A DNA stretch of 33,921 nt. Origin: Mycobacteriales bacterium. GTDB taxonomy: Bacteria; Actinomycetota; Actinomycetes; BP-191. Below are positions 1-33,921 of this stretch, piece after piece (within the stretch, counting starts at the first letter, position 1; every line of letters starts with the position of its first letter). The position numbers and the translations under genes were made by a program. The notes beneath the pieces were generated by a model. The model was not told the DNA's origin. It saw only the letters and a list, made by a program, of their open reading frames with translations, and made no database searches. The stretch spans positions 1-33,921 of the forward strand of contig DASQMY010000313.1 of NCBI GenBank assembly GCA_035645255.1, read 5' to 3'.

Positions 1-99
1 CATCGGCTTGTCGTAGACCGGCATCAGCTGCTTGGAGACCGCCTTGGTGATCGGGTGCAGCCGCGTGCCGCTGCCGCCCGCCAAGATGATGCCCCGCAT
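1..99 (-). CDS. rfbA: glucose-1-phosphate thymidylyltransferase, first 33 codons only (gene runs off left edge)
   Basis: Reverse-strand ATG at 99. Translation is [33 protein letters not shown], with the GGSGTRL nucleotide-binding loop and the SKQL..YDKPM block typical of RmlA/RfbA. Absent from the ORF track because it is truncated. Confidence 0.75.
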
Positions 100-110
100 G
101 GTCGCAGAGC

Positions 111-1349
111 CTACTTCGGCGACCGTCCCGCGGTCGGCGCGCTCCCCGCGGTGAGCTGCTCCGGTACGGCGGGCAGCACGTTGGCGAAGTACGAGCGCGC
201 GGCGGCCGTCGTACCGACGTCCCGGCCGGCGCCCTCGGAGAGGTACCACCGGTGCTCGAGGATCTCGTGGAACACCTCTGCGGGCTGCAACCGCTCGCGG
301 AGCTCGCCGGGGATCGCTGCGACGACCGGGTCGTAGACCTCGGCCAGCCAGCGGTTGGCGACGACGGCCTCCGGCAGCGGCCGCTTCTCCTTCTGCTCGA
401 GGTAGCCGCGGAAGCTGGCGATGTCGTTGAGCAGCCGGCGGGCCTGCCCTTCCTCGGCGTCGAGCCCGGTCCGCATGTAGAGCAGCCGGCGGTGGTGTCC
501 CGGCTCAGCGACCCGCGTCTTGATGCGCACCCGGTTGCCCTCGGGCGTCTCGGTGATCTCCACCTCGTCGACGTCGAAGCCGAGCTCGTTGAGCCGCCGC
601 AGCCGCTCGGCGATCCGGTAGCGCTGCTCGCCGGGCTGCAGCAGCTCCTCGCGGGTCAGCTCGTCCCACAGCGACGCGTAGCGGCGTGGGATCTCCTCCG
701 ACACGGCGACCACGTCGAACCCCTCGGGGAGCAGGCCGCCGGCCTCCAGGTCCATCAGCTCGCCGCCGACGTTGGTCGACGCGAGGAAGACGTCGTACTC
801 ACGCTGCTTCGGGCTGAGCGAGGGGTAGAGCTCGCCGGTCTCCGCGTCGACCAGGTACGCCGACAGCGCGCCGGCGTCGAGGCGGAACAGCGTGTTGGAC
901 AGCGAGCAGTCGCCCCAGTAGAAGCCGGCCAGGTGCAGCCGGGCGATCAGCTCGACGAGCGCGTCGAGCAGCCGGCCGACCGGCTCGGCGCCGCGCGGGT
1001 TGGAGAACAGCGCCCGGTAGGAGACTGAGTAGTCGAGGTACTTGGTGACGAGCACCGCGTCGAGGTCGTGCGGCCGGTCGACGACGACGCCGAGCACCTC
1101 GACGACCGGCAGCTGCAGCTCGGTGAGGCGGCGGAGCAGCTGGTACTCCTTGCGGGCCAGCTCGGGCGTGATCTCCTTGAGCGCGTAGACGACGCCGCCC
1201 TCCTCCGCGAACCGCACGATGTGCCGCGAGATCCCGCGCTGGCGCACCTCCACGATCCGCGGGTCGGCCCACTCCTCCAGCGGCCGGTCCCACGGCAGGT
1301 CGAGCAGGCCGGCGGCGGCCTCGGCGGGCGGGGAGAAGACGAAGCGCAT
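111..1349 (-). CDS. DUF4032-type protein with protein-kinase-like N-terminal half
   Basis: Track ORF 111..1409. Start moved to the ATG at 1349 (MRFVFSPP..., 412 aa). Kinase-like blocks: [13 protein letters not shown] (catalytic-loop-like D..N) and YLVDAETGE. The stop lies 11 nt upstream of the rfbA start. Confidence 0.7.
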
Positions 1350-1411
1350 GCCGCCATCGTCCCGCGTGGCCGCACGACAGGTCGAACCCACCACTGCTGC
1401 GAGGTGCACAG

Positions 1412-3091
1412 ATGGGGTACAACGGCGTCATGGCCACGCTGCTGCTCGGCCCGCTCCTGCGCCACGTCGGCGACAACGACGCGACGATCTGGGTGGAGAC
1501 GGACGCGCCGTGCCTTGTCGAGGTGCGCGCGGGCGCGGTCGTCGGGACGGAGCCGACCTTCACCGCCGCGGGCCACCACTACGCGATCGTGGTGCTCACC
1601 GGGTTCGAGCCCGGCACGACGGCGGCGTACGACGTCCGGCTGGACGGCACCGTCGTCTGGCCGCCGGCCGACTCGGCCTACCCGCCGAGTCTCATCCGCA
1701 CGATCGACCCGGAGCAGCCGTTCACGCTGGTGTTCGGGTCGTGCCGCTACTCGACGCCGGAGGCGGTCAAGGACGAGCGCGGCTACGACGCCGACGTGCT
1801 CGACGCGTTCGCCGTCCGGATGGCGAAGCAGCCGCCGGAGCAGTGGCCGGAGGCGCTGCTGCTGCTCGGCGACCAGGTCTACGCCGACGAGACGTCGAAG
1901 GCGACGCAGGAGTTCATCCGGTCGCGCCGGGATGTGACGAAGGCGCCGCACCTCGGCGTCGCCGACTTCGAGGAGTACACCCGGCTCTACTACGAGTCGT
2001 GGTCCGATCCCGACGTCCGCTGGCTGCTGTCGACGCTGCCCAGCTCGATGATCTTCGACGACCACGACATCCGCGACGACTGGAACACCTCGCACCAGTG
2101 GCGGGTGGAGATGCAGGCCACCGACTGGTGGGAGGAGCGGGTCACCGGCGGGCTGATGAGCTACTGGATCTACCAGCACCTCGGCAACCTGTCTCCTGAC
2201 GCGCTGGCGGAGGACGATCTCTACCGCAAGGTGCGCGAGGCGGACGACGCCGAGCACCTGCTGCGCGAGTTCGCGCAGGCGGCCGACCGCGAGGCGGACG
2301 GGGCCAAGGGCGCGCAGTGGTCCTACCGCCGCGACTTCTGCCGCACCCGGCTGCTCGTGATCGACTCCCGCTGCGGCCGGATCCTCTCCGACGGGCACCA
2401 CGACATGCTGGGTGACGCAGAGTTCTCCTGGATCGAGGAGCAGGTCGAGGACGGCGACTACGACCACCTGCTGGTCGGCACGTCGCTGCCGTGGCTGATG
2501 CCGCGCGCGATGCACGACGTGGAGTCGTGGGACGAGGCGCTGGTCCGCGGGGCGCGCGGCCCGCGGATGGCCAAGCTCGGCGAGAAGATGCGGCGCGGCG
2601 CGGACCTCGAGCACTGGGCGGCGTTCCGCGACTCGTTCGACCGGCTGGCGCGGCTCTTCGCGCGAATCGGCCGCGGGCTGCAGGGTGCCGATCCGCCGGC
2701 GACGATCTGCGTCCTGTCCGGCGACGTCCACCACGCCTACGTCGCCGAGGCGGCGTACGACGAGCCGGTCGAGTCGCGGATCTACCAGCTCACCTGCTCG
2801 CCGGTGCACAACAAGGTGCCCAAGGTCATGCACTGGGCGTTTCGCATCGGGTGGAGCCGGCTGGCGGAGCGGATCACCACGCGGCTCGGCAAGCACGCCC
2901 GGGTTGCGCCGATGCTGATCCACTGGCACCGCGTGGCCGGGCCGTACTTCGGCAACGAGCTCGCGACGCTGACGCTGACCGACCGGGAGGCGAGGCTGAA
3001 GCTGGAGAAGGCGCCGAAGGACAACGCGGGTGCGCACGAGGCGATCGAGTGCGTCGAGGACATGTCGCTGACCGCGGCGCCGCGGCGATGA
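1412..3091 (+). CDS. PhoD-like (alkaline phosphatase D family) metallophosphatase, no signal peptide
   Basis: 559 aa. Motifs: FGSCRY, LLLGDQVYADE, FDDHDIRDDWN, LSGDVHHAY. GAGG sits 7 nt upstream of the ATG at 1412. Confidence 0.75.
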   Translation: MGYNGVMATLLLGPLLRHVGDNDATIWVETDAPCLVEVRAGAVVGTEPTFTAAGHHYAIVVLTGFEPGTTAAYDVRLDGTVVWPPADSAYPPSLIRTIDPEQPFTLVFGSCRYSTPEAVKDERGYDADVLDAFAVRMAKQPPEQWPEALLLLGDQVYADETSKATQEFIRSRRDVTKAPHLGVADFEEYTRLYYESWSDPDVRWLLSTLPSSMIFDDHDIRDDWNTSHQWRVEMQATDWWEERVTGGLMSYWIYQHLGNLSPDALAEDDLYRKVREADDAEHLLREFAQAADREADGAKGAQWSYRRDFCRTRLLVIDSRCGRILSDGHHDMLGDAEFSWIEEQVEDGDYDHLLVGTSLPWLMPRAMHDVESWDEALVRGARGPRMAKLGEKMRRGADLEHWAAFRDSFDRLARLFARIGRGLQGADPPATICVLSGDVHHAYVAEAAYDEPVESRIYQLTCSPVHNKVPKVMHWAFRIGWSRLAERITTRLGKHARVAPMLIHWHRVAGPYFGNELATLTLTDREARLKLEKAPKDNAGAHEAIECVEDMSLTAAPRR

Positions 3092-3121
3092 CGGAAGCGG
3101 CCGGCGCGACCGGCGAGGGAG

Positions 3122-5263
3122 CTACTTCTTGACGAACGTCATCGGTCGCAGCCGGGTCGTCTCGGCCTCGGTCTCGACCACGAAGAGCGCGATTTCGTTC
3201 GCGCCGGCGCGGTAGAGCCGGTCGGGCACCACGCCGGCGAGCTGCGCAGCGTCCGTCGTCGCGTCCGGGAAGACGAGGGGGACAGCCCCGATGGTCCCGT
3301 TGACCGCCACCGCGATCGGTGTGCCGACCGCGGCCCCGCGCACGCCGCCCCACACCATGGCCGGGAAGCTGTGCGACCCCGGCTCGACCGTGGTACGCGG
3401 ACCTACGTTGAGTCGCGCGGTGACCGGGGCTGCCGGGCCAGTAGAGAGGTCGGCCACCCTGCGGCCGACAAGGTCGCCGTGCGGCCCCCAGGCGAACAAG
3501 CCGTCGACGCCGAGCTCCGGCCGCCCGTACTGCCCGACCAGGCCGCGCAGCAACTTGGGTCGGACCGACGTCGCAGAGAACGTCTCGCGCTTGCCGGCCT
3601 TCTCGTACCAGAACTTCTCATCGCGCGTGCGGAGGTCCGGCCCGAGCCCGGACATGCCGTCCACGCGCCACGGCACAGGGACGTCGAGCACGTCAGCGAT
3701 GGTGGGCAGCAGGTCCACGTGCTCCCAGTTGCGATCGTCGACCACGCCCTTGGTCTGGCCCGGGAGCTTCACGAACGTCGGCACGTAGGTCAGCTCGTGC
3801 GCGTTGGCGGGCTCGAACTCGCGGATCGAGAGCGGCGCGGTGAAGTTGATGCCATGGTCCGCGGTCACGATGACGAGCGACTCGTCGTAGCTGCCTTGCG
3901 CCTTCAGCGTGTCGACGACCTCGCCGATCAGCCCGTCGGTGTAGGCCAGCTGCAGCAGGTGGCGTTGGCGGAAGCTCAACTCGGCACCCGACAGCGCGTC
4001 ACCGGGCAGCTTCTTGGCGGCTGTGAACTTGCGGGCCGCGCGCGGATAGGTCGCGCCCGACGGCAGGTATCGATACGGGATGTGCGGCAGAAGCAGGTGC
4101 AGGAAGCGCAGCGTCGGCCGGTCGGCGGGCTTGAGCGACTCGAGGAAGCTGGTGAACCGCGCCGGCTGGTCGACCCTGAGCTCGTTCCAGCGGAACCTGA
4201 CAGGCAGCTGGTCGCCGTCCTGGGCGTGGTCGTCCTCATCCTTCTCCGCCGGCTCCTCGACGAACTGCTCGCCAGCCGGGTCGTCGACGATCTTCAGCGG
4301 AGTCATCATCTTGCCCGCGGCGGTGACCGCCTCGCGCAGGATCGGGCGCAGCCCGGTCTCCCGCCCGTTGTCCACCGTCGCGGTACGCCGGCAGACCGAC
4401 GGTGGGCACAGCTCGCTGATCGACTCGGACGCATTGATCGAGTACTCGCTGCCGAGCAGCGTGAAGAGGTTGTCGCGGTAGGTGAGGTACGACGGCGGCA
4501 GCTCGCGCTGCGGGTAGCGGCCGTTGAGCATGGCCGGCAGCGCGACCGGCGTGAAGCCGGAGATACCGGTCGCCTGGCGGAACCACGTGCTGTCCTTCTG
4601 CAGGCGCGCGAAGTTGGGGAACACGCGCTCATCGACCAGGCCGTCGGGGCCGAGCAGGCTGATCGCCGGGAACTCGTCGAAGACGATCATCACGACGGGC
4701 GGCTTCTTCGTCCCGCTCGGCGCGGACGTCGCGACCTCGGCCTGCGGCGTCGCGCTCGTCACCAGCTTGCCCGCCGGCGATGCCACGACGAACAGCAGCG
4801 CGAAGACGAGCGGTGCGGGCGTGAGGTAGCGCATGAACGTCCGGGCGACCGTGCTCCGGACGACGAGGGCGGCCGCGGCTACGCCGATCACGAGACCCAG
4901 TGCGAGCAGGGAGTAGCCGCGGTCCGGGATCGCCGCCTTGGCGACCTGGATGGCGAGCAGGGTGAGCAGCCCAGCGACGAAGGCGATGTGCAGCCACCGC
5001 TGGGCGGTCCGGCTGACCAGGCCGACCACCTGCTCCGCCAGCCACAGCACGAGCGTCGGGCAGAGCATCACGATGAGCAGGAACAGCACTATGTGCAGCC
5101 GCTCGGCACGCCAGTAGACGAACGAGTCAGGGCTTTCACCGGTGACGTGGAGCAGCGGCTGGGTGATCGCGAAGCCGGTGAGCACGAACAGATCCAGCAA
5201 CCGCCGGACCCCGTCTCGGCCCTCGGGTCTGGTGCCGGCTGGGGCGGCTTGCGCCTCAGGCAC
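3122..5263 (-). CDS. membrane-anchored alkaline-phosphatase-superfamily enzyme (sulfatase / LTA-synthase-like transferase)
   Basis: Track ORF 3122..5398. The N-terminus has several hydrophobic helices, followed by VVMIVFDEFPAISLL, GFTPVALPAMLNG and VIVTADHGINF (metal and nucleophile motifs of the AP superfamily). Start chosen at GTG 5263, which overlaps the upstream stop (GTGCCTGA). The exact start is uncertain. Confidence 0.7.
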   Translation of the reverse strand: MPEAQAAPAGTRPEGRDGVRRLLDLFVLTGFAITQPLLHVTGESPDSFVYWRAERLHIVLFLLIVMLCPTLVLWLAEQVVGLVSRTAQRWLHIAFVAGLLTLLAIQVAKAAIPDRGYSLLALGLVIGVAAAALVVRSTVARTFMRYLTPAPLVFALLFVVASPAGKLVTSATPQAEVATSAPSGTKKPPVVMIVFDEFPAISLLGPDGLVDERVFPNFARLQKDSTWFRQATGISGFTPVALPAMLNGRYPQRELPPSYLTYRDNLFTLLGSEYSINASESISELCPPSVCRRTATVDNGRETGLRPILREAVTAAGKMMTPLKIVDDPAGEQFVEEPAEKDEDDHAQDGDQLPVRFRWNELRVDQPARFTSFLESLKPADRPTLRFLHLLLPHIPYRYLPSGATYPRAARKFTAAKKLPGDALSGAELSFRQRHLLQLAYTDGLIGEVVDTLKAQGSYDESLVIVTADHGINFTAPLSIREFEPANAHELTYVPTFVKLPGQTKGVVDDRNWEHVDLLPTIADVLDVPVPWRVDGMSGLGPDLRTRDEKFWYEKAGKRETFSATSVRPKLLRGLVGQYGRPELGVDGLFAWGPHGDLVGRRVADLSTGPAAPVTARLNVGPRTTVEPGSHSFPAMVWGGVRGAAVGTPIAVAVNGTIGAVPLVFPDATTDAAQLAGVVPDRLYRAGANEIALFVVETEAETTRLRPMTFVKK

Positions 5264-6659
5264 GCGGGACGGCCGAGTAGAGCGTCCGGGTGCCCGAGGG
5301 GAGCGCTTCTTGCCGCTGGATCTCGAACCGCTCCTCGAGCAGCACCTCGAACACCGAGGCGCGGTAATCGGGGAACAGGCCCGCCGGCTTGTTGGCAAGC
5401 AGGACCTTGCCCATCGGGTCGTCGGGCGCCACGAACTCGATCACGAGGCGGGCACGGAGGCTGTGAAACCAGTCGAGTATCGCGGGCAGCGGCAGGCTTG
5501 CGGTGATCGCCAGGTGGTGCACGAGGGCTAGGCACAGCACGGCGTCGGGTTTGCCGCGCTCGGCGAACGCGGGCCGCTCGGTGTTTCGCCAGCCGATGCC
5601 CGGTGACTGGTCCACGAGGTCCATGACGAGCGGCAGGATCGCGGTGTTGCCCTCCGCCCGCAACGCCCGGTAGAGGCTGTCGATGGTCACCTCGTCGCCG
5701 TCGACCGCGAGCACGTAGTCGCTGGTCTCAGCGGCGATCCGGGAGTACGTGCCGTCGTTGCAGCCGAGGTCCCAGACCAGTCCGTGCTGCTGGTCGGCCA
5801 GTGCGGCGCGCACGAACGCCGCCTTGCGGACGCGCTCGTCGTCGCTGTACGTGCTCGTCTGCTGGTAGGTCGCCCAGTGCGAGTCGGCGGCCTTCCACTT
5901 CAGCCCGGCGACCACCTTGCGCAGGCCCTTGACCGTTGCTTTGGTCAGTTCGTCGGAGAAGCCCGCGCGGGCCAGCTCCTCCTTGGTCGACTGCGAGCCG
6001 CCGCACTTGCCCTTGCCGGAGAAGCTCTTGTCCATCGCGCTGTGCAGCGTGACGTGCTTGAGCACGCCCGGCCGGACGATGTCGCGCGCGGAGACGAGGT
6101 TGGCGATCTGCCGGGGCTCGATGCCGTTGATCGCGCCACGCAGCCAGGGGCGGAACGTCACGTCCTTGTAGGCCTGCAGGATGAGCGGGTAGAGCAGCGT
6201 CTGACAGAACTGCTTGTAGCCGGCCCACGGACCGCCGGAGGTCTTCTCGAACGACGGTGTGTCGATGAACGTAGGGCGGGCGCCGACGAACTGGAGGTTG
6301 TAGGAGTAGCCGTCCTTCATCGTCATCCCCTCCTCGAGCGCCTCGAGCATCACGTCGAGGTGCAGGAGCGCGGCATCGCGCAGCTGCGCGAAGGTCCACT
6401 CGTAGGGGTAGCTGATGAATGGCACGCGGTCGTGCCGGAGGACGACCTGGCTGCCCTCGGGCGCACCCTCGGCATCCTCGACCGGCTCGGTGCGAACGAT
6501 GGACCCGTCCGCCTGGCGCCTGGCGAAGAACCGGGTCTTGGCCAGCAGCTCCCAGTCGCGTACGGCGTCTCCTACGAGACTGCGCAGGACCGCGCCGTCC
6601 TGGTAGTAGACGGTACTTGACGGGTCACGGAACGACGCGGGCTCGACTGAGGTGCTCAT
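5256..6659 (-). CDS. class I SAM-dependent methyltransferase with N-terminal kinase-like domain (NoeA-like architecture)
   Basis: 467 aa from the ATG at 6659. C-terminal half: VWDLGCNDGTYS (SAM motif I) and AVLCLALVHHL. N-terminal half: SFRDPSS..., ISYPYEWTF, KDGYSYNLQF and PTFIDTPSFE, resembling an atypical kinase or ATP-grasp-like fold. Confidence 0.7.
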   Translation of the reverse strand: MSTSVEPASFRDPSSTVYYQDGAVLRSLVGDAVRDWELLAKTRFFARRQADGSIVRTEPVEDAEGAPEGSQVVLRHDRVPFISYPYEWTFAQLRDAALLHLDVMLEALEEGMTMKDGYSYNLQFVGARPTFIDTPSFEKTSGGPWAGYKQFCQTLLYPLILQAYKDVTFRPWLRGAINGIEPRQIANLVSARDIVRPGVLKHVTLHSAMDKSFSGKGKCGGSQSTKEELARAGFSDELTKATVKGLRKVVAGLKWKAADSHWATYQQTSTYSDDERVRKAAFVRAALADQQHGLVWDLGCNDGTYSRIAAETSDYVLAVDGDEVTIDSLYRALRAEGNTAILPLVMDLVDQSPGIGWRNTERPAFAERGKPDAVLCLALVHHLAITASLPLPAILDWFHSLRARLVIEFVAPDDPMGKVLLANKPAGLFPDYRASVFEVLLEERFEIQRQEALPSGTRTLYSAVPRA

Positions 6660-6722
6660 GGATCCGATCTCGCGGGTGATCAATGAGGACCGGCGCAGGC
6701 CGGTGGCTAGTCCTGGCGGTGG

Positions 6723-6917
6723 CTAGGCGTCGCTGCGGTCAGCGGGCTGGGTCTCGGTGACCTGCGGCGCGTCGGTCGCGGCGGTCTTCTTGAACGCGCC
6801 CGAGACCCGGCGCCACCCCATCTTGGCGGCGACCGCGGCGCCCGCGGTGCCGGCGACGACTGCCGACGCGATCATGCTGCCGGTGCCGGCGTCGAGATAA
6901 GCGATCGTCGTGCGCAT
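6723..6917 (-). CDS. small membrane protein (64 aa), YLDxGTGSM N-terminal motif
   Basis: Internal ATG at 6917 is preceded by TGGAGGCATCGCC (strong SD). Sequence MRTTIAYLDAGTGSMIASAVVAGTAGAAVAAKMGW... has one hydrophobic helix followed by a charged tail. Confidence 0.55.
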   Translation of the reverse strand: MRTTIAYLDAGTGSMIASAVVAGTAGAAVAAKMGWRRVSGAFKKTAATDAPQVTETQPADRSDA

Positions 6918-6981
6918 GGCGATGCCTCCAACATGACTTCTGGATGAACACTTACCATACCGCGCGGTCGCTGAGGACGCG

Positions 6982-7803
6982 TCAGCGCACCGCCGCCGTA
7001 CGGCGCCGTGCTGCGCCGACGCCGGCGGCCAGCACGAAGGCGCCCAGCGCAACGACCACGATCATCGCGCCGGGGACGGTGTCCGCGTAGTACGACCCGG
7101 TGACTCCGGTCACCGCCGACAGGACGCCCACCGCGAGCGCGGTGAGGACGGTTGCCCGGAAGCCGCGCACCAGCTGCTGCGCGGCCGCGACGGGCACGAC
7201 CATCAGCGCGCTGACGAGCAGGAGGCCGACGACCCGCATCGCCACCGTTACGGTCAGTGCGGCGAGCACGGCGAGCAACAGGTTGAGCGCGCGGACCGGG
7301 AGCCCGGCGACCGCGGCGTACTCCTCGTCGTATGACGCCGCGAACAGCTCGCGCCCGAGCGCGGCGAGGGTCAGCAGCAGGACGACCGACAGCACGGCGA
7401 TGACGCGCAGGTCGCCCGGCGACACCGAGTTCAGCGACCCGAACAGGTAGCTGAGCAGGTTGGCATTGGTGCCGCCGGGGGCGAGCCCGATCAGCAGGAC
7501 GCCGCCGGCGATGCCGCCGTAGAAGAGCAGCGCCAGTGCGACGTCGCCGCTGGTGCGGCCGCGCTGGCGGATCAGCTCGATGACGACCGCGCCGATGCTC
7601 GCCACGACCACGGCCGTCAGCACCGGTGCCGTACCGAGCAGGAACCCGAGCGCGACGCCGGTCAGCGCGATGTGGCCGATGCCGTCGCCCATCAGCGCGA
7701 GCCGGCGCTGCACCAGGAACACGCCGACGGCCGGCGCGGACAGGCCGACGAGCACGGCGGCGATCAGCGCCCGCTGCATGAAGCCGTACTGCAGCATGGT
7801 CAT
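6982..7803 (-). CDS. znuB: metal (zinc) ABC transporter permease
   Basis: The real start is ATG 7803 (MTMLQYGFMQRALIAA...), which overlaps the upstream stop as ATGA. 273 aa, polytopic, with the GDGIGHIALTG motif of ZnuB/MntB-type permeases. The track ORF 6982..8394 is an artefactual 5' extension. Confidence 0.85.
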   Translation of the reverse strand: MTMLQYGFMQRALIAAVLVGLSAPAVGVFLVQRRLALMGDGIGHIALTGVALGFLLGTAPVLTAVVVASIGAVVIELIRQRGRTSGDVALALLFYGGIAGGVLLIGLAPGGTNANLLSYLFGSLNSVSPGDLRVIAVLSVVLLLTLAALGRELFAASYDEEYAAVAGLPVRALNLLLAVLAALTVTVAMRVVGLLLVSALMVVPVAAAQQLVRGFRATVLTALAVGVLSAVTGVTGSYYADTVPGAMIVVVALGAFVLAAGVGAARRRTAAVR

Positions 7804-8570
7804 GACAGCCCCCACGCGCCGCGGACCGCCTCCGGCTCGTGCGCCGGCGGGTGCGCGTGCTCGGGGTCGAGGTGGTGGATGTCGTGCGACGTCGGCGGCG
7901 CGCCGTCGTGGACCACCCGGCCCTCGGTGAGTACGACGGCCCGCCGGACGAGCGGCGTCATCAGGCCGATCTCGTGCAGCACGCAGAGGATCGTGACGCC
8001 GTCGCCGACGAGTCGCTCGAACGTCGACACCAGCGTGTCCTGCGACGCCGCGTCGACGCCGGACATCGGCTCGTCGAGGACGAGCAGCTCGGGCTGGCTG
8101 GCGAGCGCCCGCGCGATGAGAACGCGCTGTTGCTGGCCGCCGGAGAGCGTGCCGACCGCGCTGCCCGACTTGTCCGACAGGCCGACGACGTCGAGCGCGC
8201 CGGACACCGCGGCCCGGTCGGCCGTGGAGCCGCGCCGGAACCGCCCGATGCGGGCGAGCCGGCCGCTGGCGACCACCTCGCGGACGGTCGCCGACACCCC
8301 ACCTGGAGCACTGGTGCGCTGCGGCACCCAGCCCACCCGCGGCCAGTCGCGGAACCGGGCGACCGGCGTACCGAACAGCTCGAGGTCGCCGCACGTCAGG
8401 TGGGTCAGGCCGAGCATCGTCCGGACGAGCGTCGTCTTGCCGGACCCGTTGGCACCGAGGACGGCGACCACGTCGCCCTGCTCGATCCGCAGGTCGACGT
8501 GGTCGAGCACGCGGCGGCCGTCGTAGCCCGCGCAGACGCCGCGCAGCTCGACGACCGGCGGGGTGGTCAC
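7800..8570 (-). CDS. znuC: metal (zinc) ABC transporter ATP-binding protein
   Basis: GTG at 8570 overlaps the upstream stop (GTGA). Walker A GANGSGKTT, signature LSGGQQQR, Walker B LLVLDEP. His-rich C-terminal tail (HDIHHLDPEHAHPPAHEPE). Confidence 0.85.
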   Translation of the reverse strand: MTTPPVVELRGVCAGYDGRRVLDHVDLRIEQGDVVAVLGANGSGKTTLVRTMLGLTHLTCGDLELFGTPVARFRDWPRVGWVPQRTSAPGGVSATVREVVASGRLARIGRFRRGSTADRAAVSGALDVVGLSDKSGSAVGTLSGGQQQRVLIARALASQPELLVLDEPMSGVDAASQDTLVSTFERLVGDGVTILCVLHEIGLMTPLVRRAVVLTEGRVVHDGAPPTSHDIHHLDPEHAHPPAHEPEAVRGAWGLS

Positions 8571-9526
8571 GGACAACCGAGCGCCGCGTGGAGGCTCGCC
8601 AGGTTGGTGCGCATGCCGGAGAAGTAGTCGCCGGACTCGGGCGCGGCCTCCAGCGGGCTGAGCACCTGCGCCTCGGCGCCGACCTCGCGGGCCAGCGACT
8701 CCGCCGTCTTCGGGCTCACCAGCTCCTCGAAGAAGATCGTGGTCACCTTCCGCGCCTTGGCCAGCTCGGCCACCTCGATCAGCCGCTTGGGCGAGGGCTC
8801 GGACTCCGGCGTCAGACCGGTGATGGCGATCTGCTCGAGGCCGTAGCGCCGCGCCAGGTAGCCGAACGCGTTGTGGCTGGTGACGAACTCCCTGCGCGCG
8901 CAGCCGGACAGCCCGGCTCGGAACTCCTCGTCGAGCGCCGCGAGGTCGGCCTTGAGCGCGGCGGCGTTGGCCTCGAAGCTCTGCGCCGCGCCCGGGCGGA
9001 CCTGCGCGAGCCGCTTGGCGGTCGCGTCGGCGAGCGACTGCATCCGCTGCGGGTCGAGCCAGATGTGCGGGTCGGCGCCCTTCTCGTCCTCGTGCAGCTC
9101 CCCCTCCTCCAGCGGCACGAAGCCCTGCTCGAGCGGCTGTACGGCGGCCAGGTCCAGCGAGCGGTCCTTGGCGTGCTCGTCCACCGCCTCGTCGACGGCG
9201 GGCTGGAAGCCGCGCTCGAAGACGACCAGGTCGGTCTCGCCGAGGCCGGCCACCTGCTTCGCGGTGAGCTCGAGGTCGTGCGGCTCGGCGCCCGGCTGGG
9301 TCAGCCCGGTGACTTCGACGAGCTCTCCCCCGACCCGCTCGGTGAGGAACTCGAGCGGGTAGAACGCCGCCGCGACCGTCACCTTGTCGGCCGCCGCGGT
9401 GGCGGCGGCTGTCCCGCTCCCGGTGGTCCGGCTCCCGTCGGCGGCGGCGGCGGTGCCCGAGTCGTCCGAGCACCCGACCAGGCCGCCGATGATGAGAGCG
9501 GCCAGTGCCGCGGCTGTCCTTCGCAT
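8567..9526 (-). CDS. znuA: metal (zinc) ABC transporter substrate-binding lipoprotein (TroA/ZnuA family)
   Basis: 319 aa. Lipobox LVGC after a signal peptide. AEPHDLELT and DPHIWLDP metal-ligand motifs, plus an acidic/His loop EGELHEDEKGADPH. Confidence 0.85.
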   Translation of the reverse strand: MRRTAAALAALIIGGLVGCSDDSGTAAAADGSRTTGSGTAAATAAADKVTVAAAFYPLEFLTERVGGELVEVTGLTQPGAEPHDLELTAKQVAGLGETDLVVFERGFQPAVDEAVDEHAKDRSLDLAAVQPLEQGFVPLEEGELHEDEKGADPHIWLDPQRMQSLADATAKRLAQVRPGAAQSFEANAAALKADLAALDEEFRAGLSGCARREFVTSHNAFGYLARRYGLEQIAITGLTPESEPSPKRLIEVAELAKARKVTTIFFEELVSPKTAESLAREVGAEAQVLSPLEAAPESGDYFSGMRTNLASLHAALGCP

Positions 9527-9545
9527 GACCGAAACACTAGCCTAT

Positions 9546-9560
9546 TGAAAACGGTTGTCA
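9546..9560. promoter_or_regulatory. Zur box (7-1-7 palindrome) in the znuA / zur divergent region
   Basis: TGAAAAC-G-GTTGTCA has one mismatch from a perfect palindrome. It resembles the actinobacterial Zur consensus TGAAAAT-N-ATTTTCA. It lies 20 nt upstream of the znuA ATG and 61 nt upstream of the zur GTG. Confidence 0.7.
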
Positions 9561-9620
9561 AAACTGTATGGAGCCCGGGTTGGTACCCTCGGTGCCCCGA
9601 CCGACCGAGGAGATGCCGTC

Positions 9621-10055
9621 GTGCCCGAGCCCGAGCCTGGTGACAGCGGCGGCGCGCTGCCCGGCGTACGGCTGACCCGGCAGCGCACCGCGGTCGCGGA
9701 GGTGCTCGACCGGGTGGACGGCTTCCGCAGCGCGCAGGAGCTGCACGACCTGCTCCGCCGCAGCGGCGAGGCGGTCGGCCTGACCACTGTCTACCGGCAC
9801 CTGCAGGCGCTGGTCGACGCCGGCCAGGTCGACGTGCTGCGGGTCGTCGACGGCGAGGCGATCTACCGCCGCTGCCCCACGCAGGACCACCATCACCACC
9901 TGGTCTGCCGGCTCTGCGGCCGCAGCGTCGAGATCGACGGGCCGGAGGTCGAGGCATGGGCGACCCGGATGGCCGGGGAGCACGGCTTCGTCGAGATCAG
10001 CCACAGCGTGGAGGTGTTCGGCACGTGCAGCGACTGCGCCAGCAGCCGGTCCTGA
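9621..10055 (+). CDS. zur: Fur-family zinc uptake regulator
   Basis: Start set at GTG 9621 (GAGGAG 8 nt upstream); the track gives TTG 9555. Winged-helix block LTRQRTAVAEVL...TTVYRHLQ, and metal sites HHHHLVCRLCG ... CSDC. Confidence 0.85.
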   Translation: MPEPEPGDSGGALPGVRLTRQRTAVAEVLDRVDGFRSAQELHDLLRRSGEAVGLTTVYRHLQALVDAGQVDVLRVVDGEAIYRRCPTQDHHHHLVCRLCGRSVEIDGPEVEAWATRMAGEHGFVEISHSVEVFGTCSDCASSRS

Positions 10056-10083
10056 GCACTTCAGTCCCAGGGAGCAGATCGGC

Positions 10084-10473
10084 ATGACCGACGGCACCGG
10101 CTTCCTCGCCGCCGTACCCGCTCTTCCGGTGTCCGACGAGCGAAGGGCGGTCGCCTTCTGGACCGGCGTCCTCGGCTTCACCGAGCTGATGGACGGCGAC
10201 CGAGGGCTAGGCATCCTGCGGCGGGACGCCGTGGAGGTGCACGTCTGGGTCGCCGACGGCAGCGCACCCGGCGCGGAGCGGCACCTGGCCGGCTCGGCGT
10301 CGTGCCGGCTTCGGGTCACCGGCATCGACGCGCTCTACGAGCGGTGCCTGCGCGCCGGGGTCGTGCACCCGAACGCTCCGCTGGCCGACAAGCCGTGGGG
10401 CACCCGGGAGTTCGGCGTGCTCGACCCGGACGGCAACCTCATCGGCCTGTACGAGCGGCCCGCGGGCGGGTAG
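10084..10473 (+). CDS. VOC-family (glyoxalase / bleomycin-resistance-like) protein
   Basis: 129 aa. PVSDERRAVAFWTGVLGF ... WGTREFGVLDPDGNLIGLYE is a typical VOC beta-alpha-beta-beta-beta pattern. Confidence 0.75.
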   Translation: MTDGTGFLAAVPALPVSDERRAVAFWTGVLGFTELMDGDRGLGILRRDAVEVHVWVADGSAPGAERHLAGSASCRLRVTGIDALYERCLRAGVVHPNAPLADKPWGTREFGVLDPDGNLIGLYERPAGG

Positions 10474-11011
10474 CCGGCCGACCGCCGGCGTCTGCGGTCG
10501 AGCGGGCGCGGTGCACGGTCACGTTGACGCGGGTCGCGCATCGGCGGGAGCAGTACGCCCGGCGCCCGTTGCGCGAGACGTCCACGAAGACGAGCTCGCA
10601 GCCGGGCGCGGCGCATCGGCCGAGCCGGTCCGGCCCCGCTTCGGTGAGCGCGATTGCCACGCCGGCCGCCGTGACCGCGCGCACGCGGGTGACGACGTCG
10701 GCGTTCTCGTCGGCGTAGTGCAGGTGCGGCGGCTGGCCGTCGTGGGTGGAGACGTACGGGCGGGTGGCGGTCTCCGCGAGCAGCGCGTTGACCACACCCA
10801 CCTGCACCTCGCCGGGTGGGGCGACGAAAGCCGCGCGAAGCCGGGAACGCCAGCCCATCACCTCGCGAAGCTGCATTGGGCTCAGCCGGGGGCGGCCGAC
10901 GCGGTGCTCCTCGAGCACCGACTCGACCTCCGAACGGCGGGCGTCGTCGCGCAGGTTGCACAGCGCCTCCGCCAGGAGCACGCCGTTCCCGCTGTAAGCG
11001 TTGAATTGCAT
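10439..11011 (-). CDS. CGNR zinc-finger domain protein (ABATE + zf-CGNR)
   Basis: Start at ATG 11011 (MQFNAYSGNG...). C-terminal CAAPGCELVFVDVSRNGRRAYCSRRCATRVNV is a CGNR-type zinc finger (here CATR). Its 3' end overlaps the VOC gene 3' end by 35 nt (convergent). Confidence 0.75.
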   Translation of the reverse strand: MQFNAYSGNGVLLAEALCNLRDDARRSEVESVLEEHRVGRPRLSPMQLREVMGWRSRLRAAFVAPPGEVQVGVVNALLAETATRPYVSTHDGQPPHLHYADENADVVTRVRAVTAAGVAIALTEAGPDRLGRCAAPGCELVFVDVSRNGRRAYCSRRCATRVNVTVHRARSTADAGGRPATRPRAARTGR

Positions 11012-11036
11012 TAGATCATTACAGCACGATCGGCAC

Positions 11037-11162
11037 ATGACCGACTGCACCTTCGTGACGGTGTCCGCGCACCGGACCTCCCGCGGCGTCGTGCGCTACC
11101 AGCGGTGCCACTGCGGCCGGGTGCGCATGCTGCTGGACCGCGACGTGCTGGCCGTACGGTGA
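11037..11162 (+). CDS. candidate 41-aa Cys/His mini-protein
   Basis: ATG at 11037, TGA at 11160-11162. MTDCTFVTVSAHRTSRGVVRYQRCHCGRVRMLLDRDVLAVR. 40 of 41 sense codons end in G/C, as in real genes here. Below the ORF-track size cutoff. No clear SD. Confidence 0.45.
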   Translation: MTDCTFVTVSAHRTSRGVVRYQRCHCGRVRMLLDRDVLAVR

Positions 11163-11176
11163 CACGCGTCGCCGCG

Positions 11177-11671
11177 TCACGGCTCCAGCGGTGCGACGAG
11201 CTCGCGAAGCAGCGCGCTGAGCTGGCGTTGCTTCGCCGGCGAGAGGTGGACGAGCAGCTGCTGCTGCCGCTCGAGCCCCGCGGTCACCGCCTTGTCGACG
11301 AGCGCCCGGCCGCGCGGGGTCAGGCCGACCACCACTCCCCGCCGGTCGTTTGGGTCCGGTCGGCGCTTGACCAGCCCGGCCTTCTCCAGCCGGTCGAGTC
11401 GAGCCGTCGTCCCGCCGGTGCTGATCATCATCGACGCCGAGAGCGCACCCGCGGACAGCTCGTACGGCGGACCGCTGCGCCGCAGCGTCGCCAGCACGTC
11501 GAACTCCGGCCGGCCGATCCCGAACTCGCCGTAGATCCGCTCCATCTCGTCGCCGACCAGCCGTGCAAGCCGGAACACCCGGCCGAAGATCGCCATCGCC
11601 GCCGTGTCGAGCTCCGGGCGCTGCTCCGCCCACTGCTCGACGATCCGGTCCACACCGTCCGCTGCCGCCAT
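11177..11671 (-). CDS. MarR-family transcriptional regulator
   Basis: 164 aa. Winged-helix block LSASMMISTGGTTARLDRLEKAGLVKRRPDPNDRRGVVVGLTPRG. Confidence 0.85.
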   Translation of the reverse strand: MAAADGVDRIVEQWAEQRPELDTAAMAIFGRVFRLARLVGDEMERIYGEFGIGRPEFDVLATLRRSGPPYELSAGALSASMMISTGGTTARLDRLEKAGLVKRRPDPNDRRGVVVGLTPRGRALVDKAVTAGLERQQQLLVHLSPAKQRQLSALLRELVAPLEP

Positions 11672-11682
11672 CCGGTCATTAT

Positions 11683-11754
11683 CTCGACGGCAAGCATCTT
11701 GACAACGAACGAGCGCGCCGCAACCATCTCGATGTCAAGATACTTTACGTCGAG
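11683..11754. promoter_or_regulatory. nested inverted repeat, candidate MarR operator in the marR/eamA divergent region
   Basis: CTCGACG(11683-11689)-N6-ATCTTGACA(11696-11704) ... TGTCAAGAT(11733-11741)-N6-CGTCGAG(11748-11754). Both arm pairs are perfect reverse complements. Each 9-mer contains TTGACA. Confidence 0.45.
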
Positions 11755-11763
11755 GAGCCTCCG

Positions 11764-12801
11764 ATGCGCAGGTCGCCGCACGCCGTACTGCTGGTCACAG
11801 CACTCACGCCGATGGTGTGGGGGACGACGTACGTCGTGACCACAGAGATGCTGCCGCCCGGTCGTCCGCTGCTGGCCGGTGTGCTCCGTGCGCTGCCCGC
11901 CGGTCTCCTGCTGCTGGCGCTGACCCGCCGCCTCCCCAGCGGCGACTGGTGGTGGCGCGCGCCGGTGCTCGGGACGCTGAACATCGGAGCGTTCTTCGCG
12001 CTGCTGTTCGTCGCGGCGTACCGGCTGCCGGGTGGCGTGGCAGCCGTCCTCGGTGCTGCGCAACCGCTGCTGGTCGCCGGGTTGTCAGTCGTCCTGCTCG
12101 CCGAGCGGGTGCCACCACGCGCGGTGCTCGGCGCGGTTGCCGGAGCGGCGGGGGTCGCACTCACGGTCCTCAACGCGCAGGCGCGCCTCGACCCCCTGGG
12201 CGTGCTGGCCGGGATCGGCGGAGCGGCGTCGATGGCGCTCGGCGTCGTGCTGACGAAGCGCTGGGGACGCCCCGCGTCGCTGTTGACGTTCACCGGGTGG
12301 CAGCTCACCGCGGGCGGGCTGATGCTGCTGCCGTTGGCGCTCGCCGTCGAAGGCCTGCCCCGGTCGGTGTCCGCAGCCAACGTCGGCGGCTACGCCTACC
12401 TCTCCCTGGTCGGCACCGCCGTCGCCTACACCGTCTGGTTCCGCGGGATCGAACGGCTCCCCGCGCCGGCGGTCTCGCTGCTCGGTCTCCTCTCGCCGGT
12501 CGTTGCAACCGCGATCGGCTGGGGCTTGCTCGGGCAGCGACTCACGCTCCTGCAGCTCGGCGGGATGGCGCTGGCGCTCGGCGGCGTCGTACTCGGGCAG
12601 ACGGCGCGCTACGGGTCAGGCCGGCACGCGGATCGTGAGCGCAGCCGGGACGACCTCGACGTTGAGCCGGGTGACGTCGCCGGCAGGGTCGCCGTCGACC
12701 TCGTGCGGCACCGGGTACCGGGCCTCGACCTCCAGCGTCCGGAACTGCAGCCGGTTCAGCCGCTGGTCCTCGCGGGCGTGCCGGGTGGCGAGCCGCACTA
12801 G
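11764..12801 (+). CDS. EamA/DMT-family transporter
   Basis: ATG at 11764 preceded by GAGGAG. About 10 hydrophobic helices and two EamA-like halves. The last ~60 codons are non-hydrophobic and overlap the convergent lipid-kinase gene. Confidence 0.75.
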   Translation: MRRSPHAVLLVTALTPMVWGTTYVVTTEMLPPGRPLLAGVLRALPAGLLLLALTRRLPSGDWWWRAPVLGTLNIGAFFALLFVAAYRLPGGVAAVLGAAQPLLVAGLSVVLLAERVPPRAVLGAVAGAAGVALTVLNAQARLDPLGVLAGIGGAASMALGVVLTKRWGRPASLLTFTGWQLTAGGLMLLPLALAVEGLPRSVSAANVGGYAYLSLVGTAVAYTVWFRGIERLPAPAVSLLGLLSPVVATAIGWGLLGQRLTLLQLGGMALALGGVVLGQTARYGSGRHADRERSRDDLDVEPGDVAGRVAVDLVRHRVPGLDLQRPELQPVQPLVLAGVPGGEPH

Positions 12802-13542
12802 GACGCGGGCCCAGTCGAAGAGCGACCGCGGTGACATCAGGACGAGGTCGAGCTTGCCATCGCTCGGGTCGGCCGCCGGCAGCAGCGCCGCACCAGCCTG
12901 CAGCTCGCCGACGTTGCCGATGACCAGGACCTGCGCGTGCCGCGCGATCCACTGCCCGCCATCGATGCGCAGCCGCAGCCGCATCTGCGGGTCGTAGAGG
13001 TGCTTGGCACCCGAGACGATGTACGCGGGCCAGCCGAAGCGCTTCTTCAGCTCCGGGTTGGCGTCGCGCACCATGGCAGCGTCCAGGCCGAGTCCCGCCA
13101 TGGTGACGAAGTAGGTCTCCTCGGTACGTCCGAGGTCGAGCTGCTGGTCCCGGCCCGAGACGACCACGTCGAGCGCTGCCGACTGGTCGACAGGGATGCC
13201 GAGGTTGCGAGCGAGCAGGTTGCCCGTCCCGGTGGGCACGACGGCCAGCGGTACGCCCGTCCCCGCCATCGCGACGGCCACCGCGCGCACGGTCCCGTCG
13301 CCGCCGACGACCACGACGAGGTCCGCGTCGTCGGCGATCGCGTGCTTCGCCAGTCCGCTCCCCGGCTCGTCGCAAGTCGTCTCGGCGAACTCCGGCGCCG
13401 GCCACCCGGCCCGTTCGAACGCCGACTCGACCAGGCCGCGAAACGCAGGAACGTCGACCGTCTCGGGGTGGACGACCACGACCGGGTGCCGGGGCACGCT
13501 GTCCGCGAGCGGTGCGACGGGCGACGTCCCGGTGCTGCTCAC
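12616..13542 (-). CDS. diacylglycerol-kinase-family lipid kinase (DAGK_cat / LCB5-like)
   Basis: VVVVGGDGTVRAV, PLAVVPTGTGNLLARNLG, and a C-terminal EVDGDP block. Start tentatively GTG 13542 (308 aa); the track ORF extends to 13689. Confidence 0.75.
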   Translation of the reverse strand: MSSTGTSPVAPLADSVPRHPVVVVHPETVDVPAFRGLVESAFERAGWPAPEFAETTCDEPGSGLAKHAIADDADLVVVVGGDGTVRAVAVAMAGTGVPLAVVPTGTGNLLARNLGIPVDQSAALDVVVSGRDQQLDLGRTEETYFVTMAGLGLDAAMVRDANPELKKRFGWPAYIVSGAKHLYDPQMRLRLRIDGGQWIARHAQVLVIGNVGELQAGAALLPAADPSDGKLDLVLMSPRSLFDWARVLVRLATRHAREDQRLNRLQFRTLEVEARYPVPHEVDGDPAGDVTRLNVEVVPAALTIRVPA

Positions 13543-13688
13543 GCGTCGCCTCTCGTCTCCTGATGCGGTCGAGACCCGGCGTACCCGTCGGTCCGCATTC
13601 GTAAGCGCGAGGCGACAACCGTGCTGAGCCGACCCGTCGGAGGCATCGACAGCGCGACGGTGCAGCCAGCCGTTTGCGGATGTCGTCA

Positions 13689-14380
13689 CGGGTGCGCGGA
13701 TGATCGTGGCTGTCGATGTAGAAGTCGAACCGTCCGACGGTGCGCTCGTCGGTCAGCGAGCGGATCAGTGCCCAGTCGTACGCGTCATCCCGGCTGCCGC
13801 AGGTGGTAGGGCGGCGGAAAGAAGCAGTCCCCGAGGAGCAGCACGCCCGAGTCGGGTACCGCGACGACCGTGGAATCCGGGCTGTGCCGGCCGCCGACGT
13901 GGCGGACCTCGATCCCTCCCGGCAGCGTCAGCGCGTCGTCGAACTCGGTGTGCGGCGGCACGACGGCGAAGCCGTCCCGGGACGTCATCGCTCGGGCCCG
14001 GGCGTGGAAGCTCGGTTCGAGCCGGGGATCCGCCGCCGCCTGCTCACGCAGGTACTCGTGCCCCCACGGCCGTCGGGCCTCCGCCTCGAGGAGGCGGGCA
14101 CCGGCCGAGTGTCCGATGACCTGCACCTCCGGCCAGGCGCACGCTCCCCAGTCGTGGTCCCAATGGTGATGGGTGTAGACCAGCCTGTGCGGGGCCGGCA
14201 GGCCCTCGGCCTCGATGGCCGCGCTGATGCGCCGCGCGGCGGCCGGGCTGTGGCCGGCGTCGACCAGAACGCTGCCGGCATCATCGGCGATGACCGCGAC
14301 CCCACCTGAATGTTGCTGAGATCCTCGTCGTGCGGATACCACCACACCCGACCGGTCAGGTGGCGCAACGATCCTGGCAT
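13689..14380 (-). pseudogene. MBL-fold metallo-hydrolase interrupted by at least two frameshifts (or homopolymer sequencing errors)
   Basis: Three pieces. N-terminus MPGSLRHLTGRVWWYPHDEDLSNIQ starts at ATG 14380 in one frame. The core GGVAVIADDAGSVLVDAG...THHHWDHDWG...GGRHSPDS...LLGDCFFPPPYHLRQPG is in a second frame (track ORF 13785..14345). The plausible continuation DDAYDWALIRSLTDERTVGRFDFYIDSHDHP returns to the first frame. Shifts map near 14298-14310 (CCCCACC run) and 13785-13795 (TCCCGG run). The 3' end is undefined. Confidence 0.6.
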
Positions 14381-14480
14381 CGCCGCACCGTGCCGCGACG
14401 AGCGGGGCAGCATGCGGCGCCGCTGCACCCGCGACTACTGAGTCGACGTGCGGCCGCTGTCCTGGTGACCCGGGCCTCGT

Positions 14481-16772
14481 CTAGCCGGACGGGGCCATGT
14501 CGACGAACCGGCTGTAGTGGCCTTGGAACGCAACGGTGATCGTGTCGGTCGGGCCGTTGCGATGCTTGGCGACGATGAAGTCGGCCTCGCCGGCCCGGGG
14601 CGACTCCTTCTCGAACGCATCTTCGCGGTAGAGCAGCACGACCATGTCGGCGTCCTGCTCCAGCGAGCCGGACTCGCGCAGGTCGGAGATCTGCGGCTTC
14701 TTGTCCGCGCGCTGCTCCGGCCCGCGGTTGAGCTGGCTGATCGCGACGACCGGTATCTCCAGCTCCTTGGCCAGCAGCTTGAGGGAACGGGAGATCTCGC
14801 TGACCTCCTGCTGCCGGTTCTCGACCTTGCGCGGCGAGCTCATCAGCTGCATGTAGTCGAGGACGATCAGCTTGAGGTCGTGCCGCTGCTTGAGCCGCCT
14901 GGCCTTGGCGCGGATCTCCATCATCGTCATGTTGGGCGAGTCGTCGATGAACAGCGGCGCACTCGCCACCTCGCCCATCCGCCGCGCGAGCCGCGCCCAG
15001 TCGTCGTCGCTCATCCGGCCGGTGCGCATGTTCTGCAGGTGCACCCGCGCCTCGGCGGACAGCAGGCGCATGGTGATCTCGTTGCGGCTCATCTCCAGCG
15101 AGAAGATCACCGACGCCATGTTGTGCTTGATCGATGCGGCGCGCGCGAGGTCGAGCCCCAGCGTCGAGTTGTGGGTCGGAATCATCGACCGGCTGGCGAG
15201 ATAGAGATGGTCGGCGTTGTCCACCTCGATGCAGCGCACCGGGACACTAGCCACCCACCGGGCCGCGGTGATGAACCGGACCGCCGCCGGCTGCACACCG
15301 CGTGCGGCGTGCTCCTTGTGCAGCAGGGCTTTCCGCTCGAGCCGGAAGACCTGGTCGTCGGTGCTGAAGGCCGCGACGTACTGCGTCGGCTGCCCGTGCG
15401 CCGTCCCACCGACCTGCGCGAGCGATGCGATCCCACAGTGGTAGCCGAGGCTCAGCACCAGCTCGCGGACGTCCGCGAGGAACCTCCAGCTCGGCGAGGC
15501 GACCTCGACCGCTCCGGACGCGGCGGGATCACCAGCGACATCGAGCAGACCCGCGAGCAGCTCGCGCCGCTGGCGCTCGGACGCACGCAGGTAGGGCGAC
15601 GGGATGTGGTCCGTCGACCGCTCGCCGAGTGCCTCGAGCAGCGCGTCGTAGCTGCCGCCGACATAACCGGCCGCCTCGATCCGGATCACGATCTCGGGGT
15701 CGCACGCGACGCCGGCCGACTGACCAGCCGCGAGGAAAGCACCGACGGCATATGGCGGGACGAGCAGCTCGCGGTCGTCCAGATCGAGCGCGGCTGTCAA
15801 CGGGACGGCATGGTTGAGAACGCCTGCCGTGCCGGCCCGCTCGATCGTCGCCGCGATCTGCTCGGTGGTCCGGACGGCCGTGCTGGTGAGCCACTGGTGC
15901 TGCGCGTCGGCGACGATCACCGTGCCGTCGGAGAACTCGACCTCGTAGCAGGGCCGAGCGGTCATGACATCGGTCGCTGCGACCACGCGGGTCGGCCGTC
16001 CGTCCGCGCCAAGAACGAGATCGCCGACTGCGACCTCCCCCATCGTCGTCCAGCCGTCGGGCGTCGGCAGCGGCGTATCGAGTGCGAGCGCCTTACCGAC
16101 AGCCGGGCGCGCCGCGACGATGATCAGCTGCCCCGGGTGCAGTCCATTCGTCAGCCGGTCGAGATCGGCGAAACCCGTTGGTACGCCGGCCATCGTGCCG
16201 TCACGACTCGAGATCGACTCGATCTCGTCGAGCGTCGGCTGGAGCAGCTCCTCGAGCCGGATGAAGTCCTCGGTGGTCCGCTGCTCGGTGACGTCGTAGA
16301 TCGCCTGCTGCGCGCGGTCTACGACGTCGTCGACGTCGGCGCCGCGGCCGGCGTAACCGAGCTGGACGATGTGGGTGCCGGCCTCGACGAGGCGGCGCAG
16401 GATGGCCTGCTCATTGACGATCTTGGCGTAGTAGCCGGCGCTGGCTGCGGTCGGCACGGCGGACACCAGCGTGTGCATGTAGGGCGCGCCGCCGATGCGC
16501 TGCAGCTGCCCGAGCCGCTGCAGCTCGGCAGCGACGGTGACTGCGTCAACCGGCTCGCCGCGACCGTAGAGGTCGATCACGACGTCGTAGACGAGTGAGG
16601 GGTTGGGCCGGTAGAAGTCGACGGAGCGGAGCGTCTCGACGACGTCGGCGATGGCGTCCTTGCTGAGCAGCATGCTGCCCAGCACGCACTGCTCGGCCTC
16701 GATGTTCTGCGGCGGCGTGCGCTCGAACTCCGTCGACGGCGCCGACGCCTGATGCACGAGGTCGATTGCCAC
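14481..16772 (-). CDS. dnaB: replicative DNA helicase DnaB precursor (227-aa N-extein + 308-aa intein + 228-aa C-extein)
   Basis: Start GTG 16772 (VAIDLVHQ...[16 protein letters not shown]). Walker A is split as ARPAVGK | intein | STLGLDLA. Downstream: Walker [11 protein letters not shown], and [23 protein letters not shown]. The track ORF 14481..17450 is over-extended 5'. Confidence 0.9.
15168..16091 (-). mobile_element. intein in the DnaB P-loop, class 3 signature, decayed LAGLIDADG region
   Basis: 308 codons, from Ala1 ([14 protein letters not shown]) to ...SMIPTHN, followed by Ser+1. Block [10 protein letters not shown] (Trp), block [15 protein letters not shown] (Cys), block G PTHN (Thr-His-Asn). 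Central [12 protein letters not shown] and [11 protein letters not shown] are LAGLIDADG-like. Removing it restores GKS in Walker A. Reading frame and residue counts checked (227+308+228=763). Confidence 0.85.
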
Positions 16773-17144
16773 CGACGTGCTACCTCGCTTCCCCGCTCGT
16801 GCTCGCCGATCGAGCTCTCTTGGAGTTGTATCGGCGACGTCCGACAATCCCGGCCACGCCGCTGCGCACCTGTGGAATCCCTGGAGTCGCCTCAACCTAG
16901 GAACGCGCCGCCGTCGCCACAAGCAGCCCGGTGGACGGCGCTGTGCACGACCTGTGGGCCGGGTGGGGACTGCGCGGCGCGCCGCTGTGCACGCACGCGC
17001 AACGTCTGTGGACGCGGGCGCGAACGGACCGCCGGACAGGCGGGGAACAGCACGCCGCGCCGTCCACCGCCTGGGGACAACAAAAAGAACGTCGGTGGTG
17101 GCCGGCAGACTCGGTCGTACGCCAGCTTCACTATCCTCTCCCCC

Positions 17145-17804
17145 ATGCGCCTGGTCATCGCCCGCTGCAGCGTCGACTACGTCGGCCGGCTGACCGCCCA
17201 CCTGCCGATGGCGACCCGGCTGCTGCTGGTCAAGGCCGACGGCTCGGTGTCCGTCCATGCCGACGACCGCGCCTACAAGCCGTTGAACTGGATGAGCCCG
17301 CCGTGCTGGCTCGCCGAGGCGGACGGTGTTTGGCGCGTGACCAACAAGTCCGGCGAGGAGCTGGTGGTCAGGATCGAGGAGGTGCTGCACGACTCGCGGC
17401 ACGAGCTCGGCGTCGACCCCGGTCTGCAGAAGGACGGCGTCGAGGCGCACCTCCAGGAGCTGCTCGCCGAGCGGTGCGAGGTGCTCGGTGACTGCTGGAC
17501 GCTGATCCGCCGCGAGTATCCCACCGACATCGGACCGGTCGACCTGCTCTGCCGGGACGCCGACGGCGCCAAGGTCGCCGTCGAGATCAAGCGCAAGGGC
17601 GAGATCGACGGCGTCGAGCAGCTGTCCCGCTACGTCGAGCGGCTGGGCCGCGACCCGCTGCTCGCACCGGTCCGCGGCGTCCTCGCGGCGCAGCAGTTCA
17701 CCCCGCAGGCCCGCGTGCTGGCGGAGGCGCGCGGCATCACCTGCGTGACGCTGGACTACGACGAGCTGCGCGGCATCGAGTCGAGCACGCTGCGACTGTT
17801 CTGA
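17145..17804 (+). CDS. nucS: endonuclease NucS (EndoMS, mismatch-specific)
   Basis: [21 protein letters not shown]..., 219 aa. C-terminal nuclease block [30 protein letters not shown]. Real start ATG 17145 lies inside track ORF 16752..17804. Confidence 0.9.
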
Positions 17805-17810
17805 CCGCCG

Positions 17811-18113
17811 TCAGGTCGCGATGCGCGTGTAGCGCGTGACCCCCACGCCGCGGGCCTTCGCCGGGTCGGTCGGGATCCGGTCGTGCGATGCCCGGTGGTC
17901 GGCCGACCGCATGTACGCGCGGAACGCCGCCTCGTCGTCCCACCAGGTGACCATCAGGTAGGCGCCGGCGCGCTGGTGGTCGCGCCAGACCTCCAGCCGC
18001 TGGAACCCGTCGTGACCCTCCACGGCCCGCAGCCGGTCCTCGAACGCCGCTTCCAGCACGCCGGTCCCCACGACGTCGACGGCCAGCTCGCTCGCCACCA
18101 CGAACGCGGTCAC
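17811..18113 (-). CDS. ABM-domain (antibiotic biosynthesis monooxygenase / IsdG-MhuD-like fold) protein
   Basis: 100 aa. GFQRLEVWRD...YLMVTWWDDEAAFRAYMRSADHRASH is a typical ABM pattern. The GTG start overlaps the upstream stop (GTGA). Confidence 0.7.
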   Translation of the reverse strand: MTAFVVASELAVDVVGTGVLEAAFEDRLRAVEGHDGFQRLEVWRDHQRAGAYLMVTWWDDEAAFRAYMRSADHRASHDRIPTDPAKARGVGVTRYTRIAT

Positions 18114-19201
18114 GGCCGCTCCCCCATGGGGTCTCGGCGGTCACCCCGGTCGCCGGGCTCCCCGGAGGGCTCGGCCCCGTGACCGGCCGACGTCTCGCCG
18201 ATCCGGGCGGCGCGTGCCCGGCTGGCCTCGTCGCGCAGGATGCCGGCCGCGCGCGGCGCGTCGTCGGTCACGGCGCCGGCGAGGTAGTCGCAGCTGTCGA
18301 TGATCGCTTCCGCCGGCACGCCGCGCGGCGTGAGCAGGCCGAGCAGCCAGCTGAGCACGTCGCGGACGATCGTGGGGTCGTCGCAGGCGACCGCGGCCGC
18401 GGCATGCCGGGCCAGCCAGCCGAAGTCCTCGAACGTCCGGTCCCGCTGCACCGACGTCATGGAGCTCAGCCACGCATCGCGGGCCGACTGCCGGGCGAGC
18501 GCGCGCTCGATCAGCTCGGTCGGCACGGCGTCGAGGAGCAGCGCCTCGGCCGGGACGGGATGCGCGCCTGCGGTGACCGGCATCCCGGCCACGCTGCGGA
18601 CGGCTTCGGTGAGGCGCGTCGCGTCGGCGAGCCACATGTCGGCGCCCAGCCGGCGGGCGCGGTGCTGCGACCCGCCCCACGCCCAGCCGCCCACGATCAC
18701 CGGTACGCCGGCCGCGTGCGCCGCGTCGATGCTGCGCGCCGCACCGATCAGGTTGGTCGGCATCGTGCAGGACAGTGCGAGCGCGGCCGGCGCGACGACG
18801 CGCAGGTGCCGGCCAAGGTGGTCGGCCGGCACGCTGCCGCCGACCATGATGACCTCGAGGGCGGTGTCCTCGGCGAGGCCGCGGGCCAGGCGGGCGGGCA
18901 GCGTGTGCCACTCGCCCTCGGCGCAGGCGAGCACGACGCGCAGGGTGTCCGCGTCCCGGGCGCTCGCGGCGGACAGCCGAGCGAGCGCCTGCTCGGAGAT
19001 CGCCGTCGCCGCATGCTCGTCCGCGACCGTCCAGGTGCCGTCGAACCACAGGTCGCCGACGCGCTGCTGAGCCGGGATCACGATGTCGCGCACCAGGTCG
19101 CCGCGCGACGCACCGCGCGCGAGCGCCTGCTCCAGCGTGTCCAGCGCCGCGGCGGCGTCGGCGGCCGCCAGGGCGGCGAAGTAGTCGTCGAACGTGGACA
19201 T
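18110..19201 (-). CDS. stand-alone CarH/LitR-like cobalamin-binding protein (B12-binding_2 helix bundle + B12 Rossmann domain + ~170-aa C-terminal helical domain), no DNA-binding domain
   Basis: Start ATG 19201 (MSTFDDYF...), 363 aa. VGDLW-FDGTWTVAD-EH is a Wx9EH motif. CAEGEWHTLP is an E-x-H motif. SCTMPTNL and VPVIVGG are the S-x-L and GG motifs of B12-binding domains. The track ORF 18110..19693 is over-extended. Confidence 0.7.
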   Translation of the reverse strand: MSTFDDYFAALAAADAAAALDTLEQALARGASRGDLVRDIVIPAQQRVGDLWFDGTWTVADEHAATAISEQALARLSAASARDADTLRVVLACAEGEWHTLPARLARGLAEDTALEVIMVGGSVPADHLGRHLRVVAPAALALSCTMPTNLIGAARSIDAAHAAGVPVIVGGWAWGGSQHRARRLGADMWLADATRLTEAVRSVAGMPVTAGAHPVPAEALLLDAVPTELIERALARQSARDAWLSSMTSVQRDRTFEDFGWLARHAAAAVACDDPTIVRDVLSWLLGLLTPRGVPAEAIIDSCDYLAGAVTDDAPRAAGILRDEASRARAARIGETSAGHGAEPSGEPGDRGDRRDPMGERP

Positions 19202-20154
19202 CAGCGCTCGCCCATTGCGCCGTAGTCTACGGCGGCAGCGGTCGCCACCTGGCCGGTGCCGGCCCGGTCGAGCGCTGCCCCGGCCGCGCGGACGGCGACG
19301 TCCGCACCGCGCTCGTCGACGACCGCGACGCCCGCCGCGACTCTGAGACGCGGCTCGCCGGCGTGACCCGCCCGGTGGCGCCGATGCCAGCGCGTGGCCA
19401 GCCGGCGCAGTCGCACGACGACTGTCTCCACAGGTACGTCGGCGAGCACGAGCGCGAACTCGCGCTCCCCGTACCGGCCGGAGAACTCGCCCACCCGGAC
19501 CACGCTGCGGAGCAGGGCGCCGAAGGCGCGCAGCGGCTCGTCGGTCGCGGCGCCTTCGGGCGCGGTCAGCCGGAGCAGGCAGACCACCTCGCCGGCGGCA
19601 GCCGCAGCCACCCGGCTGCGGGTCTCGGCGGGCGCGGGCAGACCTGTCGCCGGGTCGAGGGCCGGCTGCCGGTCGCGCCGGAGCCGGTCGCACCGCGCGG
19701 CCGACAGCAGTGCGTGCTCGACCAGCAGCGGCAGGTGCTCTGTCAGCTGCATGGCGGCGACGCTCAGCGGCTCGGCGAGCACGACCTGCGGCTCTCCGTC
19801 GCCGAGCGAGATGTCCACCGGGATCGCGTCCTCGTCGGCGAGCCGGGCCGGCACGACGGTGCCCCCGAGGTCCCGGACGGCCGTTCGCAGCACCTGCGCG
19901 GCGTCGGCGCGCGTCTCCACCTGCTCGAGTGCCCGGATCGCGGCGAGGACCGCGAGGTCGCCGCCCGGATCCTCGCCGGCGGGCGGGTGGCTGCGCGCGC
20001 GGCCGCGTTGAGCGTCTCGACCGGCGGCGGCCGCTGGGCCGGCACCGGTCGGCTGGCTGCCAGGCGGGTCACCGCCCACCGGCTCACCGCCTCCCCGTTC
20101 GCGCCCGGTCTGACCGGTGCCCGGCGGGACACCGCCGGGCGTCAGCTCAGACAT
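19201..20154 (-). CDS. degenerate GGDEF-domain protein with disordered Gly/Pro-rich N-terminus and an unassigned sensor-like middle domain
   Basis: ATG 20154 (MSELTPGG...), 317 aa. GGDEF-like core DPATGLP...VVCLLRL...GRYGEREFALVLADV...RVAAGVAVVD. The signature is GEREF instead of GG(D/E)EF and the D-x-D metal site is absent. The stop overlaps the next start (TGATG). The start codon is uncertain. Confidence 0.6.
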   Translation of the reverse strand: MSELTPGGVPPGTGQTGRERGGGEPVGGDPPGSQPTGAGPAAAAGRDAQRGRARSHPPAGEDPGGDLAVLAAIRALEQVETRADAAQVLRTAVRDLGGTVVPARLADEDAIPVDISLGDGEPQVVLAEPLSVAAMQLTEHLPLLVEHALLSAARCDRLRRDRQPALDPATGLPAPAETRSRVAAAAAGEVVCLLRLTAPEGAATDEPLRAFGALLRSVVRVGEFSGRYGEREFALVLADVPVETVVVRLRRLATRWHRRHRAGHAGEPRLRVAAGVAVVDERGADVAVRAAGAALDRAGTGQVATAAAVDYGAMGER

Positions 20155-20173
20155 CCCGTTCCCCGTCGCACCG

Positions 20174-20365
20174 TCAGGCGAACACGTCGGCCATGACGAG
20201 GCGAACGACGAAGCCGCGCGGCTCCCGCCGCAGCTCGAGCCGGTCGCATAGCGTGCGCGCGAGCCACAGGCCCATGCCGTCGGCCGGCACCAGCGCACCG
20301 GTGAGCTCGGCGTCCGCCGCGTAGATCAACGCGTCGTGCACCAGCGGCGCGGGTGAGGCGGTCAT
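20174..20365 (-). CDS. 63-aa remnant resembling the two ends of an RsbA-like MEDS/HATPase anti-sigma regulatory protein
   Basis: ATG 20365 with AGGAA 6 nt upstream. MTASPAPLVHDALIYAADAELTGALVP (MEDS-start-like) is joined directly to GMGLWLARTLCDRLELRREPRGFVVRL (G2-box/C-terminus of HATPase_c-like). Confidence 0.4.
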   Translation of the reverse strand: MTASPAPLVHDALIYAADAELTGALVPADGMGLWLARTLCDRLELRREPRGFVVRLVMADVFA

Positions 20366-20553
20366 GGCGGTTCCTGGCTCGGATGGCGACGAGGCCGCAT
20401 GGCGGTTGCCCGGACAACCAGGACAGATTCGCACGCTTACGCCGGGAAATGCGCGCCTCGGCCACATAGTTGTGCAGGGAGCGGCTGACGCGCGCGACGC
20501 CGTTGCGTAGCCTCGTAGGTGAACGCACTCCCCGAGAGGCAGGACACGACCCG

Positions 20554-21399
20554 ATGCCCGAGGCAACCACCATGACCCCCAGCGCGCCGGCCTACGACCT
20601 CGCCGACGCGGTCGACAAGCTCTACACCGACGGGATCGTCGGGCTGAAGGGCGCCTTCTCCCGCGACTGGGTCGCGGCGCTCGGCGAGGACATCGACCGG
20701 GCGTTCGACGAGGCGATCGACCGGCCCGGCGGCGCCGTCGGCCGCGGCCCCAACCGCTACTACGTCGAGGTGCACCCTGAGGACTACCGCGGTTTCGTAG
20801 AGCTGTGCACCCACCCGTGGGTCGTCGGCGTCTGCGAGTCGGTGCTCGGCCCCGACTACGAGATCGTCGAGATCGGCTTCGACATCCCGTTCGGGGGTGC
20901 CGTCAACCAGCCGTGGCACCGCGACTTCCCCTCCCCCGCGGACACCTACGAGGGCCGCCGGCTGACCTCGCTCGCGTTCAACATCACCACCGTCGACGTC
21001 GAGCCGGACATGGGGCCGTTCGAGATCGCGCCGGGCACGCAGTGGGAGTCCGGCCTGGACTTCAAGCACCAGATGTTCCCGGACGAGTCGCAGTGGCCCC
21101 GGTACGCCGGACTCGCCCAGCAGAAGCTCACGAAGATGGGCGACATCTCGGCGCGGTCGGCGTTGACCATCCACCGCGGCACGGCCAACCGCACCGACAA
21201 GAAGCGCCCGACGATGGTCCTCGGCGTGGACGCGCCCGGCGCAGGCCACGGCGCGCTGCACGACCTGCAGGTGACGCAGAAGTTCTACGACACCGTGCCG
21301 GACTCGCTGCGCCGGCACCTCGACTGCCGGGTCGTCGACCGGCTCGAGCCGATCGTCCAGAAGCACACGATCGAGGGCCTGGTGATGGGCGCGCCGTGA
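20554..21399 (+). CDS. phytanoyl-CoA dioxygenase (PhyH) family Fe(II)/2-oxoglutarate oxygenase
   Basis: 281 aa from ATG 20554 (alternative start ATG 20572). QPWHRDFP (H-x-D facial triad), distal His and Arg in ALTIHRGTANRT. Confidence 0.75.
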   Translation: MPEATTMTPSAPAYDLADAVDKLYTDGIVGLKGAFSRDWVAALGEDIDRAFDEAIDRPGGAVGRGPNRYYVEVHPEDYRGFVELCTHPWVVGVCESVLGPDYEIVEIGFDIPFGGAVNQPWHRDFPSPADTYEGRRLTSLAFNITTVDVEPDMGPFEIAPGTQWESGLDFKHQMFPDESQWPRYAGLAQQKLTKMGDISARSALTIHRGTANRTDKKRPTMVLGVDAPGAGHGALHDLQVTQKFYDTVPDSLRRHLDCRVVDRLEPIVQKHTIEGLVMGAP

Positions 21400-21401
21400 G
21401 T

Positions 21402-21495
21402 TGACCGGCGCGAGGGGCCGCAGCACGACGGTGGGCGCGCGTCACCCTGACCGGCGCGATGCGGACCACAGCACGAGGACGGGACGCCCGCTCGA
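21402..21495. repeat. two imperfect ~46-48-nt tandem direct repeats immediately after the PhyH stop
   Basis: TGACCGGCGCGA occurs at 21402-21413 and 21448-21459. CAGCACGA occurs at 21421-21428 and 21469-21476. Flanking G-rich blocks are similar. Confidence 0.6.
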
Positions 21496-21511
21496 GTCGT
21501 GCTGCCTAACC

Positions 21512-21618
21512 CCTGCCCCGCCCGGGCGCCAGTTGATCAACCTGGCGCGATTTCATGATCAAGTGAGCATGGAATGATCAAGGAATCGTGCTGGCATGAT
21601 CATCTCGGGCGGGGCGGG
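21512..21618. repeat. AT-rich TGATCA array enclosed by a GC-rich inverted repeat
   Basis: GCCCCGCCCG (21515-21524) is the exact reverse complement of CGGGCGGGGC (21606-21615). Between them, TGATCA occurs at 21535, 21557, 21576 and 21598 (spacing 22/19/22), within TTGATCAA, ATGATCAAG, ATGATCAAG and ATGATCAT. An inner palindrome GCGCCAG-N9-CTGGCGC lies at 21526-21548. Confidence 0.7.
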
Positions 21619-21706
21619 TCCGTCAGGGCCTGCGGGACGGGCGGGTCCCCGTGAGTGCCTGCGGCGTCAGCCGGGCGGGCCCCCGTTGGCCTGCTGCCTC
21701 GTGACC
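21612..21706. repeat. three imperfect GC-rich tandem repeats (27-34 nt)
   Basis: GGGCGGGTCC-GTCAGGGCCTGCGGGAC starts at 21612. GGGCGGGTCCCC-GTGAGTGCCTGCGGCG... starts at 21639. GGGCGGGCCCCC-GTTGGCCTGCTGCC... starts at 21673. Confidence 0.6.
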
Positions 21707-21717
21707 GGGGCCCGCCC
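21673..21717. terminator. 11-bp all-G:C hairpin between convergent genes (possible bidirectional, U-tract-less terminator)
   Basis: GGGCGGGCCCC (21673-21683) pairs with GGGGCCCGCCC (21707-21717), with a 23-nt loop. It lies 17 nt beyond the stop of the minus-strand hemerythrin gene. TTG follows on the plus strand, and there is no real U tract. Confidence 0.45.
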
Positions 21718-21734
21718 TTGATCGTCCGCCGGCG

Positions 21735-22349
21735 TCAGCCCTTGCTGAGCGCCTTGATCAGGTCGTCCTTGGTCATGTCGGAGCGGCCCTCGATCTCCCG
21801 CTCCTGCGCCATCTGGTAGAGCTCCTCACGGGTCAGGTCGACGAGCTGGTCCTTGGTCGTGCCCGACGTGCCGCTCCCGCCGCGCGCTGCGGCCGCGAGC
21901 GTCGTACCGCTCTTGCTCAGGGCGGCCATCTGCTCCTGCTTGATCTGCGCCGCGCTCTCGCCGAGCGCGTCGAGCTTGTCGGCCGATAGGGCCGAGCGCA
22001 TCTTCGGGAAGATCTCGCTCTCCTCCTCCTCGACATGGTGGTTGACCGCGCTCATCAGCTCGTCCACGAGCTGCTCGGCCCGCTCTCCGGCGAATCCCGC
22101 GCGCTCGATCTGCGCGATCAGCTCCTTGGCCTCCGCGTGCTCCTGCTCCGCCTCCTCCTCGAGCTCCTCGCCCTGCGGGACCGACTCGGCCAGCACGGGG
22201 TAGACGGACTGCTCCTCGACGAGCGCGTGGACGGTCAGCTCGAGGCAGATCTGCTGGGCGACCGTGCGGTCCTTGCTCTGCTGCCACTGCGCGTAGAGCG
22301 TCTCGACGCGCCGGTGGTCCTGCTCGAGCATCTCGATGGGGTCAGGCAT
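21735..22349 (-). CDS. hemerythrin-domain protein with C-terminal Rho_N (Rho N-terminal-like) domain
   Basis: 204 aa. MLEQDHRRVETLY...EEQSVYP...EHAEAKELI...HHVEEEESEIFP carries the hemerythrin His/Glu ligands. C-terminal LTREELYQMAQEREIEGRSDMTKDDLIKAL. AGAGGTG SD upstream. Confidence 0.75.
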   Translation of the reverse strand: MPDPIEMLEQDHRRVETLYAQWQQSKDRTVAQQICLELTVHALVEEQSVYPVLAESVPQGEELEEEAEQEHAEAKELIAQIERAGFAGERAEQLVDELMSAVNHHVEEEESEIFPKMRSALSADKLDALGESAAQIKQEQMAALSKSGTTLAAAARGGSGTSGTTKDQLVDLTREELYQMAQEREIEGRSDMTKDDLIKALSKG

Positions 22350-22472
22350 GGCTGGTACACCTCTCGTCGGCTGTTCGTGCGGCTCTGACTACCCGGGTTG
22401 CCGCCGCCGACCCTTACCTGTACGCCAGTCCACCGGTGCGCGAGACGGTCGAGGTGATCGATCTGCGCATTC

Positions 22473-22503
22473 TTGATGTCCACTCCTGATCGGGTCGTAC
22501 ACT
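22473..22503 (+). promoter_or_regulatory. putative promoter of the DeoR gene, probably giving a leaderless or near-leaderless mRNA
   Basis: TTGATG (22473-22478), a 19-nt spacer, then TACACT (22498-22503). The ATG at 22511 is only 7 nt downstream and has no SD. The spacer is longer than optimal. Confidence 0.3.
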
Positions 22504-22510
22504 CCGCGCC

Positions 22511-23278
22511 ATGCTGATAGCCGAGCGTCGGAGGCGGATCCTCCAGGAGGCCCGCGCCACTGGCGCCGTGTCGTTGCGCGATCTCGCCGAGCGGCTCGGG
22601 ACCTCCGAGCCGACGGTGCGCCGCGACCTCCGGGCGATGGCGGCCGAGGGCCTGCTGCACCGCACGCACGGTGGCGCGCTGCTGCCGACCGGCGTCGCCG
22701 ACGAGCCGACCTACTCCGAGAAGGCCGGTCAGGCCGCGGCCGAGAAGAAGGCGATCGCCCGGCTCGCGGTCGGGCTGGTCCAGCCCGGCGAGTCCATCGT
22801 CCTGGGTCCGGGTACGACGACGCTCGCCCTCGCCCGTGAGCTCGCCGGCGTGCCGGACCTGACGGTCGTGACCAACTCGCTGCTCGTGGCGATGGCGCTG
22901 ATGAACGCGCCTGACATCGAGGTCGTGCTCACCGGTGGCACGTTGCGCCGGTCGATCCACGCCCTGGTCGGCCCGTCCACTGAGCAGACCATGCGTGGGC
23001 TGCGCGTGACCCAGGCGTTCCTGTCCGGCAACGGGCTGCGCGCCGACCGCGGTCTGACGACGCCCAACCTGCTCGTCGCGTCGGCCGACCGGGCGCTGGC
23101 CGAGGCGGCCCGGCGGGTCGTCGTGCTGGCCGACCACACCAAGATCGGCAGCGAGACGATGTGCCAGACGGTGCCGGTCGACGGTATCGGCGTCCTGGTC
23201 ACCGACTCGGCGGCGGACGCGGCGGAGACGGCGCGGCTCAGCGACGCCGGCGTCGACGTCCGGGTCGCGCAGGCATAG
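22511..23278 (+). CDS. DeoR/GlpR-family transcriptional regulator
   Basis: 255 aa. N-terminal HTH RRRRILQEARATGAVSLRDLAERLGTSEPTVRRDLRAMAAEGLL. C-terminal DeoR sugar-phosphate-binding domain (ADHTKIG). Confidence 0.9.
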   Translation: MLIAERRRRILQEARATGAVSLRDLAERLGTSEPTVRRDLRAMAAEGLLHRTHGGALLPTGVADEPTYSEKAGQAAAEKKAIARLAVGLVQPGESIVLGPGTTTLALARELAGVPDLTVVTNSLLVAMALMNAPDIEVVLTGGTLRRSIHALVGPSTEQTMRGLRVTQAFLSGNGLRADRGLTTPNLLVASADRALAEAARRVVVLADHTKIGSETMCQTVPVDGIGVLVTDSAADAAETARLSDAGVDVRVAQA

Positions 23279-23441
23279 CCCGTCGACAGCCACAGACGAC
23301 TCGCGAACCCGCGCCGGATGTAACCGATTGCGTAACGATCAGATCTCGTCACGCGGGAACAGTTTGTGTCGCGTCCACCGATCCCTTGACACCGGTTCAC
23401 GCGCGGGAATTGAATCCGCCCGGGCGCGCCAGAATCGCCGA

Positions 23442-23459
23442 TGATCGGGATTGATCGCC
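23442..23459 (+). promoter_or_regulatory. direct repeat TGATCGGG-AT-TGATCGCC in the 5' region of the sugar operon (candidate operator)
   Basis: Two TGATCG units start 10 bp apart, ~95 nt upstream of the SBP ATG. The same 8-mer TGATCGGG occurs at 22487-22494 inside the putative deoR promoter spacer. Confidence 0.25.
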
Positions 23460-23553
23460 GCTGACTGCCCGGTCACCGCCCGAGAGACGCGGTTGCCCAC
23501 TGAGCGCCGGCTGCAGGGCCGGTGCCACGCTCAGCCAGGGAAGGGAAGCACGC

Positions 23554-24621
23554 ATGCTCGCTTCACCACGGACCCGCCGCTCGCTCACCGCCCTCGCGGT
23601 GCTCGGCCTGACGCTCAGCGCGTGCGCCAAGGAGGAAGAGGGGAGCAAGACCGACCCGGCCATCGCGCAGGCCGCTGCCCAGCAGGTCGCCCGGACCGAG
23701 GGCGAGCTGTGCAAGATGAAGGCCTACGGCATGAAGAAGCAGGACCTGAGCAAGATCACGGTCGGCTTCGCGCAGTCGGAGAAGGAGAACAACCCGTTCC
23801 GCACGGCGGAGACGCAGTCCATCAAGGACGAGGCGGCCAAGCGGGGAATCAAGCTGATCACCAGTGGCGCGGACGGCGACCTCAACAAGGAGATCTCCGA
23901 CATCAAGGACATGATCCAGAAGGGCGCCAAGGCCCTGATCGTCTCCCCGCTGAAGTCCGAGGGTCTCGACCCGGCGCTGACCGAGGCCAAGGAGAAGGGC
24001 ATCCCGGTCTTCACGATCGACCGCCTGCTCACGACGAAGAAGCACTGCGTCGACTACCTCGGATGGGTCGGGTCCGACTTCGTCGACCAGGGCAAGAAGG
24101 CCGCCGAGGCGATGCTGAAGGCGACCGGCAAGAAGGGCGTCGGCGTCACGCTGCTCGGCGCGGCCGGCGTCAACGTGACCGACGACCGCAACAAGGGCTA
24201 CCGCGAGGTGATCGACAAGTGCGCATGCGAGTTCAAGGTGGTGGCCGAGCAGACCGGTGACTTCGACCGGGCCAAGGGCCAGGCGGTCACCGAGCAGCTG
24301 CTGCAGAAGCACAAGGACCTGACCGCGATCTACGCGCACAACGACGAGATGGCCCTCGGGGCGAAGGCTGCTCTGGAGGCGGCCGGCAAGAAGGCCGGCG
24401 ACGTCAAGATCGTCACCATCGACGGCACGAAGGGCGCCGTCCAGGGTCTGGTCGACGGCTGGATCAGCGGCGTCATCGAGTCCAACCCGCGGTTCGGACC
24501 GCTAGCGTTCCAGGCGCTGGACGACTTCTACAACGACAAGGGTGTCCCCGCCGTCACGATCATCAAGGACGACGAGTACACGCCGGAGAACGCCAAGGAG
24601 AAGCTGAGCAAGGCCTACTAG
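23554..24621 (+). CDS. sugar ABC transporter substrate-binding lipoprotein, YtfQ-like (galactofuranose/galactose type)
   Basis: 355 aa. Signal peptide plus lipobox LSAC. ITVGFAQSE..., IPVFTIDR, QTGDFDRAKG and IYAHNDEMALGA parallel E. coli YtfQ as I recall it. Confidence 0.8.
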   Translation: MLASPRTRRSLTALAVLGLTLSACAKEEEGSKTDPAIAQAAAQQVARTEGELCKMKAYGMKKQDLSKITVGFAQSEKENNPFRTAETQSIKDEAAKRGIKLITSGADGDLNKEISDIKDMIQKGAKALIVSPLKSEGLDPALTEAKEKGIPVFTIDRLLTTKKHCVDYLGWVGSDFVDQGKKAAEAMLKATGKKGVGVTLLGAAGVNVTDDRNKGYREVIDKCACEFKVVAEQTGDFDRAKGQAVTEQLLQKHKDLTAIYAHNDEMALGAKAALEAAGKKAGDVKIVTIDGTKGAVQGLVDGWISGVIESNPRFGPLAFQALDDFYNDKGVPAVTIIKDDEYTPENAKEKLSKAY

Positions 24622-24631
24622 GCAGGCGCGG

Positions 24632-24668
24632 GCGGTCCGGGCCGGTCGTGGAGACCGGCCCGGACCGC
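24632..24668 (+). terminator. 14-bp GC-rich hairpin just after the SBP gene (intra-operon attenuator / mRNA stabiliser candidate)
   Basis: GCGGTCCGGGCCGG (24632-24645) pairs perfectly with CCGGCCCGGACCGC (24655-24668), with a 9-nt loop. It starts 10 nt after the stop. No U tract. Confidence 0.45.
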
Positions 24669-24729
24669 GCGTACTCCCCAGCAGGCGCCCCGAGCTTCCC
24701 GGCACTGGCAACGAGGACGTGAGTCACGA

Positions 24730-26274
24730 GTGGACGAGCCAACCGTCGTCATCGACGTACGGCAGGTCTCCAAGCGGTTCCTCGGCGTCGTCGCACTGGA
24801 CCAGGTGTCGCTGCAGCTGCGGGCCGGTGAGGTGCACGCCCTCATCGGCGAGAACGGCGCCGGGAAGTCCACGCTGATCAAGCTGATCACCGGCGTCTAC
24901 CAGGCCGACGACGGCGAGGTGGTGTACCTCGGCAACCCGGTGCGCTTCGCGCAGCCGCGCGACGCCCAGGCGGCCGGCATCAGCACCATCTACCAGGAGA
25001 TCAACCTCATCCCTCAGGTGAGCGTCGCCCGCAACCTGTTCCTCGGTCGCGAGCCGACGGGCCGTGGCGGCCTGATCGACCTGCCGAGGATGAACCGCGA
25101 GGCCACCGAGGTGGTGAAGCGGTACGGCGTCGACGTCGACGTACGCCGGCCGCTGCGCGAGCTCGCCACCGGCATCCAGCAGATGGTCGCCATCGCCCGC
25201 GCCGTCGAGAGCGACGCCAAGGTCGTCATCATGGACGAGCCGACGTCGTCGCTGGAGCCGCGGGAGGTCGACCAGCTGTTCGCCGTCATCGACCAGCTCC
25301 GCCAGCGTGGCGTCGCGGTGCTCTACGTCAGCCACAAGCTGGCCGAGGTCTTCCGGATCTGCGACCGGGTGACCGTCCTCCGCGACGGCCGGCGCGTGCA
25401 CACCGGGCCGGTCAAGGACATGACGAGGCTATCGCTGATCGCCACGATGCTCGGCCGCGACGTGGCCGACGTGTCGGCGCACGGGACGACGAGCTTCAGC
25501 GAGGAGCACGACCTCGGCGATCGCGCGCCGGTGCTGCGGGCGTCCGGACTCACCCGTGCGCACCTGCTGCACGGCGTCGCGGTCGACGTCCGGCCGGGGG
25601 AGGTCGTCGGGCTGGCCGGGCTGCTCGGCTCCGGTCGCAGCGAGACCGCGAAGGCGATCTTCGGCGCCCAGCCGCTCGACGCCGGCGAGGTCCACGTCGA
25701 CGGCAAGCAGCTGCACCTCGGCCGGCCGGCCGCGGCGATCGAGGCGGGCGTCGCGCTGCTGCCCGAGGACCGCAAGGCGGAGGGGATCATCCCCGGCCTG
25801 TCGGTGCGCGAGAACATCGCGCTCGCCGCGCTGCCGCGGATGAGCCGCGGGGGGTTCGTCGCGCAGAAGCAGATCGACGGTGTCGTCGACACCTTCATGA
25901 AGCGGCTGCGCATCAAGGCGTCCAGCCCGGACCAGAAGGTCGGCGAGCTGTCCGGCGGCAACCAGCAGAAGGTGCTGCTCGCTCGCCTGCTCTGCCTCAA
26001 CCCCAAGGTGCTCATCCTCGACGAGCCGACCCGCGGCATCGACGTGGGCGCGAAGGCGGAGGTGCAGGCGCTCATCGACGAGCTGGCCGGCAACGGGCTG
26101 GCCGTGCTGCTCATCTCCTCGGAGCTCTCCGAGGTCGTCGAAGGGTCCGACAGCGTCGTCGTGCTGCGCGACGGTGCGGCGCTCGGGACGCTGCGCGGCA
26201 AGGACATCTCGGAGGACCGGATCATGGGCATGATCGCCGAGGCGGCGAGCGACACCCGGACTGCGCACGCATGA
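24730..26274 (+). CDS. sugar ABC transporter ATP-binding protein, duplicated ABC cassette (YtfR-like)
   Basis: 514 aa, GTG start. First cassette: GENGAGKST, MDEP. Second cassette: LSGGNQQK, LILDEPTRGID. Confidence 0.9.
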   Translation: MDEPTVVIDVRQVSKRFLGVVALDQVSLQLRAGEVHALIGENGAGKSTLIKLITGVYQADDGEVVYLGNPVRFAQPRDAQAAGISTIYQEINLIPQVSVARNLFLGREPTGRGGLIDLPRMNREATEVVKRYGVDVDVRRPLRELATGIQQMVAIARAVESDAKVVIMDEPTSSLEPREVDQLFAVIDQLRQRGVAVLYVSHKLAEVFRICDRVTVLRDGRRVHTGPVKDMTRLSLIATMLGRDVADVSAHGTTSFSEEHDLGDRAPVLRASGLTRAHLLHGVAVDVRPGEVVGLAGLLGSGRSETAKAIFGAQPLDAGEVHVDGKQLHLGRPAAAIEAGVALLPEDRKAEGIIPGLSVRENIALAALPRMSRGGFVAQKQIDGVVDTFMKRLRIKASSPDQKVGELSGGNQQKVLLARLLCLNPKVLILDEPTRGIDVGAKAEVQALIDELAGNGLAVLLISSELSEVVEGSDSVVVLRDGAALGTLRGKDISEDRIMGMIAEAASDTRTAHA

Positions 26275-27254
26275 CGACCACCGTCGCCGACCCGGCCGAG
26301 GTCGTCCGGCCACCTGCGCCGAGGCGCGAGGTCGCCAAGGCGTGGGTCCGTGACCGCGGCGTCTACGTGGCGCTCGGGCTGCTGGTCCTCTACAACGTCG
26401 CGACGTCCGAGGGCTTCCTGTCCAGGGCGAACATCAACCTCAACCTCATCCAGGTCGCCGTCACGCTGATCGTCTCGCTCGGCATGGCGATGGTGATCGG
26501 CACCGAGGGCATCGACCTGTCGGTCGGCGCGACGATGGCGATCGCCGCCGTCCTGATGCCTGACTACATGGGCTACGGGCTGCCGGTCGCCATCCTCGTC
26601 GCGGTGGCCGCGGGGGCTGTCGTCGGGCTGATCAACGGGCTGCTGATCGCGGTCGTCGGCGTGCAGCCGATCGTCGCAACGCTGATCATGCTGGTGACCG
26701 GGCGGGCGATGGCCAACGTCTACTCCAACGGGCAGCTCACCGAGATCTTCGACCCGGCGCTGCGGACCCTCGGCACCGGCTCGACGCTCGGCGTACCCAA
26801 CACGGCGCTCGTCGCACTCCTGCTCACCGCCGTGGTCGGCGTGGTCGTCCGCCGGACGACGTTCGGGCGCCGGCTGGTCGCCATCGGCGGCAACCTGGAG
26901 GCGAGCACGCTGGCCGGCCTCCCGGTGCGGCGCACGCTGATCACCGTCTACGTCGTGAGCGGACTCCTCGCCGCCATCGCCGGGGTGCTCTACACGGCGC
27001 GGACCGGTGCGGCCAACCCCGGCCAGATCGGCGACCTGATCGAGCTCGCCGCGATCACCGCGGTCGTCGTGGGCGGCACCCCGCTGTCCGGTGGCCGGGT
27101 GCGCATCCTGGCGACCGTGGCCGGCGCGCTGCTGCTGCAGATCGTCTTCGCGACGCTCACCCGCAACAACGTCGACGCCGGCTACGCGCGGATCTTCCAA
27201 GCCGCGATCATCGTCGGTGCCGTCTACCTCCAGCGGGACAGGACCGCCTCATGA
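26271..27254 (+). CDS. sugar ABC transporter permease (YtfT-like)
   Basis: 327 aa, polytopic. GGIDLSVGA-type motif (TEGIDLSVGATMA). ATGA overlap with the ATPase stop. Confidence 0.85.
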   Translation: MTTTVADPAEVVRPPAPRREVAKAWVRDRGVYVALGLLVLYNVATSEGFLSRANINLNLIQVAVTLIVSLGMAMVIGTEGIDLSVGATMAIAAVLMPDYMGYGLPVAILVAVAAGAVVGLINGLLIAVVGVQPIVATLIMLVTGRAMANVYSNGQLTEIFDPALRTLGTGSTLGVPNTALVALLLTAVVGVVVRRTTFGRRLVAIGGNLEASTLAGLPVRRTLITVYVVSGLLAAIAGVLYTARTGAANPGQIGDLIELAAITAVVVGGTPLSGGRVRILATVAGALLLQIVFATLTRNNVDAGYARIFQAAIIVGAVYLQRDRTAS

Positions 27255-28273
27255 GCCAGGAGCTCGCACCGGCCGCACCGCCGTCCACCCAGGCGACCGC
27301 CGTCGACGCGGCGGCCGACCGGCAGAGCCGGATCGTCGGTCTGGTCCAGCGGTCCGCCGCGCTGATCGTCCTCGCCATCGCGCTGCTGGTCGGCTCGGTC
27401 ATGTACTCGCAGTTCGCCGAGGTGAGCAACTTCCGCAACATCCTGGAGAGCCGGTTCAGCCTCGGGCTCATCGCGGTCGGCATGACGTTCGTCATCATCA
27501 GCGGCGGGATCGACCTCTCCGTCGGCTCGGTGATGGCGGTGTCGGCCGTCCTCACGGCGTGGAGCGCGACGAACTACGGCTCGGTCGCCGCTGTCGTCGT
27601 ACCGCTGGCCGTCTGCGCGGTCATCGGCCTCGTCAACGGCCTGCTCATCGCGCGGGGCCGGCTCGCGCCGTTCATCGTCACGCTGGCGACGCTGCTCGGG
27701 GCGCGCGGCCTCGCCCTGAAGATCACCGACGAGGGGACGACCAAGCAGCTCGTCCCGGACGACGCGTGGGTGCTCAACCTCGGCCGGGCCGACGTGGCGG
27801 GCCTGCCGGTGCCGATCCTGTTCGCCGTCGCCGCGTTCCTCGTCGGGTTCGTCGTCCTCAACCGCACCCGGTTCGGTCAGTCGGTGTTCGCCGTCGGCGG
27901 CTCCGAGGACGCCGCCAACCTGATGGGTCTGCCGGTACGCCGGATCAAGGTGTGGGTCTACGTCGCGAGCGCCTTCCTCGCCGGCGTGGCCGGCATGCTG
28001 GTCGCCGCGCGCGCCGGCACTGGCGAGGTGACGCTAGGCCAGGGCATCGAGCTGCAGGCCATCGCTGCCGTCGTGATCGGCGGCACACTGCTGACCGGTG
28101 GCAGCGGCGGCCTGGGCGGCACGGCTGCGGGCGTCGTGCTGCTCGGCGTGATCAGCAACCTGATCAACTTGTCCGACCTGCCCAACACCTACTATCAGGG
28201 CCTGGTCAGCGGTCTCTTCCTGCTCGTCGTCGTCGTCGCGCAGACCCTCCTCGCCCGAAAGAAGCGCACGTGA
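27251..28273 (+). CDS. sugar ABC transporter permease (YjfF-like)
   Basis: 340 aa, polytopic. SGGIDLSVGSVMA. ATGA overlap with the upstream permease stop. Confidence 0.85.
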   Translation: MSQELAPAAPPSTQATAVDAAADRQSRIVGLVQRSAALIVLAIALLVGSVMYSQFAEVSNFRNILESRFSLGLIAVGMTFVIISGGIDLSVGSVMAVSAVLTAWSATNYGSVAAVVVPLAVCAVIGLVNGLLIARGRLAPFIVTLATLLGARGLALKITDEGTTKQLVPDDAWVLNLGRADVAGLPVPILFAVAAFLVGFVVLNRTRFGQSVFAVGGSEDAANLMGLPVRRIKVWVYVASAFLAGVAGMLVAARAGTGEVTLGQGIELQAIAAVVIGGTLLTGGSGGLGGTAAGVVLLGVISNLINLSDLPNTYYQGLVSGLFLLVVVVAQTLLARKKRT

Positions 28274-29379
28274 CAGCGCAACACCGGACCTCCATGCGGC
28301 TGGCCGACGGCCGCGAGCTCATCTACTTCGACGACGCGCCTGACGCGCAGCGCAAGACGACCGACGACCGCGACCTCGAGGGAGCCTCGACGCAGTCGCA
28401 GATCCGGCGCGACCCGGTGATGGACGAGTGGGTGGTCATCGCCTCGCACCGGCAGTCGCGCACGCACCTGCCGCCGGCCGACCAGTGCCCGCTGTGCCCG
28501 TCGACGGCCGACCGGCTCACCGAGATCCCGGCCGACGACTACGACGTCGTGGTCTTCGAGAACCGCTTCCCGTCGCTGCAGGGAGTCCCGACCGGCGAGG
28601 CGGACGGTACGGGGGACGTCCGGCCCGGGGTCGGCCGGTGCGAGGTCGTGTGCTTCACGAGCGACCACAGCTCGTCGTTCTCCCAGCTCTCGCCGGAGCG
28701 GCTGAGCACCGTCATGGACGCCTGGGTCGACCGGATCGACGCGCTGTCGCAGCAGCCGGGCGTCGAGTACGTGTTCGTCTTCGAGAACCGCGGCGAGGAG
28801 ATCGGCGTCACGCTGCACCACCCACACGGGCAGATCTACGCCTACCCGTTCGTCCCGCCGCGCGTAGCGCGGGGGCTGGACTCCGCGCGGCGCTACCGCG
28901 AGGAGCACGGCGGCTGCCTGTTCTGCCACGTCGTGAAGCAGGAGGTCGCCGACGGCGAGCGGGTCGTCGCCGAGACCGACAGCTTCGTCGCGTTCGTGCC
29001 CAAGGCTCCGCACTGGCCGTACGAGGTGCACGTCTACGCCAAGCACCACGTCGCCGACCTGCCGGCGCTGTCGGCCGACGAGCGTCGCGAGCTGGTGCTG
29101 CTGCAGGCCGACGTGCTCGACTTGTTCGACGGTGTCTTCGACACCCCGATGCCGTACATCATGGGCTGGTCGCAGGCACCGGTGCGGGTGGACCGCGACC
29201 TCGCGCACCTGCGCCTGGAGGTGTTCTCGGCGCGCCGCGCCGCCGGCAAGCTGAAGTTCCTCGCCGGCAGCGAGGCGGCGGCCGGTGTCTTCGTCAACGA
29301 CGTGCTCCCGGAGCAGGCGGCGGAGCGGCTGCGCGGCGCAACGCGTCGCCGTCCGGGCACAGGAGCTGACCACCGTTGA
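28270..29379 (+). CDS. galT: galactose-1-phosphate uridylyltransferase
   Basis: GTG 28270 overlaps the permease stop (GTGA). 369 aa. CPLCP zinc motif, VVFENRFPS, VFENRGEEIGVTLHHPHGQIYAYPF (the HPH active site). It sits inside the over-extended track ORF 27091..29379. Confidence 0.9.
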   Translation: MTAQHRTSMRLADGRELIYFDDAPDAQRKTTDDRDLEGASTQSQIRRDPVMDEWVVIASHRQSRTHLPPADQCPLCPSTADRLTEIPADDYDVVVFENRFPSLQGVPTGEADGTGDVRPGVGRCEVVCFTSDHSSSFSQLSPERLSTVMDAWVDRIDALSQQPGVEYVFVFENRGEEIGVTLHHPHGQIYAYPFVPPRVARGLDSARRYREEHGGCLFCHVVKQEVADGERVVAETDSFVAFVPKAPHWPYEVHVYAKHHVADLPALSADERRELVLLQADVLDLFDGVFDTPMPYIMGWSQAPVRVDRDLAHLRLEVFSARRAAGKLKFLAGSEAAAGVFVNDVLPEQAAERLRGATRRRPGTGADHR

Positions 29380-30365
29380 GTGACGTGACCAGGGTCGCCG
29401 TGGTCGGCACCGGTGACTGGTGGGGGTGGGAGCACGCGAGGGCGTTCTCCAGCCGGACCGACACCGAGCTGGTCGCGATCGTCGGGCGGCGCGCCGAGCG
29501 GGCGGCGCAGCGGGCGGCGGAGTTCGGCGTGACCGGCTACACCGACGTCACCGAGATGATCCGCGTCGAGCAGCCGGACCTCGTGTCGCTCTGCCTGCCG
29601 AACGAGACGCACTTCGAGCCGACGCTCGCGGTGATCCGGGCCGGCATCCCGCTGCTCGTGGAGAAGCCGCTGGTCTTCGTGCCGGCGGAGGCGGAGCGGC
29701 TGCTGGCCGAGGCGGCGGAGCGCGACCTCTTCTTCGCGATCAACTTCAACCATCGCTACGCGAAGCCGATCACCTTGGCCCGCAAGGCGATCGAGGGCGG
29801 CGAGCTCGGCGACCTGGTCTTCGCGACGTGGCGCTTCGGCGGTGACCCGGGCACCAGCACCGACCCGCACGCCAACCTGATCGAGACGCAGTGCCACGCG
29901 TTCGACCAGCTCGAGGACCTGTGCGGCCCGATCGACTCGGTCATGGCGCAGATGACCGACCGGACCGGCCGCGGTTTCTCGACCATGGCCATCGCCCTGC
30001 ACTTCGCCAGCGGCGCGGTCGGCACGCTGCTCGGGAGCTACGACTCGTCGTACGCCTATCCGGGGACGCACCGACTGGAGGTCAACGGCACCGCCGGCCG
30101 GCTCGTCGTCGACGACACGGTCAAGCGGTTCACGTTCAACGCGGCCGGCTCCGAGACCGCGAGCGTGTGGGAGGCCGGCTACTTCAACGACGAGGGCCGG
30201 CAGTTCCACCGGATGATGGACCGCCACCTCGACGACCTGCTGGCCGCGCTGCGCGCCGGCGGCGAACCGCCGATCCACGCCCGCGCCGGCGCTCGGGCGC
30301 TCGACCTGGCGCACGCGACGATCCGCTCCTTCGAGACCGGCGACCGCGTCGCGGTGCCGGCCTGA
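29376..30365 (+). CDS. Gfo/Idh/MocA-family NAD(P)-dependent oxidoreductase
   Basis: 329 aa. TTG start overlaps the galT stop (TTGA), with GGAG 11 nt upstream. N-terminal Rossmann VAVVGTGDWWG and LLVEKPL motif. Confidence 0.8.
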   Translation: MSDVTRVAVVGTGDWWGWEHARAFSSRTDTELVAIVGRRAERAAQRAAEFGVTGYTDVTEMIRVEQPDLVSLCLPNETHFEPTLAVIRAGIPLLVEKPLVFVPAEAERLLAEAAERDLFFAINFNHRYAKPITLARKAIEGGELGDLVFATWRFGGDPGTSTDPHANLIETQCHAFDQLEDLCGPIDSVMAQMTDRTGRGFSTMAIALHFASGAVGTLLGSYDSSYAYPGTHRLEVNGTAGRLVVDDTVKRFTFNAAGSETASVWEAGYFNDEGRQFHRMMDRHLDDLLAALRAGGEPPIHARAGARALDLAHATIRSFETGDRVAVPA

Positions 30366-31528
30366 TGACACCGGGTCTGCAGCTGGCTGCCGAGGCGGTC
30401 ACAGCGCTCTTCGGCGAGCACATCGGCGGTACGCCGGACGGCGTGTGGGCGGCGCCCGGCCGGGTCAACCTGATCGGCGAGCACACCGACTACAACGACG
30501 GCTTCGTCCTGCCGCTGGCGATCGACCGGCGCGCCGTCGTGGCGGTCCGCCCGCGGGCCGACCGGGTGCTCCGCGTCCACGCGGCGCAGGCGGGGACGGC
30601 CGAGATCGCGCTCGACGACATAGCACCCGGAGCGGTCGACGGGTGGCTCGCCTACGTCGCTGGGCCGCTCTGGGCGCTCGCAGCCAAGGGCGTCGCCGTC
30701 AGCGGGCTCGACGTCGTGCTCAGCAGCGACGTCCCGCAGGGCGCCGGCCTGTCCTCGAGCGCAGCCATCGAGTGCGCCGTCGCGGTCGCGGCGCACGAGC
30801 TCGCCGGCGGCGGGCTGTCCCGCGCGGACCTCGCGCTGGTCGCGCAGCGCGCCGAGATCGAGATCGCCGGCGTGCCGTGCGGCATCATGGACCAGATGGC
30901 GTCCATGTGCGCGACCGCGGGGCATGCGCTGTTCCTCGACACCAGGTCGATGCAGTCGGACGACGTCCGGCTGCCGGTGGGCGCCGACACCGGCGCAGCA
31001 CTGCTGGTCATCGACACGCGGGCCGAGCACTCGCTCGTCGACGGCGCCTACGCCGAACGGCGCGCCGCGTGCGAGAAGGCGGCGCTGATCCTCGGCGTAC
31101 CGGCGCTGCGGGACGCCACCCCGGAGCTGCTCGAGTCCGCGGGCGCCGACCTCGACGACGTCAGCCGGCGGCGGGCGCGGCACGTCGTCACCGAGAACCG
31201 CCGCGTCCTCGACACGGTGGACCGCCTCGGCAAGGGGTCGCTGGCGGAGATCGGGCCGCTGCTGCTGGCGTCCCACGAGTCGCTGCGCCGCGACTTCGAG
31301 GTCACGGTCGACGAGCTGGACGTCGCGGTCGAGTCGGCGATGTCGGCCGGCGCCATCGGCGCGCGGATGACCGGAGCGGGCTTCGGCGGCTGCGCGATCG
31401 CCGTCGTCGCGCAGGAGCGGGTCGCCGGGTGCGCGGACGCGGTGGCCGAGGCGTTCGCCGCCCGCGGCTTCACCGCACCGGTCTGCTTCGTCGCCGAGCC
31501 CTCCGACGGAGCCGGCCGGATCTCCTGA
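30365..31528 (+). CDS. galK: galactokinase
   Basis: ATG 30365 overlaps the upstream stop (TGATG). 387 aa. GRVNLIGEHTDYNDGFVLP signature, GHMP motif PQGAGLSSSAA, and GARMTGAGFGGC. Confidence 0.9.
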   Translation: MTPGLQLAAEAVTALFGEHIGGTPDGVWAAPGRVNLIGEHTDYNDGFVLPLAIDRRAVVAVRPRADRVLRVHAAQAGTAEIALDDIAPGAVDGWLAYVAGPLWALAAKGVAVSGLDVVLSSDVPQGAGLSSSAAIECAVAVAAHELAGGGLSRADLALVAQRAEIEIAGVPCGIMDQMASMCATAGHALFLDTRSMQSDDVRLPVGADTGAALLVIDTRAEHSLVDGAYAERRAACEKAALILGVPALRDATPELLESAGADLDDVSRRRARHVVTENRRVLDTVDRLGKGSLAEIGPLLLASHESLRRDFEVTVDELDVAVESAMSAGAIGARMTGAGFGGCAIAVVAQERVAGCADAVAEAFAARGFTAPVCFVAEPSDGAGRIS

Positions 31529-31580
31529 CCGGCTCAGGTCCGGCCGCTTTCGCGCGTCCCGCGCCGGCGCCGTACAGCAG

Positions 31581-31621
31581 CGCGCTGCGCGGCCCGGCAA
31601 GCAGCCGGACCGCGCAGCGCG
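31581..31621. terminator. 12-bp perfect hairpin between convergent galK and the secreted-protein gene (bidirectional terminator candidate)
   Basis: CGCGCTGCGCGG (31581-31592) pairs with CCGCGCAGCGCG (31610-31621), with a 17-nt loop. No U tract. Confidence 0.5.
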
Positions 31622-31635
31622 ACTGATAGGGCAGG

Positions 31636-32400
31636 TCAGCCGTCGACCTCGGTGTCGCTGGCGTGCTGGACCTGGTTGCTGATGATGCTCGAGTCCGTGG
31701 CGCCCCACTGCGCGCCGGCGCGGCACTTCAGCCGGAGCGTCGCGGAGGACTGCCCGAACTGGAGCAGGCGCTGCAGGTTGTGCGTCGCCCGGGACGTGAC
31801 GCTGGTGTTGTACATCGGCTGGTTGCTGCGGTCGGCGTCGATCTCGCTGCCGCCGGGGAGCTGGTAGGTCAGGACGCAGTCCGAGCCGGTGGTCTGCGAG
31901 GTGATGAGGGTCGCCTTGGCCGTGATGACGTAGAACCCCTTGGGCACGGTCTGCGTGACGACGGTCGTGAACCCCGGACCGGTCGGCGCGCCCCACGGAC
32001 CGGAGCCCCGGTGCGCCGAGCGGGCACTCGTCGCGCGCGGCAGGCTGACGCACGCCACCGCGCCGGTGGCACCGACAGCGCGCATCGCCTTGCCGGCTGG
32101 GCAGCTGCCGAGGACGCGGCGCTGCAGCTGCGACGAGTCGAGGTTGTCGAGGCGGTCGGCGTTGAGCAGCGGCACCTTCGTGCCGTTGCTGACCGAGAAC
32201 GGCGCGGTCGTCGTGCTGCTGGTGCTGAGGCGGAGCGCGCTGCCGCCCGCGGTGTTGTGCAGCACCGCCGGGCGGTTCTCGTAGTTCGCCGCGCCGAGGA
32301 CGAACGGGCCGCCGGTTGCGGCCACTGCGGTGCCGCCGAGGCCCATGAACAGGGCGAGGTAGGCGACGACGGTCGAGTGACGGGGGCGCTGGATGCGCAT
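31636..32400 (-). CDS. secreted or membrane-anchored hypothetical protein
   Basis: 254 aa. GAGGAG 5 nt upstream of the ATG. N-terminal signal/anchor VVAYLALFMGLGGTAVAA. Then FVLGAANYENRPAVLHNTAGGSALRL...PFSVSNGTKVPLLNADRLDNLDSSQL and a CPAGKAMRAVGATGAVAC loop. Confidence 0.7.
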   Translation of the reverse strand: MRIQRPRHSTVVAYLALFMGLGGTAVAATGGPFVLGAANYENRPAVLHNTAGGSALRLSTSSTTTAPFSVSNGTKVPLLNADRLDNLDSSQLQRRVLGSCPAGKAMRAVGATGAVACVSLPRATSARSAHRGSGPWGAPTGPGFTTVVTQTVPKGFYVITAKATLITSQTTGSDCVLTYQLPGGSEIDADRSNQPMYNTSVTSRATHNLQRLLQFGQSSATLRLKCRAGAQWGATDSSIISNQVQHASDTEVDG

Positions 32401-32569
32401 GATGACTCCTCAGGTCCAGGGTCGGAGGACGGCTGCCCTCCCTCGGTGGAGTAGGAGTCGGCCGCCGGCGCCGTGATGCACCGCGCGGCGGATCCAGCGG
32501 GCACCTTCCCGGGGGCACGGTCGTTTCGGGTAGGTCGGCCGTACCGCGTACCGATCGAGAGGGAGCCCG

Positions 32570-33568
32570 ATGAGCAGCTCGACGAGCGTGCTGGAGGAGG
32601 CGCTGTTCGAGGTGAAGCGCGTCGTCGTCGGACAGGACCGGATGATCGAGCGACTGTTCGTCTGCCTGCTGGCCCGCGGCCACTGCCTGCTCGAGGGCGC
32701 GCCCGGCCTCGCGAAGACCCTCGCCGCGGAGACCGTCGCGCGCGTCGTCGGCGGCGACTTCAAGCGCCTGCAGTTCACGCCGGACCTCGTCCCGGCCGAC
32801 CTGGTCGGCACGCGGATCTACCGGCCCTCGCAGGAGCGCTTCGACGTCGAGCTCGGCCCGGTCTTCGCCAACGTCGTGCTCGCCGACGAGATCAACCGCG
32901 CTCCGGCCAAGGTCCAGTCGGCGCTGCTCGAGGTGATGGCCGAGGGTCACGTCTCGATCGGCGGGACGACGTATGACGTCCCGACGCCGTTCCTGGTGCT
33001 CGCGACGCAGAACCCGATCGAGAGCGAGGGCGTCTACCCGCTCCCCGAGGCGCAGCGCGACCGGTTCCTGATGAAGGTGCTCGTCAACTTCCCGTCGCCG
33101 CGCGAGGAGTTCGAGATCATCCACCGGATGAGCGGCGAGCGGCCGCAGCCGCGGGCGATCCTGACACCGCAGCGGCTGCTCGAGCTGCAGGCCGAGAGCA
33201 CCGCGGTGTTCATGCACGGCGCGGTCGTCGACTACGTCGTCCGGCTGGTGCACGCGACCCGCGAGCCGGCGGCGTTCGGCATGTCGGACCTGGAGCCGCT
33301 GATCGCCCACGGCGCGAGCCCCCGTGCGACGCTCGGCCTGGTGGCGGCCGGCCGCGCGCTCGCGCTGCTCCGCGGCCGCGGCTACTGCCGGACGGAGGAC
33401 GTGCAGGACGTCGCTCGCGACATCCTGCGCCACCGGGTCTGGCTGACGTACGACGCGCTCGCCGACGACGTGAGCGCGGAGGAGGTCGTCGAGCGCGTGG
33501 TCAGCACGGTGCCGGTCCCGAACATCACGCCGGCGCAGGTCGGCGGCGTGGCGCAGGCCGCCTCGTGA
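32570..33568 (+). CDS. MoxR-family AAA+ ATPase
   Basis: 332 aa. Walker A EGAPGLAKT, Walker B VVLADEINRAPAK, LVLATQNPIESEGVYPLPEAQRDRF. GGGAG SD. Confidence 0.9.
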   Translation: MSSSTSVLEEALFEVKRVVVGQDRMIERLFVCLLARGHCLLEGAPGLAKTLAAETVARVVGGDFKRLQFTPDLVPADLVGTRIYRPSQERFDVELGPVFANVVLADEINRAPAKVQSALLEVMAEGHVSIGGTTYDVPTPFLVLATQNPIESEGVYPLPEAQRDRFLMKVLVNFPSPREEFEIIHRMSGERPQPRAILTPQRLLELQAESTAVFMHGAVVDYVVRLVHATREPAAFGMSDLEPLIAHGASPRATLGLVAAGRALALLRGRGYCRTEDVQDVARDILRHRVWLTYDALADDVSAEEVVERVVSTVPVPNITPAQVGGVAQAAS

Positions 33569-33921
33569 CGGTCGAGGTCGCGCGCCCGGCGGCGTCGCTC
33601 CGGCAGCTGGAGCTGCTCGTGATGCGCCGGCTGGACGGCATCCTGCAGGGCGAGCACCAGGGGCTCGTGCCGGGCGGCGGCGCGGAGCTGGCCGGCGGGC
33701 GGCTCTACGAGGCGGGCGACGACGTCCGCCGGATGGACTGGAACCTCACCGCGCGGTCCACCGCGCCGCACGTCCGGACCACCATCGCCGACCGTGAGCT
33801 GGAGACCTGGTTGGTCGTCGACTGCTCGGCGAGCCTCGACTTCGGCACCGCGCTGTGCGAGAAGCGCGACCTGGCGCTCGCCGCGATCGCCGCGTTCGGC
33901 TTCCTCACCACGCGGGACGGC
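33565..33921 (+). CDS. DUF58-domain protein, N-terminal 119 codons (runs off right edge)
   Basis: GTG 33565 overlaps the moxR stop (GTGA). GEHQGLVPGGGAELAGGRLYEAGDDVRRMDWNLTAR and LVVDCSASLDFG are typical of DUF58 partners of MoxR. Confidence 0.8.
   Translation, partial: MTVEVARPAASLRQLELLVMRRLDGILQGEHQGLVPGGGAELAGGRLYEAGDDVRRMDWNLTARSTAPHVRTTIADRELETWLVVDCSASLDFGTALCEKRDLALAAIAAFGFLTTRDG

Follow-up and report, generated by a model that had tools for sequence, protein, structure and literature searches.

Photocobilins and related light-sensing systems

Photocobilins combine B12-binding domains with a bilin-binding photoglobin domain. Their GGDEF and ABM gene neighbourhoods were catalogued in 2021 (PMC8717448), and members of the family were solved and characterised in 2024 in the study from which the functional properties of the family are taken here (PMC10979010). 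That study used commercial biliverdin and says of standalone photocobilins that their function "is less clear". SasPcob of Saccharothrix syringae (8J2W/8J2X) has a three-domain architecture and is tied to STAS/SpoIIE partner-switching genes (PMC10979010). AbDPcob is a light-activated diguanylate cyclase-photocobilin fusion whose sensor part is AbPcob (8J2Y). An AbDGC fragment complexes with AbPcob, which regulates it in trans; whether the fragment includes the X domain described below is unstated in the main text and expression methods of that paper (PMC10979010).

The window analysed here, a stretch of 33,921 nucleotides, contains a minus-strand operon of four genes. Its 363-aa sensor is of the same architecture and length class as SasPcob, with ~40% identity over ungapped aligned segments. 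Both proteins have no DNA-binding domain and no Cys for covalent attachment, and both keep the Asp of high bilin affinity. Unlike SasPcob with its partner-switching genes, the window sensor shares its translationally coupled operon with genes for an X-GGDEF-like protein and an ABM protein, and the nearest genome-locus relatives of SasPcob (47-50% identity to it, mostly Streptomyces) have no X and no ABM within 6 kb. The pairing of GGDEF and photocobilin is the same as in AbDPcob, but the window encodes the two by separate genes, its cyclase being dead (GEREF in place of the motif, metal loop and I-site lost), and the window sensor retains a bilin-binding Asp where AbPcob has His. Because the sampled loci closest to AbPcob (54-57% identity) encode X-GGDEF-photocobilin fusions, the window gene pair resembles the AbDPcob-type architecture divided over two genes.

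The B12-binding module with its Wx9EH and ExH motifs is common to the window sensor and the CarH/LitR family, whereas the MerR domain is missing from the window sensor and the photoglobin domain is additional to it. In related loci MerR is located on a separate X-fused protein whose gene adjoins the photocobilin gene, which would make the pair a two-protein counterpart of CarH. The ABM protein in turn shares its fold and axial His with IsdG/IsdI, MhuD and HmoB, its nearest solved relatives, but differs from the IsdG family in having Ser for the catalytic Asn and Tyr for the ruffling Trp. In bphO-bphP operons a heme oxygenase gene adjoins a bacteriophytochrome gene. The logic is the same in the window, a bilin photoreceptor being encoded together with a putative chromophore-making enzyme; here, however, the photoreceptor is a different one, an ABM fold stands in place of the canonical heme oxygenase fold, and the enzyme is a candidate for this function.

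Organisation of the locus

The four genes (Table 1) are tightly packed. A gap of 19 nt lies between the end of the upstream 63-aa ORF and the ATG of the GGDEF-like gene, the TGA of the latter has one base in common with the ATG of the sensor gene (TGATG), and the sensor gene overlaps the start of the ABM gene by 4 nt (GTGA). These junctions confirm the translationally coupled minus-strand operon described in the initial annotation, and all the domains named there were recovered by Pfam searches. The block is found with 99.9-100% identity in four further metagenome samples and is therefore no assembly artefact. Each of the three large ORFs is unbroken and has a coding-type GC3 of 0.91-0.97. An Rfam scan of the entire window at gathering thresholds gave zero matches and hence no cobalamin riboswitch; a scan for promoter and terminator consensus sequences between 17600 and 20800 gave no match, as expected at 77% GC; and a repeat search of the intergenic region 20340-20580 gave short imperfect repeats only and no convincing operator.

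Table 1. Genes, domains and deletion junction of the four-gene operon
Feature	Position	Strand	Basis
ABM gene and protein, 100 aa, photocobilin-linked subfamily	17811-18113	(-)	ORF list; Pfam ABM, subfamily alignment
Photocobilin (B12 protein) gene, 363 aa; B12-binding_2 5-76, B12-binding 88-194, photoglobin ~215-335, low-complexity tail	18110-19201	(-)	ORF list; Pfam, phmmer
Photoglobin (bilin-binding) domain	18197-18559	(-)	aligned to SasPcob globin domain
GGDEF-like gene, 317 aa; X domain + degenerate GGDEF	19201-20154	(-)	ORF list; Pfam, alignments, AF2/Foldseek
Degenerate GGDEF domain, residues 167-317	19204-19656	(-)	alignment with intact relatives
X domain, residues 66-160	19675-19959	(-)	exhaustive HMMER search, AF2 model
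63-aa ORF	20174-20365	(-)	ORF list
Deletion junction, 762 bp (254 codons), in-frame, GCCG microhomology	20285-20288	(-)	blastn against sister-lineage contig L088

The sensor is of an already known type, of which the operon is a degenerate variant; the new leads from the locus are the photocobilin linkage of the X domain and that of the ABM protein. It is proposed, with a probability of roughly 0.6, that the operon encodes a partly decayed two-chromophore light sensor in which X acts as the coupling module and ABM supplies or handles the bilin.

A standalone photocobilin

The sequence of the 363-aa protein identifies it as a standalone photocobilin. Pfam recognises B12-binding_2 (PF02607, 4e-13) and B12-binding (PF02310, 5.5e-12), and in phmmer searches residues 5-333 match SasPcob with the globin domain included (E=3e-41) and the protein matches AbPcob (1.4e-36); TtCarH scores E ~2e-5. 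The CarH/LitR motifs reported earlier are in register with the SasPcob structure (W52-x9-E62-H63, E97-x-H99, GG171-172), except that the S-x-L motif reads S144-C-T146 in the photocobilin family. In the phmmer alignment W52, E62-H63 and H99 correspond to Trp61, Glu71-His72 and His108 of SasPcob, and D259, W285 and the conserved H128 to its bilin contacts Asp270, Trp296 and His137. All AdoCbl- and biliverdin-contacting residues of SasPcob are thus kept, and W52, E62, H63, E97, H99, D259 and W285 do not vary among 20 relatives; some relatives also match the Pfam Phycobilisome family.

The C-terminal helical domain, which the initial annotation could not assign, is the photoglobin domain, and its remark that it knew of no characterised system so composed does not hold for the sensor itself, the photocobilins being such a system. 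It rightly saw that a DNA-binding domain is absent: Pfam and NCBIfam detect no MerR domain in the 363-aa protein, and the NCBIfam CarH match is restricted to the B12 part (profile positions 89-272). The protein was rejected as a CarH/LitR photoreceptor-repressor on account of the missing MerR domain.

By homology with SasPcob, the sensor would bind adenosylcobalamin in the base-off/His-on mode via His99, Trp52 and Glu62-His63 packing against the adenosyl group, and its photoglobin domain would bind a bilin non-covalently via Asp259 and Trp285. By analogy with SasPcob photochemistry, it is predicted to respond to green as well as red light and to pass from dimer to monomer upon photolysis. B12-binding domains serve as ligand sensors too and the light response of the window protein is predicted, so the input of the protein might be the supply of cobalamin, sensed in darkness, and not light. 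This is highly improbable, however, as all four signatures of light-responsive B12 domains (GxxW, EH, GxxH and GxxxP; PMC11796333) are present and the bilin pocket is intact.

The X domain

The initial annotation had flagged a "middle domain" in the GGDEF-like protein and left it unassigned; this domain, here called X, is the interesting part of the protein. X comprises ~95 aa that fold into two helices, three short strands and a long helix running into the GGDEF domain, and has zero matches in Pfam or NCBIfam. The AF2 model of X by itself has a pLDDT of 93.6, and a fold search with this model against the PDB gave no significant match, the best (E=0.15) resembling GAF. An exhaustive HMMER search with X alone as query matched 280 representative proteins at E<=1e-3; a word-indexed search with the full GGDEF-like protein returned 5 matches only, probably swamped by the low-complexity N-terminus (first ~60 residues). 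An Asp and Gly residues are invariant in the family alignment.

X is a photocobilin-linked signalling domain without a described family. Of 80 genome loci centred on a photocobilin, 23 have an X-containing gene immediately upstream of the photocobilin gene or X fused to the photocobilin. Among X-centred metagenome loci, 37 extend far enough downstream; in 36 of these the photocobilin gene starts 21-196 nt after the X gene, and 27 encode MerR-X. The scan behind these counts was built on 7 closer sequences and is therefore biased toward MerR-X relatives, many of them mutually similar. The outputs fused to X include GGDEF, MerR, OmpR-type, ANTAR and ABM domains, and whatever the output, almost all sampled contexts place X next to a photocobilin gene or in fusion with it. 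Genes for REC-wHTH-X, X-GAF-ANTAR and X-ABM likewise abut a photocobilin gene, and fusions exist in every pairing (X-photocobilin, X-GGDEF-photocobilin, X-ABM, X-GGDEF-ABM and photocobilin-ABM).

Adjacency and fusion establish that X and photocobilins are functionally linked, though not in what way. We infer that X is a module that couples the state of the photocobilin to the fused output: X would read this state and pass the signal to whichever output it carries, in the relatives usually an intact diguanylate cyclase and otherwise a MerR- or OmpR-type DNA-binding, ANTAR or ABM domain. X could alternatively be a small-molecule binder or an oligomerisation domain. In that case it would be an independent domain, co-inherited with photocobilin genes, and not a docking site. 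X does occupy the usual position of an input domain, N-terminal to GGDEF via a long helix and C-terminal to MerR; the faint resemblance to the ligand-binding GAF fold and the invariant Asp and Gly residues, which could form a pocket, are in keeping with a ligand, and two multidomain proteins (L134, L148) carry an internal X without a nearby photocobilin gene. An independent role is nevertheless rather unlikely, given the near-obligate adjacency across six different fused outputs, the direct X-photocobilin fusions and the regulation of the bound AbDGC fragment by AbPcob in trans, with the reservation made above on the X content of this fragment.

Loss of the cyclase and the kinase

The GGDEF domain matches Pfam GGDEF (3.6e-7) over profile positions 54-154 only. 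Its fold is kept, as the AF2 model (pLDDT 92.9) matches PleD, IsPadC and WspR at ~1e-8 in Foldseek (PleD 1.8e-8), but the active site is destroyed as the initial annotation had claimed. The GGDEF motif is replaced by GEREF at residues 229-233 where relatives read RYGGDEF or RFGGEEF, and alignment with intact relatives shows that the metal/substrate loop DxDxFKxxND has become CLLRLTAPEG with a 7-residue deletion. RxxD inhibitory sites are found in many GGDEF cyclases, not in all. Most relatives retain the I-site RxxD, which reads RVGE at residues 220-223 in the window. Because the motif, the loop and the I-site are lost, the protein is predicted to be incapable of c-di-GMP synthesis, and the candidate role of diguanylate cyclase was rejected on the failure of these three features. 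The initial annotation thought an adaptor or receptor more likely than a cyclase; the dead domain reflects decay, in this lineage, of a cyclase partner that is normally intact, and not a purpose-built adaptor fold. Most X-containing partners keep intact RYGGDEF/RFGGEEF, DLDxFKxxND and RxxD motifs; degenerate partners are those of the window and of L001, P0121, P0122 and P0124.

The 63-aa ORF, which had been taken for a HATPase remnant, is indeed the remnant of a MEDS-HATPase_c_2 gene for an RsbA-family anti-sigma factor/kinase. Its tail matches Pfam HATPase_c_2 (8.7e-4) and its last 30 residues match NCBIfam RsbA_anti_sig (7.4e-8). The sister-lineage contig L088 has a full-length MEDS and HATPase_c_2 gene at the same position in identical synteny, called at 309 aa, or 316 aa if counted from an upstream ATG. 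Compared with this gene the ORF keeps ~27 N-terminal and 36 C-terminal residues, and the two pieces aligned by blastn overlap by 4 nt at the deletion junction. The MEDS domain and complete ATP-binding HATPase_c_2 domain of the RsbA family are not found in the ORF, which is 254 codons short of its L088 counterpart.

The decay in the window lineage comprises the loss of the cyclase motifs and the cutting of the ancestral first gene, an RsbA-like partner-switching kinase, to 63 residues. Such losses raise the question of whether the whole locus is a decaying relic that, deprived of output by the loss first of the cyclase site and then of the kinase, drifts toward pseudogenes. In addition to the destroyed motifs and the 762-bp deletion, GGDEF degeneration recurs within the X-GGDEF family. 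Measured against sister lineages, dN/dS is raised to 0.43 in the dead GGDEF part compared with 0.10-0.20 in neighbouring genes, but is 0.19 for X, 0.20 for the photocobilin and 0.16 for ABM, values that integrate over long branches and do not reveal whether selection has acted since the deletion. The three large ORFs are nonetheless intact with coding-type GC3, the deletion is in-frame and preserves downstream coupling, and at least three lineages, ~24% apart at the protein level, retain this degenerate GGDEF together with its loop deletion, the kinase gene surviving in one of them. A mere relic is accordingly improbable. The partly decayed sensor operon proposed here probably still senses light, since its sensor, X and ABM are under purifying selection, and would act by protein contacts on some partner, the mode of signalling that the initial annotation had favoured. 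Against this, with the cyclase dead and the kinase deleted no output can be identified in the window, and the module may be heading for loss.

The ABM protein and a possible role in bilin supply

The ABM assignment of the last gene stands, as the ferredoxin-like domain matches Pfam ABM (PF03992) at 2.9e-12; no role had been given to it, and bilin supply is the natural hypothesis. The best PDB matches are HmoB (5.6e-7), TT1380 (9e-7) and MhuD (1.7e-4), all heme degraders or close kin. Where IsdG has Asn7/Trp67/His77 the protein reads Ser8/Tyr67/His77, so that two of the three catalytic residues, the catalytic Asn and the ruffling Trp, are missing. Both replacements are conserved throughout the photocobilin-linked ABM subfamily, whereas 9 of 11 photocobilin-linked ABMs keep the axial His (IsdG His77, MhuD His75). 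In this alignment HmoB and TT1380 are represented by their sequences from the PDB search, and MhuD and IsdG served as further references.

ABM genes adjoin or are fused with photocobilin genes in many loci, and for at least 14 ABM homologues the longest contig is equal in size to that of a photocobilin homologue, which suggests a shared contig. ABM is present in 8 of the 80 photocobilin-centred genome loci and missing from MerR-X loci with several kb of flank.

The protein is a plausible, not proven, supplier of bilin, and would most likely supply or handle it by degrading heme. It might instead be a ligand binder, or an enzyme with a redox, stress or small-molecule role, that is co-regulated with the sensor, for example one acting on photo-oxidative by-products. 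Asn7, a member of the IsdG catalytic triad, is reported to be critical for the activity of IsdG and MhuD (PMC6018153), and the protein reaches 27 bits on the NCBIfam heme oxygenase models, the cut-off being 119; the breadth of the ABM superfamily and the optional presence of ABM in photocobilin loci also agree with a function outside chromophore synthesis. Set against this are the closest solved proteins, all from the heme-degrading branch, the conserved axial His, the fusions of ABM to photocobilin, X and X-GGDEF, and the canonical heme oxygenase that plays the corresponding part in other photoglobin systems (PMC8717448, PMC10151467). A role other than chromophore maker is a real possibility, if the less favoured one.

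A more speculative and, on balance, doubtful extension is that X is a portable photocobilin-receiver adaptor, that the Ser/Tyr/His ABM is a new heme degrader making the native chromophore, and that the window represents the minimal surviving core. If so, one B12-plus-bilin photoreceptor would plug via X into a cyclase, MerR/OmpR-type DNA binding, ANTAR or a kinase, and MerR-X with a photocobilin would be a two-protein analogue of CarH. Apart from this extension, X as a conserved partner names the likely physiological targets, namely c-di-GMP synthesis, MerR-/OmpR-type transcription control and ANTAR antitermination, and should it prove to be a modular docking domain, it could help in building red- and green-light-controlled systems. 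The ABM as a dedicated enzyme may make the native photocobilin chromophore, which under this extension may differ from biliverdin. In the extended reading X, photocobilin and ABM would be the minimal core left after both enzymatic outputs were lost; in any case the window is a naturally occurring example of a sensor core kept after the loss of catalysis and of one partner. The locus and its relatives thereby offer testable answers to the question of standalone photocobilin function (PMC10979010).

A distant ABM (L149) is coupled to a 153-aa protein that has no match in the PDB or Pfam and aligns with the photoglobin domain in hhalign at E=0.0015 and 17% probability, a weak lead.

Organisation of the operon

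The operon comprises four minus-strand ORFs whose extents and junctions (a 4-nt GTGA overlap, a 1-nt TGATG overlap and a 19-nt gap) are exactly those drawn in the initial annotation. The Pfam search agrees with the domain set proposed there, i.e. ABM, B12 domains, a GGDEF fold and a HATPase remnant; the GGDEF match spans only part of its 161-position profile (54-154), and the HATPase_c_2 match is limited to the last 35 positions of the profile. Pfam detects no DNA-binding domain in any of the four proteins, in agreement with the absence stated earlier for the B12 protein. The four-gene block is 99.9-100% identical in four further metagenome samples. The classification that fits the locus best is a degenerate variant of the photocobilin system. 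The general reading, a module that signals through protein-protein contacts in response to light or corrinoids, was right, and the statement that no characterised system of this composition is known needs qualifying, as structures and a characterisation of the sensor family have been available since 2024. What the comparison adds is an undescribed domain, here termed X, that goes with photocobilin genes in combination with many outputs, a distinct subfamily of ABM proteins as possible makers of the chromophore, and what looks like a natural split and decayed architecture of the type found in the cyclase-photocobilin fusion AbDPcob.

Features of the operon and its surroundings in the window
Feature	Position	Strand	Basis or remark
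Metal ABC transporter cluster	6982-10055		permease, ATPase, substrate-binding protein; by eye
Replicative helicase DnaB	14481-16772	-	763 aa
ABM gene	17811-18113	-	ORF; Pfam ABM
B12 protein (photocobilin) gene	18110-19201	-	ORF; Pfam B12-binding_2 + B12-binding
C-terminal tail of photocobilin	18110-18200	-	~30 residues
GGDEF-like gene	19201-20154	-	ORF; partial Pfam GGDEF
X domain	19675-19959	-	residues 66-160 of GGDEF-like protein
63-aa ORF	20174-20365	-	Pfam HATPase_c_2 end
Deletion junction	20285-20288		GCCG microhomology
PhyH-family dioxygenase and hemerythrin genes	20554-22349		flank the operon

The photocobilin sensor

The 363-aa B12 protein is a photocobilin. In a search of solved structures its residues 5-333 match the standalone photocobilin SasPcob (8J2W/8J2X, 'cobalamin-binding protein') with E=3e-41; the protein also matches the sensor part of AbDPcob, AbPcob (8J2Y), with E=1.4e-36, CarH reaching just ~2e-5. 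Both photocobilin entries are from Zhang et al. (PMC10979010). Photocobilins consist of a CarH-type B12 module and, at the C-terminus, a globin-like domain of five helices, the 'photoglobin', which holds biliverdin non-covalently beside the corrin, so that green and red light both trigger Co-C cleavage (PMC10979010). The photoglobin domain was described bioinformatically in 2021, with GGDEF, ABM monooxygenase and heme oxygenase already listed among its neighbours (PMC8717448). Light turns the head-to-tail dimer of SasPcob into a monomer and raises the diguanylate cyclase turnover of the AbDPcob fusion more than 10-fold, and isolated photocobilin domains control the isolated cyclase fragment of AbDPcob in trans (PMC10979010).

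With the offset in residue numbering taken from the alignment, Trp61, Glu71-His72, His108, His137, Asp270 and Trp296 of SasPcob correspond to W52, E62-H63, H99, H128, D259 and W285 of the window protein, and all residues highlighted in the photocobilin paper (PMC10979010) are kept. This residue-by-residue match identifies as photoglobin the ~170-aa helical domain that the initial annotation could not assign. W52, E62, H63, E97, H99, D259 and W285 do not vary across 20 aligned relatives. The window sensor retains the Asp that confers sub-micromolar bilin affinity on SasPcob, whereas AbPcob has a His in its place. The phycobiliprotein attachment position lacks a Cys, and bilin binding should therefore be non-covalent. 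By analogy with its characterised relatives the sensor would bind AdoCbl and a bilin, undergo green- and red-light photolysis, change its oligomeric state and regulate a partner via protein contacts. Its C-terminus is a Gly/Pro/Asp/Arg-rich tail that extends into the ABM start codon; most of 19 aligned relatives lack the tail, and no tail among them approaches it in length.

The GGDEF-like partner

A photocobilin-centred neighbourhood survey covered 80 loci from GTDB genomes out of 410 relatives found; a homologue of the GGDEF-like protein, or its N-terminal domain alone, lies directly upstream of or is fused to the photocobilin in 23 of them. Most aligned homologues are intact cyclases, with DxLTG, DLDxFKxxND, an RxxD I-site and RYGGDEF or RFGGEEF; the X-GGDEF protein encoded with a photocobilin and an ABM at L085 is one of the intact ones. 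In the alignment with these relatives the GGDEF motif of the window protein reads GEREF, its I-site reads RVGE, and its metal/substrate loop is CLLRLTAPEG with seven residues deleted. The catalytic features of the cyclase are lost, and the destroyed active site reported earlier is borne out. The closest relatives, P0121 (RYDDEDAF) and P0122 (RHGDDEF), show the same degeneration including the loop deletion; the degeneration in locus L001 and in P0124 is similar in form, and further scattered members of the X-GGDEF family (hyphens give the domain order in one polypeptide) also lack the motif. In the AF2 model (pLDDT 92.9) a long helix links a small domain at the N-terminus to a GGDEF fold, for which PleD and IsPadC, a cyclase linked to a bacteriophytochrome, are matches at ~1e-8. 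AbPcob is nearest to the sensors of L043, L055, L069 and L052 (54-57%), and the first three of these loci encode single X-GGDEF-photocobilin polypeptides of ~605-625 aa. The window pair therefore looks like a natural split of the AbDPcob architecture, decayed and catalytically dead.

The X domain

X has no Pfam or NCBIfam match in a scan of the GGDEF-like protein, and no paper in the photoglobin and photocobilin literature searched names a domain of this kind. The AF2 model of X alone (pLDDT 93.6) consists of a pair of helices, three short strands and one long helix, and its best PDB match, the KdpD GAF domain, reaches only E=0.15. Invariant residues of X include the Asp of a PxDxS motif and the Gly residues of LGG and GxGEP. 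HMMER, run exhaustively against 1.84 billion cluster representatives, returned 280 proteins at E<=1e-3; among 148 of these no Pfam family covers X itself, and the fused domains are GGDEF (58 proteins), EAL (14), MerR (13), PAS (~10), B12-binding (8-9), REC (8), OmpR-type wHTH (7), HATPase_c (6), HATPase_c_2 (4), ANTAR (2) and ABM (2).

Both X and ABM are genomically coupled to photocobilin genes. The photocobilin gene follows MerR-X in L091, X-ABM in L093 (with a 4-nt overlap), REC-wHTH-X in L145/146 and a single X-GGDEF-ABM ORF in L130, L131 and L138; L147 has the order ABM, photocobilin, X-GAF-ANTAR, and the short contig of L092 ends with a photocobilin-type ABM behind MerR-X. Among 37 metagenome loci centred on X that have 600 nt or more of downstream sequence, 36 have a photocobilin gene starting 21-196 nt past the X gene, a count biased by a scan pattern that favoured MerR-X relatives and by many loci being alike. 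No photocobilin gene adjoins the multidomain proteins with internal X in L134 and L148. Fusions of X to photocobilin without GGDEF (P0036, P0040, P0041, P0079; loci L002, L012-L014) usually adjoin PAS/REC-GGDEF-EAL genes. We infer that X is the module linking a photocobilin to its output; from comparative genomics it would receive the photocobilin signal, and the simplest reading would be physical docking on the photocobilin.

A MerR-HTH protein with C-terminal X, followed ~100 nt later by a standalone photocobilin, is a common pair in soil metagenomes (L091, L094-L127); the pair resembles a CarH divided between two proteins, and X may occur in this context more often than in any other. In a Nocardioidaceae MAG (L002 1075-5220, minus strand) X-photocobilin and ABM lie beside a KaiC-like ATPase, two small genes and PAS-GGDEF-EAL, a layout that hints at a tie between light sensing and a KaiC-type system.

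The ABM protein

Among solved proteins the 100-aa ABM is closest to HmoB of B. subtilis (5.6e-7), TT1380 of T. thermophilus (9e-7) and MhuD of M. tuberculosis (1.7e-4 to 2e-3); TT1380 is uncharacterised, and the others are heme degraders of the IsdG branch. JGI automated names of its homologues concur with this kinship, although they are annotation and not evidence. The IsdG triad is Asn7/Trp67/His77 (PMC6018153), whereas the photocobilin-linked ABMs align Ser/Tyr/His at these positions (S8, Y67 and H77 in the window) and form a distinct subfamily. Since His77 is kept and Asn7 and Trp67 are replaced, classification of the window ABM as an IsdG enzyme is not warranted.

ABM is optional: eight of the 80 genome loci have it, and the MerR-X loci with ample flank lack it. 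A homologue lies downstream of the photocobilin in L002, L007, L009, L085 and L089, directly upstream in L015, L040 and L064 (preceded in the first two by a SpoIIE phosphatase gene), and elsewhere in the cluster in L052 and L079; fusions join ABM to photocobilin (P0105), to X (P0170) and to X-GGDEF. At least 14 ABM homologues share longest-contig size with a photocobilin homologue, which suggests that the two lie on the same contig. Other photoglobins have canonical heme oxygenases fused or adjacent (PMC8717448, PMC10151467), and by this analogy the most economical role for ABM, to which we give close to an even chance, would be to supply the bilin.

At L149 (5001-5761) a distant Ser/Tyr/His ABM (47% identity), with no B12 gene nearby, overlaps by 4 nt the gene of a 153-aa protein that has no Pfam or PDB sequence match. 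The latter gives a weak hhalign match to the photoglobin part of photocobilins (E=0.0015, probability 17%), in which the RT(L/F)ED(F) motif with the bilin Asp is in register; were the match real, ABM would track the bilin module and not the B12 module.

The kinase remnant and selection on the operon

NCBIfam aligns the last 30 residues of the 63-aa ORF with the final stretch of its model for RsbA-family anti-sigma factors (7.4e-8). The sister-lineage contig L088 has the same synteny as the window (DeoR regulator, hemerythrin-Rho_N, PhyH dioxygenase, operon), and carries at the position of this ORF a full-length MEDS-HATPase_c_2 gene (309 aa as called, 316 aa from the ATG matching the start in the window), followed by a degenerate X-GGDEF gene and then the photocobilin gene. 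The remnant, recognised as such in the initial annotation, arose by deletion in this gene: at the DNA level the window lacks 762 bp (254 codons) in frame. The loss takes out nearly all of MEDS and, from the kinase domain, the part that binds ATP; the upstream region and the spacing to the downstream gene stay intact. The window operon no longer offers a cyclase or a kinase in cis. In some Streptomyces loci (L065, L074) an RsbA-like gene is found no more than 6 kb from the photocobilin gene, which fits the partner-switching links noted in the photocobilin literature (PMC10979010). MEDS recurs near these sensors in different fusions; in L003 (2107-5049, minus strand) a REC-PAS-GGDEF-EAL protein with C-terminal MEDS adjoins an X-GGDEF and photocobilin pair.

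Nei-Gojobori dN/dS values of the window against the sister-lineage loci L089 and L088 are 0.20 for the photocobilin, 0.16 for ABM, 0.19 for X and 0.43 for the degenerate GGDEF part, with 0.10-0.18 for flanking housekeeping genes; as averages over long branches they are not informative on the period after the deletion. Sensor, X and ABM have been maintained as a core, and the dead cyclase domain is relaxed.

Surroundings of the operon

In DnaB a ~310-aa insertion at the P-loop splits the DnaB_C match in two. By eye it reads like an intein, ending in THN/S and apparently starting with Ala, not Cys; no Pfam intein family matches it at 1e-5. A FUR-family regulator gene (Pfam 8.6e-29) adjoins the metal ABC cluster, and the cluster is apparently unrelated to the photocobilin operon. 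The PhyH gene and the hemerythrin gene, the latter with a C-terminal Rho_N, flank the operon in L088 likewise; neither is seen in more distant photocobilin loci and the arrangement is probably local synteny. The PhyH gene is divergent from the operon, and a 188-bp intergenic region is common to both.
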